Source of the DNA: Gemmatimonas sp.
GTDB lineage: Bacteria; Gemmatimonadota; Gemmatimonadetes; Gemmatimonadales; Gemmatimonadaceae
DNA: 64,000 nucleotides
Assembly (NCBI GenBank): GCA_031414535.1
Contig: JANNVQ010000010.1
Location: 18,749 to 82,748, forward strand
Direction of reading: 5' to 3'
Below, piece by piece: positions 1 to 64,000 of the stretch. Positions within the stretch are counted from its first letter, which is position 1. Each line of letters begins with the position of its first letter. Below the pieces are notes generated by a model. It was not told the DNA's origin and ran no database searches. It was given only the letters and a program-made list of their open reading frames with translations. A program made the translations under genes and the position numbers.

Positions 1-461
1 TCGTGCTGCAGAGCGCGCTGCGCCGCACGCTCGACGATGTGGAGTGGAGCATCGCGCAGCAGTGCCGCGTGCGCATCTGCAAGGGCGCGTATCTCGAGCC
101 AGCCGCGGTGGCCTTTCCCGAGAAGAAGGATGTGGATGCCACCTACGTGATGGCCATGCACCGCCTGATGGAGCGCGGTCGCTACGTTGGCATCGCCACG
201 CACGACGAGGTGATTATCGCCGACGCGGTGCGCTTCGCTAAGGAGAAGGGCATTGCCGCCGATCGCTTTGAGTTCCAGATGCTTTACGGCGTGCGTCGCG
301 ACCTTCAAGAGAAGCTGGTGAAGGACGGCTGGCGTGTGCGTTGCTACGTGCCGTTTGGAACGCAGTGGTATCCCTACTTGATGCGCCGCCTTGCGGAGCG
401 TCCGGCCAATCTCGCCTTCATCACGGGTAACGTGGTGAAGGAAATGATGAAGGGCCGCTGA
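1..461 (+). CDS. Proline dehydrogenase (monofunctional PRODH), 5' part outside the window
   Basis: RICKGAY, IATHD, FEFQMLYG and YLMRRLAERP motifs of the PRODH barrel. Confidence 0.9.
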   Translation, partial: VLQSALRRTLDDVEWSIAQQCRVRICKGAYLEPAAVAFPEKKDVDATYVMAMHRLMERGRYVGIATHDEVIIADAVRFAKEKGIAADRFEFQMLYGVRRDLQEKLVKDGWRVRCYVPFGTQWYPYLMRRLAERPANLAFITGNVVKEMMKGR

Positions 462-480
462 TGCCGATGGCGGGTCGCCG

Positions 481-864
481 ATGAGTCGTTTTCTCCCCGC
501 GGACTACAGCAAGGGCGACGACACGACCGTCGGTGGCTATGAAGCGGTGCACGCGCGCCCTCCCGCGCTCGATGCTGCCGATGGCCTTCCCTACAGCATC
601 GCCCGCCTCGCCGACTCGCTCGGCGATGATCCGCGCGGCAGCTACGGCGCGTATTTGTTGTTCCTGCGCTGGCGTCGCATCGGCGAAGAGGGCGTGGAAG
701 GGCACGTGGAGACGGAGTATTTGGAGTTCGCAGACTCTAGAGAGGCCGCGCTCGAGAAGCTCGGCGCATGGCCGCTGACGCGCGCTCAGGAGCTCTTGAG
801 CGGTGAACTCGCCCTGCAGTCGCCGCCTGTGAGCGACTGGGACGACGAGGATGACGACGCGTGA
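481..864 (+). CDS. Hypothetical protein with acidic C-terminus
   Basis: Compact ORF in operon position; its stop overlaps the next start (GTGA). Confidence 0.7.
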   Translation: MSRFLPADYSKGDDTTVGGYEAVHARPPALDAADGLPYSIARLADSLGDDPRGSYGAYLLFLRWRRIGEEGVEGHVETEYLEFADSREAALEKLGAWPLTRAQELLSGELALQSPPVSDWDDEDDDA

Positions 865-1805
865 GCACTCGAGACGGTATCGTCATTGAGGGCACCGGCG
901 GCGTGTGGGTGGTTCGCACGCAGGGCCAACAGGGAGTTGAGCAAGTGTCGGCCGCGCTCGCGGGCCGGCTCAAGCAAGAAGAGCGGGACTTCGTGAAGCT
1001 CGCGCCTGGTGATCACGTCACGATGGAGCCCGATGAGCGCGCCGAGCATTGGCGCATCACCAGCATCGCGCCGCGTCGTAGCGTCCTCGCGCGTCGCGAG
1101 CCCGGTGGCCGTCGCGGCGAGCGAGTGCTGGCCGCCAATGTGGATCAGGCCTGCGTGGTGTTTTCGGTGGCCAGCCCCGAGCCGCACCCGCGGATGATTG
1201 ATCGCTTTCTCGTGGTCTGCGAGGCCAATGAGCTCGAGGCGCACGTGATCTTTAACAAAATTGACCTCGCGCATAACGCCGACGTGCTCGCGTCTTTGGT
1301 GTCGCCGTATCAGAAGGCCGGATACCCCGTGCATTGCACGAGCGTGAAGCAAGACGTCGGGCTCGATGAGTTGCGCAGCGTCTTGCAGGGCAAGGTGACC
1401 GCCGTGACCGGCCCCAGCGGAGTAGGGAAGTCCTCGCTCCTCAACACCCTGCATCCGGGCCTCGATCTCCGTACCGCCGAGATCTCGCAGAGCGTGAATA
1501 AGGGTCGTCACACCACCGTCGGCTCCAAGCTCATTCCGTTACCGGGCGACGCGAACGGCTACTTGGTAGACACACCCGGCCTGCGCGAGATCGGTATGTG
1601 GGGCCTACCATCCGAATCGCTTGACCAGTGCTTCCCCGAGTTCAGGCCTTACTTGGGCGAGTGCAAGTTCCAAGACTGCGATCACGAGGTGGAGCCCGCC
1701 TGCGCCATTCGAAAGGCGGTGTCGGCGGGAATCGTGGATGCCGGCCGGTATGACAGCTACATCAAACTCTTGGGGGAACTCCGCGTCTCCGAGAAGGTAC
1801 GTTAG
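861..1805 (+). CDS. rsgA: Ribosome small subunit-dependent GTPase A
   Basis: Circularly permuted GTPase: NKID, GPSGVGKSS, GRHTT, DTPG; C-terminal CKFQDCDH..EPAC Zn site. Confidence 0.95.
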   Translation: MSTRDGIVIEGTGGVWVVRTQGQQGVEQVSAALAGRLKQEERDFVKLAPGDHVTMEPDERAEHWRITSIAPRRSVLARREPGGRRGERVLAANVDQACVVFSVASPEPHPRMIDRFLVVCEANELEAHVIFNKIDLAHNADVLASLVSPYQKAGYPVHCTSVKQDVGLDELRSVLQGKVTAVTGPSGVGKSSLLNTLHPGLDLRTAEISQSVNKGRHTTVGSKLIPLPGDANGYLVDTPGLREIGMWGLPSESLDQCFPEFRPYLGECKFQDCDHEVEPACAIRKAVSAGIVDAGRYDSYIKLLGELRVSEKVR

Positions 1806-1829
1806 TCCGTCCCCAACTCTGGAAGCTTG

Positions 1830-2732
1830 ATGTTTCGCTTGTTGTTGTTGGCAGTTGCGCTGTTGCATCCGTCATCCGTCATCCGTCCCCAATCCGCTGC
1901 CGGCGCTGGCTCCAGAGATTTCGAAACCGGCCGCGCCCACATTCGCGCCGGAAACGCAGACCGCGCCGAACGCAGCTTCGAGCGCGCCATCGACAAGGAA
2001 CCGCGGAACGGGCTCTACCACCTTTGGCTCGGCAACGCGGTGGGCATGCAGGCGTCAACCGCGAGCGTGCTGCGGCAGCCGTTCATGGCGCGGCGCATCA
2101 AGGCCGAGTTCGAGCGGGCGGTGCAGCTAGACCCCGAGCTGCTCGACGCGCGCGATGGACTCATCACCTTCTATTTGGTGGCCCCCGCCGTGATGGGCGG
2201 GGACGTCGGCAAGGCGCGCGAACAGCAACGCGAGATTGCCCGTCGCAACGTGGTGCGCGGGCACATTGCCGCTGCCAGCATCGCCTGGCACGGGCGCGAC
2301 ACCGTGGCCACCGAGCGTTCACTGCGCGCCGCATCCACCGCGGCGCCTGACTCGCTTGCACCGGCGGCTGCACTGGCCGGGCGACTACTCAACTGGAAGC
2401 GCAACACCGACGCCTTCGGTGTGTGGGATGCCTATCTCGCTCGCCAGCCGCAGAGCGTTGCCGGGCGGTATCAGTTCGCCCGTGTCGCCGCCGTCACTGG
2501 GGAGCGCGTTCAAGACGGCGAACGGCACCTACGCGCCATTCTCGCCATCGAGGAGTGGCCAGAGAACAACTGGACGCCAGGCAAGGCCGCGGCCTACGCG
2601 CGGCTCGGCGATATCCTTCGCCATCAACGCCGCCGCGACGAATCACGCGCCGCCTACGAACGCGCCCTCGCGCTTGATGCCAACTTGCAGATTGCGAAGG
2701 ACGGACTGAAGGCGCTGGGCTCCAGTAACTGA
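1830..2732 (+). CDS. Secreted tetratricopeptide-repeat protein
   Basis: Hydrophobic N-terminus; TPR-like helices (FERAVQLDP, AYERALALD). Confidence 0.75.
   Translation: MFRLLLLAVALLHPSSVIRPQSAAGAGSRDFETGRAHIRAGNADRAERSFERAIDKEPRNGLYHLWLGNAVGMQASTASVLRQPFMARRIKAEFERAVQLDPELLDARDGLITFYLVAPAVMGGDVGKAREQQREIARRNVVRGHIAAASIAWHGRDTVATERSLRAASTAAPDSLAPAAALAGRLLNWKRNTDAFGVWDAYLARQPQSVAGRYQFARVAAVTGERVQDGERHLRAILAIEEWPENNWTPGKAAAYARLGDILRHQRRRDESRAAYERALALDANLQIAKDGLKALGSSN
1850..1888. repeat. GACGGAW-heptamer element, half copy inside a CDS
   Basis: (CATCCGT)3CC at 1866-1888; reverse complement of 1850-1888 matches 22172-22210 at 34/39. Confidence 0.85.
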
Positions 2733-2749
2733 GAGCCCAAACGCCAAGC

Positions 2750-3385
2750 TCAGGGGCTCAAGCGCTCAATCACCCACGCCGCACCCTTCGGCACGTAGCG
2801 CAGCCGATCGTGCAAACGGCTCTGCCGCCCCTGCCAGAACTCGTAGGACTCCGGCGCAATGCGAAACCCGCCCCAGTGCGGTGGCAGCGGAATGTCCTCG
2901 CCCGGAAACTTGGCATCCAACTCCGCGTGCTTGTGCTCCAATTCAGTGCGACTCGCAATCACCGAACTTTGTGCTGAGGCCCAAGCCCCGAGCCGACTGC
3001 CCCGCGGACGCTGCACGTAGTACGCCTCAGATTCCGCCGCACTGATCTTCTCAATCGGCCCGCGCAGCCGCACCTGACGCTCCAGCGCCCCCCACCAGAA
3101 GCAGAGCGCCCCGCGCGCATTCCCCGCAAGCTCAACCCCCTTCACCGACCGGTAGTCGGTGAAGAATACGAAGCCCTTCTCATTCGCTTCCTTCAGGAGC
3201 ACCATCCGCACATTCGGCGCCCCATCGGCATCGGATGTCGCCAACGCCATCGCATTCGGCTCATGCACCTTGGCCTTCTGGGCATCGTCGAACCACCGAC
3301 GGAACTGGTCTAACGGGTCGGCCGCCACGTCGCCGAGGTCCAGGCTGGCGTGGCGGTAGTCTTCGCGAAGGTGTGCAATATCCAT
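2750..3385 (-). CDS. pdxH: Pyridoxine/pyridoxamine 5'-phosphate oxidase
   Basis: RMVLLK, RQVR, PPHWGG, EFWQGRQSRLHDR; start placed at MDIAHLREDY. Confidence 0.95.
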   Translation of the reverse strand: MDIAHLREDYRHASLDLGDVAADPLDQFRRWFDDAQKAKVHEPNAMALATSDADGAPNVRMVLLKEANEKGFVFFTDYRSVKGVELAGNARGALCFWWGALERQVRLRGPIEKISAAESEAYYVQRPRGSRLGAWASAQSSVIASRTELEHKHAELDAKFPGEDIPLPPHWGGFRIAPESYEFWQGRQSRLHDRLRYVPKGAAWVIERLSP

Positions 3386-3396
3386 GACTAAATAAG

Positions 3397-3580
3397 AGGA
3401 GCGAGGAGCGAAAAGCGAAAGTGAAAAGCGAAGTACGGAATAACCAGGTCCAGAAGGCTCCAAGGCACGAAGTACAAGAGTAAAGCTGTCTCCTCAACCC
3501 CTCCCCCTCAACCCTTCGTCCCTTCACCCCTCGCTCTTCACTACTTCGCTTTTCTCTTTCGCTCTTCGCTCCTCGCTCTT
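3397..3580. repeat. Long inverted repeat of GARRAGC-type heptamers
   Basis: Arms 3397-3435 and 3542-3580 match at 36/39 as reverse complements; pyrimidine-rich period-7 tract in the spacer. Confidence 0.85.
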
Positions 3581-3590
3581 GATTGGAGGG

Positions 3591-3614
3591 GGAACCTATG
3601 GCCCAATCCCCGTA
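3591..3614 (+). promoter_or_regulatory. Candidate ECF sigma promoter GGAAC-N15-CGTA
   Basis: Lies just upstream of an ECF sigma gene; same pattern at 29816-29839. Confidence 0.4.
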
Positions 3615-3630
3615 TACGTGCGACATTCCC

Positions 3631-4233
3631 ATGATGACCGAAGAGCTCGCCCCCGCGTCGGCCGAACATGAGGCATTCAGCGCGCTTGCGCTGACCGCCC
3701 TCGACGACGTCTATCGCTTTGCCCGTTCGCTCACGCGCGACGAGGCGGATGCCGAGGACGTGGTGCAGGAAGCTTATCTGCGTGCGTTCCGGAGCTGGCA
3801 CACGTTCCAGCCTGGCACGGACGTGCGGCGTTGGCTCTTCACCATCGCTCGGAATGTTTTTCTCCGCTCCCGCGAACGCGGACAGCGCGAGGTCACACTT
3901 GATGACGATGGCGCCGAGGCCGTGGATGCCGCGCAGGCAAAGGAAGGATGGATCCGCCGCGGGCTCGACCCGCTGCTGGCCCGCACCGACCTTGCGCCGG
4001 CCATCCAGCAGGCGTTGGACGAGATTCCTGAAGTCTTCCGCTCTGCGGTCGTACTCGTGGATCTCGAGGACCAGTCCTACGAAGATGCCGCCGAGTTGCT
4101 TGGCATCCCCGTCGGTACGGTCCGCTCCCGCCTGTTCCGTGGACGAAAGCTTCTGCAGGAGAAGCTCATCATTCACGCGCAGGATCTCGGACTGGTCCCC
4201 ACACCCGGCTCAGACGGGAGCAGCGACGAATGA
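3631..4233 (+). CDS. ECF sigma-70 factor (SigH/SigR-like); start could be 3598
   Basis: DAEDVVQEAYLRA, WLFTIARN, SYEDAAELLGIPVGTVRSRLFRGR. Confidence 0.92.
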   Translation: MMTEELAPASAEHEAFSALALTALDDVYRFARSLTRDEADAEDVVQEAYLRAFRSWHTFQPGTDVRRWLFTIARNVFLRSRERGQREVTLDDDGAEAVDAAQAKEGWIRRGLDPLLARTDLAPAIQQALDEIPEVFRSAVVLVDLEDQSYEDAAELLGIPVGTVRSRLFRGRKLLQEKLIIHAQDLGLVPTPGSDGSSDE

Positions 4234-4508
4234 CGAAACCCCATACGCACGACGATGGCGCGCCGATCAAAGATTGTCGCGGCGCGATGAACAAATTGTT
4301 CGACTTGCTCGATGGCGAACTGACGCCGGAACGCGCCAAGGAAGTGCGGTCGCACATCACGTCCTGCCCTGACTGCTTCACGCACTCTGATTTCGAGCAG
4401 CGCTTCATTGCCGCCGTGAAGGAAGCCAAGCCACAGCTCTGTGCGTCGAGCGCGCTGAAGGAGAAGTTGATGAGCGCGCTGCGCGCCGCTGGTCTCACCG
4501 CACGCTGA
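4230..4508 (+). CDS. Zinc-binding anti-sigma factor (zf-HC2/ZAS)
   Basis: C..LLDGEL..HITSCPDC (HxxxCxxC); ATGA overlap with the sigma gene. Confidence 0.9.
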   Translation: MTKPHTHDDGAPIKDCRGAMNKLFDLLDGELTPERAKEVRSHITSCPDCFTHSDFEQRFIAAVKEAKPQLCASSALKEKLMSALRAAGLTAR

Positions 4509-4529
4509 ATCCTGCAGTCGCGCACCGAC

Positions 4530-5066
4530 GTGCCAGACCATCCGCCGACACCTGAAGGCACCGCCGCGCATCGCGCTGAGTCGAGCGCGCTAGGCGCACT
4601 TCACTGTGGCGTCCTCACCGTCAGCGATTCCCGCAGCGCCGCCACCGACGAATCGGGACCGCTCGCCCGCCGCCTCCTAGAGGCCGCCGGCCATCACATC
4701 ACCATTCACGACCTGCTGCCCAACAACGAGCCCCGCGTACGCGCCCTCGTCGAGGCTTGGCTCGGCCGCGGAGATCTGCACGCCATCATCATCACCGGTG
4801 GCACTGGGCTCGGCAGCAAGGACCGCACGGTGGAAGCCGTCACGCCCTTGTTTGAGAAGGAGATTCCCGGCTTCGGTGAGCTGTTTCGCTACTTGAGCTT
4901 CGCCGAACAGATTGGGACGACGGCCATTCTCTCGCGCGCCGTGGCGGGTAGCGCGAAGGGCGCGGTGGTGGTGTCGCTCCCTGGCTCGAAGGCTGCGGTG
5001 GAGCTGGGTTTGAGTCGAGTGCTGATTCCAGAGCTACGCCACCTACTGCGTGAGATCAGGCGCTGA
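4530..5066 (+). CDS. moaB: MoaB/MogA family molybdenum cofactor biosynthesis protein
   Basis: LTVSDSR, DESG, TGGTG, GFGELFR, SRAVAG, LPGS. Confidence 0.88.
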   Translation: MPDHPPTPEGTAAHRAESSALGALHCGVLTVSDSRSAATDESGPLARRLLEAAGHHITIHDLLPNNEPRVRALVEAWLGRGDLHAIIITGGTGLGSKDRTVEAVTPLFEKEIPGFGELFRYLSFAEQIGTTAILSRAVAGSAKGAVVVSLPGSKAAVELGLSRVLIPELRHLLREIRR

Positions 5067-5071
5067 GCACT

Positions 5072-5094
5072 GGACGGATGACGGATGACGGATG
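5072..5094. repeat. GACGGAW-heptamer element, half copy
   Basis: GGACGGATGACGGATGACGGATG. Confidence 0.9.
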
Positions 5095-5112
5095 CTTGGC
5101 TAGCTTCGTGCT

Positions 5113-5904
5113 ATGAAGATTTTCTCGTGGAACGTCAACGGCATTCGCTCCGTCATCAAGAAAGGCGACTTCCAGAAGTTCATCGCCGCGCACAAGCCTG
5201 ATATCCTTTGCCTGCAGGAAACCAAGGCCGAACGAGAGCAGGTGCAGGTGGATCTCCCCGACTACCACGAGTTCTGGCATTCGGCGAGCACCAAGGGCTA
5301 CTCCGGCACCGCCATCTTCTCGCGCACAAAGCCGCTGAGCGTCACCAACGGCTTCTCGAAGGCCGTGATGAAGAAGTTCAAGCTGGTGGACAGCGAAGGC
5401 CGCGACAGCGCCGACGAGGGGCGCGTGATCTCGGCGGAGTTTGCGAAGTTCTACGTGGTGAGCGTATACACGCCCAACGCCAAGGATGACTTAAGCCGTC
5501 TGCCGCTGCGCGAGAAGAGCTGGGATCCAGCCTTTCTCGCACATTGCAAAGCGCTCGAGAAGAAGAAGCCGGTCATCTTCTGCGGCGATTTGAACACGGC
5601 TCACACGGAACTCGACCTCGCGAATCCCAAGACCAACGTCGGCAACAAGGGATTCACGACGGAAGAGCGCGCGGGATTCCAGGCATTTCTCGACGCCGGC
5701 TTCGTGGACAGCTTCCGCCTCTTTACGGAAGGCAATGGTCACTACTCCTGGTGGAGCCAGCGTAGCAACTGCCGCGCGCGGAACATCGGCTGGAGAATCG
5801 ACTACCTGCTCGTCTCAAAGGCGCTGGCCAAGAAGGTGAAGGCCGCTGAAATCCACGCCGACGTCATGGGCAGCGATCACTGCCCGGTCAGCATCACGCT
5901 TTAG
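5113..5904 (+). CDS. xth: Exodeoxyribonuclease III / AP endonuclease
   Basis: SWNVNG, LQETK, GDLN, GWRIDY, SDHCP. Confidence 0.95.
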   Translation: MKIFSWNVNGIRSVIKKGDFQKFIAAHKPDILCLQETKAEREQVQVDLPDYHEFWHSASTKGYSGTAIFSRTKPLSVTNGFSKAVMKKFKLVDSEGRDSADEGRVISAEFAKFYVVSVYTPNAKDDLSRLPLREKSWDPAFLAHCKALEKKKPVIFCGDLNTAHTELDLANPKTNVGNKGFTTEERAGFQAFLDAGFVDSFRLFTEGNGHYSWWSQRSNCRARNIGWRIDYLLVSKALAKKVKAAEIHADVMGSDHCPVSITL

Positions 5905-5961
5905 CGAAGGGCCGTAACCAACGGGTTGCCGGTTGACGACGCGCACGGACAACTTGTGCCG

Positions 5962-6633
5962 ATGCAACAGATCGTAATTTCGTGGAGCGGCGGCAAAGAT
6001 GCCGCGTGGGTCCTGCACACGCTCCGCCAGCGTGAGGATATGGAAGTCGTCGCTCTCCTTAGCATGGTAGTTGAAGGCGATGAGCGCGTTTCGATGCAGG
6101 GCATCACGCTGCCGGTGCTACGCGCCCAAGCCGAGGCGGTGGGGCTGCCAGTCCTCGAGGCGCGGATGCCCCATCGTGCGAGCAATGAGGTCTATGAACA
6201 ATCGTTTGTGGCGGGCCTCGCGGAGGTGCGACGCCGATGGCCAGACTGCGCCAGCATCGCATTCGGCGACCTGTTTCTTGAGGAGATTCGCGCGTACCGC
6301 GAGGCGCTGTGCGCGCGACACGGATTCACGCCCATGTTTCCACTCTTCGGCTCAGACACGGCGCAGCTGGCACGGGCGATGATTGCCGGTGGGCTGGAGG
6401 CGCACCTGTGCTGCGTTGATACCCAGCAGCTACACGCGCGCTTTGCCGGACGGGCGCTCAGTCACGCGTTCCTCGACGAGTTGCCGGCCGCGGTAGATCC
6501 CTGCGGTGAACAAGGGGAGTTCCACACCTGTGTGGTTGGCGGGCCGATGTTTGCGCGGGCGCTGCGGGTGCGGAGTGGGGCGCACGTGTTGCGCGAGGAG
6601 CGATTCCTGTATGTGGACTACGAGCTCTACTAG
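5962..6633 (+). CDS. PP-loop ATPase (Dph6/DUF71-like adenine nucleotide alpha hydrolase)
   Basis: SWSGGKD, FGDLFLE, DPCGEQGEFHT. Confidence 0.85.
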   Translation: MQQIVISWSGGKDAAWVLHTLRQREDMEVVALLSMVVEGDERVSMQGITLPVLRAQAEAVGLPVLEARMPHRASNEVYEQSFVAGLAEVRRRWPDCASIAFGDLFLEEIRAYREALCARHGFTPMFPLFGSDTAQLARAMIAGGLEAHLCCVDTQQLHARFAGRALSHAFLDELPAAVDPCGEQGEFHTCVVGGPMFARALRVRSGAHVLREERFLYVDYELY

Positions 6634-6736
6634 TGAAAATCAGCCGCACGAGTGCATCGCGTTCCGCAAGCGCTTGACAAAGACTTAGACGCCAACGAAG
6701 TTCTCTCCGTTCGCTCGTGAGAGCAGACAAGACATA

Positions 6737-6905
6737 AGCGCTGGTCACTTGGCCCCAAAGCCAAGTGCGAACAGGGAACCCGGTGTGATTCCGGGGCGGC
6801 CCCGCCGCTGTGAGGGAGGACGACGGAGCATCCGGCCACTGCGCTGCAAAGCGTGGGAAGGCGGCTCCCGAGGACGATTCCCGAGCCAGAAGACCTGCCA
6901 ACGCT
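6737..6905 (+). ncRNA. Cobalamin (B12) riboswitch
   Basis: AGGGAA-CCCGGTG-..-TTCCGGG, CCCGCCGCTGT, GCCACTG..GGGAAGG, B12 box GAGCCAGAAGACCTGCC; closing helix AGCGCTGG/CCAACGCT. Confidence 0.93.
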
Positions 6906-7106
6906 ACGGAGTCCGAGCGCACCCTCGAGGGAGGGATCGCCGGGGCGAGTCGTGGGCGTCTTTGGGCGTCCATTGGCCACGTGGCTCCTTGCGTTCATTC
7001 GCGGGGAGCCTTCGTTGTCTCCGGCGCCATCGGTTCACACTGATGCGGGCCGGAGGTCTTTGCCTCGGGGGTGCGTGCTGTTCAGTCCCCCACCGGAGCA
7101 ATGCGC

Positions 7107-9527
7107 ATGGCTACGCTCGTTCAACCCGTCTCGTCCCTGTCGTCGCGCGACGTCGACCTCTTCCTCACGCCGCTCATCGAGGTCGTCAAGCGCGACGGGC
7201 GACGCGCAACCTGGGACCCCGCGCGCATCACACGCGCGATTGCGCTGGCCTTCTATGCGGAGCGGCACGCGGATGCCGACAATGCGAAGGCGGACGATGC
7301 CACTGCGCGCTACGGGCTCGGTGTTGCCGACTATGCCGAAGTGCTGGCCATCACGGATCTCGTCGTCAACACCATCGCCCGTAAGTTCGACGACGCGGCG
7401 CCAACCGTGGAGCAGATCCAGGATACCGTCGAAACGATGATTGCCGCACGTGGGCACTGGACCATCGCCAAGCACTATGTGTTGTATCGCGCGACGCGCG
7501 CGCGCGAACGCTTGGCCAGTCACGGAGAAAATGGGTTGCAGGACTACATCTTTCTCTCGCGCTACTCGCGCTGGCGGTCCGACCTCGGGCGCCGCGAGTC
7601 GCCGGCGGAAGCGTTCACGCGCGTGATGGATATGCATCGCGCACGCTTCGCGGACCGCTTGGACGCACCAGTGCGCGGTGTGGGAGACACACCGTTACGA
7701 ACCCTGCTCGACGAAACCGAGGCGGCCCTCCAGCAGCGGCGCATCCTGCCGTCGATGCGCTCGCTGCAGTTCGGCGGCAGCGCGATCGAAGCGAACAACG
7801 CGCGCATGTTCAATTGCGCCTTCACACATATGGACCGCCTCGCGGCGTTCAAGGAGGCGTTCTTTCTCCTGCTCTCTGGGACTGGCGTGGGCTTCAGCGT
7901 GCAGAAGCAACACGTCGCGAAGCTTCCAGTCTTCCCGCTGCGCGCACCCGAGGCGGAACTGCCAGTGGTGCACCACACCGTGCCCGACTCGCTCGAAGGC
8001 TGGGCGGACGCGCTCGATGTCTTGCTACGCAGCTATCTGGACGGCGCCAAGCTGGAGTTCAACTACAGCGAAATTCGACCGCGCGGCGCAGCACTCAAGA
8101 CGTCTGGTGGACGCGCGCCTGGACATCTTCCGCTCAAGAAAGCCTTGGTCGCGGTGGAGCGGATTCTCGAGCAAGTGCCTGGGCGCGCGCTGCGTCCCAT
8201 CGAAGTCTACGACATCCTGATGCACATCGCGGTCGCAGTGCTGAGCGGAGGCATTCGGCGCTCCGCTACGATCTGCCTGTTCAGCGTTGATGACGACGAG
8301 ATGGCGGCAGCGAAGACAGGCAACTGGTTTGAGACGCACCCACAGCGTGGCAAGAGCAACAACTCGGCGATCTTGGTCCGCGGCACCGCGCGCGAAGAGG
8401 ACTTCGCTCGCCTCTTTGAATATCAAAAGGAGTTTGGCGAGCCGGGCTTCTACTTCGTGGATGATGCCGACTACGGCGCGAATCCCTGCGTGGAGATTGG
8501 CTTGGCGCCGTTCCTCACGGTGGACGCGGACTCACGCGCCGCGCTGCGGCGGCACGGGGGCCCCGACGTGCCCGAAGGCACGCGACTGAGTGGGTGGCAG
8601 ATGTGTAATCTCACGACCATTAACGCCGCCGCGTGTCGCACGCCCGAGGACTTCTACGCCGCTTGCCGCGCCGCTGCACTGCTCGGCACCCTGCAGGCGT
8701 CGTATACCAACATCTCGTATCTCGGTCCGGTGACTCGCGTCATCAACGACCGTGAGGCGCTGCTTGGCGTGAGCATCTGCGGCGTGCTGGAGCGTCCCGG
8801 CATCTTCCTCGACCCGCAGACGCTCGAGCGTGGTGCGGCCACGTGCCTCGAAACGAATGCCGCTGTTGCAGCGCATATCGGGGTGGCGGCTGCGGCGCGC
8901 GTGACCTGCGTGAAGCCCGAGGGCACGGCGAGTCTCGTGCTCGGTGCGGCGTCGGGGATTCATCCCCATCATGCCCGTCACTATTTCCGCCGCGTGCAGG
9001 CGGCTCGCACTGATGCCGTGTACCAGTGGTTTAAGGCAGCCAATCCACATCTCACGGAGTCCTCGGTGTGGGATTCGGACACCACCGACGTCATCATCTT
9101 CCCCGTCGAGGCAGAACCAGACGCCGTCCTGCGCGAGGATGTCGGAGCCGTACAGTTCCTCGATTTCGTGAAGCTGGTGCAGCAGCACTGGGTCGAAGCT
9201 GGTCGTCGTCACGAGCGATTCAATCCGGGGCTGCACCACAACGTCTCCAACACCGTCACGGTGCGCGACGAAGAATGGGACGCAGTGCAGGAGTTCATCT
9301 GGAAGAACCGCCATCACTTCGCAGGCATCTCGCTGCTTCGCGAAACGGGCGACAAGGTGTACGCGCAGGCCCCGCGCGAAGCGGTAACCACGGTAGCCGA
9401 CGCTCTCCGCTGGAACGCGCTGCACTATGTGCCGGTGGACTGGGCGGCAATGCGCGAGGCGCAGGACGTCACCGCACTCGCGGATGTGATTGCCTGCGCG
9501 GGGGGCGCGTGCGAGCTCCAGATCTAG
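7107..9527 (+). CDS. nrdJ: Class II (adenosylcobalamin-type, monomeric RTPR-like) ribonucleotide reductase with N-terminal ATP-cone
   Basis: VVKRDG ATP-cone; NCAF; GIRRSA; NPCVEI; CNLT; VKPEGTAS; C-terminal CAGGAC; GGAG 8 nt before ATG 7107. Confidence 0.88.
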   Translation: MATLVQPVSSLSSRDVDLFLTPLIEVVKRDGRRATWDPARITRAIALAFYAERHADADNAKADDATARYGLGVADYAEVLAITDLVVNTIARKFDDAAPTVEQIQDTVETMIAARGHWTIAKHYVLYRATRARERLASHGENGLQDYIFLSRYSRWRSDLGRRESPAEAFTRVMDMHRARFADRLDAPVRGVGDTPLRTLLDETEAALQQRRILPSMRSLQFGGSAIEANNARMFNCAFTHMDRLAAFKEAFFLLLSGTGVGFSVQKQHVAKLPVFPLRAPEAELPVVHHTVPDSLEGWADALDVLLRSYLDGAKLEFNYSEIRPRGAALKTSGGRAPGHLPLKKALVAVERILEQVPGRALRPIEVYDILMHIAVAVLSGGIRRSATICLFSVDDDEMAAAKTGNWFETHPQRGKSNNSAILVRGTAREEDFARLFEYQKEFGEPGFYFVDDADYGANPCVEIGLAPFLTVDADSRAALRRHGGPDVPEGTRLSGWQMCNLTTINAAACRTPEDFYAACRAAALLGTLQASYTNISYLGPVTRVINDREALLGVSICGVLERPGIFLDPQTLERGAATCLETNAAVAAHIGVAAAARVTCVKPEGTASLVLGAASGIHPHHARHYFRRVQAARTDAVYQWFKAANPHLTESSVWDSDTTDVIIFPVEAEPDAVLREDVGAVQFLDFVKLVQQHWVEAGRRHERFNPGLHHNVSNTVTVRDEEWDAVQEFIWKNRHHFAGISLLRETGDKVYAQAPREAVTTVADALRWNALHYVPVDWAAMREAQDVTALADVIACAGGACELQI

Positions 9528-9700
9528 ATGACGCGGCGCAGCGTCCGAAAAGTCCGTGCGTCGGACGCTGCGCGCTGGATTCTGTCGGCCACTCGTGCAC
9601 TGGCTGTCTTCGCCTGATCGAGGAAATCGCGAATTGGCGGGAGCTCAGCGAAGAAGAACAGTGGCGCGTCGTGCGGGCGCTGGCGACGCGCCGGCGCTAG
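9509..9700 (+). CDS. DUF1289-like small Cys-rich (putative Fe-S) protein; start uncertain
   Basis: SPCVGRC..CTGCLRLIEEIANW. Confidence 0.7.
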   Translation: MRAPDLDDAAQRPKSPCVGRCALDSVGHSCTGCLRLIEEIANWRELSEEEQWRVVRALATRRR

Positions 9701-10128
9701 TCCCCGAGGTGCAGCGTCCAGCGAACCGGAATGTCCGGATCAATTGAGCTCCCCACGGAGCAATACTTCGTCACGGCAAGATCAATCGCGCGCTCGGCGT
9801 GCACCCGCTCGATGCCGGCGCCCTTCATGTGGTACTGGATGTCCACCGAGACGATACGTGATGGCACACCATTCGCCCGCTCGGCCGACACGTCCATCCG
9901 CAACGACTCCAGCGGCGTACGGCGCTTCGCGAGGATCTCCACGATGTCCACGCCCGTGCAGCTCGCGAGCGCGATGCCAACACTGTCCACTGGGCTGGGC
10001 CCCGTTTCGGCGTTGCCGTCCATGCGGATTGTCGGCCCGCCCGACGCGCGTCCGCCGTCGAAGCGTTCGTCCCCAGCCCACGTCACCACCGTCTTGGACG
10101 GTGGCTTGCCCTGCGTCGCTTCTGCCAT
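9697..10128 (-). CDS. OsmC family protein (YhfA-like)
   Basis: GPSP..ALASCTGVD and KYCSV motifs. Confidence 0.85.
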   Translation of the reverse strand: MAEATQGKPPSKTVVTWAGDERFDGGRASGGPTIRMDGNAETGPSPVDSVGIALASCTGVDIVEILAKRRTPLESLRMDVSAERANGVPSRIVSVDIQYHMKGAGIERVHAERAIDLAVTKYCSVGSSIDPDIPVRWTLHLGD

Positions 10129-10140
10129 AAAAACTCCTGA

Positions 10141-11442
10141 CTAGTTGCCCAGCCCTAAGGAGAGCCGGTTGAGCGCGATGCGCCCGTTCGTGATGACCAG
10201 CAGCGGGTCGCGCAGCGATCCCGGCTCGCTCAGCGGGTCCCGCTCGAGGATGATTAAGTCGGCCTCGTATCCTTCAGCAATCCGGCCAGTCGCGTTTCCT
10301 ATCCCGAGCAGTTCTGCGGCGCCGCTTGTGGCCGTCGCCAGCGCGTCCCGCGGCGAGAGACCGAGCGCCGAGAAGCGCATGACTTCGTGGGCGATGCGCG
10401 TCGTGCTCTCGCGGGCGTAGTCGGTGTCCGCGCCAGCCGCGATGCGCACGCCCAAGGCCTGCGCGCGACGAATCACGTCCTCGATGCGCGGCTGCATGTG
10501 CTGGCCACGCAACTCGAGAACCGGATCGTTGTAGTCGCCGCCCGGCGTGGTGAGATCAACAATGGTCGAGAGTGTGGGCACCAGCCACACGTTGCGTTCC
10601 TTCATCAAACGGAGCGTCGAGTCAGAGAGATAGGTGCCGTGTTCGATGCTCTTCACGCCAGCGCGCACCGCGGCGTACGCACCTTCGTCACCGTGCGCGT
10701 GGGCCATCACGGGGATGTTGGACTTGGCCGCCTCTTCCACCACCACGCGAAGCTGTGCTTCGGTGTACGTCTGTTGACGCGGATCAGTATCGGGCAGACC
10801 CGCGCGCTCCGTGCCGCGTGTCTTAATCCAGTTCACGCCGTGCGCTGCATTCACCTGCACGAGGAGTCGCAACTGCTCAGGCGTGCGCACGCCGCCAGCC
10901 AGCGGCGCGAGCCGCGCATCGGCGGTAATGGTCTCACCAAGCTCTGGCGAGACAAACACACCGGTGGCCATCATGTCGGGCAGGATCATGAAGCCGGATT
11001 TCGCGATGTCGCGCAGCGCCACGTCTTGATAGTTGGGCACGCTCGCCGAGCGTACCGTGGTGACGCCTGACTGTAGTGCGCGCCGCGCATCAGCCACCGT
11101 GCGGATGTGCGTGTGCGCATCAATCATCCCCGGAGCCACCCAACGGTTGGCCGCGTCGAGCACGCGTGCCCCCGCCGGCACCGCGCCGTTCACCCGGATG
11201 CTCTCAATCTTCCCGCCGCGAATCACGATCGTCGCGTTGCGCAGGCGCGTGTCGGTCACGCCATCCACCACATTGGCTCGCGTGATGGCGATGAGTTCCT
11301 GCGGCAGCTGTGCCGCGAGGGGCGCCGCAATGGGGGCGGCAACGGGTGCCGCGACAGACGCCACAACAAGAGCGATCAGGGACGGCAGTTTCAACGAATG
11401 CCTCATGGTGTGCCTCATGATGTGTCTCAAGGTGTGCCTCAT
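10141..11442 (-). CDS. Secreted metal-dependent amidohydrolase
   Basis: PGMIDAHTH, AHAHG, SIEHG, GADTD, GYEADLI; signal peptide. Confidence 0.9.
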   Translation of the reverse strand: MRHTLRHIMRHTMRHSLKLPSLIALVVASVAAPVAAPIAAPLAAQLPQELIAITRANVVDGVTDTRLRNATIVIRGGKIESIRVNGAVPAGARVLDAANRWVAPGMIDAHTHIRTVADARRALQSGVTTVRSASVPNYQDVALRDIAKSGFMILPDMMATGVFVSPELGETITADARLAPLAGGVRTPEQLRLLVQVNAAHGVNWIKTRGTERAGLPDTDPRQQTYTEAQLRVVVEEAAKSNIPVMAHAHGDEGAYAAVRAGVKSIEHGTYLSDSTLRLMKERNVWLVPTLSTIVDLTTPGGDYNDPVLELRGQHMQPRIEDVIRRAQALGVRIAAGADTDYARESTTRIAHEVMRFSALGLSPRDALATATSGAAELLGIGNATGRIAEGYEADLIILERDPLSEPGSLRDPLLVITNGRIALNRLSLGLGN

Positions 11443-11771
11443 CCAATTCGGGTTCCGTTCTCCACAGGCTGATCAATCCGCAGCAACACCACATCGGTGG
11501 GGTCCGGCATCCCCCCGAGCACCAAGACCTCGCTTTTGAAGCCCGCGATGCGCCGCTCGCCGAGGTTCACCGCCGCAATCACCTGCCGCCCAACCAGCGC
11601 GTCCGGCGTGTATCGCTTCGTCAGCTGCGCGCTGGAGCGTTTAATCCCTAGTTCCGGTCCGAAGTCGATGGTCAACTTTATGGACGGCTTCCGCGCCTCC
11701 GGAAACGGCTCGGCGGCGAGCACCGTCCCAACGCGCATATCGATGGCGAAGAACTCTTCGGGGGTGGGCAC
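11439..11771 (-). CDS. csaA: CsaA / tRNA-binding OB-fold protein
   Basis: DMRVGTV, FPEARKP, SSAQLT, IAGFKSEVLVLG. Confidence 0.9.
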   Translation of the reverse strand: MPTPEEFFAIDMRVGTVLAAEPFPEARKPSIKLTIDFGPELGIKRSSAQLTKRYTPDALVGRQVIAAVNLGERRIAGFKSEVLVLGGMPDPTDVVLLRIDQPVENGTRIG

Positions 11772-11783
11772 GCGTTAAGGTAC

Positions 11784-11851
11784 ATGACGGATGACGGATG
11801 ACGGAAGAGAACTGCCGTTAGCTTTCAGCCTCCGTCATCCGTCATCCGTCC
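11784..11851. repeat. GACGGAW-heptamer palindromic element, full copy
   Basis: ATGACGGATGACGGATGACGGAAG ... CTCCGTCATCCGTCATCCGTCC between divergent genes. Confidence 0.9.
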
Positions 11852-11859
11852 CCAACAAA

Positions 11860-12183
11860 ATGCCTCAGTACGAAAAGCACGTCTTCGTGTGCACCTCCGG
11901 CAAAACCTGCAAGGCCGCCGACTCCTCCCTCACCTTCGACGCGCTCAAGCACGCTTGCCGCGAGGCGGGAATTGCCCAGCAGGTGCGCGTGAATCACTCC
12001 GGCTGCTTAGGCCAGTGCGGCCACGGGCCGATGGTGGTAGTGTATCCCGACAACGTGTGGTACGAGGGCGTCACAGAAAAGCGGGCCAAGCGCATCTTTG
12101 AGGAGCACCTCGTCGGTGGCGAGACGGTGGAGAAGTACCGCTACGTAGCCCCGCCGGGCGACAACAAGAAGTCGGAGAGCTGA
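11860..12183 (+). CDS. Thioredoxin-like [2Fe-2S] ferredoxin
   Basis: HVFVC..C..SGCLGQC..GP.VVVYPDNVWY. Confidence 0.88.
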   Translation: MPQYEKHVFVCTSGKTCKAADSSLTFDALKHACREAGIAQQVRVNHSGCLGQCGHGPMVVVYPDNVWYEGVTEKRAKRIFEEHLVGGETVEKYRYVAPPGDNKKSES

Positions 12184-12188
12184 GTCGC

Positions 12189-12542
12189 GTGCCGCAAGAC
12201 ATTCAGCATCCCCTCAAAGGGCTCATGGAGCCCTACACTCGCCACATCCTCGTCTGTACGGGTGGGTACTGCGCGAGCGATCGGGGTGGACGAGCCATCT
12301 ACTCACAGTTGGCCCGCCTGCTTGAGCGCGAGGGCCTCTTGTTCGGTCCCACACGCGTGAAGCGTAGCGAGGCGCCTTGCCTCGGCGTGTGCACGGGCGG
12401 CCCCATCGTCGTGGTGTATCCCGAGGGTACCTGGTACGCCGATGTCACGCCGGAACTGCTTGAGCGCATCGTCGTCGAACACCTGAAAGGTGGTCAGGAA
12501 GTCACCCAGGCCGTCTTCCATCGCCTTGCGTCCGAGTCGTAA
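12189..12542 (+). CDS. Second thioredoxin-like [2Fe-2S] ferredoxin
   Basis: HILVC..C..PCLGVC..GPIVVVYPEGTWY. Confidence 0.88.
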   Translation: MPQDIQHPLKGLMEPYTRHILVCTGGYCASDRGGRAIYSQLARLLEREGLLFGPTRVKRSEAPCLGVCTGGPIVVVYPEGTWYADVTPELLERIVVEHLKGGQEVTQAVFHRLASES

Positions 12543-12551
12543 ATTCAAGGC

Positions 12552-12830
12552 ATGGCAATCGACAAGACGGGTGTCCTCTATGAGCGAAAGACCAGCCTCG
12601 GAGCGGTCGTGCGCATCCGGCTTGTGGCCTCAGCCACGGCTGGCTCTATCGCGGCCGTTGTCGAGGTGGACCGTCGCGCCGGTACGCCGCGTGAAGTCGA
12701 GGGTGGGATTCCGCCGGCCTTGATGGCCGTCGAGGGGAATACCGAGGACGCGGTGGTGGCCTCGCTGCTCCCCTTTGCCGAGGACGACGCGGCCATCGCA
12801 CGACTCTTGGCCGCACGCGGCATTCGCTAA
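12552..12830 (+). CDS. Hypothetical protein
   Basis: Clean ORF; TAAATT 6 nt upstream of the ATG. Confidence 0.65.
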   Translation: MAIDKTGVLYERKTSLGAVVRIRLVASATAGSIAAVVEVDRRAGTPREVEGGIPPALMAVEGNTEDAVVASLLPFAEDDAAIARLLAARGIR

Positions 12831-12848
12831 ACGGCGCCGTAGTCCGCG

Positions 12849-13760
12849 CTAGAAGACATCCACCGGATACAGGATGTCCACCCCCGGTGCACCGACCGGG
12901 TTGACGTGCACTTCAATGAACCAACGAAATCGGCTGTATGCCGCTCCGGCAGGCGCTCCGTCGCTCGGCACCTTCACGGTCTTTTCAAAGCGATATACGC
13001 CGTCGTCTCCCGCCTCCTCGGCGAAGTACTCGCCGAGGATTTCTCGTCGTGAAGTCTCGAAATCCTGCCGGGCGTGGGTGTTCTTCCATAGCGCTTGGCA
13101 AATGATGCCAATGCTCACATTCTCGAGGTCGGCGCGCCGACGCATCGGGATGGCCAGTCGGCAGGTGACCTCTGAGCCACGCACCAAGGGCCAGCGGCTG
13201 ACGGCAAGGCTTGGCTGCGCGATGAACCAACGCACAGAGGACACCGCGACGCTCATCGCGAGCAGGCCCACGCCCAAGAGCAGTCCACCCCAGCTATCCA
13301 CGAGCGCAGCGGCCGAGAAGCCCCAGTGCCGTGCATCCAGCACGATTGCAATCACCCAGCCGAGCCAGTACGCACCGGCGACGGTACGCCAAGCGCGAAT
13401 GCGAGTCATATGCACTCCACTCTGGCGCAGCACATACCAGGTACCCGCGCGGCTGGGTGCACGAGGCTTGCGAGCATAGGCTGGCATCACCAAGCCTTCC
13501 AAGACGCCAACCACGAACAATGTGACTGGAAGCGGCAGCGCCCACCACCGCAGGAGTGTATGGTCGGGGGCAGTCTGGCGCACGCTGACGCCAACTAGTT
13601 TGGCAACCCTCTCACAGGCCGGACTATCGAATCCGCGCTGTCCCTGAGTCACGGCGCGGTCAGCTGAGCAATCGTACGCGATTGGTGTGACGCCAATGAA
13701 GAAGACCACGCCAAAGAGCAGCATGGTGATGGCGGACAAACGAAGCGAGGCGGCGAACAT
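12849..13760 (-). CDS. Hypothetical membrane protein
   Basis: About four hydrophobic segments plus a soluble C-terminal region. Confidence 0.55.
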   Translation of the reverse strand: MFAASLRLSAITMLLFGVVFFIGVTPIAYDCSADRAVTQGQRGFDSPACERVAKLVGVSVRQTAPDHTLLRWWALPLPVTLFVVGVLEGLVMPAYARKPRAPSRAGTWYVLRQSGVHMTRIRAWRTVAGAYWLGWVIAIVLDARHWGFSAAALVDSWGGLLLGVGLLAMSVAVSSVRWFIAQPSLAVSRWPLVRGSEVTCRLAIPMRRRADLENVSIGIICQALWKNTHARQDFETSRREILGEYFAEEAGDDGVYRFEKTVKVPSDGAPAGAAYSRFRWFIEVHVNPVGAPGVDILYPVDVF

Positions 13761-13806
13761 CGCTAAACGATGCCGCCGCCTCGCCCGTCCTGCAATCGCC
13801 TGCTAC

Positions 13807-14637
13807 TTAGGCCATCGCTTGCAACTTCGCCACGCGCAGCTCCGTGGCCGGGTGCGTCGAAAACAAAGCCATCATGCCGCCGCCGAGCCCCGAGAGCGGA
13901 TTCGAAATCGCCAACGCCGCCGCGGCAGGCGCCACATCCATCGGAATACGCTTGGCGTAGGACTCGAGCTTCTGCAGCGAGCTCGCCAACGCCAGGGGCT
14001 TGCCGCTGATCTCGGCGCCCACGGCATCGGCCTTGAACTCACGCTGCCGCGAGATGGCCGACTGAATCAGTGCGGCCGCCAACGGAGCCACGAGGAACAT
14101 CACCAAGGCGCCCACCATGTTGGAGTTGCCCTCCTCGTCACGCCCACCGAAAAACAGCGCCATCTGGCCCAGCGAGGAAATCGCGCCGGCCATCGTCGCC
14201 GTGACGGTCTGCAGGAGCATGTCGCGGTTCTTGATATGCGCGAGCTCATGGGCAATCACGCCCTCGAGTTCGTCCTTGTTCACAAGTTTAAGCAAGCCTT
14301 CGGTGACGCAGACAACGGCGTTGTCTTCGTTGCGGCCCGTCGCAAACGCGTTGGGCTGATCGTGCGGCGCAATCGCCAGCGTCGGCATCGGAAGGCCCGC
14401 GCGCTGGCGCAGGCGATCCGTCATCTCGTAGAGCTCAGGTGCCTGCGCGGCCGTCACCACCTGCGCCTTGTACATCTTGAGCACCATCTTCGAGCTGTTC
14501 CAGTACATGAAGACATTCATGCCGCCGGCAAACAGTAGCGCCATCACCAATCCGCTCTGGCCCCCGACGACGCCACCGACCGCACCCAAAAGGGCGGTCA
14601 TGACTGCCATCAATGCGAAGACCTTAACGTTGTTCAT
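13807..14637 (-). CDS. htpX: Zinc metalloprotease HtpX (M48)
   Basis: PNAFATG, HELAH, SRQREFKAD, FSTHP. Confidence 0.95.
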   Translation of the reverse strand: MNNVKVFALMAVMTALLGAVGGVVGGQSGLVMALLFAGGMNVFMYWNSSKMVLKMYKAQVVTAAQAPELYEMTDRLRQRAGLPMPTLAIAPHDQPNAFATGRNEDNAVVCVTEGLLKLVNKDELEGVIAHELAHIKNRDMLLQTVTATMAGAISSLGQMALFFGGRDEEGNSNMVGALVMFLVAPLAAALIQSAISRQREFKADAVGAEISGKPLALASSLQKLESYAKRIPMDVAPAAAALAISNPLSGLGGGMMALFSTHPATELRVAKLQAMA

Positions 14638-14712
14638 CTATTGCTCCACCAAGGGGTTACGGGCACCCTGCCAGGTCGGCAGAGAATCCCGGGACACATG
14701 CATAGTAATCAC

Positions 14713-14727
14713 GCAACCACCGTGCCA
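14713..14727 (-). promoter_or_regulatory. Sigma-54 -24/-12 promoter upstream of htpX
   Basis: Minus strand reads TGGCACGGTGGTTGC (TGGCAC-N5-TTGC). Confidence 0.65.
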
Positions 14728-14803
14728 GTTCACGCTTTCTGCCCCTTACGTGAACGGGGTCCAGTTTGTGGGAGCGTGGAGAGGGAACTAGGTTGCTCGG
14801 ACG

Positions 14804-15124
14804 ATGGCAAACGAATCTGACGCGCGCCGAAAATTTCTCGACGCCGCATCCAAATACCTGCTCGAAGCGCCCAAGAAGGCGGTGCCGGAACCGGCCCCCT
14901 TCGTGCCGCCTCGTCTCACTTTCGCCGCCCTGAAGGAGATCAAAATGTCCCGTGCACGCGACCGCATTCTCGCCAACCTCGAAGAGATGTACACCGAGGC
15001 CTTCCGTCGGGCCAAGGAGAGCGGCGACGAAGCGCAGCAGGCATCACTCGACTTCGCGTATCGTCGCGAGCAGCTCTACTTCGAGATCCTGCTCGACGTG
15101 CGGGATGCAGTAGAAAAGCGATAG
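14804..15124 (+). CDS. Hypothetical protein
   Basis: Helical ORF with host-like codon use. Confidence 0.7.
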   Translation: MANESDARRKFLDAASKYLLEAPKKAVPEPAPFVPPRLTFAALKEIKMSRARDRILANLEEMYTEAFRRAKESGDEAQQASLDFAYRREQLYFEILLDVRDAVEKR

Positions 15125-15177
15125 GACGGAAGACGGATGACGGATGCTGCAAAGTCATCCACCATCCGTCATCAGCC
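15124..15177. repeat. GACGGAW-heptamer element with degenerate right arm
   Basis: GGACGGAAGACGGATGACGGATGC ... CATCCACCATCCGTCATCAGCC between convergent genes. Confidence 0.8.
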
Positions 15178-15179
15178 GC

Positions 15180-17210
15180 CTATCCAATCCTCAGCGTGAG
15201 CCGCAGGGTTCGCCCCGCCTGCGGCAATCCGCACTTGTCGTAGATCGGCGCGTCGAAGGCGTTCTCGAGTTGCAACGCCGCCGATCGGCGACCAAACGCG
15301 CCCTGTCTGGTCCAGCGCCGCTCGAGGCCGAGGTCCAGTGCCTCGGCACCCGCTTGTGACTCAAGCGTGTTCGAGTCTGGGTTGTTGCATCGCGTACCGC
15401 CAACCGAACGCAGACGTGTCTGCGCCTCGAAGCCACGGGTAATGGGCACGATGGCAACGAGCGAACCAAAAATTTCCGGCACGTCCTCGGGAATTCTCAG
15501 GGTCGGCTCGGCGATCGTCCGGTCCGCAATGCGCGCCCTCTGCAGCGTGAGGTCGGCCCGCAGCGATGCGCGGCCCAGCATCATGCCGGCCGTCAGTTCA
15601 ACACCGGAACTCGTGAACTGATCGCGATTCACGCGTTGAAACTGGTTGCTCGGTGAGGTGATCCGCACCACGGCATCATCAATGCGCTGCTGGAAGAGCA
15701 CAGCCTGCACGTCGAACGCCTCTCGGATTAGGCCAAGACCGAGCTCCGCGCTGTGCGCTGATTCCGGACGCAGGGCCGGGTTTGGTTCAAACCGATTGAG
15801 AGCGCCGGAATACAACTCGCGCAGAGCAGGGAAGCGCTGGCGCTCGCTGATGGATGCGTGCATGCGCAGCCCAAGCGTCGGTGCGATCAAGGTCGCGCCA
15901 CCCCGCCACCCAATGCCGTCTTTGCGCCCGAGAGTCGGCCTACCACCCGCCTCCGTTGTTTCCGCGGCATCATGTGAGATGCCCGCGCTGAGCGTGACGA
16001 ACTGCAGGGGCCGCAGATCGAGTTCCGTGGCGAGACTGGAGAGTCGCTGCCGGTACGTAGACGTCGGGGACGCGTTGACCGTCTCGAAGTAGCGCACCCC
16101 AGACTGTGTGTACGCGCCTCGCAGCACGAGCTGCTGACCCAGTTGCTGGTCGAAGGTCATGCGCAGCGTACTCGTGCGGTCTTGGCCGAGTTCCCTGCCA
16201 GACACGGTGGAATAGGTCGCATCCGCGAAGCTATTGATCTCAACCGATCCATCGTTCACGCCGAGCGAGATCTCCGCGTCACCGATGCCAAGTCGGTTGT
16301 GCAGAGCGCCAGTACCTGCAGATATGCCCGCAATGTTTCGCCGCACTTCCGGGTTTCGCCAAAGGCGCGGGCTATTGATGTGCAGTTCGGGCGCCACACC
16401 ACGCGCGCCGTCGGAGATGGTCGCAAAGCCAGAGAGATAGCGTCCCTCCTTCTGTTCGTACCGCAGCCCCGCGAAGGCATCGACCGCACGAGCGTCCGTG
16501 TTAAGTCGCAGTGCGTCGTTGCCGCTCGGCTCATTCACGCCATGGGGGCGGGCGAGGCCAGGCAGGTCCCGCCAACCGGCGCCTACGCGGAACTGCAGTG
16601 AGCTGGTCTCGGAGTGAGTCAGTGCTCCGCCCCAAGTGATTGACGAGCGCGCACCACCGAATTGATCGGCCTGCAACTCTGCGCGTGCCACGCGCGGCGG
16701 CGCCTCGGCTGGATCATGATCGGCCCAGAGCGAGAGCGAGACCACTCCGCCGATGGCATTTGGTCCGGAGAGCAGCGAAGACAATCCGCGCACGTAGTCG
16801 AGTCGCTGCACGCCGGCCATCGGCACGGTGGAGACATCCGCCCGCGCGTCCCATGTCAGGGTGAGCGGAACGCCTTCGAAGAACACGGCCGCTTGGCGCG
16901 ACTCGGAGCCTCGGACCGAAAGCTCCTGCTCCCCGCGCGAGTTCTGACGCACGTAGAGGAAGGGCAGGCGCCGCAGCATCTCGCCCATCGTTGGCGCGGT
17001 GATGCCGAGCGGCATCGAATCCAGCGATACCGATACCGTCGAGGCCGAACCGATGACCCGTGGCGTATAAGCGGCGCGCACGCGGAGCGCCTCCAAAGCC
17101 GACACACTGTCGCGCCGAGTGGCGGAGTCGGGTACCACCTGCGCCCGCAACAGCGCCGTACTCACGAAGAGCGCGGCGACTGCACGGCGGAAAAGGGGTG
17201 GCGTGTTCAC
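15180..17210 (-). CDS. TonB-dependent receptor
   Basis: Signal peptide; plug (SVRG, GPNAIGGVV); NPALRPE; LENAFD..Y; GRTL C-terminal strand. Confidence 0.88.
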   Translation of the reverse strand: MNTPPLFRRAVAALFVSTALLRAQVVPDSATRRDSVSALEALRVRAAYTPRVIGSASTVSVSLDSMPLGITAPTMGEMLRRLPFLYVRQNSRGEQELSVRGSESRQAAVFFEGVPLTLTWDARADVSTVPMAGVQRLDYVRGLSSLLSGPNAIGGVVSLSLWADHDPAEAPPRVARAELQADQFGGARSSITWGGALTHSETSSLQFRVGAGWRDLPGLARPHGVNEPSGNDALRLNTDARAVDAFAGLRYEQKEGRYLSGFATISDGARGVAPELHINSPRLWRNPEVRRNIAGISAGTGALHNRLGIGDAEISLGVNDGSVEINSFADATYSTVSGRELGQDRTSTLRMTFDQQLGQQLVLRGAYTQSGVRYFETVNASPTSTYRQRLSSLATELDLRPLQFVTLSAGISHDAAETTEAGGRPTLGRKDGIGWRGGATLIAPTLGLRMHASISERQRFPALRELYSGALNRFEPNPALRPESAHSAELGLGLIREAFDVQAVLFQQRIDDAVVRITSPSNQFQRVNRDQFTSSGVELTAGMMLGRASLRADLTLQRARIADRTIAEPTLRIPEDVPEIFGSLVAIVPITRGFEAQTRLRSVGGTRCNNPDSNTLESQAGAEALDLGLERRWTRQGAFGRRSAALQLENAFDAPIYDKCGLPQAGRTLRLTLRIG

Positions 17211-17261
17211 AGAAAAATTACGTCGGGTTCAGGTGCATCGTTGGAGAGGTTTGCGCGTTGC

Positions 17262-17305
17262 AAAAACGACGAAGGGGCGCGCCAAGCCAACAGGCGCGCC
17301 CCTTC
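17262..17305 (-). terminator. Intrinsic terminator of the E1 gene
   Basis: 13-bp perfect stem GAAGGGGCGCGCC/GGCGCGCCCCTTC followed by GTCGTTTTT on the minus strand. Confidence 0.7.
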
Positions 17306-17328
17306 CATCATCGGTCTTCTGTCCAAAA
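17302..17328. repeat. GACGGAW-heptamer element, degenerate half copy
   Basis: CTTCCATCATCGGTCTTCTGTCCAAAA; 24/27 reverse complement of 19497-19523. Confidence 0.7.
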
Positions 17329-17329
17329 C

Positions 17330-19438
17330 TCAGAACGCGACAATCTCCTCGTACGCCTTCACAAAGTCCGCGATCTGCGGCAGAATCGCGTCCTCAAGGC
17401 TCGGTGCGTACCCAACAAATGTGTCCGTCGAAGCCACGCGCTTCACTGGGGCATCCAACCACGCAAAGCAATCGTCGGCAATGCGCGCCGCAATCTCTGC
17501 ACCCACGCCCCACGAGATCGAATCCTCGTACGCCACAATCACGCGCGAGGTCTTCTTCACCGAGGCGTACACCGTCTCCTTGTCCCACGGCGACAGCGTG
17601 CGCAGATCAATGACTTCGACGCTCAGGCCCTTCTCGTCCTCGACCTGCTTTGCCGCCACCAAGGCGCGCTGCACCGTGGCACCATAGGTCACCAAGGTCA
17701 CGTCTGTGCCTTCCTTCACAATCCTCGCCTTCCCGAAGGGAATCATGAAGTTGGGGCCCGGATACGCGGCCTTGTTGTAGGTCTGGCGATACAGATGCTT
17801 GTGCTCGAGAAAGATCACCGGATCCTCTGAGCGGATGGCCGTGCGGAGCAATCCGTTGGCATCGAGCGCGTTGCTCGGGCACACCACACGCAGGCCCGGG
17901 CAGTGCGTGAACAAGGACGCACCCGTCTGCGAGTGGTAAACGGCACCGCGGATGTAACCGCCGTACGTCGTCCGCACCACCATCGGCGCCGAGAACATGT
18001 TGTTGGAGCGCCAACGCATCGTCGCGAGCTCGTCGCGCAGCTGCATGTAGGCGGTCCAGATGTAGTCAAAGAACTGGATTTCGACCACCGGCTTGAAGCC
18101 GCGTAGGGCCATGCCAATCGCGCGGCCGATGATGTTGGCTTCGGCCAGCGGCGTGTTGAACACGCGCGTGCTGCCGAATTCCTTCTGCAGTCCCCACGTG
18201 ACCTTAAAGACGCCGCCCTTGCCCTTCACCTTGCCGAGGTATTCCTCGCGCGAGACGTCGGCCACGTCCTCACCGAACATCACGATCTTCGGGTCACGCC
18301 GCATCTCGTCCTTCATGCAGACGTTGAGCAGATCCACCATCGTGGTCGGCTCGCCGGAGGACTGCGGATCATCTTCGGTGTCAAACTGCTCGCTGGTCGG
18401 GTCCACGTCCGGCGAAAACACGGCGAAATGAATCGTGCTCGCGTCGGGCTGCGGTTGCACGAGCGCGTCGTCGGTCGCGGCCAACACTTCCGCGTCCACC
18501 GACTCCTGAATCGCTTTGATGTCGGCTTCCGTGCAATAGCCCTCGTCCACCAACCACTTGGGATAGTTCGTGATGGGATCGCGCGCCGCGTCCGCGTTAC
18601 GCTCGGCGTCAGGGCGATACATCACCTCGTCGTCAGAGAGCGAGTGCGAGTACGGGCGAATGACTTTGGCATGCACCAGGGCCGGACCCTTCCGCTTGCG
18701 CGCGTAGTCCACGGCTTTCTGCATCGCGTCGTAGGAGGCCAGGAGGTCGCAGCCGTCCACTTCTTGGATGTAGAGGTCGGGGAAGGCGGATACGAGCTTG
18801 GAGATGCTGCCGCCGGCCGTGCTCACTTCCACGGGCACGGAGATGGCATAGCCGTTGTCTTCCACAAGGTAGACCACCGGCAGCTTGAGATTGGACGCCG
18901 TGTTGAGCGACTCCCAGAACTCGCCCTGAGACGTGGTGCCGTCACCCGTGGAGACGAACACGACTTCGTCGTTCTCAAAACCTTCACTGATGCCGAGGGC
19001 CTTGGCGCGCACCGACGCTTCGGCCGATCCCACGGCCTGCAGGAATTGCGTGCCGGTGGGCGAGGACGTCGAGACGATGTTGAGCTTTTTATGTCCCCAG
19101 TGGGACGGCATCTGGCGGCCGCCTGAGTTGGGATCGATCGCTGCGCCAACCGCCGAGTAGAGCATCTCGGCGGCCGTCATGCCCAACTGCAGGCAGAGGG
19201 CGCGATCGCGGTAGTACATGTAGAACCAGTCGTAGCTGGGCTTAAAAACCATACCAGCGGCCGTCAGCACGGCCTCGTGGCCGGCGCCCGAGATCTGGAA
19301 AAAGATCTTATTCTGCCGCTTGAGCTGGATTTCCTTGTCGTCCAGGCGGCGCGACAAAAACATCGTGCGGTACGCGGCGACGAGTTGGTCCTTCGTGAGG
19401 CCGTGGGTGGACTGACGGGCCTTGGCGGAGGTGGCCAT
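17330..19438 (-). CDS. 2-oxoacid dehydrogenase E1, fused alpha/beta (branched-chain type)
   Basis: GDG..GE..E..N ThDP motif, [30 protein letters not shown]. Confidence 0.92.
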
Positions 19439-19496
19439 GTTGGGGCTGGGTTAAGGGGAGCTTTCTGCTCGGGTGAATTTAGCACGATTGAGGGGC

Positions 19497-19523
19497 TTTT
19501 GGACGGAAGACGGATGACGGAAG
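19497..19523. repeat. GACGGAW-heptamer element, half copy
   Basis: TTTTGGACGGAAGACGGATGACGGAAG. Confidence 0.85.
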
Positions 19524-19594
19524 AAACAGCACGCGAGGGCACGGCTAGCGCCGCGCCCTCGACCCTAGCGCCAGAGCTGGGGTAGTATTCCCCC

Positions 19595-20491
19595 ATGATG
19601 ATTAGTCACTCGTCCAGCTTCGCTCGTCTTGCCGTGCGTGCACTCGCCTCGGCGCTCGTTGCCGCGCTTTCAGTCGCTACGCCGCTCGCGGCGCAGAACG
19701 CGCCGCAGGCCGCGCCGAGCCCCACCCGCAGCGGTCCGATTACCGAAGTGTTGGTGCTCGATCGCCGCTCGCAGCCCATTCCTTTCGCGCTCGTGAGCGT
19801 CGGGAACTCACCGCCTCGCGTGGCCGACGCATTGGGCGTGGCGCAGTTGCCGGTTCCGTTGGACGCCGACTCGGCGGACATCGTGGTGCGCCGCATCGGC
19901 TACCACCCATTTGGCCAATTCGCCAAGCTGAGCGAAGACGGCAAGCAGTACGTGGCCTACCTCAATGATCTGCCACGAGCCCTCAACCCGACGACCGTCA
20001 CGGCGCGACGCGACACGCCGCTGGCTCGCCGCGGCTTCTACGATCGCATGGAACGCGTGGCCCGCGGAGCCACTGTCGCCCGCTTCATCACGCCTGAGGA
20101 ACTGGAGATCCGAAATCCGATCACTGTGTCGGCCATGCTCGCGGGTGAGCCCTACATCCGCATCCAGCGTAGCGGTGCCAAGTCCATTCTCACGGGCCGG
20201 CAGCCTGGCTGCCCGGTAGCGGTGATCCTCGACGGACAGCGTATGACGGGCATGGTGGAGGAGCTGTACACGATTGATGGGCAGGACGAGGTGCGTCGCC
20301 TCGGTGGCGGGACCGCGGGTACCCAGCGCTTTCTGGCAAGCCGGACGAGCGTGGATGAACTCATCGGCGCGTTGTCCGTATCGGCAATGGAGATCTACGC
20401 CTCGGCGGCCGGTGCACCCTCTGACATGCAACGCACGGCAGGCAGCAGCGCCTGCGCCATTTTGGTGATTTGGAGCGGCGGCCGGCAGTAA
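19595..20491 (+). CDS. Secreted protein with carboxypeptidase-regulatory-like and TonB-plug-like domains
   Basis: Signal peptide; VRRIGY; GFYDR; C..LDG; MEIY..C.I.VIW. Confidence 0.65.
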   Translation: MMISHSSSFARLAVRALASALVAALSVATPLAAQNAPQAAPSPTRSGPITEVLVLDRRSQPIPFALVSVGNSPPRVADALGVAQLPVPLDADSADIVVRRIGYHPFGQFAKLSEDGKQYVAYLNDLPRALNPTTVTARRDTPLARRGFYDRMERVARGATVARFITPEELEIRNPITVSAMLAGEPYIRIQRSGAKSILTGRQPGCPVAVILDGQRMTGMVEELYTIDGQDEVRRLGGGTAGTQRFLASRTSVDELIGALSVSAMEIYASAAGAPSDMQRTAGSSACAILVIWSGGRQ

Positions 20492-20571
20492 GAGTTTTGT
20501 GTCACAAATCTGCGACTTTCACGATTTCCCTTGCGCGGAATCACGTGACCCCACAATCGTAGTATCGTCTC

Positions 20572-20765
20572 ACTCACACAGGACCGTGGTTCGGATTCAC
20601 TAACCACACGGTCCGCGACGGGAGGCCTGTGACCGTAACGTACGGACAGCCGTTCCAGCCGCAGTGGCCACGGTCGCTCACCGCGACCGTGAGCTGGAGT
20701 CTCCCCCATTCTGAACGCACCCCGCCCGGGCCCGATGGCCTGGCGCGGGGTGTCGTCATTTCCGG
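20572..20765 (+). ncRNA. Candidate structured RNA / 5' leader of the HNH gene
   Basis: Six stems read by eye (see findings); TAGTAT -10-like box at 20560-20565. Confidence 0.55.
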
Positions 20766-20774
20766 CGAGGTACG

Positions 20775-21179
20775 ATGTCACATAGGGGCGTCCACCACAT
20801 CGCTCTCGCCCGCGCCACGCGCGGGCTATCCCGCCACGCTCGCCGAGTGCTGCACCAGCAGCACAAGCGTCAGGTCAAGCGTGAGACCTTCAGGGATTGC
20901 GGACGCCGTTGTGTCTACTGCGCCACCGGACTTGGATTGGAGAATGCCACTCTGGATCACGTGATTCCGCTCTCACGCGGCGGCACGCACCAGCCGGGCA
21001 ACCTCGTGGCGGCATGTCAGACCTGCAATCAGCGCAAAGGCTCGCTGCTCCCCACAGAATTCTTCGCCCGGTATCCGGCGGCCGGGCAGAACTTCATGCG
21101 GTATGCGCGGGCGGTGCATCGGCAGCTGAAGCGGGGCGCTCGACGGGCGGTGTCTTTGCACTACGCGCAGGCGGCGTAA
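20775..21179 (+). CDS. HNH endonuclease (McrA-like, Zn-binding)
   Basis: CVYC..TLDHVIP.SRGG..NLVAACQTCNQRK; GAGG upstream. Confidence 0.92.
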   Translation: MSHRGVHHIALARATRGLSRHARRVLHQQHKRQVKRETFRDCGRRCVYCATGLGLENATLDHVIPLSRGGTHQPGNLVAACQTCNQRKGSLLPTEFFARYPAAGQNFMRYARAVHRQLKRGARRAVSLHYAQAA

Positions 21180-21186
21180 GCTGACT

Positions 21187-21252
21187 GGACGGATGACGGA
21201 TGACGGATGCTACTGCGCATTGGCCGTAGCGTCCGTCATCCGTCTTCCGTCC
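21187..21252. repeat. GACGGAW-heptamer palindromic element, full copy
   Basis: 27-bp arms with 2 mismatches and a 12-nt loop, between convergent genes. Confidence 0.95.
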
Positions 21253-21257
21253 ATAAT

Positions 21258-22094
21258 TCAGCGCGAAAGCGCCTCGCGATGCAGCATGACCTTCTTGCGC
21301 TCGATGCCCCAGGCGTAGCCGCCCAACTCGCCACTCGCTCTGATCACGCGATGGCAGGGAATCAGATAACTCACCGGATTGCCGCCCACCGCTGTTCCTA
21401 CCGCGCGTGAGGCCTTGGGGTCGCCGACCTTGCTGGCGATGGCGCCATACGTCGTGACTTCGCCGGCCGGGATTTCTAGTAGCGCGCGCCAAACCCTCAA
21501 CTGAAAGTTCGTGCCCTTCACGTGCAGCGAGAGTGACGGAATCTTGTTGCTGCCCGGAGGAGGGAAGGCCTTTGCCGCGGCGGCGCGCGTGGCATTCTGA
21601 TCAGGCAGCAGATTCGCCAAAGGCCAATCGTGCTCAAGTCGCGCCATCGCTTCCTTGCGCGTCACTGGTGCCACGAAGGCCAAGTGGCAGACGCCGCGCG
21701 GCGTCACGGCAATCAAACATTCCCCGAATGGCGTGGGATGAAATCCATAGCGCACCGTGATGCCCAAGCCGCCGCGCTGCAACTCACCTGGCGTCACAGC
21801 TTCGGCGTTCACGATTAGATCGTGCAGTCGCCCAGGTCCCGAAAGCCCGGCCTCATACGTCGCCGCCAACACCGGCCGACGCTCTCGCAGCAACTGCTTC
21901 ACCACCTCGGCCGTGCGATGCTGCACGAAACGCTTGGGCGAAATCCCCGCCCAGCGCGTGAACATCCGCTGAAAGTGCGACTCGCTGAGCCCCACGTGCT
22001 CGGCGACAGCCTTGAGGGATGGTGCAGCGGCGCGCTCGCGATCCAGGTAGCGGATGGCCCGCTCGATTCGCGAATAGTCTGACGTGGCTTCCAT
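21258..22094 (-). CDS. AraC-HTH / O6-methylguanine-DNA methyltransferase fusion (Ada-like, without the N-terminal Zn domain)
   Basis: HFQRMF..WAGISPKRF; GTNFQLRVW; RAVG; IPCHRV. Confidence 0.9.
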   Translation of the reverse strand: MEATSDYSRIERAIRYLDRERAAAPSLKAVAEHVGLSESHFQRMFTRWAGISPKRFVQHRTAEVVKQLLRERRPVLAATYEAGLSGPGRLHDLIVNAEAVTPGELQRGGLGITVRYGFHPTPFGECLIAVTPRGVCHLAFVAPVTRKEAMARLEHDWPLANLLPDQNATRAAAAKAFPPPGSNKIPSLSLHVKGTNFQLRVWRALLEIPAGEVTTYGAIASKVGDPKASRAVGTAVGGNPVSYLIPCHRVIRASGELGGYAWGIERKKVMLHREALSR

Positions 22095-22170
22095 CGAAAT
22101 CTCCGGTGTGGTTCGATGGACGATGGCAGGATTCAAGGGTTGGAGCGACCCGATACTTGCGGTGAGTGAA

Positions 22171-22239
22171 TGGACGGATGACGGATGACGGATGCTACTG
22201 CACTGCTGCCGTTGGCATCCGTCATCCGTCTTCCGTCCA
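22171..22239. repeat. GACGGAW-heptamer palindromic element, full copy
   Basis: TGGACGGATGACGGATGACGGATGCTA ... TGGCATCCGTCATCCGTCTTCCGTCCA. Confidence 0.95.
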
Positions 22240-22246
22240 GTTCCTA

Positions 22247-24088
22247 CTAGTAGTCCACTGGCCGCAAATAACTCTCTCCGATGGCGGCCCCAGAGAGCAT
22301 CGCCACAGTCGGCAGCTTGCGCTTCCAGTGCGTGGAGTCCAAGCGCTTGGTCACCAGCTTGAGCGCTTCCGCGTCCACGCCCTTCGCGATCAACTCTTCG
22401 CGGCTCCAGCCGTGGAGCAGCCAGTTGAGTATCTCATCGGCCACGGCGTAGCTCACACCGAAATCCGCTTCGTCCGTCTGGCCCGCCACGAGATCGGCGC
22501 TCGCGGGCTTCTTCACAATCTCAGCCGGCACGCCGAGGTAGCTGGCCAACTGCCAGACCTGCGTCTTGAACAGATCGCCAATCGCGTTCACTGGCGGTGA
22601 ATCGTCGGCGTGCCACGTGAAGTAGCCCAGCAAGCGCTCGCTCTTGTTGCCCGTACCCAGCGGCAGCGCACGATACTTCGCGGAGAGATCGAACAGCGAA
22701 ATCATCCGCACGCGCGCCATCACGTTGCCGCGCCGAGCGGCATCGGCCTCGGGTTCGTTGGCGAGGTAGCCATCCACGGCGGCAGAGATGTCTAGCGTGC
22801 GCTGCTCGATGCCGAGCTGGTCCATGAGGAGCTGGGCGTGGGCAAGTGAATCAGGGCTCGACGTGCGATACGGCAAGCGCACACCAATCACGTTCTCCTT
22901 GCCGAGCGCGCGTGCCGCGAGGGCCGCGACCACGGCGGAATCCACACCACCCGAGAGACCGACCACGGCCTTCGTAAAGCCGCGCCGCTGAAACTCATCG
23001 CGCAAGAAGGCAACGAGCCACTGCTCCACGAGCCGCGCGTCAATGTCCAGCGACGGAGGTGTGCCGTGACCTTGCGTGCCCGCTTGAACCACAGGCAGCG
23101 CGGTGATCGCCGCGAGAGGAACGCTGCGGGGGACAACAGGACGGAGGACGGATGACGGAAGCACGGGGCTTGTTGCATCCGTCATCCGTCTTCCGTCCAG
23201 TCCAAGCACCCTTTCCAGCTCCCCACGCAAGAACGGAAGCGCAGACCGCAAATCACTCAAAAGAGGAAGCTCCGCTCTCACCCGGCTGATATCTCCAAGC
23301 TCGATGCTCGTCGTGACCAGCGCTTCCTCAAAGATCGGAGCGCGCACGCGCACATCACCGCGCGGGCCCACGACCATCGAGCCGCCCTGGAACATGCGCC
23401 CGCCTTCGCTACCCACGAGATTCGCGAGCACGCAGTACACGCCGTGCTCGTCGGCGATGTCGCGCACGAGACGCTCCCAGCGGCCCACCGAGCCTGGTTG
23501 CGAGCCATCCTCGCGCGGATTGATGCCACGGGCCGGCGCCGCCGCCACCACGCACACGACCTGCGCGCCATCAAGCGCGGCAATCGTACCGGTGAGCGAG
23601 TGCCAAGCATCTTCGCAGATGAGAATCGCCGCGCGGCCCCAGCTCGTATCAAAAGCCTGTACGCCGTAACCACGCTCCACGAAGCGCTCTTCGTCAAACA
23701 GCGAATACGTGGGCAGGAAGTTCTTGCGATGCAGGTGCAGCACGCGCGCCGCCTTGCCGCCGCCGAACGCGATGCAGGCCGCCGAGTTGTGCAGCGTGCC
23801 GTTCTCCGCCTGCTCGTAGAAGCCGAGGATCACGTCCAGCGCGGGAAGCGCCGGTGCCAGCGAGGCCAGGCGCGCATCCAATTCCGCGGCGAGCCGCTCG
23901 GCGCTCAACGAAAGCTCCCGCACCCCGCCTTCCACGAAGTAGCCCGAGGTCACCGTCTCGGCGAACACCACGAGTTGGGGCTGCGGCTCCAACGCCGCCG
24001 ACTGCGCCACCAAGGCCGCGATGCGGTCAAGGTTGGCGCTGAGGGCGGCTTTCTGGGGGCGGAACTGAACTAAGGCGAGGGTCAGCAC
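22247..24088 (-). CDS. nadE: Glutamine-dependent NAD+ synthetase (nitrilase domain + synthetase domain)
   Basis: E-K-C triad (FAE, HRK, ICED); GLSGGVDS, GNVMARVRM, GTGNKSE, DLFKTQV; GTG start at 24088. Confidence 0.92.
   Translation of the reverse strand: MLTLALVQFRPQKAALSANLDRIAALVAQSAALEPQPQLVVFAETVTSGYFVEGGVRELSLSAERLAAELDARLASLAPALPALDVILGFYEQAENGTLHNSAACIAFGGGKAARVLHLHRKNFLPTYSLFDEERFVERGYGVQAFDTSWGRAAILICEDAWHSLTGTIAALDGAQVVCVVAAAPARGINPREDGSQPGSVGRWERLVRDIADEHGVYCVLANLVGSEGGRMFQGGSMVVGPRGDVRVRAPIFEEALVTTSIELGDISRVRAELPLLSDLRSALPFLRGELERVLGLDGRRMTDATSPVLPSSVLRPVVPRSVPLAAITALPVVQAGTQGHGTPPSLDIDARLVEQWLVAFLRDEFQRRGFTKAVVGLSGGVDSAVVAALAARALGKENVIGVRLPYRTSSPDSLAHAQLLMDQLGIEQRTLDISAAVDGYLANEPEADAARRGNVMARVRMISLFDLSAKYRALPLGTGNKSERLLGYFTWHADDSPPVNAIGDLFKTQVWQLASYLGVPAEIVKKPASADLVAGQTDEADFGVSYAVADEILNWLLHGWSREELIAKGVDAEALKLVTKRLDSTHWKRKLPTVAMLSGAAIGESYLRPVDY
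23139..23198. repeat. GACGGAW-heptamer palindromic element inside nadE, in frame
   Basis: 24-nt arms + 12-nt loop = 60 nt in the interdomain linker. Confidence 0.92.
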
Positions 24089-24105
24089 GGTATAGAAAAG
24101 TACTT

Positions 24106-24227
24106 GGACGGAAGACGAAAGACGGAAGGGGTGGCGGGGGACAGACCGGCGCCGGGGCGCACCTTCGGAGCGCAATCAGGGTAAAATCCCCCTGTGCATC
24201 GCTCCTTCCGTCTTTCGTCTTCCGTCC
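24106..24227. repeat. Heptamer element variant: perfect 24-bp inverted repeat with long spacer
   Basis: 24106-24129 GGACGGAAGACGAAAGACGGAAGG is the exact reverse complement of 24204-24227. Confidence 0.9.
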
Positions 24228-26203
24228 TGCTCCTCGCACTCGGCTCCCAGCTGGCCGCGCAGGAGCCCGCCCAAGTTGAGCCCTGGCGGATCATCGTCCC
24301 AGCCCAGTCGAGTCTCGTGCTCGCCCGAGACGGCTCGCTGGTGGGCGAGATTGGCCGTGAGTGGCGCACCTCCATCTCCATCGCAAACCTGCCGCGCTAC
24401 GTGCCCGCGGCCTTCGTGGCGGTGGAGGACCGGCGCTTCTACCAACACGATGGTGTGGACGTCGTGGGCATCGCCGCGGCCATCCGCGACAACATCCTCG
24501 GCGCGAGCCGTGGGGCGAGTACCATCACGCAGCAACTGGTGGGCAACATGCATCCCACCATCATCAACCGCGCCGACCGCACGCTCTCGCGCAAAGTGCG
24601 CGAGCAGCGCGCCGCGCGAGAGATGGAACGCCACTACACCAAGAACGAGATCCTCGAGGCATACCTCAACCAGATCCACTTCGGGCGGAACTGGTACGGC
24701 ATTGATGCCGCGGCACGCCACTTCTTCGGCAAGAGCGCCGCGGAGCTGAGTATCGCCGAAGCGGCCTCGCTCGCGGCGTTGCCTAAGGGGCCGGCCATTT
24801 ACGATCCCATCCGGCATCCGGACCGCAACAAAAATCGTCGCGATGCCATTCTCGGCTTGATGGCGGAGCAGAACTACATCACGCGCGAGCAGGCGGCGGC
24901 GGCTCGCGCCGAGCCCGTGCGGGTGTCGCCCAACGCTGGGATGTCGGTAGCGGCACCGTATTTCGTGGATGCGGCGCGACAGGCGGCGGAGCGCGCTGGC
25001 ATCCCGGTGCGAAACGGCGGCTACCGCATCACCACGACCATTGACCCGGCGCTGCAGCGCGCCGCCAACTCCGCGCTGCTCGAAGGCATTCAGGGCATCG
25101 AGGCGCAACGCGGGTATCGCCATAGCACGCCGACCACCGCGCCGCGCGGCTCCACGGAATTCCTCCAAGGCGCCATCGTCGCCATTGACCCCGCCACCGG
25201 CGATGTGCGGGCGCTCGTCGGGGGCCGCGACTTCGCCACCGCGCCGTTTAATCGCGCCACGAACGGTCTGCGTCAGCCGGGCTCAACGTTCAAGCCGATT
25301 GTGTATGCGCGCGCGTTGATGGATTCGCTGCCGCCCAACACCATCACGCCTGACACCGCGATCACCATCAAGTACGAGGCGCAAGAGTACTCACCAAAGA
25401 ATGCCGATGGCGAGTTCCTCGGTGCCATCACCATGCGCACCGCGTTGGCGCGCTCGCGCAATCCCGTGGCGGTCATGCTCTGGCAGCGCGAAGGTGCGGA
25501 TTCGGTGATTGCGCTGGCGCAGCGGATGGGAATCAATTCGCCCATCGCCCCGTATCCCTCGAGCGCCATTGGGGCATCGGCGGTGCGACCGATCGAGTTG
25601 GTGGGGGCGTTCACAGCATTCGCCAATTTAGGTCGCGCCACCGAGCCGCGGCTCGTGCTCCGAGTGCAGGACGCGGTGGGGAGAACGGTCTGGGGTCAGG
25701 GCACTCGGGTGCTCGCGCCGGCGATGGATTCGGCCGTGGCCTATGTGGCGTTGCAAATGATGCGCGAGGCCGTGGACGGGGGAACGGGCAACGCCGTGCG
25801 CCGCTTCGTCACGCCGGACGTGCAGGTGGCGGGCAAAACGGGCACCACGGACGACAACACCGACGTGTGGTTTGTGGGGATGACGCCGAATCTCGTCGCT
25901 GGCGTGTGGTTGGGCTTTGATCGGCCACGCACCATCACGCCGGGTGCGGCGGGCGGCGCGTTGGCCGCACCGATCTTCGGGACCATGCTGGCCCGTTGGG
26001 GTGGCGCGAGCAAAGATGCCTGGTTGCAACCCACCACCGTCGTGACGACGGAGATGGACCGCCTGACGGGAGACCTCGCTGAGCCCTGGACACCCGCCGA
26101 ACGCCGTTACGTGGAGAGCTTCTTGGCGGGTACTGAACCGGGAGCGCTGCGCGTGGACGCGCGGCGGCTGTTCCTGACCTACGGGCCTCTGCCTATCTTC
26201 TAA
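24194..26203 (+). CDS. Class A penicillin-binding protein (PBP1A family)
   Basis: EDRRFYQHDG, GASTITQQL, RKVRE; SxxK (STFK), SRN, KTG. Confidence 0.93.
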   Translation: MHRSFRLSSSVLLLALGSQLAAQEPAQVEPWRIIVPAQSSLVLARDGSLVGEIGREWRTSISIANLPRYVPAAFVAVEDRRFYQHDGVDVVGIAAAIRDNILGASRGASTITQQLVGNMHPTIINRADRTLSRKVREQRAAREMERHYTKNEILEAYLNQIHFGRNWYGIDAAARHFFGKSAAELSIAEAASLAALPKGPAIYDPIRHPDRNKNRRDAILGLMAEQNYITREQAAAARAEPVRVSPNAGMSVAAPYFVDAARQAAERAGIPVRNGGYRITTTIDPALQRAANSALLEGIQGIEAQRGYRHSTPTTAPRGSTEFLQGAIVAIDPATGDVRALVGGRDFATAPFNRATNGLRQPGSTFKPIVYARALMDSLPPNTITPDTAITIKYEAQEYSPKNADGEFLGAITMRTALARSRNPVAVMLWQREGADSVIALAQRMGINSPIAPYPSSAIGASAVRPIELVGAFTAFANLGRATEPRLVLRVQDAVGRTVWGQGTRVLAPAMDSAVAYVALQMMREAVDGGTGNAVRRFVTPDVQVAGKTGTTDDNTDVWFVGMTPNLVAGVWLGFDRPRTITPGAAGGALAAPIFGTMLARWGGASKDAWLQPTTVVTTEMDRLTGDLAEPWTPAERRYVESFLAGTEPGALRVDARRLFLTYGPLPIF

Positions 26204-26207
26204 CACT

Positions 26208-27155
26208 GTGACCCACCACTTCGCATTGCGCCGATTGGCGCCGCTGGCACTCGTTGCTTCTGTCTTGCTCTCCTGCTCTTCGTCAAAGACGCCGGCGGGA
26301 GTTGACGACTCAGAGTTCACGCTCGAGGTCGTGTGGCTTGGGACTCAGCCGACCGGCCCAACGCTCGCGTCGTTCGATGCGGCGTTGAGTACCGTGCGCA
26401 GCACCATCGTCGGCGCGCTCACCTCGGTTGCGATTCCCGCGACCTTTACGAATCTCAGCCAGTGCGGACTGAGCGGGCATCCCGATATCTCGCGAACCAA
26501 CATCCGCGGCCTGCGCGTCTACCTCTTGGTCCAGGCGATTGACGGCCCGGCGGGAACGCTTGGGCAGGCTGGTCCCTGTCTCATTCGAGCCAACGACATC
26601 CCCGCACTTGGCTTCATGCGCTTAGACGAAGCCGACGTCGCCAATTTGCAAGCCTCGGGCCGGCTCCCGCGCGTGGTCTTACACGAACTGATGCACGTGC
26701 TGGGCTTCGGTACCGTGTGGTACGACAACCTTGTGGACACGGTCACGACGCCGACGGATGTGCGCTACACCGGTGTGAGCGCTCGCACCGCCTGTGTGAC
26801 AGATCATGCCGGAGCGACTCCCTGCGCGACCAACGTCCCAGTGCATAGTGCAGACGGCGCCGGCTCCCGCTTCTCGCACTGGCGCGAGAACGTCTTCCAG
26901 TCGGAGTTGATGACGCCCTTCCTCGGGAGCGGCGCCACCCCGTTCTCAAAGATGAGCATCCAGGTGCTCGCTGACCTCGGCTATCAGGTGGGCTTCACGT
27001 CGGCCGATCCCTACACGGTGCCCACGCCGCCAGTTGTCGCGATGTTGCGCGATGGCCCCGCGTCTTCGTCGGATATTGTGTTGCCCGAGCCAGTGCAGCC
27101 GCGGTGGAAGCTCGACGGGGCCGGTAGGCTCACGCCGTACCGACCCCGTCGTTGA
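26208..27155 (+). CDS. Leishmanolysin-like (M8) zinc metallopeptidase, probable lipoprotein
   Basis: LLSC lipobox; HELMHVLGFG; SHW; ELMT Met-turn. Confidence 0.8.
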   Translation: MTHHFALRRLAPLALVASVLLSCSSSKTPAGVDDSEFTLEVVWLGTQPTGPTLASFDAALSTVRSTIVGALTSVAIPATFTNLSQCGLSGHPDISRTNIRGLRVYLLVQAIDGPAGTLGQAGPCLIRANDIPALGFMRLDEADVANLQASGRLPRVVLHELMHVLGFGTVWYDNLVDTVTTPTDVRYTGVSARTACVTDHAGATPCATNVPVHSADGAGSRFSHWRENVFQSELMTPFLGSGATPFSKMSIQVLADLGYQVGFTSADPYTVPTPPVVAMLRDGPASSSDIVLPEPVQPRWKLDGAGRLTPYRPRR

Positions 27156-27179
27156 TTCCGCTTGCGGCTCGCTGAGCCC

Positions 27180-29723
27180 TTAGGCAACAACCGCCAAGGG
27201 CTCCCCCGTCGGCTCCGGCACCAGCGCCAGCTTCAACACATCCTCCAGCGTCTCCACGAAGTGGAAGCTCAGCTTCCCACGCGCCTCTTCCGGCACATCC
27301 TCCACATCCGCCTCGTTCGCCTTCGGCAGGATGATGTCGGTGATGCCCGCGCGCAGCGCACCAAGCACCTTCTCCTTCACACCACCAATCGGCAACACGC
27401 GCCCACGCAGCGTGATCTCGCCCGTCATCGCGATGTCCTTGCGCACGGGACGTCCGCTGAGCTCGCTGGCAAGTGCGGTGGAAATCGCCACGCCTGCTGA
27501 AGGACCATCCTTCGGAATCGCACCAGCCGGTACGTGAATGTGCGTCTCCACCGCACCGAGCTTGTTCCGCGGAATGCCCAGCAACTCAGCGTTCTTGGTG
27601 ACATAAGTGAACGCTGCGCGCGCCGACTCCTTCATCACATCGCCGAGCTGGCCGGTGAGAATGAGTGAGACCGGTGCGCCACCTTCGGCCGCCGGCGCGG
27701 CGAGCGAACGCACTGACGCTTCGACGAACATGATGTCACCGCCCATCGGCGTGTAGTACATACCGGTGGCGATACCCACCTCGTGCACGACGTTGGCCTT
27801 TTCGGGATGCACCTTTGGCCGGCCGAGCAGATCGCGCACTTCGTCCACGTCAATGATGCCGTCGGCGCCCACGTCCTTGCCTTCCTTGGTCGCGATGCGA
27901 CGTGCCACCTTGCGTGCCACCTTGCCGATTTCTCGCTCAAGCTGACGCACGCCGCTCTCGCGCGTGTACTTGCTCACCAGCGAGGCGATGGCGTCGTCGG
28001 AGAAGCCGAGGTTCTTGTCCTTGAGACCATTCTCCTCAAGCTGACGCGGAATCAAATACTTCTTGGCGATCTCCTGCTTCTCGCGCTCGGTGTAGCCGGC
28101 GAAGTCCACGACTTCCATACGGTCGAGCAGCGGACCGGGAATGTTTTGGATGAAGTTAGCCGTCGCGATGAACAGCACTTCGGAGAGATCGAAGGGCACG
28201 CCAAGGTAATGATCCGTGAACGAATCGTTCTGCGCCGGATCGAGTACCTCGAGCAGCGCGCTGGACGGATCGCCCTGGAACGACGTACCGAGCTTGTCGA
28301 CTTCGTCGAGCAAGAAAACAGGGTTCTTGGTGGCCGCCTGCTTCATGCCCTGCACGATGCGGCCAGGCATCGCGCCCACGTAGGTGCGGCGATGGCCACG
28401 GATGTCGGCCTCGTCGCGCGCGCCACCCAAGGCAACACGTACGTACTCACGTCCCAAGGAGCGGGCGATGGACTTCGCGATGCTCGTCTTGCCCACGCCT
28501 GGCGGCCCGCTGAACAGGAGAATCGGACCCTTCGCCATGGCGCGGGCCTTGGCCTCGCGCTTGTCGGTGATGGTCCGCTCCTTCTCTTCTGGGTCGGCCT
28601 TCTTCTTGGGAATGGACGCGCTGGGCGCTTCTTCGGCCGTGGTCTTGAGCTTGGCCGCGGGGAACTCACCGGTGCGATCCATCTCCTCCGCGAGCTGCTG
28701 GGCGCGGAGCTGACGAACAGCCAAGAACTCGAGCACGCGGTCCTTCACGTCTTGGAGTCCGTAATGGTCGTCTTCGAGCACGGTGTGCGCGTGCTGGAGA
28801 TCGAGCTGATCATCGGAACGCGTGTTCCACGGCAACTCCGACATCCACTCGAGATACGTGCGGATGACCTGAGCCTCCATGGACTCACGCCCCGCGCGCT
28901 CAAGACGCCCGAGCTCACGTTCCACTTCTCGACGCGCTTCCTTTGGCAGCTCAAGCTTGAGCAGCTTCTCGCGCAGCTCCTCGATTTCCTTGGCGGAGTC
29001 GTCGTCGCCGAGCTCCTTCTGGATGGCCTTCATCTGCTCGCGCAGGAACATCTCGCGCTGGCGCTCGCCGAGTTCTTCCTGGACCTGCGACTTGATCTCC
29101 TCCTGCGCTTCGAGGAGGGAGATCTGGCGCTGCACCATCACGAGCACCTTGCGGAGGCGGTCCTCAACGGAAAGGGTCTCAAGAAGGCCCTGCTTCTCAG
29201 GAACGGAGAGCTCGATATAACCGGCGACGAGATCCGCGAACTTGCCGGGTTCCGTGACCGAGTCCAATACCTGATGCACGACCTCCTCAGGGAGGCCGCG
29301 ACGTTCGCCAAGTTCGGCGGCGCGTTCGCGGATTTCCTTATGAAGGGCTTCGAAGGCGGCGTCTTTTTCGTCGAGCGGCGCCATTTCTTCCGTTTGTGTA
29401 ACAACGGCGGAGAGGAAGCCTTCCGTAGTGGTGTACTGCAGGGCGGTGGCGCGTTGTTCGCCGTGCAGCAGCAATTGCACGCCGCCGAGGCCACGCTGCA
29501 CCTGCCCAATGCGCGCGATCACGCCCATTGAGTAGAGGATGTCGGCAGACGGCTCCTCCGTGTTGTCCTTTTGCGCGACGGCAAAGACGAGGCGATCGCC
29601 CTTCAGCGCGGATTCAATCGCGCGAAGCGTGCCCGGCCTGCCGGCCGCGATTGGGGCGGTTAGCCCCGGGAAAATGACCGTCCCACGCAAGGGAAGGACG
29701 GGAAGGGTCTGGCGGGTGCTCAT
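27180..29723 (-). CDS. lon: ATP-dependent Lon protease
   Basis: LPVLPLR, GPPGVGKTS, LLDEVDK, PKDGPSAG, GGVKEK; AAGGA upstream of ATG 29723. Confidence 0.96.
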   Translation of the reverse strand: MSTRQTLPVLPLRGTVIFPGLTAPIAAGRPGTLRAIESALKGDRLVFAVAQKDNTEEPSADILYSMGVIARIGQVQRGLGGVQLLLHGEQRATALQYTTTEGFLSAVVTQTEEMAPLDEKDAAFEALHKEIRERAAELGERRGLPEEVVHQVLDSVTEPGKFADLVAGYIELSVPEKQGLLETLSVEDRLRKVLVMVQRQISLLEAQEEIKSQVQEELGERQREMFLREQMKAIQKELGDDDSAKEIEELREKLLKLELPKEARREVERELGRLERAGRESMEAQVIRTYLEWMSELPWNTRSDDQLDLQHAHTVLEDDHYGLQDVKDRVLEFLAVRQLRAQQLAEEMDRTGEFPAAKLKTTAEEAPSASIPKKKADPEEKERTITDKREAKARAMAKGPILLFSGPPGVGKTSIAKSIARSLGREYVRVALGGARDEADIRGHRRTYVGAMPGRIVQGMKQAATKNPVFLLDEVDKLGTSFQGDPSSALLEVLDPAQNDSFTDHYLGVPFDLSEVLFIATANFIQNIPGPLLDRMEVVDFAGYTEREKQEIAKKYLIPRQLEENGLKDKNLGFSDDAIASLVSKYTRESGVRQLEREIGKVARKVARRIATKEGKDVGADGIIDVDEVRDLLGRPKVHPEKANVVHEVGIATGMYYTPMGGDIMFVEASVRSLAAPAAEGGAPVSLILTGQLGDVMKESARAAFTYVTKNAELLGIPRNKLGAVETHIHVPAGAIPKDGPSAGVAISTALASELSGRPVRKDIAMTGEITLRGRVLPIGGVKEKVLGALRAGITDIILPKANEADVEDVPEEARGKLSFHFVETLEDVLKLALVPEPTGEPLAVVA

Positions 29724-29941
29724 CAGCGCGGAATCCTTGGAATGGATGAAAGCGATGCCTGCGATATCCCTGAGTCGCAAGGAGCGTTCCGCCCTGACTT
29801 ACGACCTTTTGGCGGGGAATGCAACTTTAGGGTGCCGTACTGACGTAGGGTCTGCCATCCTACCGAGACTGCGTCCGGCGTTTGGTATCTAGGTCTCCCA
29901 GACCGTATCTTTGCCGCTCACGCCCCCCACACCGCATAGCC

Positions 29942-31843
29942 TTGAGCGATTCGCGCCTTTCACAGTCTGACGCCGAACTGCAGTCGCATATCATGCGGGT
30001 GCTGGAGTCGCAGTACGACGTCGAAAAAGAAATTGGCCGCGGCGGCATGGGCATCGTGTACGGCGGGCGCGACAAGCGCCTCAAGCGTCCGGTGGCCATC
30101 AAGCTGCTACCTCCGGAACTCGCGTTCCGTTCAGAAATCCGCACACGCTTCTTGCGTGAGGCGGAGATGGCGGCACAGCTCTCGCACCCGCACATCGTGC
30201 CCATCTACAGCGTGGACGAGCGCGAGGGCCTCGTCTACTTCGTGATGGCCCTGGTGGAAGGTGAGAACCTGGGCACACGCATCGCCAGAACGGGCCCCGT
30301 GAATCCGGACGAGGCACGGCGCATCCTGCGCGAAGTGGGCGACGCGCTGGCCTACGCGCATTCGCAGAACACGGTGCACCGCGACATCAAGCCGGACAAC
30401 ATCCTCATTGATGGCGCCACCGGCCGCACCATGGTGACCGACTTCGGTATCGCGCGCGCGGTGAGCGAAGGGAGCGACTCAAAGCTCACCGCGACGGGCA
30501 TCGCCATTGGCACGCCCGCCTACATGAGCCCCGAGCAATCGGCTGGCGACCGCGACATTGATGGACGCACAGACCTCTATGCGCTCGGCATCGTAGCCTA
30601 TCAGATGCTCTGCGGTGATTTGCCCTTCAATGCCACCAGCGCTCCGGCGCTCTTGGTAAAGCATTTGAGCGAGAAGCCGATTCCGATTGAGCAGCGCGCG
30701 ATGGTGCCGCCGGAGTTGGCGCGCGCCGTCATGCTCTGCCTCGAGAAGAATCCTGACGACCGCTTTCCCAACGCCCGCGCCTTCGTACAGGCGCTCGACA
30801 CAGGCATCGTGCCGCAGTTGCCGGTGCGCGCGGGCAACGCCTACCCGCAGGCGCAACAGCAGACCTGGCAGCCGCCAGCCGACTTTGACCCAGATGCGCC
30901 GACCCCCGAGGAGTTGATTCGCTGGGAGCAGCGCTCAGTGGTGGAATTTCGCAAGGCGATTGCGCCGTTTCTTTTTGTGACCGCCGCGATGGCGGCCGTA
31001 AACACGCTCGGCGGCCCCAACTTTCTGTTCATCTCCGCGTTCTGGGGCATCAACGTGGCGTACAAGTACGCCAAGCTTTGGAGCGACGGCTACGATTGGC
31101 GCGATGTGTTCAAGCAGCCGCGCGACAAAATGATCGTGGACGTGGCCGCTGATACGATGGAAAGCGCCAAGGCCATCTGGGATCGCGACAAGCGCACGGA
31201 GATGCGCGAGAAGGCGCGTCGTCGCCGACTTTCGGTGGAGACCAACTCGCCATCGGAAGGGCTGCGGGCCTTGTCGTCCGCCGATGCGGCAGCGCTGGGC
31301 TCGGGTCCGCATTCGGCAACGGCACGCCAAGCACTGCTCGATCGCGAAGAGGTGCTGCGCATGGTGGAGTCCTTGCCCAAGGACGACAAGGCGCGCATAC
31401 CGGACGTGATTCCCACGGCGCGCGCGCTCGCCGAGAGTGTCATGGGTCTCGCCACGGCTCTCACGGCGATTGAGCGTGACATGGGTGGCGTGAGCGTGGC
31501 GACGATGGACAAAGAAATCAGCATGCTCGAGTCGCAGGCGAATCCCATGGATACGCAGGCTAGCGAGATTCGCGTGCGCCGCCTTGCCTTGCTCAAGCGC
31601 ACGCGTCGTGGCGCGACGGAATTGGAGTCGCGTCGCTCTGACCTCGCCGCCAAGCTCGAGAACGTCGCGTTGACGCTCCAAAACCTGAAGTTCGACGTGC
31701 TACGCTTGAAGACCGGCAACCAGAGCTGGCAGAACATGACGACCATCGCCGAGCAGGCGGCAGCGTTGGCCCGCGAGGTGGATAGCTCCATCTATGTTGG
31801 CGATCAGATGGCAGGCATCTCTCGCGATAAACGCCGTGGCTGA
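29942..31843 (+). CDS. Hanks-type Ser/Thr kinase with two-TM hairpin and C-terminal coiled coil (start uncertain)
   Basis: GRGGMG, VAIK, HRDIKPDN, DFGIAR, GTPAYMSPEQ. Confidence 0.92.
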   Translation: MSDSRLSQSDAELQSHIMRVLESQYDVEKEIGRGGMGIVYGGRDKRLKRPVAIKLLPPELAFRSEIRTRFLREAEMAAQLSHPHIVPIYSVDEREGLVYFVMALVEGENLGTRIARTGPVNPDEARRILREVGDALAYAHSQNTVHRDIKPDNILIDGATGRTMVTDFGIARAVSEGSDSKLTATGIAIGTPAYMSPEQSAGDRDIDGRTDLYALGIVAYQMLCGDLPFNATSAPALLVKHLSEKPIPIEQRAMVPPELARAVMLCLEKNPDDRFPNARAFVQALDTGIVPQLPVRAGNAYPQAQQQTWQPPADFDPDAPTPEELIRWEQRSVVEFRKAIAPFLFVTAAMAAVNTLGGPNFLFISAFWGINVAYKYAKLWSDGYDWRDVFKQPRDKMIVDVAADTMESAKAIWDRDKRTEMREKARRRRLSVETNSPSEGLRALSSADAAALGSGPHSATARQALLDREEVLRMVESLPKDDKARIPDVIPTARALAESVMGLATALTAIERDMGGVSVATMDKEISMLESQANPMDTQASEIRVRRLALLKRTRRGATELESRRSDLAAKLENVALTLQNLKFDVLRLKTGNQSWQNMTTIAEQAAALAREVDSSIYVGDQMAGISRDKRRG

Positions 31844-33833
31844 AGACGCGCTGCTGGCGCGCGTCGCCGCCGCGGTCGCCGGACATTACGAAATCGAGGC
31901 GGAGGTCGGCCGGGGTGGCATGGCCGTCGTCTACCGCGCGCGTGATGTGCGGCTGCGTCGCAAGGTGGCACTCAAGGTGCTGCCGCCGGAGCTCGCGTTC
32001 CGCGACGAGGTGAAGAAGCGATTCCTGCGCGAGGCGGAGATGGCCGCGGGCCTCTCGCATCCGCACATCGTGCCCATTTACGCTGTGGACGAGAAGGATG
32101 GCCTGGTGTGGATGGCGATGGGTCTCGTGGACGGCGAGTCGCTCGCCGAACGCTTGCACCGTGACCCCCGGCCGCCATTAGACGTGGTGCGTCGCGTGCT
32201 GCGTGAAGTCTGCGATGCGCTCGACTACGCCCACCGCGAGGGCGTCGTGCATCGCGACATCAAGCCCGACAACATCTTGCTTGAGCGCGACACGGGCCGC
32301 GCCTTGGTGACGGACTTTGGCATCGCCCGCGCTGCAGAGGGCGACCAGCGCCTCACGGCCACAGGCATCGCGGTGGGCACGCCGGCGTACATGAGTCCCG
32401 AACAGGCCATGGGTGAGCGCGAGGTGGATGGCCGCGCCGACATCTACGCCCTTGGCATCGTGGCCTACCAGATGCTTGCCGGGGAGTTGCCGTTCCAGGC
32501 CAGCAACACGCCGACGATGCTCATGAAGCATTTGAGCGAGCGTCCACGTCCGCTGAATGATGTGCGCGCCGATTTGCCCAAGAATCTCATCTATGCGGTT
32601 GAGCGCGCGCTGACAAAGGGCCGCAACGAGCGCTGGAAGGATGCCTCGGAGTTCAAGACCGCCCTGGCCGACGACGCCGAGCCACCCAGTGCGAGGCCTC
32701 GACGTTCGAGCGGCGTGCAGGCGGTGCAGGCAGCAAAGCCGCCCGTCCGAGATGACTTGGATGACCTCAAGTCGCGCACACCGCTGCCAGGCCCAGCCTT
32801 CCCTGAATTGCCGAGCGATTGGATGACAGATCCAACCAAGCGCGACGAGGGCAAGGAGTCGCTGCGGCAATGGCGCGAAGAGGCGCGCCGGTGGCGTGAG
32901 GAGGTGCGCAATCAGCCGCGTGCGCAGCGCGATGACCTCCGCGCCGGTGCGCAACAGATGGCCGAGTATGAATTGATGCGGCGCACGCCTGAGGAGCGCA
33001 TCTTGTCCGTGCGCAAGCGCATGGCAACGGGCGTGGTGACGGTGGGAATGTTGGCCGTGATTAATGCAGTGACCTCACCGGTGTTTCCTTGGGTGGTTTT
33101 TCCGGCCATCGGCATTGGCTACGGCATCGTGAAGCGCATCACGGATTTGTGGGCTGATGGCATTCCCATTCGAGCCATCTTCACGCGCCCCGCCGAGCGC
33201 CGGGTGCGCGGCGATGAAGCGCCGCTGCGTCGCTTGGAACCCAAGCTGCCGGCACCCACTGCGGTGACGGCCGCACACGCGGTGCTTGACGCGGTGCCCG
33301 CTGATGTGCTCGCGGGTGTGCAGGGCCAAGCCGTGCGCGATGCCTTTGACGCGCGGTCGAAGATTCGCTCCGTGCTGGCGCGCCTGCCCGAGAGCGATCG
33401 TGCCCTGCTGCCGGAAATCGAGCCGACGGTTGAAGCGCTGATTGAGCGCGTACGCACCTTGGCCATTGCGCTTCATGCGCTGGACACGGAAGCCTCGCCG
33501 GACGCGCTCGTCCGACTCGAGACGCGCATTGCTCAAGCAGAGACGATGCCTTCGGCCGCGCCGGATCGCGAACGCCGCCTGGAGCTGCTGCGCCGGCAAC
33601 GCGTGACGCTCACAGACCTCGCCGAACGGCGCTCGTCGCTCGGTTCGCAGTTGGAGCAGGCGGTGCTCGTGCTGGAGACCATGAAGCTGGATCTCACCAA
33701 GCTGCGGAGCTCAGGTGTGGCGTCGCGCGCGGCCGGTGAAGGTCCGCAGACGGAAGAGCTTCGTGCGCTCGCGCGTGACGTGGAGCGCGCGGCCGAGGCC
33801 GTGGACGAAGCGAGGCTAGACCGAGACCCGTAG
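31836..33833 (+). CDS. Second, paralogous Ser/Thr kinase with 2TM segment and coiled coil
   Basis: Same kinase motifs; LAVINAVTSPVFPWVVFPAIGIG 2TM-like segment. Confidence 0.92.
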   Translation: MAEDALLARVAAAVAGHYEIEAEVGRGGMAVVYRARDVRLRRKVALKVLPPELAFRDEVKKRFLREAEMAAGLSHPHIVPIYAVDEKDGLVWMAMGLVDGESLAERLHRDPRPPLDVVRRVLREVCDALDYAHREGVVHRDIKPDNILLERDTGRALVTDFGIARAAEGDQRLTATGIAVGTPAYMSPEQAMGEREVDGRADIYALGIVAYQMLAGELPFQASNTPTMLMKHLSERPRPLNDVRADLPKNLIYAVERALTKGRNERWKDASEFKTALADDAEPPSARPRRSSGVQAVQAAKPPVRDDLDDLKSRTPLPGPAFPELPSDWMTDPTKRDEGKESLRQWREEARRWREEVRNQPRAQRDDLRAGAQQMAEYELMRRTPEERILSVRKRMATGVVTVGMLAVINAVTSPVFPWVVFPAIGIGYGIVKRITDLWADGIPIRAIFTRPAERRVRGDEAPLRRLEPKLPAPTAVTAAHAVLDAVPADVLAGVQGQAVRDAFDARSKIRSVLARLPESDRALLPEIEPTVEALIERVRTLAIALHALDTEASPDALVRLETRIAQAETMPSAAPDRERRLELLRRQRVTLTDLAERRSSLGSQLEQAVLVLETMKLDLTKLRSSGVASRAAGEGPQTEELRALARDVERAAEAVDEARLDRDP

Positions 33834-34646
33834 AATCATCGGTTGGATTGCGCGGCGCAGCGCCTCGGGTGAGTCCTCTGGAACGAAGTGTGCCGCCCCT
33901 GGAATCACCGTGAACGTGGATCCCTTGAGCGACGCGTGCAGGCGCTCGCCCAACGAGACGGGATAGAACGGATCCTCCGCGCCCCACACCACCGCCGAGG
34001 GCAGATCGAGCTCAGCGAGTCGTTTGGACCAACTCGCGGTATCGCAGTGCCGTATGGCGGCGAGGTGGCTGGCCAGTGCATCGCGACCAGCCACCGTGGT
34101 GAAGCTGCGCAAACAGGTGTCGAGCGTGGGATGCGAGCGGTCGGCATCGGCAAAACCGTGACGCACCGAGCCATGTACGAGCCCCGCGAGTAGCGCGGGC
34201 GGCGTGTGCTTGGCCAGCGGTCCGAGCGCACGCGCTAACCGCGCCATGCGGCGTGGCTTCACGCCGAAGCCGGCCGAACTGACGAGGGCCAGTCCAGCGA
34301 CGCGCGTTGGCCACTGCACGGCGAAGGCCTGCGCCACGCCTCCGCCGAGCCCGTGCCCAACGATGAAAGCCCGTTCGACCCCCAAATCATCGAGCAGGGC
34401 GTGAATCGCCGCTGCGTATGCACCGCAACCCGTGCGCGCGGCGGACGGCGGATCGCTACGCCCAAACCCCGGGAGGTCTACAATGATGAGTCGGTGTCCG
34501 GGCGCGAAGTCCGGCACAAATTCGCTCCACAGCCGCGAGGCCAAAGGAAATCCGTGAATCAAAACCACCGGATCGCCCGCCCCTCGGCTACCCGCCGCGT
34601 AGTAATAGAGGCGAGAACCACCCACATCCACGAATTCACCGCGCAT
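33816..34646 (-). CDS. Alpha/beta hydrolase fold protein, possibly inactive
   Basis: LIHG, DLPGFGRS; GHGLGG in place of GxSxG; HFVPED. Confidence 0.8.
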   Translation of the reverse strand: MRGEFVDVGGSRLYYYAAGSRGAGDPVVLIHGFPLASRLWSEFVPDFAPGHRLIIVDLPGFGRSDPPSAARTGCGAYAAAIHALLDDLGVERAFIVGHGLGGGVAQAFAVQWPTRVAGLALVSSAGFGVKPRRMARLARALGPLAKHTPPALLAGLVHGSVRHGFADADRSHPTLDTCLRSFTTVAGRDALASHLAAIRHCDTASWSKRLAELDLPSAVVWGAEDPFYPVSLGERLHASLKGSTFTVIPGAAHFVPEDSPEALRRAIQPMILRVSV

Positions 34647-34846
34647 AAATGCAATCTGGCGGATTCCGTGGGAAATGGTATCCTTCACTAGGCCTGCGGC
34701 ACCGCGTAGCAGCAATGGGACACGGAGCCACAGGAGGAGCAGCCTAAGTTGTTATCTCATTTGGCGTTAGCCACGGTTTGAGCTTGACGACCCCGATTAT
34801 CTATCCGACGTCCATTTTTGCGCCACCGCCGCCACCCGAAGCAGAG

Positions 34847-35923
34847 GTGACGTTTCCGGTCAATTGGTTGCTCAATAATGCGTCAGCACCGATTCAGTAT
34901 CGCGCCATCAACGACGTAGCGAAGCCAGTTGGCGGTGTTTTGTTCACGCCCGGCGTGCTGCCGCTGGCCTACAGACCGGCATTGGAGCTCGCTATTCAGG
35001 CCGATGTGAACGGTGTTTGGAACCGCTCAATGCTTTCGCTGCCGTCAAAATCTTCAGAACATTTTGAGGGTGTCGGCACCATTCCGGCGATGCGTCGTTT
35101 GCTCGAATACGGATGGGACAAGGACTCGCCGCCGGTGGTGCACACCAAGCGCGTGCTGTTCCGTTTGCTCGCCGAGGACAACGATCCGGATTTCCTTTAC
35201 GAGCTGCGTCCCACCAAGAAGGTGGAACCCGAAGTGATGCTGTCGCAGCGTCAGTTGCTCCGTGAGGCGGCTGCGGCAACTTTGGCGACTGCGGGCTTTG
35301 AAGCGGATCCGCGTTTGCGTGGACTCGCGCGCCGCACCATCGAGCGGATTGCCGAGTTCCTGCGCTCACCGCTGGCCGAGAAGCCTTGGATTCGCGTGGG
35401 CAACAGGCAGGTGCTGCATCCGGACGCGTCGCCGCCGAGCATTTACGCGCTGCACCTCATTGCGCATATGCCGATGTTCCAGAGCGAGCACTACGAGGCA
35501 ATGGAGCTGCTGTTCGCCTTTCTGTCGCGCGCGCTACCGCGTCAGGAATCCATTCAGCAGGTCGGGGCGAACACGATGATGCCGATGCCGTATGCGGTGC
35601 TCGGCGATCATCTCCCGCACCGTAACGCGGTTGAAGACGATGTGCCGAAGGCCTTGGCGTGGTTGGAGTTGATGGCGCGTTTGGGCTTCCTGCGCCGCAA
35701 CGAGACGTGGACGAAGATGTACGAGCGCTTCGTGGACGACTGCGGTCGCGATGGCGTGTGGCATCCGCATAAGGGACTGGCGGTGCCCAAGAGCTCCGAT
35801 CCATACGTGTGGCCGATGTTCCCGCTCGAGCAATCGAACGGTGGCGAGGAGCGCTGGGCTGATGTGACGTTCCGCATTGGGCTCATCGCGCGCCTCGGTG
35901 GGCGTCCGATCAAGTTGATCTGA
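34847..35923 (+). CDS. Hypothetical helical protein (start uncertain, 34778-34847)
   Basis: Long ORF with host-like codon use. Confidence 0.7.
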   Translation: MTFPVNWLLNNASAPIQYRAINDVAKPVGGVLFTPGVLPLAYRPALELAIQADVNGVWNRSMLSLPSKSSEHFEGVGTIPAMRRLLEYGWDKDSPPVVHTKRVLFRLLAEDNDPDFLYELRPTKKVEPEVMLSQRQLLREAAAATLATAGFEADPRLRGLARRTIERIAEFLRSPLAEKPWIRVGNRQVLHPDASPPSIYALHLIAHMPMFQSEHYEAMELLFAFLSRALPRQESIQQVGANTMMPMPYAVLGDHLPHRNAVEDDVPKALAWLELMARLGFLRRNETWTKMYERFVDDCGRDGVWHPHKGLAVPKSSDPYVWPMFPLEQSNGGEERWADVTFRIGLIARLGGRPIKLI

Positions 35924-35951
35924 TCGCGCACCTCGTTAGCGTAGCGCGGGC

Positions 35952-36830
35952 ATGAGCGGGCGTCTTCCGCCGGAGCAGTGGTTTCCGGCAGGTGTCGAGG
36001 GTATTCGTGTACGTCGCGAGACGCTGGCCAGCGGCGTGGCGGTACGCATCCTTGAGGCGGGGCCAGCAAATGGCCCCGCCGTTTTGTTGGTGCATGGCTG
36101 GGCGGTGACGGCGTACCTCTGGCGTCACAACATCCTGCCGCTCGCGGCCGCGGGTTACCGCGTGATTGCGCTGGATCTGCCAGGACACGGGCTGAGTGAT
36201 GCGCCCAGCGCGCCAGGCTCGTACAAGTCGGAGCGTTTTGCGCAGTATGTGATTGAGACGCTTGATATTTGCGGCGTGGAGCGCGCGGCGGTGGCGGGCC
36301 AGAGCATGGGCGGCAAGGTGGTGGTGCGCGTTGCGCTGGATGCCCCGGAGCGCGTGTCGCAACTCATCCTATATGGTGCGGTGGGCTTTGGTCTCATTCC
36401 GCCCTGGCAGGCACTCTCGCCGCTGATTCCCACACTGCCGGGCGAAATCATCGCGAAGTTCATTCCTCGCGAGATGGTCGCCTTCGTGCAACATCGCGTG
36501 TACGGCAAGTTGGGGTTCTTCACCGAGCGCGATGTAGATGAGTACTGGGCGCCGACGCAGTTTCCCGCTGCGGTGCGCGCGCAGTTCCAGATGTTGCAGG
36601 AGTTCCACTGGGGCCTGTGGGACGAGCCGACGCTGCGCCGTCTTAAGACGCCCACGCACGTGGTCTTCGGTACGCGGGACCGCACGGTACGTCCGCACCA
36701 TGCGGAGACGCTGGCGAGAGCCTTGCCCAATGGCCGCATCACGTGGATTGCCGACGGCGGGCACGTGGTGATGGAAGAGGCGCCGGCGAGGATTAATGAG
36801 ATGCTGCTCGGCGACTTGGCGAGGGGCTGA
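35952..36830 (+). CDS. Alpha/beta hydrolase
   Basis: LVHGW, DLPGHGLS, GQSMGG, GH.VMEE. Confidence 0.88.
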   Translation: MSGRLPPEQWFPAGVEGIRVRRETLASGVAVRILEAGPANGPAVLLVHGWAVTAYLWRHNILPLAAAGYRVIALDLPGHGLSDAPSAPGSYKSERFAQYVIETLDICGVERAAVAGQSMGGKVVVRVALDAPERVSQLILYGAVGFGLIPPWQALSPLIPTLPGEIIAKFIPREMVAFVQHRVYGKLGFFTERDVDEYWAPTQFPAAVRAQFQMLQEFHWGLWDEPTLRRLKTPTHVVFGTRDRTVRPHHAETLARALPNGRITWIADGGHVVMEEAPARINEMLLGDLARG

Positions 36831-36844
36831 TTAGGTTACTGGGA

Positions 36845-38203
36845 ATGACTATGATGAAGACAACTGGACGGAAGACGGATGACGGAAGCGAAAAGCGTAC
36901 GGCAGCCGCGGTGAAGAAGGGCCGCGCGCCTTCCAAGGCTTCAGGCAAGGCTGCAGGCAAGGCTGCAGAGACGAAAGCCGAAGCAGAGATTTCGCTCTTG
37001 CCGCCGCCGTCAGCGAAGGTCGTGCTCGACGGCGATTCGCGCACGCTCGCCGAGCAGGAAGCGGCGACGGTAGACATCACCTTTGCCGACTTGGGTTTGA
37101 GCGAGCGGATGCTCGCCTCGCTGGTGCAAAGCGGCTACACGCGCCCCACGCCCATTCAACAGCAGGCCGTGCCGCTGGCACTCAAGGGCCGCGACCTGAT
37201 GGGTCTCGCGCAGACGGGAACGGGTAAGACCGCCGCGTTCACGATTCCGATCATTGAGCGCTTGATGGACGGGCCCAAGCGCACGCGTGCGCTGGTGCTC
37301 ACGCCCACGCGCGAGCTGTGTCAGCAGGTCGAGGCCGCGGTGCGGAAGTACGGTGTCGGGACTGGGCTTGAGGTCGTCTCGGTGTACGGCGGCGTGGGCT
37401 ATGATCAGCAGGTAGAAGCGCTGCGTGGTGGCGTAGACGTGATTGTCGCGACGCCGGGCCGCCTCATTGACCACCTCGAGAAGCAGAACGTGGTGTTCGA
37501 CGACCTCGAGGTGCTCGTACTCGACGAAGCGGACCGCATGCTCGACATGGGCTTTGCGCCCCAGATCAACAAGATCGTCGCGCAGATTCACCCCTACCGC
37601 CAGACGCTGCTCTTCTCGGCGACGATGCCACCCGAAGTGGAAGCGCTCGCCCGCAAGTATTTGCGCAAGCCGGTGGTGGTGCAGGTGGGACGTCGCTCAC
37701 AGGCGGCCGCATCGGTGCGGCACTTCGTGTATCCGGTGCCAGGAGCGAAAAAGACCGCCTTGCTGACGCATCTCCTCGGCGAACTCGGCGTCAACGATTC
37801 GATTCTCGTGTTCACGCGCACCAAGCACGGCGCGGACCGCGTGGTGAGTCATCTGGAAGACAACGGCATCAAGGCCGACGCGCTACACGCAGACAAGAGT
37901 CAGGGTCAGCGCGAGCAGGCACTGGCCAAGTTCAAGGATGGCAAAACGCGTGTACTTGTGGCGACGGACATCGCGCAGCGTGGCTTGGACATCTCGGGCA
38001 TCACGCACGTGGTGAACTACGATGTGCCGCAGCAAGCCGAAGACTACGTGCACCGGATTGGCCGCACGGGACGCGCCGCGAAGGAAGGCGACGCGTTCAC
38101 GTTTATGAGTACGGAAGAGATTGGGATGGTGAGAACTATTGAACGAGTGATCGGCCAAGAGATTCCCCGGATTTCTGTGGTTGGATACGACTTCGGCACT
38201 TGA
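36845..38203 (+). CDS. DEAD-box RNA helicase (RhlE-like)
   Basis: Q motif, AQTGTGKT, PTREL, TPGR, DEAD, SAT, HRIGRTGR. Confidence 0.95.
   Translation: MTMMKTTGRKTDDGSEKRTAAAVKKGRAPSKASGKAAGKAAETKAEAEISLLPPPSAKVVLDGDSRTLAEQEAATVDITFADLGLSERMLASLVQSGYTRPTPIQQQAVPLALKGRDLMGLAQTGTGKTAAFTIPIIERLMDGPKRTRALVLTPTRELCQQVEAAVRKYGVGTGLEVVSVYGGVGYDQQVEALRGGVDVIVATPGRLIDHLEKQNVVFDDLEVLVLDEADRMLDMGFAPQINKIVAQIHPYRQTLLFSATMPPEVEALARKYLRKPVVVQVGRRSQAAASVRHFVYPVPGAKKTALLTHLLGELGVNDSILVFTRTKHGADRVVSHLEDNGIKADALHADKSQGQREQALAKFKDGKTRVLVATDIAQRGLDISGITHVVNYDVPQQAEDYVHRIGRTGRAAKEGDAFTFMSTEEIGMVRTIERVIGQEIPRISVVGYDFGT
36866..36889. repeat. GACGGAW-heptamer half copy in the helicase N-terminus
   Basis: GGACGGAAGACGGATGACGGAAGC encodes GRKTDDGS. 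Confidence 0.85.
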
Positions 38204-38208
38204 GTTTT

Positions 38209-38261
38209 GGACGGATGACGGATGACGGAAGCTTTTGGCATCCGTCTTCCGTCATCCGTCC
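38209..38261. repeat. GACGGAW-heptamer palindromic element, full copy
   Basis: 24-nt arms and 5-nt loop between convergent genes. Confidence 0.93.
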
Positions 38262-38265
38262 TGTT

Positions 38266-38691
38266 TCAATAGCTGACTCGTGCTCGCCCGAGTCTCGACA
38301 CCACCACCGTCTCAGCGCGCGCTCCAATGCTCACCACAATTGTCGAGTTTGCGACTCCGAATCCGAGTCCGTTCGCCCCGAAGGTGACGGTGTCGCGGGT
38401 GGCGAACAGCTGCACGTAGTGCATGCGGCGCAGTTCGCGCTTCATGAGGGTGTCGCCGCCGGACTCCACGCGGATGCTGCCGGCGGGGCGGTCCACCACC
38501 AAGCGTGCGGACTCACCGCGGCGGATGGCGGCGGCTCGGGTGATGGCCACGGCGCCGCTGACTTCGTGGGCGGCCTGACGGATGCGGATACCGTCGAGGA
38601 TGTACTTCGCGCGCGGCAGGGCGAGCCCGGCCGTGACGGCAACGAAGGTGCAGACCAGAATCAGCTCGAGGAGGGTCACGCCACGGCGCAT
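38266..38691 (-). CDS. Type IV pilin / GspH-FimT family pseudopilin
   Basis: RRG|VTLLEL prepilin cleavage motif followed by a hydrophobic helix. Confidence 0.85.
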   Translation of the reverse strand: MRRGVTLLELILVCTFVAVTAGLALPRAKYILDGIRIRQAAHEVSGAVAITRAAAIRRGESARLVVDRPAGSIRVESGGDTLMKRELRRMHYVQLFATRDTVTFGANGLGFGVANSTIVVSIGARAETVVVSRLGRARVSY

Positions 38692-38773
38692 AGGGAAGGG
38701 AGGATGCGTAGATTCGACGCGTGGGGCGGCATCGCCCCCTTGCCGTCGTCACCCGAATACTCCGGAGCCCCCC

Positions 38774-39022
38774 GTGCCGAGACTTGCTTCTGTGTCCCTT
38801 GGACTCGCCGCCGTCGTAGCGCTCGGGGGTTGCTATCAGGACCCTGAGGAGCGCATCGCGCAGCAACAACTGGTCCAGGACATGACCGACGCCGTCAATC
38901 AGTTGGGCATGCAGGTATCCGAACTGCAGGTGACGGTGGACTCGATGCGAGCCATTGTCGCCAAGCAAGACACGGCGATTTACAGAATGGCGAACGTGAC
39001 TGGGGTGCCGTATCAGCGATAA
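38774..39022 (+). CDS. Small coiled-coil lipoprotein
   Basis: GGAG before GTG; LGGC lipobox. Confidence 0.7.
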   Translation: MPRLASVSLGLAAVVALGGCYQDPEERIAQQQLVQDMTDAVNQLGMQVSELQVTVDSMRAIVAKQDTAIYRMANVTGVPYQR

Positions 39023-39033
39023 GCCACACGACG

Positions 39034-39079
39034 GGACGGATGACGGAAGACGGATGCTCACAGCAAACCAGCTTCCGTC
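39034..39079. repeat. GACGGAW-heptamer element, left arm plus partial right arm
   Basis: GGACGGATGACGGAAGACGGATGC ... GCTTCCGTC. Confidence 0.8.
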
Positions 39080-39311
39080 GGTCCGGCACATTGACGTCGC
39101 GTTCTGCGTGGCATGTAACTACCAGCCGCGTGCGGTGGCACTGGCCGATACGTTGCGGCGGGTATTCCCCGAGGCGACCATCACGCTGACACCAACGGGC
39201 GGCGGCGCATTTGAAGTCACCGCTGATGGCACTCTAATTTTCTCGAAGAATGATCTTGGCCGGCACGCCCAGCCCGGCGAAGTCCTCTCTCGGCTCAATT
39301 CCATCCGCTAA
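39054..39311 (+). CDS. Rdx (SelT/SelW/SelH-like) redoxin, Cys form
   Basis: FCVACNY.PRA, GGGAFEV, IFSK. Confidence 0.8.
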   Translation: MLTANQLPSVRHIDVAFCVACNYQPRAVALADTLRRVFPEATITLTPTGGGAFEVTADGTLIFSKNDLGRHAQPGEVLSRLNSIR

Positions 39312-39324
39312 CACCGCTGCATAT

Positions 39325-39348
39325 GCATCCGTCATCCGTCATCCGTCC
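39325..39348. repeat. GACGGAW-heptamer half copy 3 nt before the pfkA start
   Basis: GCATCCGTCATCCGTCATCCGTCC. Confidence 0.9.
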
Positions 39349-39351
39349 TCT

Positions 39352-40434
39352 ATGAGAATCGCAATTTCCACCGGCGGCGGCGACGCTCCCGGCCTCAACG
39401 CCGTTATTCGCGCAGCCACCCTCTCGGCGCTCGACCGCGGCTGGTCCGTCCTCGGCATCAAGCGCGGCTACTTCGGCCTGCTCGGCGAGGATGATGTCAT
39501 TCCGCTTACGCGCGATACAGTGCGCGGCATTGCGCACCTCGGTGGGACCATTCTTCGGACGACGAACCGTGGAAATCCGTTCTCGTTTCCGGTGCAGAAT
39601 GCGGATGGCTCGTGGCGCGAAGTGGATCGCTCGGATGATCTGATTGCCAACGCGCGCAACTTGGGGATCGAGGCCATTATCTCCATCGGCGGCGACGGAT
39701 CGCTGGCGATTGCGCAGAAGCTGGTAGACAAGGGCATGCGCATTGTGGGCGTGCCGAAGACCATTGATAACGACGTTGCCGGCACGGTCACGACATTCGG
39801 TTTTGACACGGCGGTGCAAACGGCCATCGAGGCAATCGATAAGCTGCAGACCACTGCCGAGTCGCACGATCGCGTGCTGGTGCTCGAGGTGATGGGGCGC
39901 GAGGCGGGGTTTATCGCGCTACACGCGGGCCTAGCAGGGATGGCCAACGTCGTGCTGATCCCGGAGATCGCCTGGAAGCTCGACCACGTCTGTGAGCACA
40001 TCATGGCGCGGCACAATCGCGGTCGGCGATTCGCGATTGTCGTGGTGGCTGAGGGTGCCAAGGATGAGCATGGCGAGGTGTCCATCATCGGCGAGTCCAT
40101 GCCGGGCCAAGCGCAGCGGGTGGGCGGTATTGCGCACCATCTGGCGGGCGCCATCCAGGCCAAGACTGGCAAGGAATGCCGCTCGATGGTGCTGGGGCAT
40201 CTGCAGCGGGGTGGCATGCCCACGGGGTATGACCGTTTGTTGGCCACGCGGTTTGGCGGAGCCGCCGCGCAGGCGGTGGCAGACCAGAAGTGGGGTCACA
40301 TGGTGGCCCTGCAGACCCCGCACATCGTGACCGTGCCCATTAGTGAGGCGCTCAAGGGGCCCAAGCGCGTGGATCCCTCGCACGACGTTGTGCAGACGGC
40401 CCGTCGGGCGGGGATTAGCTTCGGGGACCGGTAA
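39352..40434 (+). CDS. pfkA: 6-phosphofructokinase (PfkA family)
   Basis: TGGGDAPGLN, GGDGS, PKTIDND, EVMGR, LGHLQRGG. Confidence 0.93.
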   Translation: MRIAISTGGGDAPGLNAVIRAATLSALDRGWSVLGIKRGYFGLLGEDDVIPLTRDTVRGIAHLGGTILRTTNRGNPFSFPVQNADGSWREVDRSDDLIANARNLGIEAIISIGGDGSLAIAQKLVDKGMRIVGVPKTIDNDVAGTVTTFGFDTAVQTAIEAIDKLQTTAESHDRVLVLEVMGREAGFIALHAGLAGMANVVLIPEIAWKLDHVCEHIMARHNRGRRFAIVVVAEGAKDEHGEVSIIGESMPGQAQRVGGIAHHLAGAIQAKTGKECRSMVLGHLQRGGMPTGYDRLLATRFGGAAAQAVADQKWGHMVALQTPHIVTVPISEALKGPKRVDPSHDVVQTARRAGISFGDR

Positions 40435-40507
40435 TCGCTCTTTTGGGGGACCGAAATCCCTCTAAAAGGGTAGAAATCCGAGCCAGTCCCGCGATATTGA
40501 GAGCGTC

Positions 40508-41026
40508 ATGCGCCGTCTTGTTTTTTTTGCCGCCTTCGCGGCCTTCCCGGTATTTGCCGGGGCACAGAACACGCGGGCCGACCAAGAGAGGATCTCTGAG
40601 TCGGTTCCGGTGAACATGTTGCCCCCTGCTGGGAAGTGCCGCATTTGGATGGTTGGCGTGGCTCCCGAGCAGCAACCAGCGCCAACGGATTGCCAGACGG
40701 CGCTGCGTCAACGCCCCACGAATGGCGTGGTGGTATTTGGGCCAGTGGAGCGCGAGTCCGGAGCGAGCGGGTTCCGGGGCCGTCCGACGGTGGAGCGGGC
40801 ACTGCGTGAGACGCCGCGTGAAACATCGCGTGAGACGCCACGTGAGACGCCACGTGAGCCCGCAGCCGCGCCCGCGCGCGCTGACACTCGAGCGCCGAGC
40901 ACCGAGACGCGCCCCGCGTCGCCAGCGCAGCCGCCGAGCGGCACGCGCCGCCCGACGGAAGATCCCGTGAAGAAGCCGCCGGCTGCTTCGCCGCCGGCGG
41001 TGATGTCCTGGGAGCTCACGTCGTAG
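40508..41026 (+). CDS. Secreted hypothetical protein with Pro/Arg-rich RETP-repeat tail
   Basis: Signal peptide; LPPAGKCRIW..QQPAPTDC domain. Confidence 0.7.
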   Translation: MRRLVFFAAFAAFPVFAGAQNTRADQERISESVPVNMLPPAGKCRIWMVGVAPEQQPAPTDCQTALRQRPTNGVVVFGPVERESGASGFRGRPTVERALRETPRETSRETPRETPREPAAAPARADTRAPSTETRPASPAQPPSGTRRPTEDPVKKPPAASPPAVMSWELTS

Positions 41027-43740
41027 GCGAGCCGACACCGCAGCGCCCGGTCCGCGACGCGTATCTCCCGCCGGACCGCGAGGCGTTTCTCCGCGCCGGT
41101 GGTCCGCGCGGCCGTATCATCATCATTGCACCCACTCGCGCCGCCTGCGAGACCATCGAGCTGGCGTTCGGCCTCGACATCGAGACGGTGTTGTGGAAGT
41201 CTCGTGGCGAGGAGCTAAGCCGCATCGCGCTCGAGTTACGAGAGAGTGAGGAGCGCCCGCGTCGCGGCTTTGGCATCGTGGCGGGCACGGGCACGGGCAA
41301 GACGCTTTCCGTGAAGCCGCTGGCCAAGCTGCTGCTTGATACTGAGGAGTTGCGCGTCGGCGTGGTGAATCGTGAGCGCGAGGCCACGCCCGAGACGCCC
41401 ACGTGGAACATCGTGATCGTGACCACGGGTATTGCGCGGCGCTGGTTCCAGGACGGAGATATCCGCGCGCACGACACGCTGGTGGTGGACGAGATTCATC
41501 AAACGAGTGCGGAGCTCGAGCTCTGTCTCTCGCTGGGTAAGCGCGCGGGCTGCCGCTTTGTGTGGTTGAGCGCGACGGTGGATCCCTCGTTCTACAAGCG
41601 CTACCTGAATGCGGCGGCGGTAGTGGAATCGAGTGCCTTTGACCCACAGCGCGCTGCCAAGGTGGAGGTGGAGCGCAAGAAGCCGACGAGTTTCCTCGAC
41701 GACAAGTTCATTCAGCGCGCCATCAAGGAGCGTCGTGGCATTGGGATGTTCTTGCCGACGCGCGCGGCGGTTGAGGAAGTCGCGTCAGATGTGGGCGCGC
41801 GCTACCCACGCATGCAGGTGGCGTTTTATCACGGTGGTGAGCCGATCCGTGTGATTCGCCCCTTCCTTGAGGGCGAAGTCGAGAAGCCTTTCCTGCTGGC
41901 GATGACGGCGGCAGGGCAGAGCGCGCTCAACGTGCAGGGTCTCGATACCGTGGTGATTGACGACACGCGCTTCGCGAACGTGGTGGAGCAGGGGCGCAAC
42001 GTGCTGACGCGACTGCATCTTGGCGCCAACGAGATTCTGCAGATGGCGGGGCGCGTGCACGGTCGCGTGGCGGGTGGCCGTGTGTTCATCCTCAGTGACC
42101 GCGACATTCAGTTCGACAAGTTGCGCCCCACGGCGCCGGAATTTCAGCTCGCTGGCGATTCGGAGCGCGTGGCACTCACCTGCGCGGCGCTGGGCGTGCG
42201 CGCGGATGAGCTCGACCTTCCGGTGCCGCTCGACAAGCTGAGTTACAAGAATTCGCTGGCCTTTCTTGAGAGCCGCGGGATTATCGAGAATGGACGGTTG
42301 ACGGAGTACGGCAAGGCCGTTGAGGCGATGCCGGTTGACCGCTCCTGGGCCGAGCTGTTGGTGCATTGCTCGGATACGCTGCTGCCGTACGTGGCGGTGA
42401 TGGCGAGCGTGGAATCGCTCCATCGCATGACGCGCGAGGATCGTGACCTTGGTGGGCTAATCGTGCCGGGTTCGGATCACCTGACCACGTACAACGTGTA
42501 CGCCGAGGCTTTCACCAAGTGCGGCTACTTGGGTGATGTGTACGGCCTGCCGCGGCACATGTTTGACGAGAGCATTGAGACGTGGGCCGAAGGGCGTGGC
42601 GTGTTGGTGAAGTCGGTAGAGGATGCGGCCTTGGCGATGGCGAGCATTTATCGCTCCTGTGGCTTGCCGCTGCCCACCACAATGCCGCGCACGTCGTCGG
42701 ATTTGGAGAAGCAGTGGATTGACCTGCTCGCCAAGATCATGCCGTTCTCGTTGGTGATTGACGAGGTCACGGCGAGTGGTGATGAGGCGCGCGTGTCCAA
42801 GACGAGCGTGTGCGGGAGTTGGGGCCCGATTGCCGGTAGCCTGCGCTACTTCGCGGACAAGTTCGGCGTGGCGCGCGCGGGCATCGAGGGGACGCAGTTG
42901 CCTCGTGATTTGATTCGCTCGTACGCTATCGGCCACGAGGCGAAGTTGGTGTACGATGTGTCGCAGCGTGAGCGGCCGTTGGCATTGGAGCGGCGGCTCA
43001 CATACTTCGGCTTCGAGTTGGAGCGCGAGCGCGATGCGGTGCAGGAATTCCCACCGGGCCAAGAAGACGAGGCGCGGCGCGTGATTGCTGAGGCCATGGC
43101 GCGCGGTGAGGCGCGTCATCCTGCGGTGCCGCGCAACCAACCGTTGGTAGCCGAAGTTCGCGAAGCCTGGCGGCGCAGTGGCGGCACGCTGCCGCGGCTG
43201 GGTCAGGCGGAGTTGACGGCGTGGTACGCGAAGGAATTGGCGGGCGCGAAGTCGCTCGCGGAGTTCCGCGCGGCGCCACTCAAGTTCAATCCCAGTGAGT
43301 TCGTGCCGGCCACGGAGCGTTTGCGGCTCATGAACCTGCCGTCCTTCGTGCACATCCGTGAGCGCGAAGTGCCGCTGCATTATGAGATTGAAGAAACGCC
43401 CGAGGGTCCGCGTGGCGTGGTGCGCTTGCACCTGCAGGAGAAGTTGGCGCGCACTCTGGTGCAGGAAGAGCTACCGAAGCTGGATCGCCCGCTGCGCTTT
43501 GCGATTGGGCGCGGCGCGCGCGGCACGGTGAAGGCCGACACGCTCGAAGACGCGCAGGAAGAGTTGAATCGGCCTTGGATGCGTGAAGAGGCGGAGCGCC
43601 GGCCGGCTCGTCGCGGCGAGCGTGATGGCCGCGAGGGCCGCGAGGGCCGCGATGGGCGTGGCGGTCGCGACGGGCGGGATTCGCGCGATAATCGTGGAGC
43701 GCGTCCGCCGTATCCGCGCGGTGGGAAGCGTCGGAAGTAG
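41023..43740 (+). CDS. SF2 DExH-box helicase (HrpA/HrpB-like); true start unresolved, upstream of 41188
   Basis: GTGTGKT, DEIH, SAT, QMAGR; protein-like sequence IIIIAPTRAACE continues upstream of the first GTG. Confidence 0.75.
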   Translation, partial: VGEPTPQRPVRDAYLPPDREAFLRAGGPRGRIIIIAPTRAACETIELAFGLDIETVLWKSRGEELSRIALELRESEERPRRGFGIVAGTGTGKTLSVKPLAKLLLDTEELRVGVVNREREATPETPTWNIVIVTTGIARRWFQDGDIRAHDTLVVDEIHQTSAELELCLSLGKRAGCRFVWLSATVDPSFYKRYLNAAAVVESSAFDPQRAAKVEVERKKPTSFLDDKFIQRAIKERRGIGMFLPTRAAVEEVASDVGARYPRMQVAFYHGGEPIRVIRPFLEGEVEKPFLLAMTAAGQSALNVQGLDTVVIDDTRFANVVEQGRNVLTRLHLGANEILQMAGRVHGRVAGGRVFILSDRDIQFDKLRPTAPEFQLAGDSERVALTCAALGVRADELDLPVPLDKLSYKNSLAFLESRGIIENGRLTEYGKAVEAMPVDRSWAELLVHCSDTLLPYVAVMASVESLHRMTREDRDLGGLIVPGSDHLTTYNVYAEAFTKCGYLGDVYGLPRHMFDESIETWAEGRGVLVKSVEDAALAMASIYRSCGLPLPTTMPRTSSDLEKQWIDLLAKIMPFSLVIDEVTASGDEARVSKTSVCGSWGPIAGSLRYFADKFGVARAGIEGTQLPRDLIRSYAIGHEAKLVYDVSQRERPLALERRLTYFGFELERERDAVQEFPPGQEDEARRVIAEAMARGEARHPAVPRNQPLVAEVREAWRRSGGTLPRLGQAELTAWYAKELAGAKSLAEFRAAPLKFNPSEFVPATERLRLMNLPSFVHIREREVPLHYEIEETPEGPRGVVRLHLQEKLARTLVQEELPKLDRPLRFAIGRGARGTVKADTLEDAQEELNRPWMREEAERRPARRGERDGREGREGRDGRGGRDGRDSRDNRGARPPYPRGGKRRK

Positions 43741-43759
43741 ACCCCCAAGACGACGGCTG

Positions 43760-43882
43760 CACCACGAAGGCACGAAGGGCTCCCAGGAGTATCTGTCATT
43801 GCCGCGCCCCCCAAAGTTCGCAGAACTTTAGGGGGCGCTTGGATTCACAGGCTCGCTCCGAACCCTTCGTGCCTTCGTGGTG
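43760..43882. repeat. Nested inverted-repeat element (octamer arms + inner hairpin)
   Basis: Perfect 20-bp IR CACCACGAAGGCACGAAGGG; inner 16-bp stem at 43804-43838. Confidence 0.85.
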
Positions 43883-43892
43883 AAATCCGTAT

Positions 43893-44027
43893 TTAGTACT
43901 AACGGGGCTAATTTAGCCGCTTTGGACTGACGAGTCCTAATCGTTGTCTAGGTTGTAAGTTGTTTATTAACAACAACTTAACAACCAATATTCACGGGTG
44001 CATTGTTATTAGGACTTAGGGTCCTAA
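43893..44027. promoter_or_regulatory. Candidate TetR operators (TTAGGAC-N5/6-GTCCTAA) and an IHF-like dyad
   Basis: Boxes at 44009-44027, 43921-43940 and 43893-43911; TAAGTTGTT-N7-AACAACTTA at 43956-43980. Confidence 0.55.
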
Positions 44028-44037
44028 GTTTCTCCCC

Positions 44038-44631
44038 GTGACCCAAAAGCGAATGCAAATCCTCGATGCCGCAGCGGAGTTGATCTCCGAGAAGGGCTTC
44101 GTGCAGACGTCAGTTGATGACGTCATTTCACGGGCTGGACTGAGCGGCAAGTCACACTTCTACCACTACTTCAAGTCCAAGGAATCGCTTGGGCATGAGG
44201 TACTCGCGCGCCAGTTCGACGTGTTGGCGGACCGCGGCCTCGCCATCCTGCGCGAGCCGACGCTCGATCCCCTTGAGCGCCTCAACGTGTTCATTGATTC
44301 GGTTGTCGCACTCCAAGCTGAGCGTGGAGGGCGCAGCGCCTCTCCGTTTGGGGCGCTCGCCACGGAGATGGCCGCGATGGACGAAGGATTCCGAGTCCGC
44401 ATCGCGCGGGTGTTCCGCTCGTGGACCGAGGAAATCGCCAGCGTGCTTGAGCAGGTGCGGGACCGCCTCGAGGACGATGCTGATCCGTTGCGCCTGGCGC
44501 GCTTCGTGGTCGCGACGCTCGAAGGCGCTACGACAATGGCTCGAATGAAGAGAGATGTGAGTCTGATGCACGGCGTGGCCATGGACCTCAAGCGTTTTGT
44601 GGCCGGCCACGTGAAGCGCAGCGCAGTCTAA
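44038..44631 (+). CDS. TetR/AcrR family regulator
   Basis: ILDAA..GF..TSVDDV..GLS..FYHYFKSKE HTH. Confidence 0.93.
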   Translation: MTQKRMQILDAAAELISEKGFVQTSVDDVISRAGLSGKSHFYHYFKSKESLGHEVLARQFDVLADRGLAILREPTLDPLERLNVFIDSVVALQAERGGRSASPFGALATEMAAMDEGFRVRIARVFRSWTEEIASVLEQVRDRLEDDADPLRLARFVVATLEGATTMARMKRDVSLMHGVAMDLKRFVAGHVKRSAV

Positions 44632-44675
44632 ACAGCACGCACACCGTAGCACACGCAGCAGTTCCGGGAGGAACG

Positions 44676-45287
44676 ATGGCTTCAATGGCGGCTGGATTCG
44701 GAATGTTTGGAGTGGACAATCGCGCGGGCGAGCGCGAGGTCTCGGAAAGCCGTGCGCGCTTCGATGCGGAAGCACTCGCGCAGCTGGATGCGCTTTACTC
44801 CTTTGCGCTTAAACTGACCCGCGGCCGCGACGAGGCCGAGGATCTCGTGTCCGACACGTTGCTCCGCGCCTTCCAGCGCTGGGAGCAGTACCGGCTCGGC
44901 ACCAACATCCGCGCCTGGTTGTTCACGATCCTTTATCACGCCTTCGTCAGCCGCAAGCGCCGCATTGATGCGCGCGAAGTGCAGCCGCTCGAGGACGAAG
45001 AGGGCCGTGAGATCTTCGAGGCCGTGGGCGACATCAATCCGGAAGGGACGTTCTACGATTCCTTTGTTGACCAGGAAATCGTCGATGCAATTCAGAACCT
45101 GCCCGAGGAGTATCGCGCGGCAGTGGTGATGAGCGACCTGCACGGACTGCGCTACGGGGAGATTGCTCAGGTGCTCGGCGTGCCGGAAGGGACAATCAAG
45201 AGCCGGCTGTTCCGTGGGCGGCGGTTGTTGCAGGCGCAGTTGCGTGGGTATGCGGAAGAGATGGGATACATCAAGAGAGCGTCCTGA
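44676..45287 (+). CDS. ECF sigma-70 factor
   Basis: EAEDLVSDTLLRA, WLFTIL, YGEIAQVLGVPEGTIKSRLFRGR. Confidence 0.92.
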   Translation: MASMAAGFGMFGVDNRAGEREVSESRARFDAEALAQLDALYSFALKLTRGRDEAEDLVSDTLLRAFQRWEQYRLGTNIRAWLFTILYHAFVSRKRRIDAREVQPLEDEEGREIFEAVGDINPEGTFYDSFVDQEIVDAIQNLPEEYRAAVVMSDLHGLRYGEIAQVLGVPEGTIKSRLFRGRRLLQAQLRGYAEEMGYIKRAS

Positions 45288-45295
45288 AAGCTTTT

Positions 45296-45348
45296 GGACG
45301 GATGACGGATGCTACTGCACATCCATCATCCGTCTTCCGTCTTCCGTC
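45296..45348. repeat. GACGGAW-heptamer element overlapping the stop of the CGNR gene
   Basis: GGACGGATGACGGATGCTACTGCAC ... CATCCGTCTTCCGTCTTCCGTC. Confidence 0.88.
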
Positions 45349-45961
45349 TGGCTTTTCTGAGTCGCGCCGCCTTCGCGCGATTCCCGCAGGTCTTCATGTC
45401 ACACCAGCGTCTTGAGTGGTTCTTGGTTTCATCCGCGAAGTAGCGCGGGCAACGTCGGCCAGAGCAGTTGCGGATGCGCGGGAGTTCGCCGCGTACGAGT
45501 GAGTCTGCAGCGCTTTCGATGACCGGTATCACGAGGCCGCCGAAGGCATCACCGACAGGCACGAAAGACCGGACGTAGCTGTCGGCATCCGTCGGCTCCA
45601 AACGACGGGTGCCGACAGAGCGTCCGAGGATGCGATTGATCTCCTCGACGGTCTGTGCCCTCACGTGTGCGCCGCGCTCGCCGCTGCCCTGCGCGGCGAG
45701 TTGCCGGAGCACCGCACGCACGCGCCGCGCTTCCACCAGCGCGGCTGTCGCACCCGAGGGCTGCTCGGCGGCGCGTCGCCTGAGCAGGGCGGCCCGTTCG
45801 AGATCAATCACGTGGGCCGTCTCGAGCCAGACGACGAACGCCTCAAACGTCGCGATGCCGTCTACCGTGACGCCGAGCCGCAGGTCGTCGGTATTGATGA
45901 AGTCGAGCCAGAGTCGGCCGGAGATGAATACCGGGGGCGGTAGCTCGGCGCGCGAGGGCAT
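45326..45961 (-). CDS. ABATE / CGNR zinc-finger domain protein
   Basis: LDFINT; C..C..F.D..KN.SRRWC.M..CGNRAK. Confidence 0.92.
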   Translation of the reverse strand: MPSRAELPPPVFISGRLWLDFINTDDLRLGVTVDGIATFEAFVVWLETAHVIDLERAALLRRRAAEQPSGATAALVEARRVRAVLRQLAAQGSGERGAHVRAQTVEEINRILGRSVGTRRLEPTDADSYVRSFVPVGDAFGGLVIPVIESAADSLVRGELPRIRNCSGRRCPRYFADETKNHSRRWCDMKTCGNRAKAARLRKARRKTEDG

Positions 45962-46009
45962 ACGCGAAGATATCGCGTGGCGTGGGGATTCGCCCGTAGA
46001 TTCCCCGCC

Positions 46010-46549
46010 ATGCGCGATTCAATCAAAACAGTGGCGGTGGGTTCGGGGAATCCGGTGAAGCTGGCCGCAGCCCAGAGTGTGGTGACGGCGTACTTCGCGG
46101 GTTGCGAAGTGGTGGCGAAGCCGGTGCCGAGTGGTGTGCCGGATCAGCCGTTCGGCGATGAGCAGACCATTGCTGGGGCACGTGAGCGCGCACGCCGCGC
46201 GCGCGAGGCCACGGATGCAGACTTGGGTGTAGGCCTCGAGGGCGGCGTGGTGGACGGCCGCAGTGGCATGCACACCTGTGCCTGGTGCGTGGTGGTGCAT
46301 CGTGACGGCCGCGAAGGTGTGGGTGGTTCGCTGGCGATGCCGCTGCCTCCGGCCGTGGCGCAGATGATTCGTGAGGGGGAGGAGCTGGGGTTCGCGATGG
46401 ACAAGTTCGCCAACGAGCGCGGAACCAAGCACGGCAAGGGCGCGGTGGGCATTCTCACCGCCGGCCGCATTGATCGCCAAGGGGCGTACGAGGTTCTGGT
46501 CACGTATGCGCTGGCACCGTTCGTGACGCCGGAACTGTTTGAGCGCTAA
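46010..46549 (+). CDS. yjjX: Inosine/xanthosine triphosphatase
   Basis: GSGNPVK, SGVPDQP, GLEGG, GAVGILT. Confidence 0.88.
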   Translation: MRDSIKTVAVGSGNPVKLAAAQSVVTAYFAGCEVVAKPVPSGVPDQPFGDEQTIAGARERARRAREATDADLGVGLEGGVVDGRSGMHTCAWCVVVHRDGREGVGGSLAMPLPPAVAQMIREGEELGFAMDKFANERGTKHGKGAVGILTAGRIDRQGAYEVLVTYALAPFVTPELFER

Positions 46550-46565
46550 ATACTACGAAGGGCGG

Positions 46566-46706
46566 TCACCACGGAGGCACGGAGTCGCGGAGACTACAAC
46601 TGCCAGAGCGCCAACAGCTGTTTGAGGGGGCTCGCACCGACATGTCGTTGCGAGCCCCCTGAGGTTCTGCTTACGCAGTCTCTGTGCCTCTGTGTCTCCG
46701 TGGTGA
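46566..46706. repeat. Nested inverted-repeat element (octamer arms + inner hairpin)
   Basis: 30-bp arms (25/30) and inner 12-bp perfect stem AGGGGGCTCGCA/TGCGAGCCCCCT. Confidence 0.85.
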
Positions 46707-46714
46707 ATAGCAGT

Positions 46715-47632
46715 TCAGTCTTTCATGGGACGCAAGACGAGCACCGGCCGCCGCGCGCCGCGGATCAGCTTGTCCGCCACCGAGCCCACGATGAGCCGCG
46801 ACAGGCCGCGGCCCTGCGTGGCCAGCGCGAGCATGTTGGGGTCGGTTTCCACGACGTGGGCCAGAATTGCCTTCACCGGTGACATCTCTACGCGCACGGT
46901 GGCGTGCGCTTTCAAGCCCGCCTCAACGAGACCTTTTACCACCACGTCAATTGCTGCCTTGGCCGCCGTGGCCTCAGCGTCAATGCCGTAGGGATCTGGG
47001 CGCTCGTTGGCAACGATGCTGGCCACGTCATTTGGAATGAACGGCGCGACCATGCGGACCACATCCACCGAGGCGCCGAAGAGCAGGGCCAGATCGCGGG
47101 CCATTGGGATGATGCCATCGGCGCGGGCACTGCCGTCGAGCGCGATGGCAATTCGCTTGGGCACGAAGGCCTCGCCCGCGTGGGCATCGTTCTCCGGGAG
47201 CGCGAGGACGGGACGATGCGAGTGGCGGATGACCGCGTCGCAGACCGAGCCGAGCCAGCCGGGCGCGAATCCGCCGGCCCCGTGCGTGGTCATGACGATG
47301 AGTCCGGCGTTCACCTCGGTGGCCGCCTCGACAATGCAGGCGCCCGGAGTGCCATCAACTACTGTGGTGCTCACTTCTACGCCCCAATCTTTGGAGAGAT
47401 TGTGCGCCTGCTCGTCGAGGTAGCGTTGGGCTCGCCCGCGCAACGAATCATCCGCCTCAAGCATGTCTTGGGTGAATACACCCTCGGCGGTGGCACCGAC
47501 AATGGCCAATGGGACATGGGTGCGCAACAGATGCACCTTGCCGCCGGCGCGTCGGGCAATATCGAGTGCGATGGGGAGGGCGCGTTCGGCTAGCTGCGAC
47601 CCATCGAGAGGCACGAGGATCGTGCGGAGCAT
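46715..47632 (-). CDS. Tandem-domain universal stress protein
   Basis: ILVPLDGS; MTTHG..LGSV; second domain ALDGS..GSVADKL. Confidence 0.92.
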   Translation of the reverse strand: MLRTILVPLDGSQLAERALPIALDIARRAGGKVHLLRTHVPLAIVGATAEGVFTQDMLEADDSLRGRAQRYLDEQAHNLSKDWGVEVSTTVVDGTPGACIVEAATEVNAGLIVMTTHGAGGFAPGWLGSVCDAVIRHSHRPVLALPENDAHAGEAFVPKRIAIALDGSARADGIIPMARDLALLFGASVDVVRMVAPFIPNDVASIVANERPDPYGIDAEATAAKAAIDVVVKGLVEAGLKAHATVRVEMSPVKAILAHVVETDPNMLALATQGRGLSRLIVGSVADKLIRGARRPVLVLRPMKD

Positions 47633-47750
47633 ACTACCTCCGGTCCTGAGGGGAAACGTCAGCGCCGGAACTGCATCCGACGGTACTGAATGCTACCATT
47701 CTACACCCCGAGCAGTGTAGGACGTTCCCCGAACCTCTGTCAGCAGAATC

Positions 47751-48182
47751 GTGACATCTCCAGTGACCCTCCCATTCCGCATCCAGCAGCGCGTGCGCTG
47801 GAGCGACTGTGACCCACTCGGCATCATCTGGTACGGTGCCTACCTCAAGTACTTTGAGGCCGCCGAGCACGACATGCTGCGCGCGGCGGGGCTGCCATTC
47901 GAGACGCTGCGTCTCGAACGGAAGGTGCAGATCCCGCGCAAGGCGTTCCAAGTGGAGTTCCACTCACCGGCGCAGATGGACGAGATGCTTGATGTGGAAG
48001 CGGGCGTGGCGAAGATCGGCAACACGTCGCTGACCTTTCGCTTCGAGGCCTACAAATCGGGCGAGCGGCTGCACCGTGCCAGTGCGACGCTGACTGTGGT
48101 GAGCGTGGTGAAGGAGTCCATGGCAAAGAAGCCAATCGAACCCTGGCTGCGCGATGCGCTCGCGCCCTACCTCATTCCGTAA
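47751..48182 (+). CDS. Acyl-CoA thioesterase (4HBT/YbgC family)
   Basis: VRWSDCDPLGII.Y..Y..YFE. Confidence 0.88.
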   Translation: MTSPVTLPFRIQQRVRWSDCDPLGIIWYGAYLKYFEAAEHDMLRAAGLPFETLRLERKVQIPRKAFQVEFHSPAQMDEMLDVEAGVAKIGNTSLTFRFEAYKSGERLHRASATLTVVSVVKESMAKKPIEPWLRDALAPYLIP

Positions 48183-49632
48183 CGGCCTTGATGCCAATGG
48201 CTGGTGTCTTGGCGTTGGCTTCCATGGCGCGCGACACCCGACGCTGAAGTCGCTGCAGGCCATCGTAGGCGGCGTACTTGAACGCGTCGCCAAGGGTGGG
48301 ATAGTTGAACACGGCCTCGATGAAGTACTCAAGGTTTCCGTTAAAGTGGATGACGGCGGCGGGGACGTGAATCAGCTCGCAGGCCCCTTCGCCGAAGACG
48401 CTGGCGCCGATGAGCAGTTTGTCGTCCGAGCGGAAGACGAGTTTCACGAAGCCTTCGGTGTCGCCGATGATCTGGCCGCGGGGATTCGTCCTGAACGAGG
48501 CTTTCCCAATCTCCACGGGAATGCCCTTGCTACGCGCTTCGTCCTCGCCCATGCCGACAGTGGCAATCTCGGGCACGGTCCACACGCCGTAGGGGAGAAT
48601 GGTGCCCATGGACAACTTGTACTTGAGATCAAACGCGTGGCACATGGCGACGCGGGCCTGGTCCATGGCCGTGGACGCGAGGGCGGGGAAGCCGACGATG
48701 TCGCCGGCCGCGAAGATGTGTGACGCACTGGTGCGGTAGGCGGAATCCACCTGCACGAAGCCGCGCTGATTGGTCTTCACGCCGGCGTTGCCCAGATGCA
48801 GAGTCTCAATGTTGCCCTCACGGCCAGCGCAATAGAGCACGCAGTCGGCAATGAGTTCGCGACCATCGCCGAGGGTCACGGTTGCGAGATCGCCATCCAG
48901 CTTGACGCCTGTGACAGCAGCGTCGAGCACTACCTGTACGCCCAGCCGGCGCGTGAGTTCGGTACGCAGGGAGTCGGAGAGGTCGGTGTCGAGTTGCATC
49001 AAGAGGCGCTCACGCGAGTTCACCAAGGTGACACGCACGCCGAGCGCTCCGAAGATGCCAGCGTATTCGCAGCCAATGACGCCACCCCCAATCACAACGA
49101 GGCGGCGCGGGATCTGCGAGAGCGTGAGGACGTCGTCGGAATCGACAACGACGCGCCCGTCGAACGGGATGTCGGATGGGTGCGAGGGCCGCGAGCCGGT
49201 GGCGAGCAGGAAGACATCGGCAGTGATGCGCCGAGCCGTCTGGCCGAAGCGGTTGACGTCCACCGTTTTGGCATCGACGAAGTGGGCCTGTCCCTGCACC
49301 TTGGTGATGTGGTGGCGCTCGATGTTGGCATCAATCATCTGCCACGAGGCCTCGACCACCGCTCGCTCCCGGTGCATGAAATCGCCGATGGTGATGTCGG
49401 ACTTGACCCGATAATCCACTCCGTAGAGGCCGCGCTGGCGCAGGCCGCTTAGGTAGAGGGCGGTTTCCCGCAGGGTTTTGGAGGGAATCGTGCCCGTATT
49501 GACCGCGGCACCGCCGGGCTTTGGTGCGCGTTCAATAAGGCAGACGGATTTGCCGAAGTAGGCGGCCTGCGCCGCCCCCTTCTCTCCCGCCGGTCCGCTC
49601 CCAATCACGCACAAGTCGTAGTGCTCGGCCAT
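48172..49632 (-). CDS. sthA: Soluble pyridine nucleotide transhydrogenase
   Basis: GSGPAG, NTGTIPSKTLRE, GGGVIGCEYA, FNYPTL. Confidence 0.9.
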   Translation of the reverse strand: MAEHYDLCVIGSGPAGEKGAAQAAYFGKSVCLIERAPKPGGAAVNTGTIPSKTLRETALYLSGLRQRGLYGVDYRVKSDITIGDFMHRERAVVEASWQMIDANIERHHITKVQGQAHFVDAKTVDVNRFGQTARRITADVFLLATGSRPSHPSDIPFDGRVVVDSDDVLTLSQIPRRLVVIGGGVIGCEYAGIFGALGVRVTLVNSRERLLMQLDTDLSDSLRTELTRRLGVQVVLDAAVTGVKLDGDLATVTLGDGRELIADCVLYCAGREGNIETLHLGNAGVKTNQRGFVQVDSAYRTSASHIFAAGDIVGFPALASTAMDQARVAMCHAFDLKYKLSMGTILPYGVWTVPEIATVGMGEDEARSKGIPVEIGKASFRTNPRGQIIGDTEGFVKLVFRSDDKLLIGASVFGEGACELIHVPAAVIHFNGNLEYFIEAVFNYPTLGDAFKYAAYDGLQRLQRRVSRAMEANAKTPAIGIKAVTE

Positions 49633-49667
49633 ACGCGCCAACGTACGATTTTCACTAGATTTCCGCT

Positions 49668-50882
49668 ATGTCTGCTGACCCCACGTACGTCCGGAAAGGC
49701 TTCGGTTTGAAGGCCCAAGTTCAGGACACCCTGACCGCCGATTACGACGGCCACTTGGTGGACCTCCTGTTGGCCCGCGAGTACACCCTCCAGGTGGGGG
49801 ATGTGACCATCCGCTTGGCCAAGGAATTTGGCTTCTGCTATGGGGTGGAGCGTGCCGTGGAGTATGCCTACCAGACGCGGATCAAATTCCCCGACAAGCG
49901 CATCTTCCTGGCGGGCGAGATCATCCACAATCCGCACGTGAACGCCAAGTTGAAGGAAATGGGTATCCATTTCCTCAAGCCCAGCGACAAGGGCTTCGAC
50001 TACACAGGCGTGGAGCCTCAGGATGTGGTGATTCTGCCCGCATTCGGCGTCACGATCCACGACTTTGAGACGCTTCGTGCCAAGGGCTGTGTGATGGTGG
50101 ACACCACCTGCGGTTCGGTGCTCAATGTGTGGAAGCGCGTGGAGGCCTATGCCCGCGATGGCTTCACCTCGCTAATTCACGGCAAGTACTACCACGAGGA
50201 GACGCGCGCGACGGCCTCGCAGGTGGAGAAGTACGAAGGCGGTACCTATCTCGTGGTGCGCGACATGGCGCAGGCCGAGGAAGTGATGGCCTACATCGCC
50301 GGGACCTTTCCTGGTGGACGCGAAGCCTTCCTCAAGAAGTACGCGCATGCGGCGAGCCCGCACTTCGATCCGGATTTGCATCTGCAACGCGTCGGCGTAG
50401 CCAACCAGACTACGATGCTCGCGCGCGAGTCGCTGGCCATCGGCGAAGCTGTGGGCCTGACAATGAATCACGTGTTCGGTGAGTCGCACCGTGCGGAGCA
50501 CTTCCGCACCTTCGACACCATCTGCTCGGCCACGCAGGACCGTCAGGATGCGGTCAACGCATTGTTGACTGAGCCATTGGATGTGATGCTCGTGATTGGC
50601 GGCTACAACTCATCCAATACAATCTCCCTTGCGGCACTTTGCGCCGAGAAGGTGAAGACGTATCACGTGGAAGATGCCAACTGCATTGATTTCGTGAACG
50701 GCTCGATTCGCCATCGCGAGGCCAAGAGCGCGCACGAGGTGGACGAGGCAGGCTGGCTGGCGATGCCAGGTCCGATCCGCGTGGGGCTGACCGCCGGAGC
50801 GAGCACGCCGAACAACAAGATCGGTGAGGCGGTATCTCGCGTGTTGCAGACGCGCGGACTGGATCCAGCGACCGTTTCGTAA
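49668..50882 (+). CDS. ispH: 4-hydroxy-3-methylbut-2-enyl diphosphate reductase
   Basis: GFCYGVERA, IIHN, DTTC, HEE, NQTT, TICSAT, SSN, TAGASTP. Confidence 0.95.
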   Translation: MSADPTYVRKGFGLKAQVQDTLTADYDGHLVDLLLAREYTLQVGDVTIRLAKEFGFCYGVERAVEYAYQTRIKFPDKRIFLAGEIIHNPHVNAKLKEMGIHFLKPSDKGFDYTGVEPQDVVILPAFGVTIHDFETLRAKGCVMVDTTCGSVLNVWKRVEAYARDGFTSLIHGKYYHEETRATASQVEKYEGGTYLVVRDMAQAEEVMAYIAGTFPGGREAFLKKYAHAASPHFDPDLHLQRVGVANQTTMLARESLAIGEAVGLTMNHVFGESHRAEHFRTFDTICSATQDRQDAVNALLTEPLDVMLVIGGYNSSNTISLAALCAEKVKTYHVEDANCIDFVNGSIRHREAKSAHEVDEAGWLAMPGPIRVGLTAGASTPNNKIGEAVSRVLQTRGLDPATVS

Positions 50883-50887
50883 GCGCC

Positions 50888-51856
50888 GTGCCCGCGCTCG
50901 CAGCTGCAGCGCCCGGGTTCGTCGCCCTCGAAGGTGGCGATTCCCGCATTGAAGTGGTGCCGGCGCTTGGGGGCCGAGTGCGCTCGCTCGAGCTCTTTGG
51001 CAACGAGTGGCTGTATCAGGGTGGCGCAGGCGAACTCCCGAAGTTGAATGCACATCCGCAGACTGGCGCAGGCTGGGATGAATGCGCGCCAAGCGTGGGT
51101 GGCGGCACCGTGCCTGAGTGGGTGAAAGGTGTGGGCGGCCGTCCGCTCCCGGTGGGCGGCGAGGCGCGGGCCCAACATCCTGAGACGCATCTCGTGACCG
51201 ACAAGGATGGGCACAAGCTGACGCACACGTGGCGTGGCGAGCGTATGCCTTGGGTGATGACGCGCACGATGCTGGTGCGGCCAGACGGTGCCGTCGAGGC
51301 ACGCTACGAGGCGCTGACGACGGGAAAGGAGCGTCTGCCCTTCCTGTGGAGTTCGTGGATGGTGTTTCCGTTGACGAAAACGACGCGGCTTCGCCTGCCC
51401 GATGGCGGCCGCTTTCGTGTGGCCACGCTCACGGGAACCAAGATGGAAGGTACGGTGATGGAGGGCGACGGCCGATGGCCCCGCCTGATGATGGACGAGA
51501 AGTCGCGTGACCTGTCTACGCCGTGGAGCATTCCGCGCAAAGCCCAATTGGGTGCGTGGCTCGACATGGGCAGCGGCCGCTCGATGATTCAGCTGTGGCA
51601 GGATGATGCGAAGCTGACCATCAGTTGCGATGGCGCCGGTGTACCCTACTGCGGTGTGTTTATTGACCGGAGCGGGATGCATCACGTGCGGAAGCAACGC
51701 CTGCAGAAGATCGCAACGCCGACGCTCTGCTTGGCACCCTCGCTCGGTGCACCGGACAACTACAAAGACGCGCTAGGCGATTGGCAATCCATGACGTGGT
51801 TGGTGCCCGGCGAGCCGCGGCGCTGGACCGTGTCAATTCGAGGGGGTACGTCGTGA
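50888..51856 (+). CDS. Galactose mutarotase-like fold protein
   Basis: PALGGRVRSL, GWDECAP, PFLWS. Confidence 0.6.
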   Translation: MPALAAAAPGFVALEGGDSRIEVVPALGGRVRSLELFGNEWLYQGGAGELPKLNAHPQTGAGWDECAPSVGGGTVPEWVKGVGGRPLPVGGEARAQHPETHLVTDKDGHKLTHTWRGERMPWVMTRTMLVRPDGAVEARYEALTTGKERLPFLWSSWMVFPLTKTTRLRLPDGGRFRVATLTGTKMEGTVMEGDGRWPRLMMDEKSRDLSTPWSIPRKAQLGAWLDMGSGRSMIQLWQDDAKLTISCDGAGVPYCGVFIDRSGMHHVRKQRLQKIATPTLCLAPSLGAPDNYKDALGDWQSMTWLVPGEPRRWTVSIRGGTS

Positions 51857-52737
51857 CCGCAATCTCTACGCTGCTGGATGGCTTGGTGGACTATGCCGGA
51901 CTGTTTCCGCCGGCGTCCTTGCCGATGGAGGAGGCCGTCCAGAACTACGCGCGCTACCGCGAAGGGGAGCAGCGCGAGATGCTGGCGCGCTTTGTGGTGC
52001 CGGCGCAGCGACTGCCGGAGTTCGTGCGCGCAGCGTCACTGCTTGATTTCGAGGCGGACTCACTCGCTTGGCCTCTGGCCGTGCTCGCGAGTGCGAATGA
52101 CGCCGAATTGCTTGCGCTGTTCAATCGCGAGCACAACCAGCGCTTCTACGTGGATATCGTTGAGGCCAAGGTCGCGACGCCTGAGGACGTGAAGGCGCTG
52201 GCCGCGGCGTATCCAGGGACGACGGTGTACGTGGAGATTCCGCTGGATGATGATCTCGAGGAGTTCATCGTGGCGATCGCCGACTCTCATCTGCGGGCCA
52301 AGATTCGCACGGGTGGTACGGCACCAGAGCTTTTCCCCACGCCTCCGCAGGTGCTGCGTTTTCTGGAGATTTGCGTGCGCCGCCAAGTGGCATTCAAAGC
52401 GACGGCGGGACTGCATCATCCGTTGCGTGGGGAGTATCCGCTCACCTACGGGCCCAACGCCGAGATTGGCACGATGTATGGATTCTTGAATGTGTTCCTC
52501 GCGGCGGCACTGCTGCATTCAGGGTACGAGCCGCGGACCTTGATGCCGCTGCTCGAGGAACGCGACCCGTCCACCATTGCCAGCGATGCCAACGGCATCT
52601 CGTGGCGCGAGTTCCACGTGAGTGCCGCGCAGGTGGCGCAGGCGCGGGCGCGATTTGCGGGATCCTTCGGTTCGTGTTCCTTTGAAGAGCCGGTACAGGA
52701 CTTAGCGGCGATCTCGTTGCTTCCCTCCCTCATATGA
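51853..52737 (+). CDS. Conserved hypothetical protein upstream of fahA
   Basis: DYAGLFPPA, KIRTGG, FKATAGLHHP, SFGSCSF; GTGA and ATGA overlaps. Confidence 0.75.
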   Translation: MTAISTLLDGLVDYAGLFPPASLPMEEAVQNYARYREGEQREMLARFVVPAQRLPEFVRAASLLDFEADSLAWPLAVLASANDAELLALFNREHNQRFYVDIVEAKVATPEDVKALAAAYPGTTVYVEIPLDDDLEEFIVAIADSHLRAKIRTGGTAPELFPTPPQVLRFLEICVRRQVAFKATAGLHHPLRGEYPLTYGPNAEIGTMYGFLNVFLAAALLHSGYEPRTLMPLLEERDPSTIASDANGISWREFHVSAAQVAQARARFAGSFGSCSFEEPVQDLAAISLLPSLI

Positions 52738-54065
52738 CCACTGATCCTACGCTGGACCCTACGCTGGATCCCGCGCTGCGCAGTTGGGTGAAGTCTGCCA
52801 ATGTGCCGAGCACGGACTTCCCGATTCAAAATCTGCCATTTGGTTGCTTCCATCCGGCAGAGGGACAGGCGGCGCGGATTGGTGTGGCGATCGGTGATTC
52901 GATTGTTGATCTCCTCGTGGCTCGCGATGCTGGATTGCTTGACGGGTTGAAGGCCGATGTGGTGGAAGCTTGCGGTGCGGAGTCGCTGACGCCGCTGTTC
53001 GCGACGGGGCGCGGGGGCATCTCGGCAGTGCGCCAGCGCGTGTCGGCCCTGTTGCAGGAAGGCGCAGCCTTGAGCGCGCGGGCCCAACAAGTGCCTGGAT
53101 TGGTACAGCCCCAAGCGGCCGTGATGATGGCGATGCCTGCGGTGGTCGGTGACTACACCGACTTCTACGCGAGCATTGATCACGCCACGAACGTGGGCTC
53201 GATGTTCCGTCCGGATAATCCGCTGCTGCCCAATTACAAGCACGTGCCCATTGGCTATCACGGGCGGGCGAGCTCGCTAGTGGTGAGCGGAACGCCGGTG
53301 AAGCGGCCTTTCGGACAGAGCTCAGCGAAGCCGGAAGGGCCGCCGGGTTTTGGTCCGAGTGCGCGCATGGACTACGAGCTTGAAGTGGGCGCGTTCATCG
53401 CGGGCGGCAATGCGATGGGCTACGCGATTCCCTTGCACGAAGCCGAGCAGCACATCGCGGGTCTGGTGTTGGTGAACGATTGGTCGGCGCGCGATGTGCA
53501 GAGCTGGGAGTATCAGCCGCTTGGGCCCTTCCTTGCGAAGAACTTTGCGACGAGCGTGTCTCCGTGGGTGGTGACGCTGGATGCGCTGGAGCCCTTCCGT
53601 GTACCGGCTCGTGCGCGTGGCGCTGAGGATCCCGCCCTGCTGCCGTACTTGGTGGATGCGGGTAACGAGACGCTTGGTGGGTTTGGCATCACGCTGGAGG
53701 TGTACTTGCTGACGGCCAAGATGCGCGAGGCTGGGGACAAACCCACGCGGATCAGCCACGGTGACTTTACGCGGATGTACTGGACGCTCGGGCAAATGTT
53801 GACGCATCACGCGAGCAACGGCTGCAACATGCGCGCGGGTGATTTGATTGCGAGTGGGACGGTATCGGGTGCGGCCAAGGATTCGCGTGGCTGCATGCTG
53901 GAGCTCGCTTGGCGCGGTGCGGAGCCGATTACGCTGCCGAACGGTGAGACGCGGGCGTTTCTCGCGGATGGCGATGAGGTCATCATGCGCGGATGGTGCG
54001 AGAAGGCTGGCGCGGTGCGGATTGGGTTAGGCGAAGTGCGTGGCGTGTTGCTGCCAGCTGGCTAA
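52734..54065 (+). CDS. fahA: Fumarylacetoacetase
   Basis: FPIQNLPFG, DYTDFY, YHGRASS, DYELE, NDWSARD, PLGPF. Confidence 0.95.
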   Translation: MTTDPTLDPTLDPALRSWVKSANVPSTDFPIQNLPFGCFHPAEGQAARIGVAIGDSIVDLLVARDAGLLDGLKADVVEACGAESLTPLFATGRGGISAVRQRVSALLQEGAALSARAQQVPGLVQPQAAVMMAMPAVVGDYTDFYASIDHATNVGSMFRPDNPLLPNYKHVPIGYHGRASSLVVSGTPVKRPFGQSSAKPEGPPGFGPSARMDYELEVGAFIAGGNAMGYAIPLHEAEQHIAGLVLVNDWSARDVQSWEYQPLGPFLAKNFATSVSPWVVTLDALEPFRVPARARGAEDPALLPYLVDAGNETLGGFGITLEVYLLTAKMREAGDKPTRISHGDFTRMYWTLGQMLTHHASNGCNMRAGDLIASGTVSGAAKDSRGCMLELAWRGAEPITLPNGETRAFLADGDEVIMRGWCEKAGAVRIGLGEVRGVLLPAG

Positions 54066-54086
54066 TCACTCTTTTTGGAGCATTCG

Positions 54087-54962
54087 ATGCACGGATTGAT
54101 TCTCTCAGCGGTGCTTCTGCTCGGCGCGTCCACTGCGTTCGCGCAGGGGGGCACGGACATCTGGGTCGTTGAGCTGAGGGGCCAAGGCTCGGCGTTAGAG
54201 GTCGGGCGGCCGCGCAACGTCACGAATCGCGCGGGCTACGACAATCAGCCGCAGTTCACAGCCGATGGAAGCGCACTGCTGTTCAACCGTGTTGAAGATG
54301 GTGGACGCGCTGACAGCTGGCGTCTGCGAGTTGCCGATGGAGCATTGACGCCGATCACCAACACAGCGGTGGAGCAGGAGTATTCGCCCACGCCGATGCC
54401 AGACGGCTCAGGGTTCAGCGCCATCGTGGTGGAAGCCGATAGCACGCAGCGGCTCTGGGCCTACGATTGGAACGGCGTGCCGCAGCGTCCTATTGTCGCG
54501 GGTCTGAAGCCCGTGGGCTATCACGTGTGGATTGGCAGATCAATGATTGGTGCTTTCGTGCTCAACAATCCCGCACCGAACGCGCTGGTGTTGATGCATC
54601 CATTGACGGATCGCGTGGATACTTTGGCGCGCGGGATTGAGCGGGCGTTTGCGCGTGTGCCGGGACGTGAGGCGTTCACGTTTGTGCAGCGTACGGATTC
54701 ATCGACACTTGTGAGCGAGGTGGATACGCGCACGATGCGTATTCGGCGCGTGATGACAGGGCCTGCGGGGCTGGAGTATCACGTGTGGCTGCCGGATGGC
54801 ACGATGTTGATCAGCGGGCAGGGACAGATTTGGCGTTGGGCGGATTCGCGGTTGACGCCGTTTGTGGATTTGCGGACGTTTGGAATTCGGGGCGTGTCAC
54901 GGTTGGCGCTCAGCCCGGATGGGAAGATGTTGGCGTTTGTGGCTGAGGATGCGCCGCGCTGA
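54087..54962 (+). CDS. Secreted TolB-like beta-propeller protein
   Basis: Signal peptide; GYDNQPQF; EYSPTP; SPDGK.LAFV. Confidence 0.75.
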   Translation: MHGLILSAVLLLGASTAFAQGGTDIWVVELRGQGSALEVGRPRNVTNRAGYDNQPQFTADGSALLFNRVEDGGRADSWRLRVADGALTPITNTAVEQEYSPTPMPDGSGFSAIVVEADSTQRLWAYDWNGVPQRPIVAGLKPVGYHVWIGRSMIGAFVLNNPAPNALVLMHPLTDRVDTLARGIERAFARVPGREAFTFVQRTDSSTLVSEVDTRTMRIRRVMTGPAGLEYHVWLPDGTMLISGQGQIWRWADSRLTPFVDLRTFGIRGVSRLALSPDGKMLAFVAEDAPR

Positions 54963-54988
54963 TCGTAGCCGGTGGGGAGCCATCGCCG

Positions 54989-55429
54989 ATGTGGCGCCAT
55001 ATTCTCCTCTACGGCGTGCTCGCCGGCGTGCTCGTTGCCGTCTTGCGCGGCATCGAGTACCGCTGGCTCGTGATTGACCACTCGCTGGAGATCTACGGCG
55101 GCCTCGTGGCTGCCGTCTTCGCGAGTGTCGGCATTTGGCTCGGTCTCAAGCTCACGCGCAAGCGGATCGAGATTCGCGAGGTGCTGGTGCCCGCGCCCGC
55201 CGTCTTCGTTCGGGATGAAGCCCAAGTCAGCGCGCTCGGTCTGACCCCCCGCGAGCTTGAGATTCTTGAGTTCATGGCCGCCGGCCTGAGCAATAAGGAG
55301 ATCGCCGAGCAGGCCTTCGTGAGCGAAAACACCGTGAAGACGCACGCGAGCCGAGTGCTGGACAAGCTCGGGGCGGCGCGACGCACGCAGGCGATTCAGC
55401 GGGCCAAAGAGCTGCGGCTCATCGCCTAG
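54989..55429 (+). CDS. Membrane-anchored LuxR-family regulator
   Basis: Two TM helices, then LTPRELEIL..GLSNKEIA..VSENTVKTH. Confidence 0.9.
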   Translation: MWRHILLYGVLAGVLVAVLRGIEYRWLVIDHSLEIYGGLVAAVFASVGIWLGLKLTRKRIEIREVLVPAPAVFVRDEAQVSALGLTPRELEILEFMAAGLSNKEIAEQAFVSENTVKTHASRVLDKLGAARRTQAIQRAKELRLIA

Positions 55430-55442
55430 GCGGCATTTTTCG

Positions 55443-55496
55443 TCACCCAAACGGGTGAAAATGCGTCAGATTATCGAAAATCACCCTTTCTGGTGA
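55443..55496. promoter_or_regulatory. Two palindromic boxes TCACCC-N4-KGGTGA
   Basis: 55443-55458 and 55481-55496, between luxR and the DUF4199 gene. Confidence 0.6.
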
Positions 55497-55552
55497 CGCG
55501 CGGGCGGGAGCGGCGGGGCTAGGATGCCGATTCCTCAATCCTTGGAGACCTG

Positions 55553-56071
55553 ATGCGCAAGATTGTTTGGACCTTCGGCCTCATCGCCGGCGCCGTGATG
55601 GCGGTGATGTTCATCATCACGCTGCCGTTTCAAGACCAGATGAAGGGTTCGACGGGGATGATCATCGGCTACACGTCGATGGTGATGGCCTCGTTGATGA
55701 TCTACTTCGGTGTGCGGCAGTACCGGGACACGCAGACGGGCGGCGAAATTCGGTTCGGGCAGGCGCTCAAGGTTGCGCTCCTCATCTCGGCGGTTTCGGT
55801 CGGGGTGTATGTGTTGACCTGGGAGATCATCTTCTATGGATTCCAGCCGGACTTCATGGAGAAGTACGCGGCGGCGGCGATTGAGAAGCTGCGCGCGTCG
55901 GGTGCGACGGAGGCAGTGCTCGCCGCGGAGACGGAAAAGATGGCCAAGTTCGCGGAGATGTATAAGAATCCGCTGGTGAACATTGCGTTCACGTCGTTAG
56001 AGCCGATGCCGGTGGTGTTGCTGTTCAGCTTTGTGTCGGCGGGGTTGTTGAGCCGGAAGCCGCAGCGCTGA
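55553..56071 (+). CDS. DUF4199-like membrane protein
   Basis: Four TM segments; GVRQYRD..GG.I.FG; PDFMEKY. Confidence 0.75.
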   Translation: MRKIVWTFGLIAGAVMAVMFIITLPFQDQMKGSTGMIIGYTSMVMASLMIYFGVRQYRDTQTGGEIRFGQALKVALLISAVSVGVYVLTWEIIFYGFQPDFMEKYAAAAIEKLRASGATEAVLAAETEKMAKFAEMYKNPLVNIAFTSLEPMPVVLLFSFVSAGLLSRKPQR

Positions 56072-57089
56072 CGAGGGTGGGTGGGCGATATGTTGGGTCC
56101 TCCCGCCATCGCCGCCACACGGACTCGTGCACGCTGACGTTCACCGCAATGCTGCTGTCTTTTTGCGTTGGTCCGTGGAAGTGTCGGAAGTAGCGACCAT
56201 CTCCCGGCTTGAACACCGCCGAGATGTTCGCGTACACGCCGCGCAGGAAATTCTTGAATGAATCCACGACCTTTCCTCGGTGCGCATCTGGCTTGGCCGT
56301 GAACGGCCGCAGCGCGAGTCCCGCCGCTGCGGCCTTCTGCATCATCCAAGCGAAGGGCAGGTCCGCGAGCGCGTCGTCCCCGTAGCCGCCGCCAACATTC
56401 GCGTGTGCGCCGATAAACCAGCACTGCTCGACGTCGATGTTCTCTGGCTTCTTCTTGCCGTCCGCGGTGGTCCAGAGGGTGGTGTCGTAGGACTTCCGAT
56501 GTTCGTCGAGCGCCAACGCGTGGTACGCGTACTTCACCTTTTTCGAGATTTGCTGATCGTGCCACTTGAAGGCACCGGTCTCTGAGATAGACGTGCCTGG
56601 AATACCGAGCGCCCCGACGGTGTCCCAGACGCCAACGAAGTGGATGTCGGGCTCTAGGCTGTAGTTCTCGCGGAATGCCGTGCAGGCTTTGCCATCCGGC
56701 GCCTCGCTAGTATCACGATAGAGCTTGTAGGCCTGCATGAGCAGTTTCGGGGTGTAGACATCCAGCAATCCACACTTGCGGATGAGGCCGGCGAGACTGC
56801 GCGCAGTGTAGGCACCACGGCTGAAACCGAAGATCCAGACTTCATCGCCCTCGCGGTAGCTCTTAGCGAGCCACTCGTAGCCTTCCATCAGATTGCGGCT
56901 GAGGCCCGCGCCGAAGGCACCGCCTAAGAGTCGGTCGACGCGCCCGGTGCCCACGCCGGCGTCGTACTTGAAGCGCTGGGTGACGCCATTGGCATCGCGG
57001 TCGCTAATGTGGCGGGCGAGCCGAAACACATTGGTGCGGTCTGACGGGTCGTTCCAGGTGCCGTCGTAGAGAACAATGTGGCGCTGCAT
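56025..57089 (-). CDS. DUF2235 (Tle1-like) alpha/beta hydrolase
   Basis: DGTWN, GVGT, GFSRG, GVWDTVG, HALALDE.R, WF.GAHANVGGG. Confidence 0.9.
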   Translation of the reverse strand: MQRHIVLYDGTWNDPSDRTNVFRLARHISDRDANGVTQRFKYDAGVGTGRVDRLLGGAFGAGLSRNLMEGYEWLAKSYREGDEVWIFGFSRGAYTARSLAGLIRKCGLLDVYTPKLLMQAYKLYRDTSEAPDGKACTAFRENYSLEPDIHFVGVWDTVGALGIPGTSISETGAFKWHDQQISKKVKYAYHALALDEHRKSYDTTLWTTADGKKKPENIDVEQCWFIGAHANVGGGYGDDALADLPFAWMMQKAAAAGLALRPFTAKPDAHRGKVVDSFKNFLRGVYANISAVFKPGDGRYFRHFHGPTQKDSSIAVNVSVHESVWRRWREDPTYRPPTLVSAAASGSTTPPTQS

Positions 57090-57222
57090 ACCCGCGATTC
57101 TACTGGCGGCGGGGCGAGATGCAAGATGGGCCGGGCTATTCCGCCGGGGATGGCTTGCAGAGCGGAGCGCCGCTAGTGAGGTTCAATGACGTGCAGGAAT
57201 CAGCCTATCCTGGAAATTCAAT

Positions 57223-57675
57223 ATGCCGTCCAAGACCCCCGTCGCTCGTCCGTCCAAGCCCTCAAAGCATCCGGTGAAGGATGCCGGTGATGCGTTGCAT
57301 CGTGCCGCTGTCGAGTGCTGCCATCAGCACGAGCGCATTGCCTCGCTCATCAAGCTGAAGGCCGACGATCAGGAGTTTGCTGCGGCGTGGGACATGGCTG
57401 ATCTCGCCGAGCAGCAGATGAGTCTTCGGACAGCCGGTTACGAAGAAGCTGCGGGAGCCGGGCGGGGCCCTGAGTCGGAAGAGTGGTGGCACGCCGCAAA
57501 CGCTCTCTGGATGGCCTGCCGCGAGTACTCGCGGCGCTACTCGGCGAGTGCTGATGCCGCGTCGAGACGGAAGCGGCATACCGAGAAGGAGTTTACGGAG
57601 ATTGCCGTAGAGTACGAGTTGGAGGTGTCGGCGCGCCTGGCGGTGAAGCAAGCCCTGCGCGCCTACACTCCGTAA
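57223..57675 (+). CDS. Hypothetical helical protein
   Basis: Clean ORF. Confidence 0.65.
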   Translation: MPSKTPVARPSKPSKHPVKDAGDALHRAAVECCHQHERIASLIKLKADDQEFAAAWDMADLAEQQMSLRTAGYEEAAGAGRGPESEEWWHAANALWMACREYSRRYSASADAASRRKRHTEKEFTEIAVEYELEVSARLAVKQALRAYTP

Positions 57676-57687
57676 TCGCAACGAGCC

Positions 57688-58440
57688 TTATACGATGAAC
57701 GGGTCAGCGATGGCGAGCACCGCCGACATCGTGAGTGGCTCGTCAACGGCCTCGGAAGCAGCATTCGCTGATACGATGCCACTTGTCTCCGCACCAGCCT
57801 ACATGGTGTTGCCCTCACCGGCATAGATGGCCGAAAGCGCAGTAACGTCGGTGGTTGAACCGGTGATCCATCCCTTCCGCATCCGCATGCGGCGCACTTG
57901 GGCCGCGTGACGCGCCTCGCCCGAGTGAATCTGCAGCGCCGTCGTGAGGGTGGCGTTGTGCCTGATTCGTGCGCCAGCCTAGCCTTTGTAGGCACGCACG
58001 CCGGTATCCTCGAAGCCCAGCGCTAGGGCGAGGAATGTGATGTAGTTCGTGAACACATCCGCAAATGTGCCGCCAGCAGTGAAATCAAAGCTTGGCGAGG
58101 CCACGGCATTGCTGCCGAGCACCGAGCGCAAGAGCGCCACGTGCGCGTCCTCGTGCTGCTTGATCTGCTGGCACACAGTACGTGATCCAGTGGGGATGAG
58201 ACCGCTCGCCGCGAGACCTTGGGTAAAGAAGGCCGCCACGAGGTACTCACGTCCCTAATTCTCTGCGGCAGCGCCGTGCCTTGCGCCCAAGTAAGCTTGG
58301 AAAACAATTCAAGCGCTACGGGGATGCTGGCCCCGGCAATTGCGGTTGCAGCGAAGGATCAAGTCCACCCACGGCGGAACGCCTATCACCCGCTTGATTC
58401 AGGAGCTCCGGGTCGAGCGAGTCGAGCAGCGGCTTATTGG
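57688..58440 (-). pseudogene. Ferritin-like (Ferritin_2-type) protein pseudogene
   Basis: EYL, HEDAHV, FEDTGVRAYKG, QIHSGEARHAA still readable; frameshifts plus in-frame TAG at 57979-57981 and 57799-57801. Confidence 0.8.
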
Positions 58441-58906
58441 AAAGCAGGTGCGCATCAGCAAGGAGCTGCCCCGCGCCATTGTACGCGCCTACGCCAAGAT
58501 CTTCGAGGACCTTTGCGGTTCCGAGTACCGAGGCGCGCGAGCTGAAGTTCACGGAGGCGAAATCGAAGCTCAGTATCCCGATGGCGCCCGCCCTAAGCGC
58601 TGCCTTCAGGAACTCGCGATGCACAATCGCACAATCACGAATGTCAGTGAGGATGTTGCGCTCGGCCGTTGTAATGCCAGCATAGGGCGTGGCGACAACG
58701 CGCGTGTAAAAATCTGCCTCTAGCTGCTCAAGCGCGTATGCGTAGTTCAGCACGCCGACATCGCCACTGCCGAGGTTGACTCCTGCAACCCCTCCCGTGG
58801 GCCCATCACCATCGCCGCACCCAGCGACGAGCACTACACCCACGGTGACTCCGGCCCACTGAAGAAAGCGCCGGCGATTCGTCGCGTTGGCAATCTGTTC
58901 AAGCAA
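58441..58906 (-). pseudogene. Tat-signal ferritin-like lipoprotein, C-terminally truncated
   Basis: RRRFL, VAGC, LNYAYALEQLEADFY, LEDLGVGAYNGAG; the EARH half is missing. Confidence 0.7.
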
Positions 58907-59021
58907 TGTCAGCTGGCCAGATGACGCTGCTGCTCAATCCTATGACGTTGGCACTCCTGCTCTCGAGTTGAGTGTGGATTGCACCAGCAAGCACACAAGG
59001 GGAATCGAGAGGGGTATGTCG

Positions 59022-59840
59022 TCAGTCGCGCGTTTGGATTGGGTCGCTGGCCCAACGGCCAACAAGAATAGGTGCGGAGGTTGGGGCTGGTGATCCCGAC
59101 TCTGGCTCTTCGGTGACCGCGCTCACCTCAAACTGATCCGTCGCTCCGATGGCGAGAACGACTACCGCCCGACCATCCGACGCGGTGTTGAAGGTGCCCA
59201 AGCTTACAGGGTTTCCGTTGGCGCCGATTCCCCATAGTTGATACGCGCGGCCCGCCGCAGCCGGAGGTAGGCGCTCGGCCGACACAACCATCTCGCCACG
59301 GCCTCGGTCCCAGTACAGTCTCATGCTTGGTGCCGCACCTGTTGCAGCCAGTGTCGCAATCTCGGCGTCCGGACCGAGTATTCGCTCGAGCAACGAATCT
59401 CGTGCCGCGAGATTCGTCTCGAGATTGCTGGCGAGAGCGGTGACCTCGCTGAGCTGCGCCTGAAGAGCGGCACGATCCGTGCGCAGGCTCAACATTGAAG
59501 CACCGAGTCCTACCATGAGAAGCGTGGAGGCTGCCGCCGCATAAAGTGGCCACCGCGATGCAGGCGAACTACGTGGTGACAACGCGAATGGAGGGTTCAC
59601 AGGTGAAGACGCCACTCGAACTCCAGTCGCGCGCGCAAGCACGCGCTCCCGCATCCCTTGAGTCAACGGCACGTTGGGAGCAAGCGTCGCGAGAGTTGAC
59701 GTAACCTCCCGCCAACTCAGCAAGTCGTGGCGGCAGTCGTTGCAGCTTGCGAGATGAGCGGCCACTTGGCGCGTTTCTTCCGGCGAGAGGGCGTCCATTG
59801 CATAGGACGCGAGCATCTCAACTTGGGGATGATCGGTCAC
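59022..59840 (-). CDS. Anti-sigma factor, RskA-like
   Basis: HLASCNDC ZAS motif; TM helix; YQLW..PVSLG; AVTEEP..GS..PT. Confidence 0.88.
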   Translation of the reverse strand: MTDHPQVEMLASYAMDALSPEETRQVAAHLASCNDCRHDLLSWREVTSTLATLAPNVPLTQGMRERVLARATGVRVASSPVNPPFALSPRSSPASRWPLYAAAASTLLMVGLGASMLSLRTDRAALQAQLSEVTALASNLETNLAARDSLLERILGPDAEIATLAATGAAPSMRLYWDRGRGEMVVSAERLPPAAAGRAYQLWGIGANGNPVSLGTFNTASDGRAVVVLAIGATDQFEVSAVTEEPESGSPAPTSAPILVGRWASDPIQTRD

Positions 59841-60448
59841 AACTCCCCCCGCTCACGCATCGGTGTGAGCATCTCGCGCAACTTGATGAGGGCAGTGCGC
59901 ATTCGGGTCTTCACTGTTCCTAAGGGTTCCTGCAGACGCTCCGCAATCTCGCTGTGCGACAGTCCTTCAAAGTACGCAAGCCGCAGGGCTTCCTGCTGAG
60001 CAGACGTCAGTGCGGCAATGGCTGCCTCCACGCGTTGGCCTTGTTCGGCGGACTCTGTCACGACGTCCGGGGTTGGGGCTAGGTCCTCAGCGGCCTGGTG
60101 GAGGTCGTGATGCATCTCCGATGATCCGAGGACAACTTTCTCCGAGCGACGTCGGGCGCGAAGTCGGTCCAGCGCGCGGCTGCGGACGACTGTGGTCACC
60201 CAGGCCTGAAGCGAGCCGCGCCCTTCGTTAAACTCGCGCGCGGTGCGCCAAATCTGCGCAAAAGCGTCTCCGACGGCCTCTTCTGCGTCCGCGGCATCGC
60301 GCAGGAGCGCCATCGCCAAGGAGAAGGCTAGGGCGCCCGTGCTGTCGTAGAGCTCGCCGAGCGCGCGCTCGTCCCCAGCAGCGATTCGTGCCAAGAGTTC
60401 GACATCGCGACTCGGCGCGCGCGAGGTGACGCTTTGCGACGACGACAT
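59837..60448 (-). CDS. ECF sigma factor, SigK-like (start uncertain)
   Basis: GDERALGELYD, RSRALDRLR, LAYFEGLSHSEIA..PLGTVKTR. Confidence 0.88.
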   Translation of the reverse strand: MSSSQSVTSRAPSRDVELLARIAAGDERALGELYDSTGALAFSLAMALLRDAADAEEAVGDAFAQIWRTAREFNEGRGSLQAWVTTVVRSRALDRLRARRRSEKVVLGSSEMHHDLHQAAEDLAPTPDVVTESAEQGQRVEAAIAALTSAQQEALRLAYFEGLSHSEIAERLQEPLGTVKTRMRTALIKLREMLTPMRERGEL

Positions 60449-60553
60449 CAGGAAGAGCCGTGGTAGGGATGGAGATTGTCTGTCCAATTCCATGGGCAAG
60501 TTGGGTGCCGACGCGAGTTGACGCAAATGGGACTCCGAAGAAACTGAGAGGAC

Positions 60554-60611
60554 TACGTCCAGAGAGGGCCAGTTGGATTGGGTAGCAATCCGCTGGCCGA
60601 CGGCCGTCGTA
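60554..60611. promoter_or_regulatory. Back-to-back candidate ECF promoters CAATCC-N16/17-CGTA
   Basis: Plus strand 60586-60611 toward fasciclin; minus strand 60580-60554 toward the sigma gene. Confidence 0.6.
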
Positions 60612-60664
60612 CTACTGACGTTGGACGCGTTACACACACTTTTCCCCTTAAGGAGTCGTATCTG

Positions 60665-61225
60665 ATGAAGAAGCAGCTGATTCGCGTCGTAGCCCTAGCC
60701 GTCGTCGCGCTGACACTCGCGGGCAAGGCTCAGGCACAGTCATCGAACCCGATGGTTGGCGGCGAGGCGATGTTCCCGGACCGGGACATTGTCACAAATG
60801 CCATGAAGTCGGCAGACCATACGACGCTGGTCGCGGCGGTGGCGGCGGCCGGGCTTGTTGAGACGCTCAAGACGGGTGGGCCCTTCACGGTGTTCGCGCC
60901 CACGAACGCCGCATTTACGGCGCTGCCGGCCGGCACGGTGGAGACGCTACTCCGCCCGGAGAACAAGACGGCGCTGACAGGCGTGCTGACTTACCATGTG
61001 GTGGCTGAGCGCCTCGATGCCGCCGCGCTGATGACGCGTATTCGGGCCGGTAATGGAACGGCGGCGCTGCGCACCGTCAACGGTGGCGAGCTTCGTGCCA
61101 CGATGAACGGTCCGCGCAACATCCAAATTCGTGACGCTAAGGGCAACACCGCCAATATCTCGACCTACGACGTGTATCAGTCCAACGGCGTGATTATGGT
61201 CATTGACAAGGTGCTCCTGCCGTAA
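60665..61225 (+). CDS. Secreted fasciclin (FAS1) domain protein
   Basis: Signal peptide; TVFAPTNAAF; LTYHVV; SNGVI.VIDKVLLP; AAGGAG SD. Confidence 0.93.
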   Translation: MKKQLIRVVALAVVALTLAGKAQAQSSNPMVGGEAMFPDRDIVTNAMKSADHTTLVAAVAAAGLVETLKTGGPFTVFAPTNAAFTALPAGTVETLLRPENKTALTGVLTYHVVAERLDAAALMTRIRAGNGTAALRTVNGGELRATMNGPRNIQIRDAKGNTANISTYDVYQSNGVIMVIDKVLLP

Positions 61226-61251
61226 CCAAACCTCGCTCTAGCTAGACAGCT

Positions 61252-63186
61252 TTAGTCACGATTCGAAGCGTCTGCCCAAGCGGCCATCGCTTCATCGAGC
61301 GACTTCCGCGCCTTGGCCAACTCTTGGTCAAGGCGCGCTGCCTTTTGCGCTGCATCGGATGAGCCGTCGTACAGCTCGGGATCTTCCAGCTTCTGCTCGA
61401 TGTCCGTCACGCGCGCTTCCCATCGAGCGACCGCCGCCTCCGCATCTTCCGCCGCCTTCTTCTTGGCACGCTTAGCAGAGTGATCATCCGCCTGCGCCGC
61501 GGCATTCTTTTTGGACTTCTCCTTGTCCGCGAGCTTCTTTTTCTCCGCTTCCTGCTCGGCGGCGCGCGCGGCCTGCGACGCCTTGTCCATCCGTGAGACT
61601 TCCCACTCCACGAAGGACCCATCGAAGTCTACGAGCCGATTGCCTTCAAACGACCACACCCGCGTCGCAATCTCACGCAGGAAGGCACGATCGTGGGATA
61701 CGAGGAGCACCGTGCCCTCATACTCATCAAGCGCGTCTTCCAGCGCTTCGATGTTCTCAACGTCCAAGTGATTCGTGGGCTCGTCGAGCACGAGCAGATT
61801 AGCGTGCGAGAGCGTGATTAGCGCCATCGCCATGCGCGCGCGCTCGCCACCGGAAAGCGTGCCAATCTCGCGGAAGACTTCGTCACCGCTGAATCCAAAG
61901 GCGCCAAGATGGTTCTGCACGCCACCACGGCTCCACAGGGGACGCACGTCGAGGATGGCGTCCATCAGCGACTTGCGGAGCGGAAGATCTGAGAGATCCT
62001 GCCGGAACCAGGCCGGTGTTACCGAGCCGCCAACCTTGCTCTCACCACGCGCGGGCGAAAGATCGCCGAGGAGCGTGCGAATGAGCGTGGACTTACCCGC
62101 ACCGTTGGGCCCGACAAGGGCCACAAAGTCATTACGACGCATCGTAGCAGTGAAGCCATCCACCAACACGCGGCCCGGGACTTCAACGACGATGTCCTTG
62201 ATGGCGATTACTTGGTCGCCACCACGCTCATTGGGCTCAAAACGCAGGTTCATCGCCGCCGGATCACCCGGTGGCGGTGCCAGGCGCGGCAAACGCTCGA
62301 GGCGCTTACGCTTGCCCTTGGCCTGAAAGGAGTTCACGCCGGCAAGATTGCGCCGGATGTACTCCTCTTCCTTCTTCACAAAAGCACGCTGACGCTCGAG
62401 CTCACGCTCACGCGTCAATCGGCGCTCCGCACGCTGCGGCACGAACTGGCTGTAATTGCCGCGATATCCTTCGCTGGACTTGCCCTCGATATGCAGAATA
62501 TGCGTGCAGATGGCATCAAGAAATGCACGATCGTGCGAAATCACGATGACCGTCTCGTTGCAGTCCTTGAGCCAGTCCTGCAGCCAAGTCGTGGTATCGA
62601 GGTCCAAGTGATTGGTTGGTTCGTCGAGCAGGAGCAGGTCCGCGGGTGCGATGAGCTGCGCCGCGAGGCCGACGCGTCCGCGCTCTCCACCAGAGAGCGA
62701 GTTCACGAGCCGCGTCTTGGATTCCTCGGCGTCAAAGCCAAGGCCTTGGAGCACGGCGTCCACGCGTGCGTGGTAGATGTAGCCGCCAAGATCGGAGAAG
62801 CGCTCCTGGTCCTGCCCGAACTTCTCGAGAAACGCGTCCGAGATGTTCTCACCCATTTCACCGAGTTGCATGGCCTGTTCGGCGATGCTCTTCTCGAGTG
62901 CGATGACTTCACGCCACGCGGCCGCGGCGGCTTCCCACACCGTGGTAGCGCCTTCGAATGCACGGTGCTGGTCAAGCAGGGCATGCCGCAGGCCAGGCCG
63001 ACGCGCAACGCTACCCACCGTCGGCTTCATCGCCTCGGTCATGATGCGGAAGAGCGAGGACTTGCCGGCGCCGTTGCGGCCGATGATCCCCCATCGGTCG
63101 CCTTCGCCGACGGTGAAGGTGATGTTCTTCAGTAGTTCAGTGGCGCCGAACGAAATGCCGACGCCAGACATCGAAATGCAACTCAA
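61252..63186 (-). CDS. ABC-F family ATPase
   Basis: Two NBDs (GRNGAGKS, GPNGAGKS, LSGGE, DEPTNHLD), no TM domain, C-terminal coiled coil; TTG start assumed. Confidence 0.92.
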   Translation of the reverse strand: MSCISMSGVGISFGATELLKNITFTVGEGDRWGIIGRNGAGKSSLFRIMTEAMKPTVGSVARRPGLRHALLDQHRAFEGATTVWEAAAAAWREVIALEKSIAEQAMQLGEMGENISDAFLEKFGQDQERFSDLGGYIYHARVDAVLQGLGFDAEESKTRLVNSLSGGERGRVGLAAQLIAPADLLLLDEPTNHLDLDTTTWLQDWLKDCNETVIVISHDRAFLDAICTHILHIEGKSSEGYRGNYSQFVPQRAERRLTRERELERQRAFVKKEEEYIRRNLAGVNSFQAKGKRKRLERLPRLAPPPGDPAAMNLRFEPNERGGDQVIAIKDIVVEVPGRVLVDGFTATMRRNDFVALVGPNGAGKSTLIRTLLGDLSPARGESKVGGSVTPAWFRQDLSDLPLRKSLMDAILDVRPLWSRGGVQNHLGAFGFSGDEVFREIGTLSGGERARMAMALITLSHANLLVLDEPTNHLDVENIEALEDALDEYEGTVLLVSHDRAFLREIATRVWSFEGNRLVDFDGSFVEWEVSRMDKASQAARAAEQEAEKKKLADKEKSKKNAAAQADDHSAKRAKKKAAEDAEAAVARWEARVTDIEQKLEDPELYDGSSDAAQKAARLDQELAKARKSLDEAMAAWADASNRD

Positions 63187-63193
63187 GTGCCGC

Positions 63194-64000
63194 TCACACG
63201 TCTGTTGGTGTGGGAACCGTGAGGTCCCCGGTGTCATAGGCCCGCTTGGCCAATGCGCGCAAGCGGTCGTCACTGTTCTTCTCGATGGCGCGGATGAGGC
63301 GACGCGCGCGGCGCATGGCCATCGGGATGAAGATGCGGGCGGCATCGAGGTCGTCCTTGGCACCAGCGACGCCATGCTTCTTGATGGCGCTGGTGACACG
63401 GGAGAGCACCGCGGTGCTCAAGTAGATATCAATCGCCGCGTTCGCCATCCGCTCCTGAATCATCTGCCGCTCGATGATGTCCTTGCCGTGCTCAATCAGC
63501 GCCTTCTCCACGGCCAGCGCGAGGTTGTGGATGTTGGTGGCGACTTCATCCGCCTCATCCGCCAACTCTTCGTGCACCTTGGTGAAATTCACCTTGCTGA
63601 CCGTGCGCTTGGCGCGCCCGGTCACGTAGCTGGAGATGGCGCCGATGTTCTTGAGCGGATTCTTGAACGCCTTGCCCACCTGCTTGAGCTCTTCGCCGGG
63701 CTGCTGGAGACCCATCAGCGCAATGAGCGCGCGGAGGATTTCGTTGGTGCCCTCGAAAATCATATTGATGCGCGAGTCGCGGATGGCGCGCTCGTAGTGG
63801 TATTCCTTGGAGTAGCCGATGCCGCCGGCCATCTGCATCGTCTCGCTGGCGGTGCGCCAGGCGAGTTCGGATGCCCAGACCTTGCAGGCGGCCGTTTCGA
63901 GTGAGAAGTCCACGCCGCCGCGGTCCACCATGCCGGCGCAGAGCATCCAACCTGCGTCAGAGGCATAGCACTCGGCGGCTGCCGTCGCGACCTTCTTCTG
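63194..64000 (-). CDS. Acyl-CoA dehydrogenase (VLCAD/ACAD9-like), 5' part outside the window
   Basis: ETAACK, QMAGGIGY, RDSRINMIFEGTNEI, long C-terminal extension. Confidence 0.9.
   Translation of the reverse strand, partial: QKKVATAAAECYASDAGWMLCAGMVDRGGVDFSLETAACKVWASELAWRTASETMQMAGGIGYSKEYHYERAIRDSRINMIFEGTNEILRALIALMGLQQPGEELKQVGKAFKNPLKNIGAISSYVTGRAKRTVSKVNFTKVHEELADEADEVATNIHNLALAVEKALIEHGKDIIERQMIQERMANAAIDIYLSTAVLSRVTSAIKKHGVAGAKDDLDAARIFIPMAMRRARRLIRAIEKNSDDRLRALAKRAYDTGDLTVPTPTDV

Follow-up and report, generated by a model that had tools for sequence, protein, structure and literature searches.

A leader reading frame that runs through a terminator-like hairpin precedes an HNH nuclease gene in Gemmatimonadaceae and may act as a pyrBI-type attenuator

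We found that a small HNH endonuclease gene of the Gemmatimonadaceae is preceded by a leader with its own ribosome-binding site and reading frame, and that this frame stays open through a terminator-like hairpin. We consider it fairly probable that the leader of the HNH mRNA is a pyrBI-type attenuator that is overridden by a coupled ribosome. The locus lies in a 64,000-nucleotide stretch of a Gemmatimonas sp. contig (hereafter, the window), in which an original prediction had pointed out a long, largely base-paired gap before the HNH gene and read it as either a minimal HNH ribonucleoprotein or an unrecognized riboswitch or attenuator restraining a nuclease. The gap is indeed 283 nt long. Comparison of homologous loci indicates that what is shared is a ribosome site and start codon, a terminator-like hairpin with a reading frame that stays open across it, and tight linkage to the HNH gene.

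The HNH gene (20775..21179, + strand) encodes 134 amino acids, is single copy and belongs to an ortholog group specific to Gemmatimonadaceae. Its product belongs to HNH_5 (PF14279, E 2.8e-15) and matched only HNH families. Judged by its residues, it has the DH...N...N active site and the four zinc cysteines of an HNH (His-Me finger) nuclease, and C46, C49, D61, H62, N76, C81, C84 and N85 were unchanged in 47 of 47 aligned homologs. The earlier claim of an intact HNH/Zn core agrees with these 47 homologs, and domain searches of the window's protein bore out the claim that it lacks RuvC; a PLMP region was likewise not found in it. The closest solved structure is the Gme HNH nickase Gmet_0936 (PDB 4h9d; profile E 1.1e-14), which was the top match in both sequence and fold and, like the window's protein, is a small stand-alone Zn-ribbon HNH. 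The predicted structure of the window's protein (pLDDT 83.8) matched 4h9d in Foldseek with E 2.1e-4 and 31% identity; it differs in adding basic N- and C-terminal helices beyond the matched region, and its overall charge is strongly positive (24 Arg/Lys vs 5 Asp/Glu). Gme HNH is described as a weak nickase with a preference for AP-site DNA (PMC3765158). The Shine-Dalgarno sequence of the HNH gene, GAGG (20767..20770, + strand), was unchanged in 30 of 30 same-genus loci.

Named relatives come from Gemmatimonadaceae. Orthologs were present in 31 of 37 genomes of the window's own genus (E < 1e-60), in 64 of 93 family genomes compared with 0 of 307 genomes from other families (1e-22). At a looser threshold (1e-17), 105 of 141 genomes of the family carried one. 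A covariance model of the leader matched 67 of the 141 family genomes, once per genome, and 66 of the 67 matches lay immediately 5' of an HNH gene on the same strand (the remaining one was at a contig end). The model had no match in the 36 family genomes without the HNH gene, nor in 38 genomes that carry it. Genera mostly cohere on a rough HNH tree (75 rows), as would be expected if the gene resides on the chromosome and does not belong to a mobile element. Frequent neighbors, in a survey that scanned 53 of 94 neighbor open reading frames, were a HIT hydrolase upstream (in many genera) and, convergent downstream, either AraC-Ogt or NAD synthase.

Some loci depart from this arrangement. The leader is absent from genus g31 (L083, L084 and L262), in which the upstream HIT reading frame reaches nearly to HNH, as if HIT read-through had taken the leader's place. 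Genus g42 (L086, L088, L258 and L261) has another conserved leader, with its own Shine-Dalgarno sequence and ATG and without the strong hairpin, and its HNH proteins start with a histidine run. No comparable leader was seen by eye before two HNH paralogs in the window's own genome or before the distant homologs L173 and L174. A second, leaderless HNH copy (L091, on G145:C8, and protein P0068) carries a degenerate N-terminal HNH-like repeat before the intact one.

In the window, the leader reading frame (20629..20964, + strand) comprises 111 codons from a GTG start, lies in the +1 frame relative to HNH, passes through the hairpin P6 at codons 30-42 and stops 187 nt within HNH. Its Shine-Dalgarno sequence, GGAGG (20621..20625, + strand), also forms the 5' strand of helix P2, and GGAG was found in 46 of 46 diverse loci. 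Among same-genus loci, the frame was open in 30 of 30, all 30 stop 187 nt into HNH in the +1 frame, and the spacing from leader start to HNH start was 146, 149 or 152 nt, which preserves the frame. For a wider comparison, 171 loci with an ortholog were reduced to 137 non-redundant loci, of which 127 were scored (4 were too short, 5 lacked a start and 1 lacked a hairpin by rule; 16 of the 127 starts were set by hand). Start codons were ATG in 82, GTG in 43 and TTG in 2, at a fixed place behind GGAG. The leader frame was open to beyond 10 nt past the stem end in 125 of 127 loci, compared with 83 and 75 for the other two frames, and it was fully open in 18 of 19 labeled genera, whereas the other frames averaged 0.71. 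Apart from L067, the nearest stops in this set fell 8, 12 and 14 nt past the stem. A second set of 55 more regions was scored with a fixed rule blind to stops; after losses (2 without an HNH motif, 3 duplicates, 7 without a hairpin and 3 without a start), the leader frame was open in 37 of 40 loci, compared with 26 for each of the other two frames. Of the 26 genera in this set, 23 were fully open. By hand check, two loci dropped from the first set (L089 and L169) were also open through the hairpin. A stop precedes the hairpin in L067, L217, L223 and L244, the hairpin is present with no start by rule in L229, L234 and L240, and L083, L084, L086 and L088 have no such leader.

The chance of a stop-free leader in shuffled sequences is 0.54, i.e., about half, and related loci are not independent, so the weight of this result rests on its spread over genera. 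Genus labels served as the units of independence because single-linkage clustering was too coarse. The unpublished genome G201 (L054) is included in the first-set counts and in those on family distribution, folding, the tree, the covariance model and CGA; since L058 comes from the same genus, no conclusion hangs on G201 alone.

The leader frame relates to HNH in three layouts, which are interspersed on the HNH tree: it overlaps HNH, it stops at or just before the HNH start, or it is fused in frame. Counted by frame relative to HNH, 104 loci are +1, 12 are 0 and 11 are +2. The hairpin lies inside the HNH coding sequence proper in at least 11 loci. What the layouts have in common is that no stop precedes the end of the hairpin, and the three natural forms of a leader that occurs family-wide before a conserved nuclease thereby isolate its essential rule. 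They also correct annotation: it is easy to overlook the leader frame or, where the two are fused, the actual start of the nuclease. In one database protein (P0083, 177 aa) the leader frame is joined to the HNH core although its genus normally has the overlap layout; this may be a natural deletion or indel, or an assembly error.

Where the leader overlaps HNH, its stop falls on codons that are otherwise rare. At L53/L55 of the HNH protein, the +1-frame stop is made by CTA, TTA or GTA before G in 30 of 31 loci, compared with 3% genome-wide, and where residue 64 is Val it is GTA in 3 of 3 loci, compared with 6% genome-wide. Such rare-codon stops occupy at least five distinct sites, in loci that are related, and suggest that the +1 leader frame is genuinely read. 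Two other uses of the overlap were considered and rejected. A programmed frameshift from leader to HNH was set aside on three grounds (no slippery site was seen, HNH keeps its own Shine-Dalgarno sequence and ATG, and the frame relation varies), and re-initiation at a V63 GTGA overlap is not general, as other genera stop at CTA-G sites.

Leader peptides are unrelated between genera, vary several-fold in length and had no Pfam match, and the frame showed no clear three-base periodicity (entropy 0.54/0.60/0.63). It could thus be asked whether a small gene decayed here, leaving the frame as a neutral relic and the hairpin as its leaky terminator, a reading that unconserved amino acids and the many leaders expected to be stop-free by chance would fit. 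We consider it highly improbable, because the Shine-Dalgarno sequence, start and open frame are kept in ~36 genera and the peptide is not, the hairpin lies within the frame rather than after it, in-frame rare CGA codons and rare-codon stops indicate selection, and no locus showed a longer conserved form.

The original prediction had drawn a multi-stem fold across this region, and its helices were all correctly placed: P1 at 20581-20614, P2 at 20620-26/20699-705, P3 at 20627-49, P4 at 20654-59/20693-98, P5 at 20669-91 and P6 at 20717-53, the last followed by CGTCATTT. Folding of 20560-20780 gave -105.2 kcal/mol (z -4.12), a value that 0 of 200 shuffles reached. The minimum free energy structure of 20560-20780 departs from P2 and P4, and 20572-20762 folded by itself gives P1-P6 as drawn. 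GACCGT does occur three times (20582, 20631 and 20685) and ACGGTC twice (20608 and 20670), as had been pointed out; the mutually exclusive folds suggested on that basis did not stand, as the repeats are unconserved. Conservation of the fold, which the prediction made a test, was found within the genus and was largely lost outside it. Across 30 same-genus loci, paired cells made up 98% of P2, 99% of outer P6, 85% of P5, 79-83% of P3, 70% of P1 and 62% of P4, and 15 of 53 pairs differ on both sides, compared with a shuffled mean of 9.8 (1 of 500 shuffles was as high, a comparison that kinship inflates). Across 46 loci from many genera, the consensus retains only 14 pairs, with P6 and, weakly, P5. 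The only letters that never vary in these 46 loci are GGAG in the Shine-Dalgarno sequence, TG in the start codon, the C/G stem of P6 and two T of the tail behind it. P1 (20581..20614, + strand) is a 5' hairpin of variable length and sequence in which 5 of 7 pairs differ on both sides; a hairpin of -8 kcal/mol or lower occupies its position in 121 of 127 loci, a raw count with no shuffled baseline. P3, P4 and P5 (20627..20698, + strand) lie within the leader reading frame, whose start codon is in P3; P5 covaries, and P3 and P4 are lineage-limited.

This pattern bears on both readings of the original prediction. The attenuator part of its second reading comes close to the evidence, in the form of a translated leader. 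Its ligand-binding part does not: a multi-stem junction with some covariation in the window's genus is what a riboswitch would offer, and against it the invariant positions are the Shine-Dalgarno sequence, start and stem, there is no conserved unpaired core and no antiterminator is predicted. Rfam gave no match at the locus (at gathering level or with E up to 10) or in 20 homologous loci. A ligand-binding riboswitch is therefore exceedingly improbable. In the first reading, the basic HNH protein would bind a 180-nt terminated RNA as a guide or scaffold; a variant considered with it is that the RNA serves as a feedback site. The stable fold, the strict gene linkage and a very basic protein with distant likeness to the Cas9d/IscB HNH domain speak for it, and the locus does resemble HEARO/IscB-omegaRNA in that a structured RNA precedes the gene of an Arg-rich, Zn-binding HNH protein. 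Those systems, however, carry RuvC, PLMP and a structurally conserved guide RNA (PMC9755519), and none of these was found at the HNH locus. The IscB model scored 42.4 bits on the HNH protein (cut-off 175), HEARO was not matched in Rfam, the central fold is lost across genera, a variable guide segment is absent, and the gene is single copy with genera mostly cohering on its tree. As fused loci moreover place the hairpin within the HNH coding sequence, we judge this ribonucleoprotein to be very unlikely.

What P2 may do in an attenuator is suggested by its position. Its 3' strand (20699..20705, + strand) is an anti-Shine-Dalgarno sequence that is predicted to shut the leader's ribosome site. Predicted pairing of the Shine-Dalgarno sequence with downstream RNA was 0.91 in the window's genus, compared with 0.52 in shuffles, and was at least 0.6 in 12 of 19 genera and at most 0.4 in 7. 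Among genera whose Shine-Dalgarno sequence is hidden by P2, the partner often lies 73 nt past the start. In the window, the site is predicted to be 0.93 paired already by 20660, ahead of anti-Shine-Dalgarno synthesis, so the time open to ribosome loading may be shorter than P2 implies.

P6 (20717..20762, + strand) resembles a terminator, being a hairpin whose U tail is short and interrupted. In the window's genus, its outer stem was almost always paired. In 37 loci across genera, inner P6 stems were wholly different in sequence yet still paired, and several genera have clear U runs. At least 4 T of 12 lie behind the stem in 113 of 127 loci, a count in which T content was part of the hairpin score. 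In the window, P6 has a weak U tail and was not called by a strict terminator scan; similarly interrupted, weak tails follow the strongest gene-end hairpins in this genome (260 gene ends examined). The 35 nt 5' of the hairpin contain 43% C and 27% G and no U tract (37 loci). Rho is present in the genome, and together with this C-rich stretch it may assist termination. Two Rho-like genes were found there (G000:C58:2406-3647 and G000:C24:27920-28987), one above the family cut-off and the other strong but below it. RNA libraries were also searched (23 runs, all small shares). Contigs of four libraries extend over upstream non-leader DNA and thus mark neither transcript start nor end, and a single 346-nt RNA contig (depth 3.6) that reaches across the hairpin into HNH is evidence neither way.

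A ribosome footprint of 30 nt, placed at codon 1, 6 or 9 during folding, left the hairpin at a probability of at least 0.98 in 37 of 37 loci. It was lost only in two short leaders, in which the footprint reaches the hairpin itself. No antiterminator helix was predicted in the 37 loci. An attenuator of the trp/his type was therefore rejected, as no mutually exclusive antiterminator is predicted upon ribosome stalling. In pyrBI, a closely coupled ribosome prevents the terminator hairpin from forming and an antiterminator is unnecessary (PMC5021804, PMC4824070).

The hairpin could instead act after transcription, if P6 blocked translation or were processed by an RNase and leader ribosomes switched HNH on by unwinding or re-initiation. 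The weak U tail of the window, the abutting stop/start layouts of several genera and a small extra stem over the start of the HNH Shine-Dalgarno sequence in the window's genus are in keeping with this, and the arfA stem serves as both terminator and RNase III site (PMC10107115). Even so, pairing between the HNH Shine-Dalgarno sequence and coding sequence did not exceed that in synonymous shuffles (0.73 vs 0.68 in the window's genus), fused loci have no second start to unblock, and T-rich tails are retained after the stem, with two T invariant. We thus regard post-transcriptional control as unlikely and favor the attenuator.

The start of the leader frame is rich in one codon. In genus-weighted counts over 124 loci from 36 genera, CGA made up 11.3% of in-frame codons 2 to 13, compared with 2.4% and 4.8% in the other two frames, an enrichment that was spotted post hoc, with both locus sets already seen. 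CGA was higher in frame in 28 genera and lower in 7, and ranked first among the 64 codons; without codon 6, the values were 8.9% compared with 2.6% and 5.0%. Other Arg codons were not enriched in codons 2-13, and as background CGA accounts for 0.6% of the codons of long genes, with 1.2% measured at the starts of 108 genes. The window's genus shows no CGA enrichment, 29 of its 34 loci having GGA as codon 6, and the leader in the window has no CGA 5' of the hairpin. The enrichment could also be a nucleotide-level motif. With tRNA-Arg ACG and a TadA-type deaminase, CGA is decoded by inosine wobble. In the window's own genome, tRNA-Arg(UCG) was not found among the 41 tRNAs detected, tRNA-Arg ACG is present, and a strong deaminase match is compatible with TadA. 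CGA decoding is reported to be slow in Salmonella (PMC4046918).

Taken together, we propose the following mechanism. Transcription would stop at P6 by default, alone or assisted by Rho. The leader frame would be translated, and a ribosome on codons 30-42, close behind the polymerase, would block folding of P6. By re-closing the leader Shine-Dalgarno sequence in most genera, P2 is predicted to restrict loading to an early ribosome, and rare CGA codons near the start would slow that ribosome, making termination the default. Slow early codons and closure of the ribosome site would together keep basal read-through low. CGA decoding or initiation that is fast compared with transcription would raise read-through, as would slowing of the polymerase, and the terminated RNA would be a non-stop message. 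The likely purpose is to hold a potentially harmful DNA nickase at a low level. Our best guess for the signal is the balance of translation capacity against the speed of transcription, with decoding through tRNA-Arg(ICG) tuning it. We put forward more tentatively, as something possible but rather doubtful, that the leader is a family-wide gauge of ribosome-polymerase coupling that works through inosine-tRNA CGA wobble, without an antiterminator or a role for the peptide, and licenses a chromosomal nickase, its sensor frame being free to overlap, abut or be fused to the nuclease.

In B. subtilis, brfA is subject to the arfA-type control of a non-stop mRNA. In a similar arrangement here, the non-stop RNA would have a function of its own, with the truncated peptide as the product or the fate of the RNA reporting on ribosome rescue. 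In 125 of 127 loci, an mRNA terminated at P6 would lack a stop codon, and the window's genome encodes tmRNA and a third RF-1-family gene (ArfB-sized). E. coli arfA likewise carries a stem-loop in its reading frame that gives a stop-less transcript (PMC10107115). There, however, the truncated protein is a conserved product, whereas the HNH leader peptide is unconserved between genera, several-fold variable in length and without a Pfam match, and the nuclease lies downstream, separate or fused. P2 would moreover restrict repeated translation, and rescue after termination could hardly control a downstream gene. An arfA/brfA-like function is therefore quite improbable.

As judged from sequence features, the HNH leader most likely works like the attenuator of E. 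coli pyrBI (pyrL), and we file it apart from the pyrBI members because its termination is putative and no pause site was identified. The two share a terminator, putative in the HNH leader, within a leader frame of similar length (135 bp in pyrBI and 125 nt from start to stem end here). They differ in that the HNH leader controls a nuclease rather than pyrimidine synthesis, has no visible U-rich pause tract (pyrBI pauses at UTP-sensitive U tracts), has a CGA-rich start and the Shine-Dalgarno/anti-Shine-Dalgarno helix P2, and has a reading frame that ends behind the terminator, often deep in or fused to the regulated gene. Terminators early in a reading frame are reported to be poorly repressed unless the polymerase pauses (PMC4824070). 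A likeness in another high-GC bacterium is M. tuberculosis, in which premature termination coincides with translated uORFs, some of which overlap the main gene (bioRxiv 10.1101/2022.06.01.494293); there, termination is mostly Rho-dependent and linked to no conserved hairpin, whereas the HNH leader has one strong conserved hairpin.

Our literature search, which covered few subscription papers, returned no description of the HNH leader element. To our knowledge, few natural attenuators rest solely on a ribosome traversing the terminator, and the known ones concern nucleotide synthesis. If the proposed mechanism is true, transcription-translation coupling serves regulation in Gemmatimonadota, the leader would let the role of CGA decoding as a signal be tested cleanly, and it would hint at the conditions under which this HNH family acts.

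Upstream of the leader, several elements may direct its transcription. TTGCGC (20531..20536, + strand) is conserved 5' of the leader in most genera read (TTGACG in one genus) and is likely a -35 element. A sigma-70 consensus scan gave no site, and the -10 is degenerate. The TAGTAT box named in the original prediction is present at 20560-65 and, being unconserved in homologous loci, does not stand as a -10 box. A GTGAC-N16/17-CGTC motif (20545..20569, + strand) has both half-sites unchanged in 30 of 30 same-genus loci, takes a GTTAC variant in several other genera and is missing from others; a loose form of it occurs 30 times in the genome. It may be an alternative-sigma promoter or an operator, and we take it to resemble ECF-type promoters. 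Further 5', an imperfect palindrome (20502..20515, no strand assigned) is shared by most of the 30 same-genus loci, though some lack it. Its strict pattern occurs twice in the genome, and it is a possible regulator site.

The gap between HNH and the convergent AraC-Ogt gene holds a REP-like inverted repeat (21186..21253, no strand assigned; 31-nt arms, 90% complementary), which is likely the final terminator of the HNH transcript. Such repeats of GACGGAT units occur in three copies (21187-21253, 22172-22242 and 23135-23200), the third of which falls within the NAD synthase reading frame as annotated from its longest start. Inside the NAD synthase coding sequence, ARAGORN called an 87-nt tRNA-Arg(ACG) (22926-23012, - strand), a call that is probably false because a normal-sized tRNA-Arg(ACG) exists elsewhere in the genome. 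Directly upstream of the HNH locus, 19595-20491 (+ strand) encodes a 298-aa secreted-looking protein with no Pfam match, found 5' of HNH in the closest relatives only. Elsewhere in the window, 6725-6916 (+ strand) is a cobalamin riboswitch (Rfam RF00174, 124 bits).
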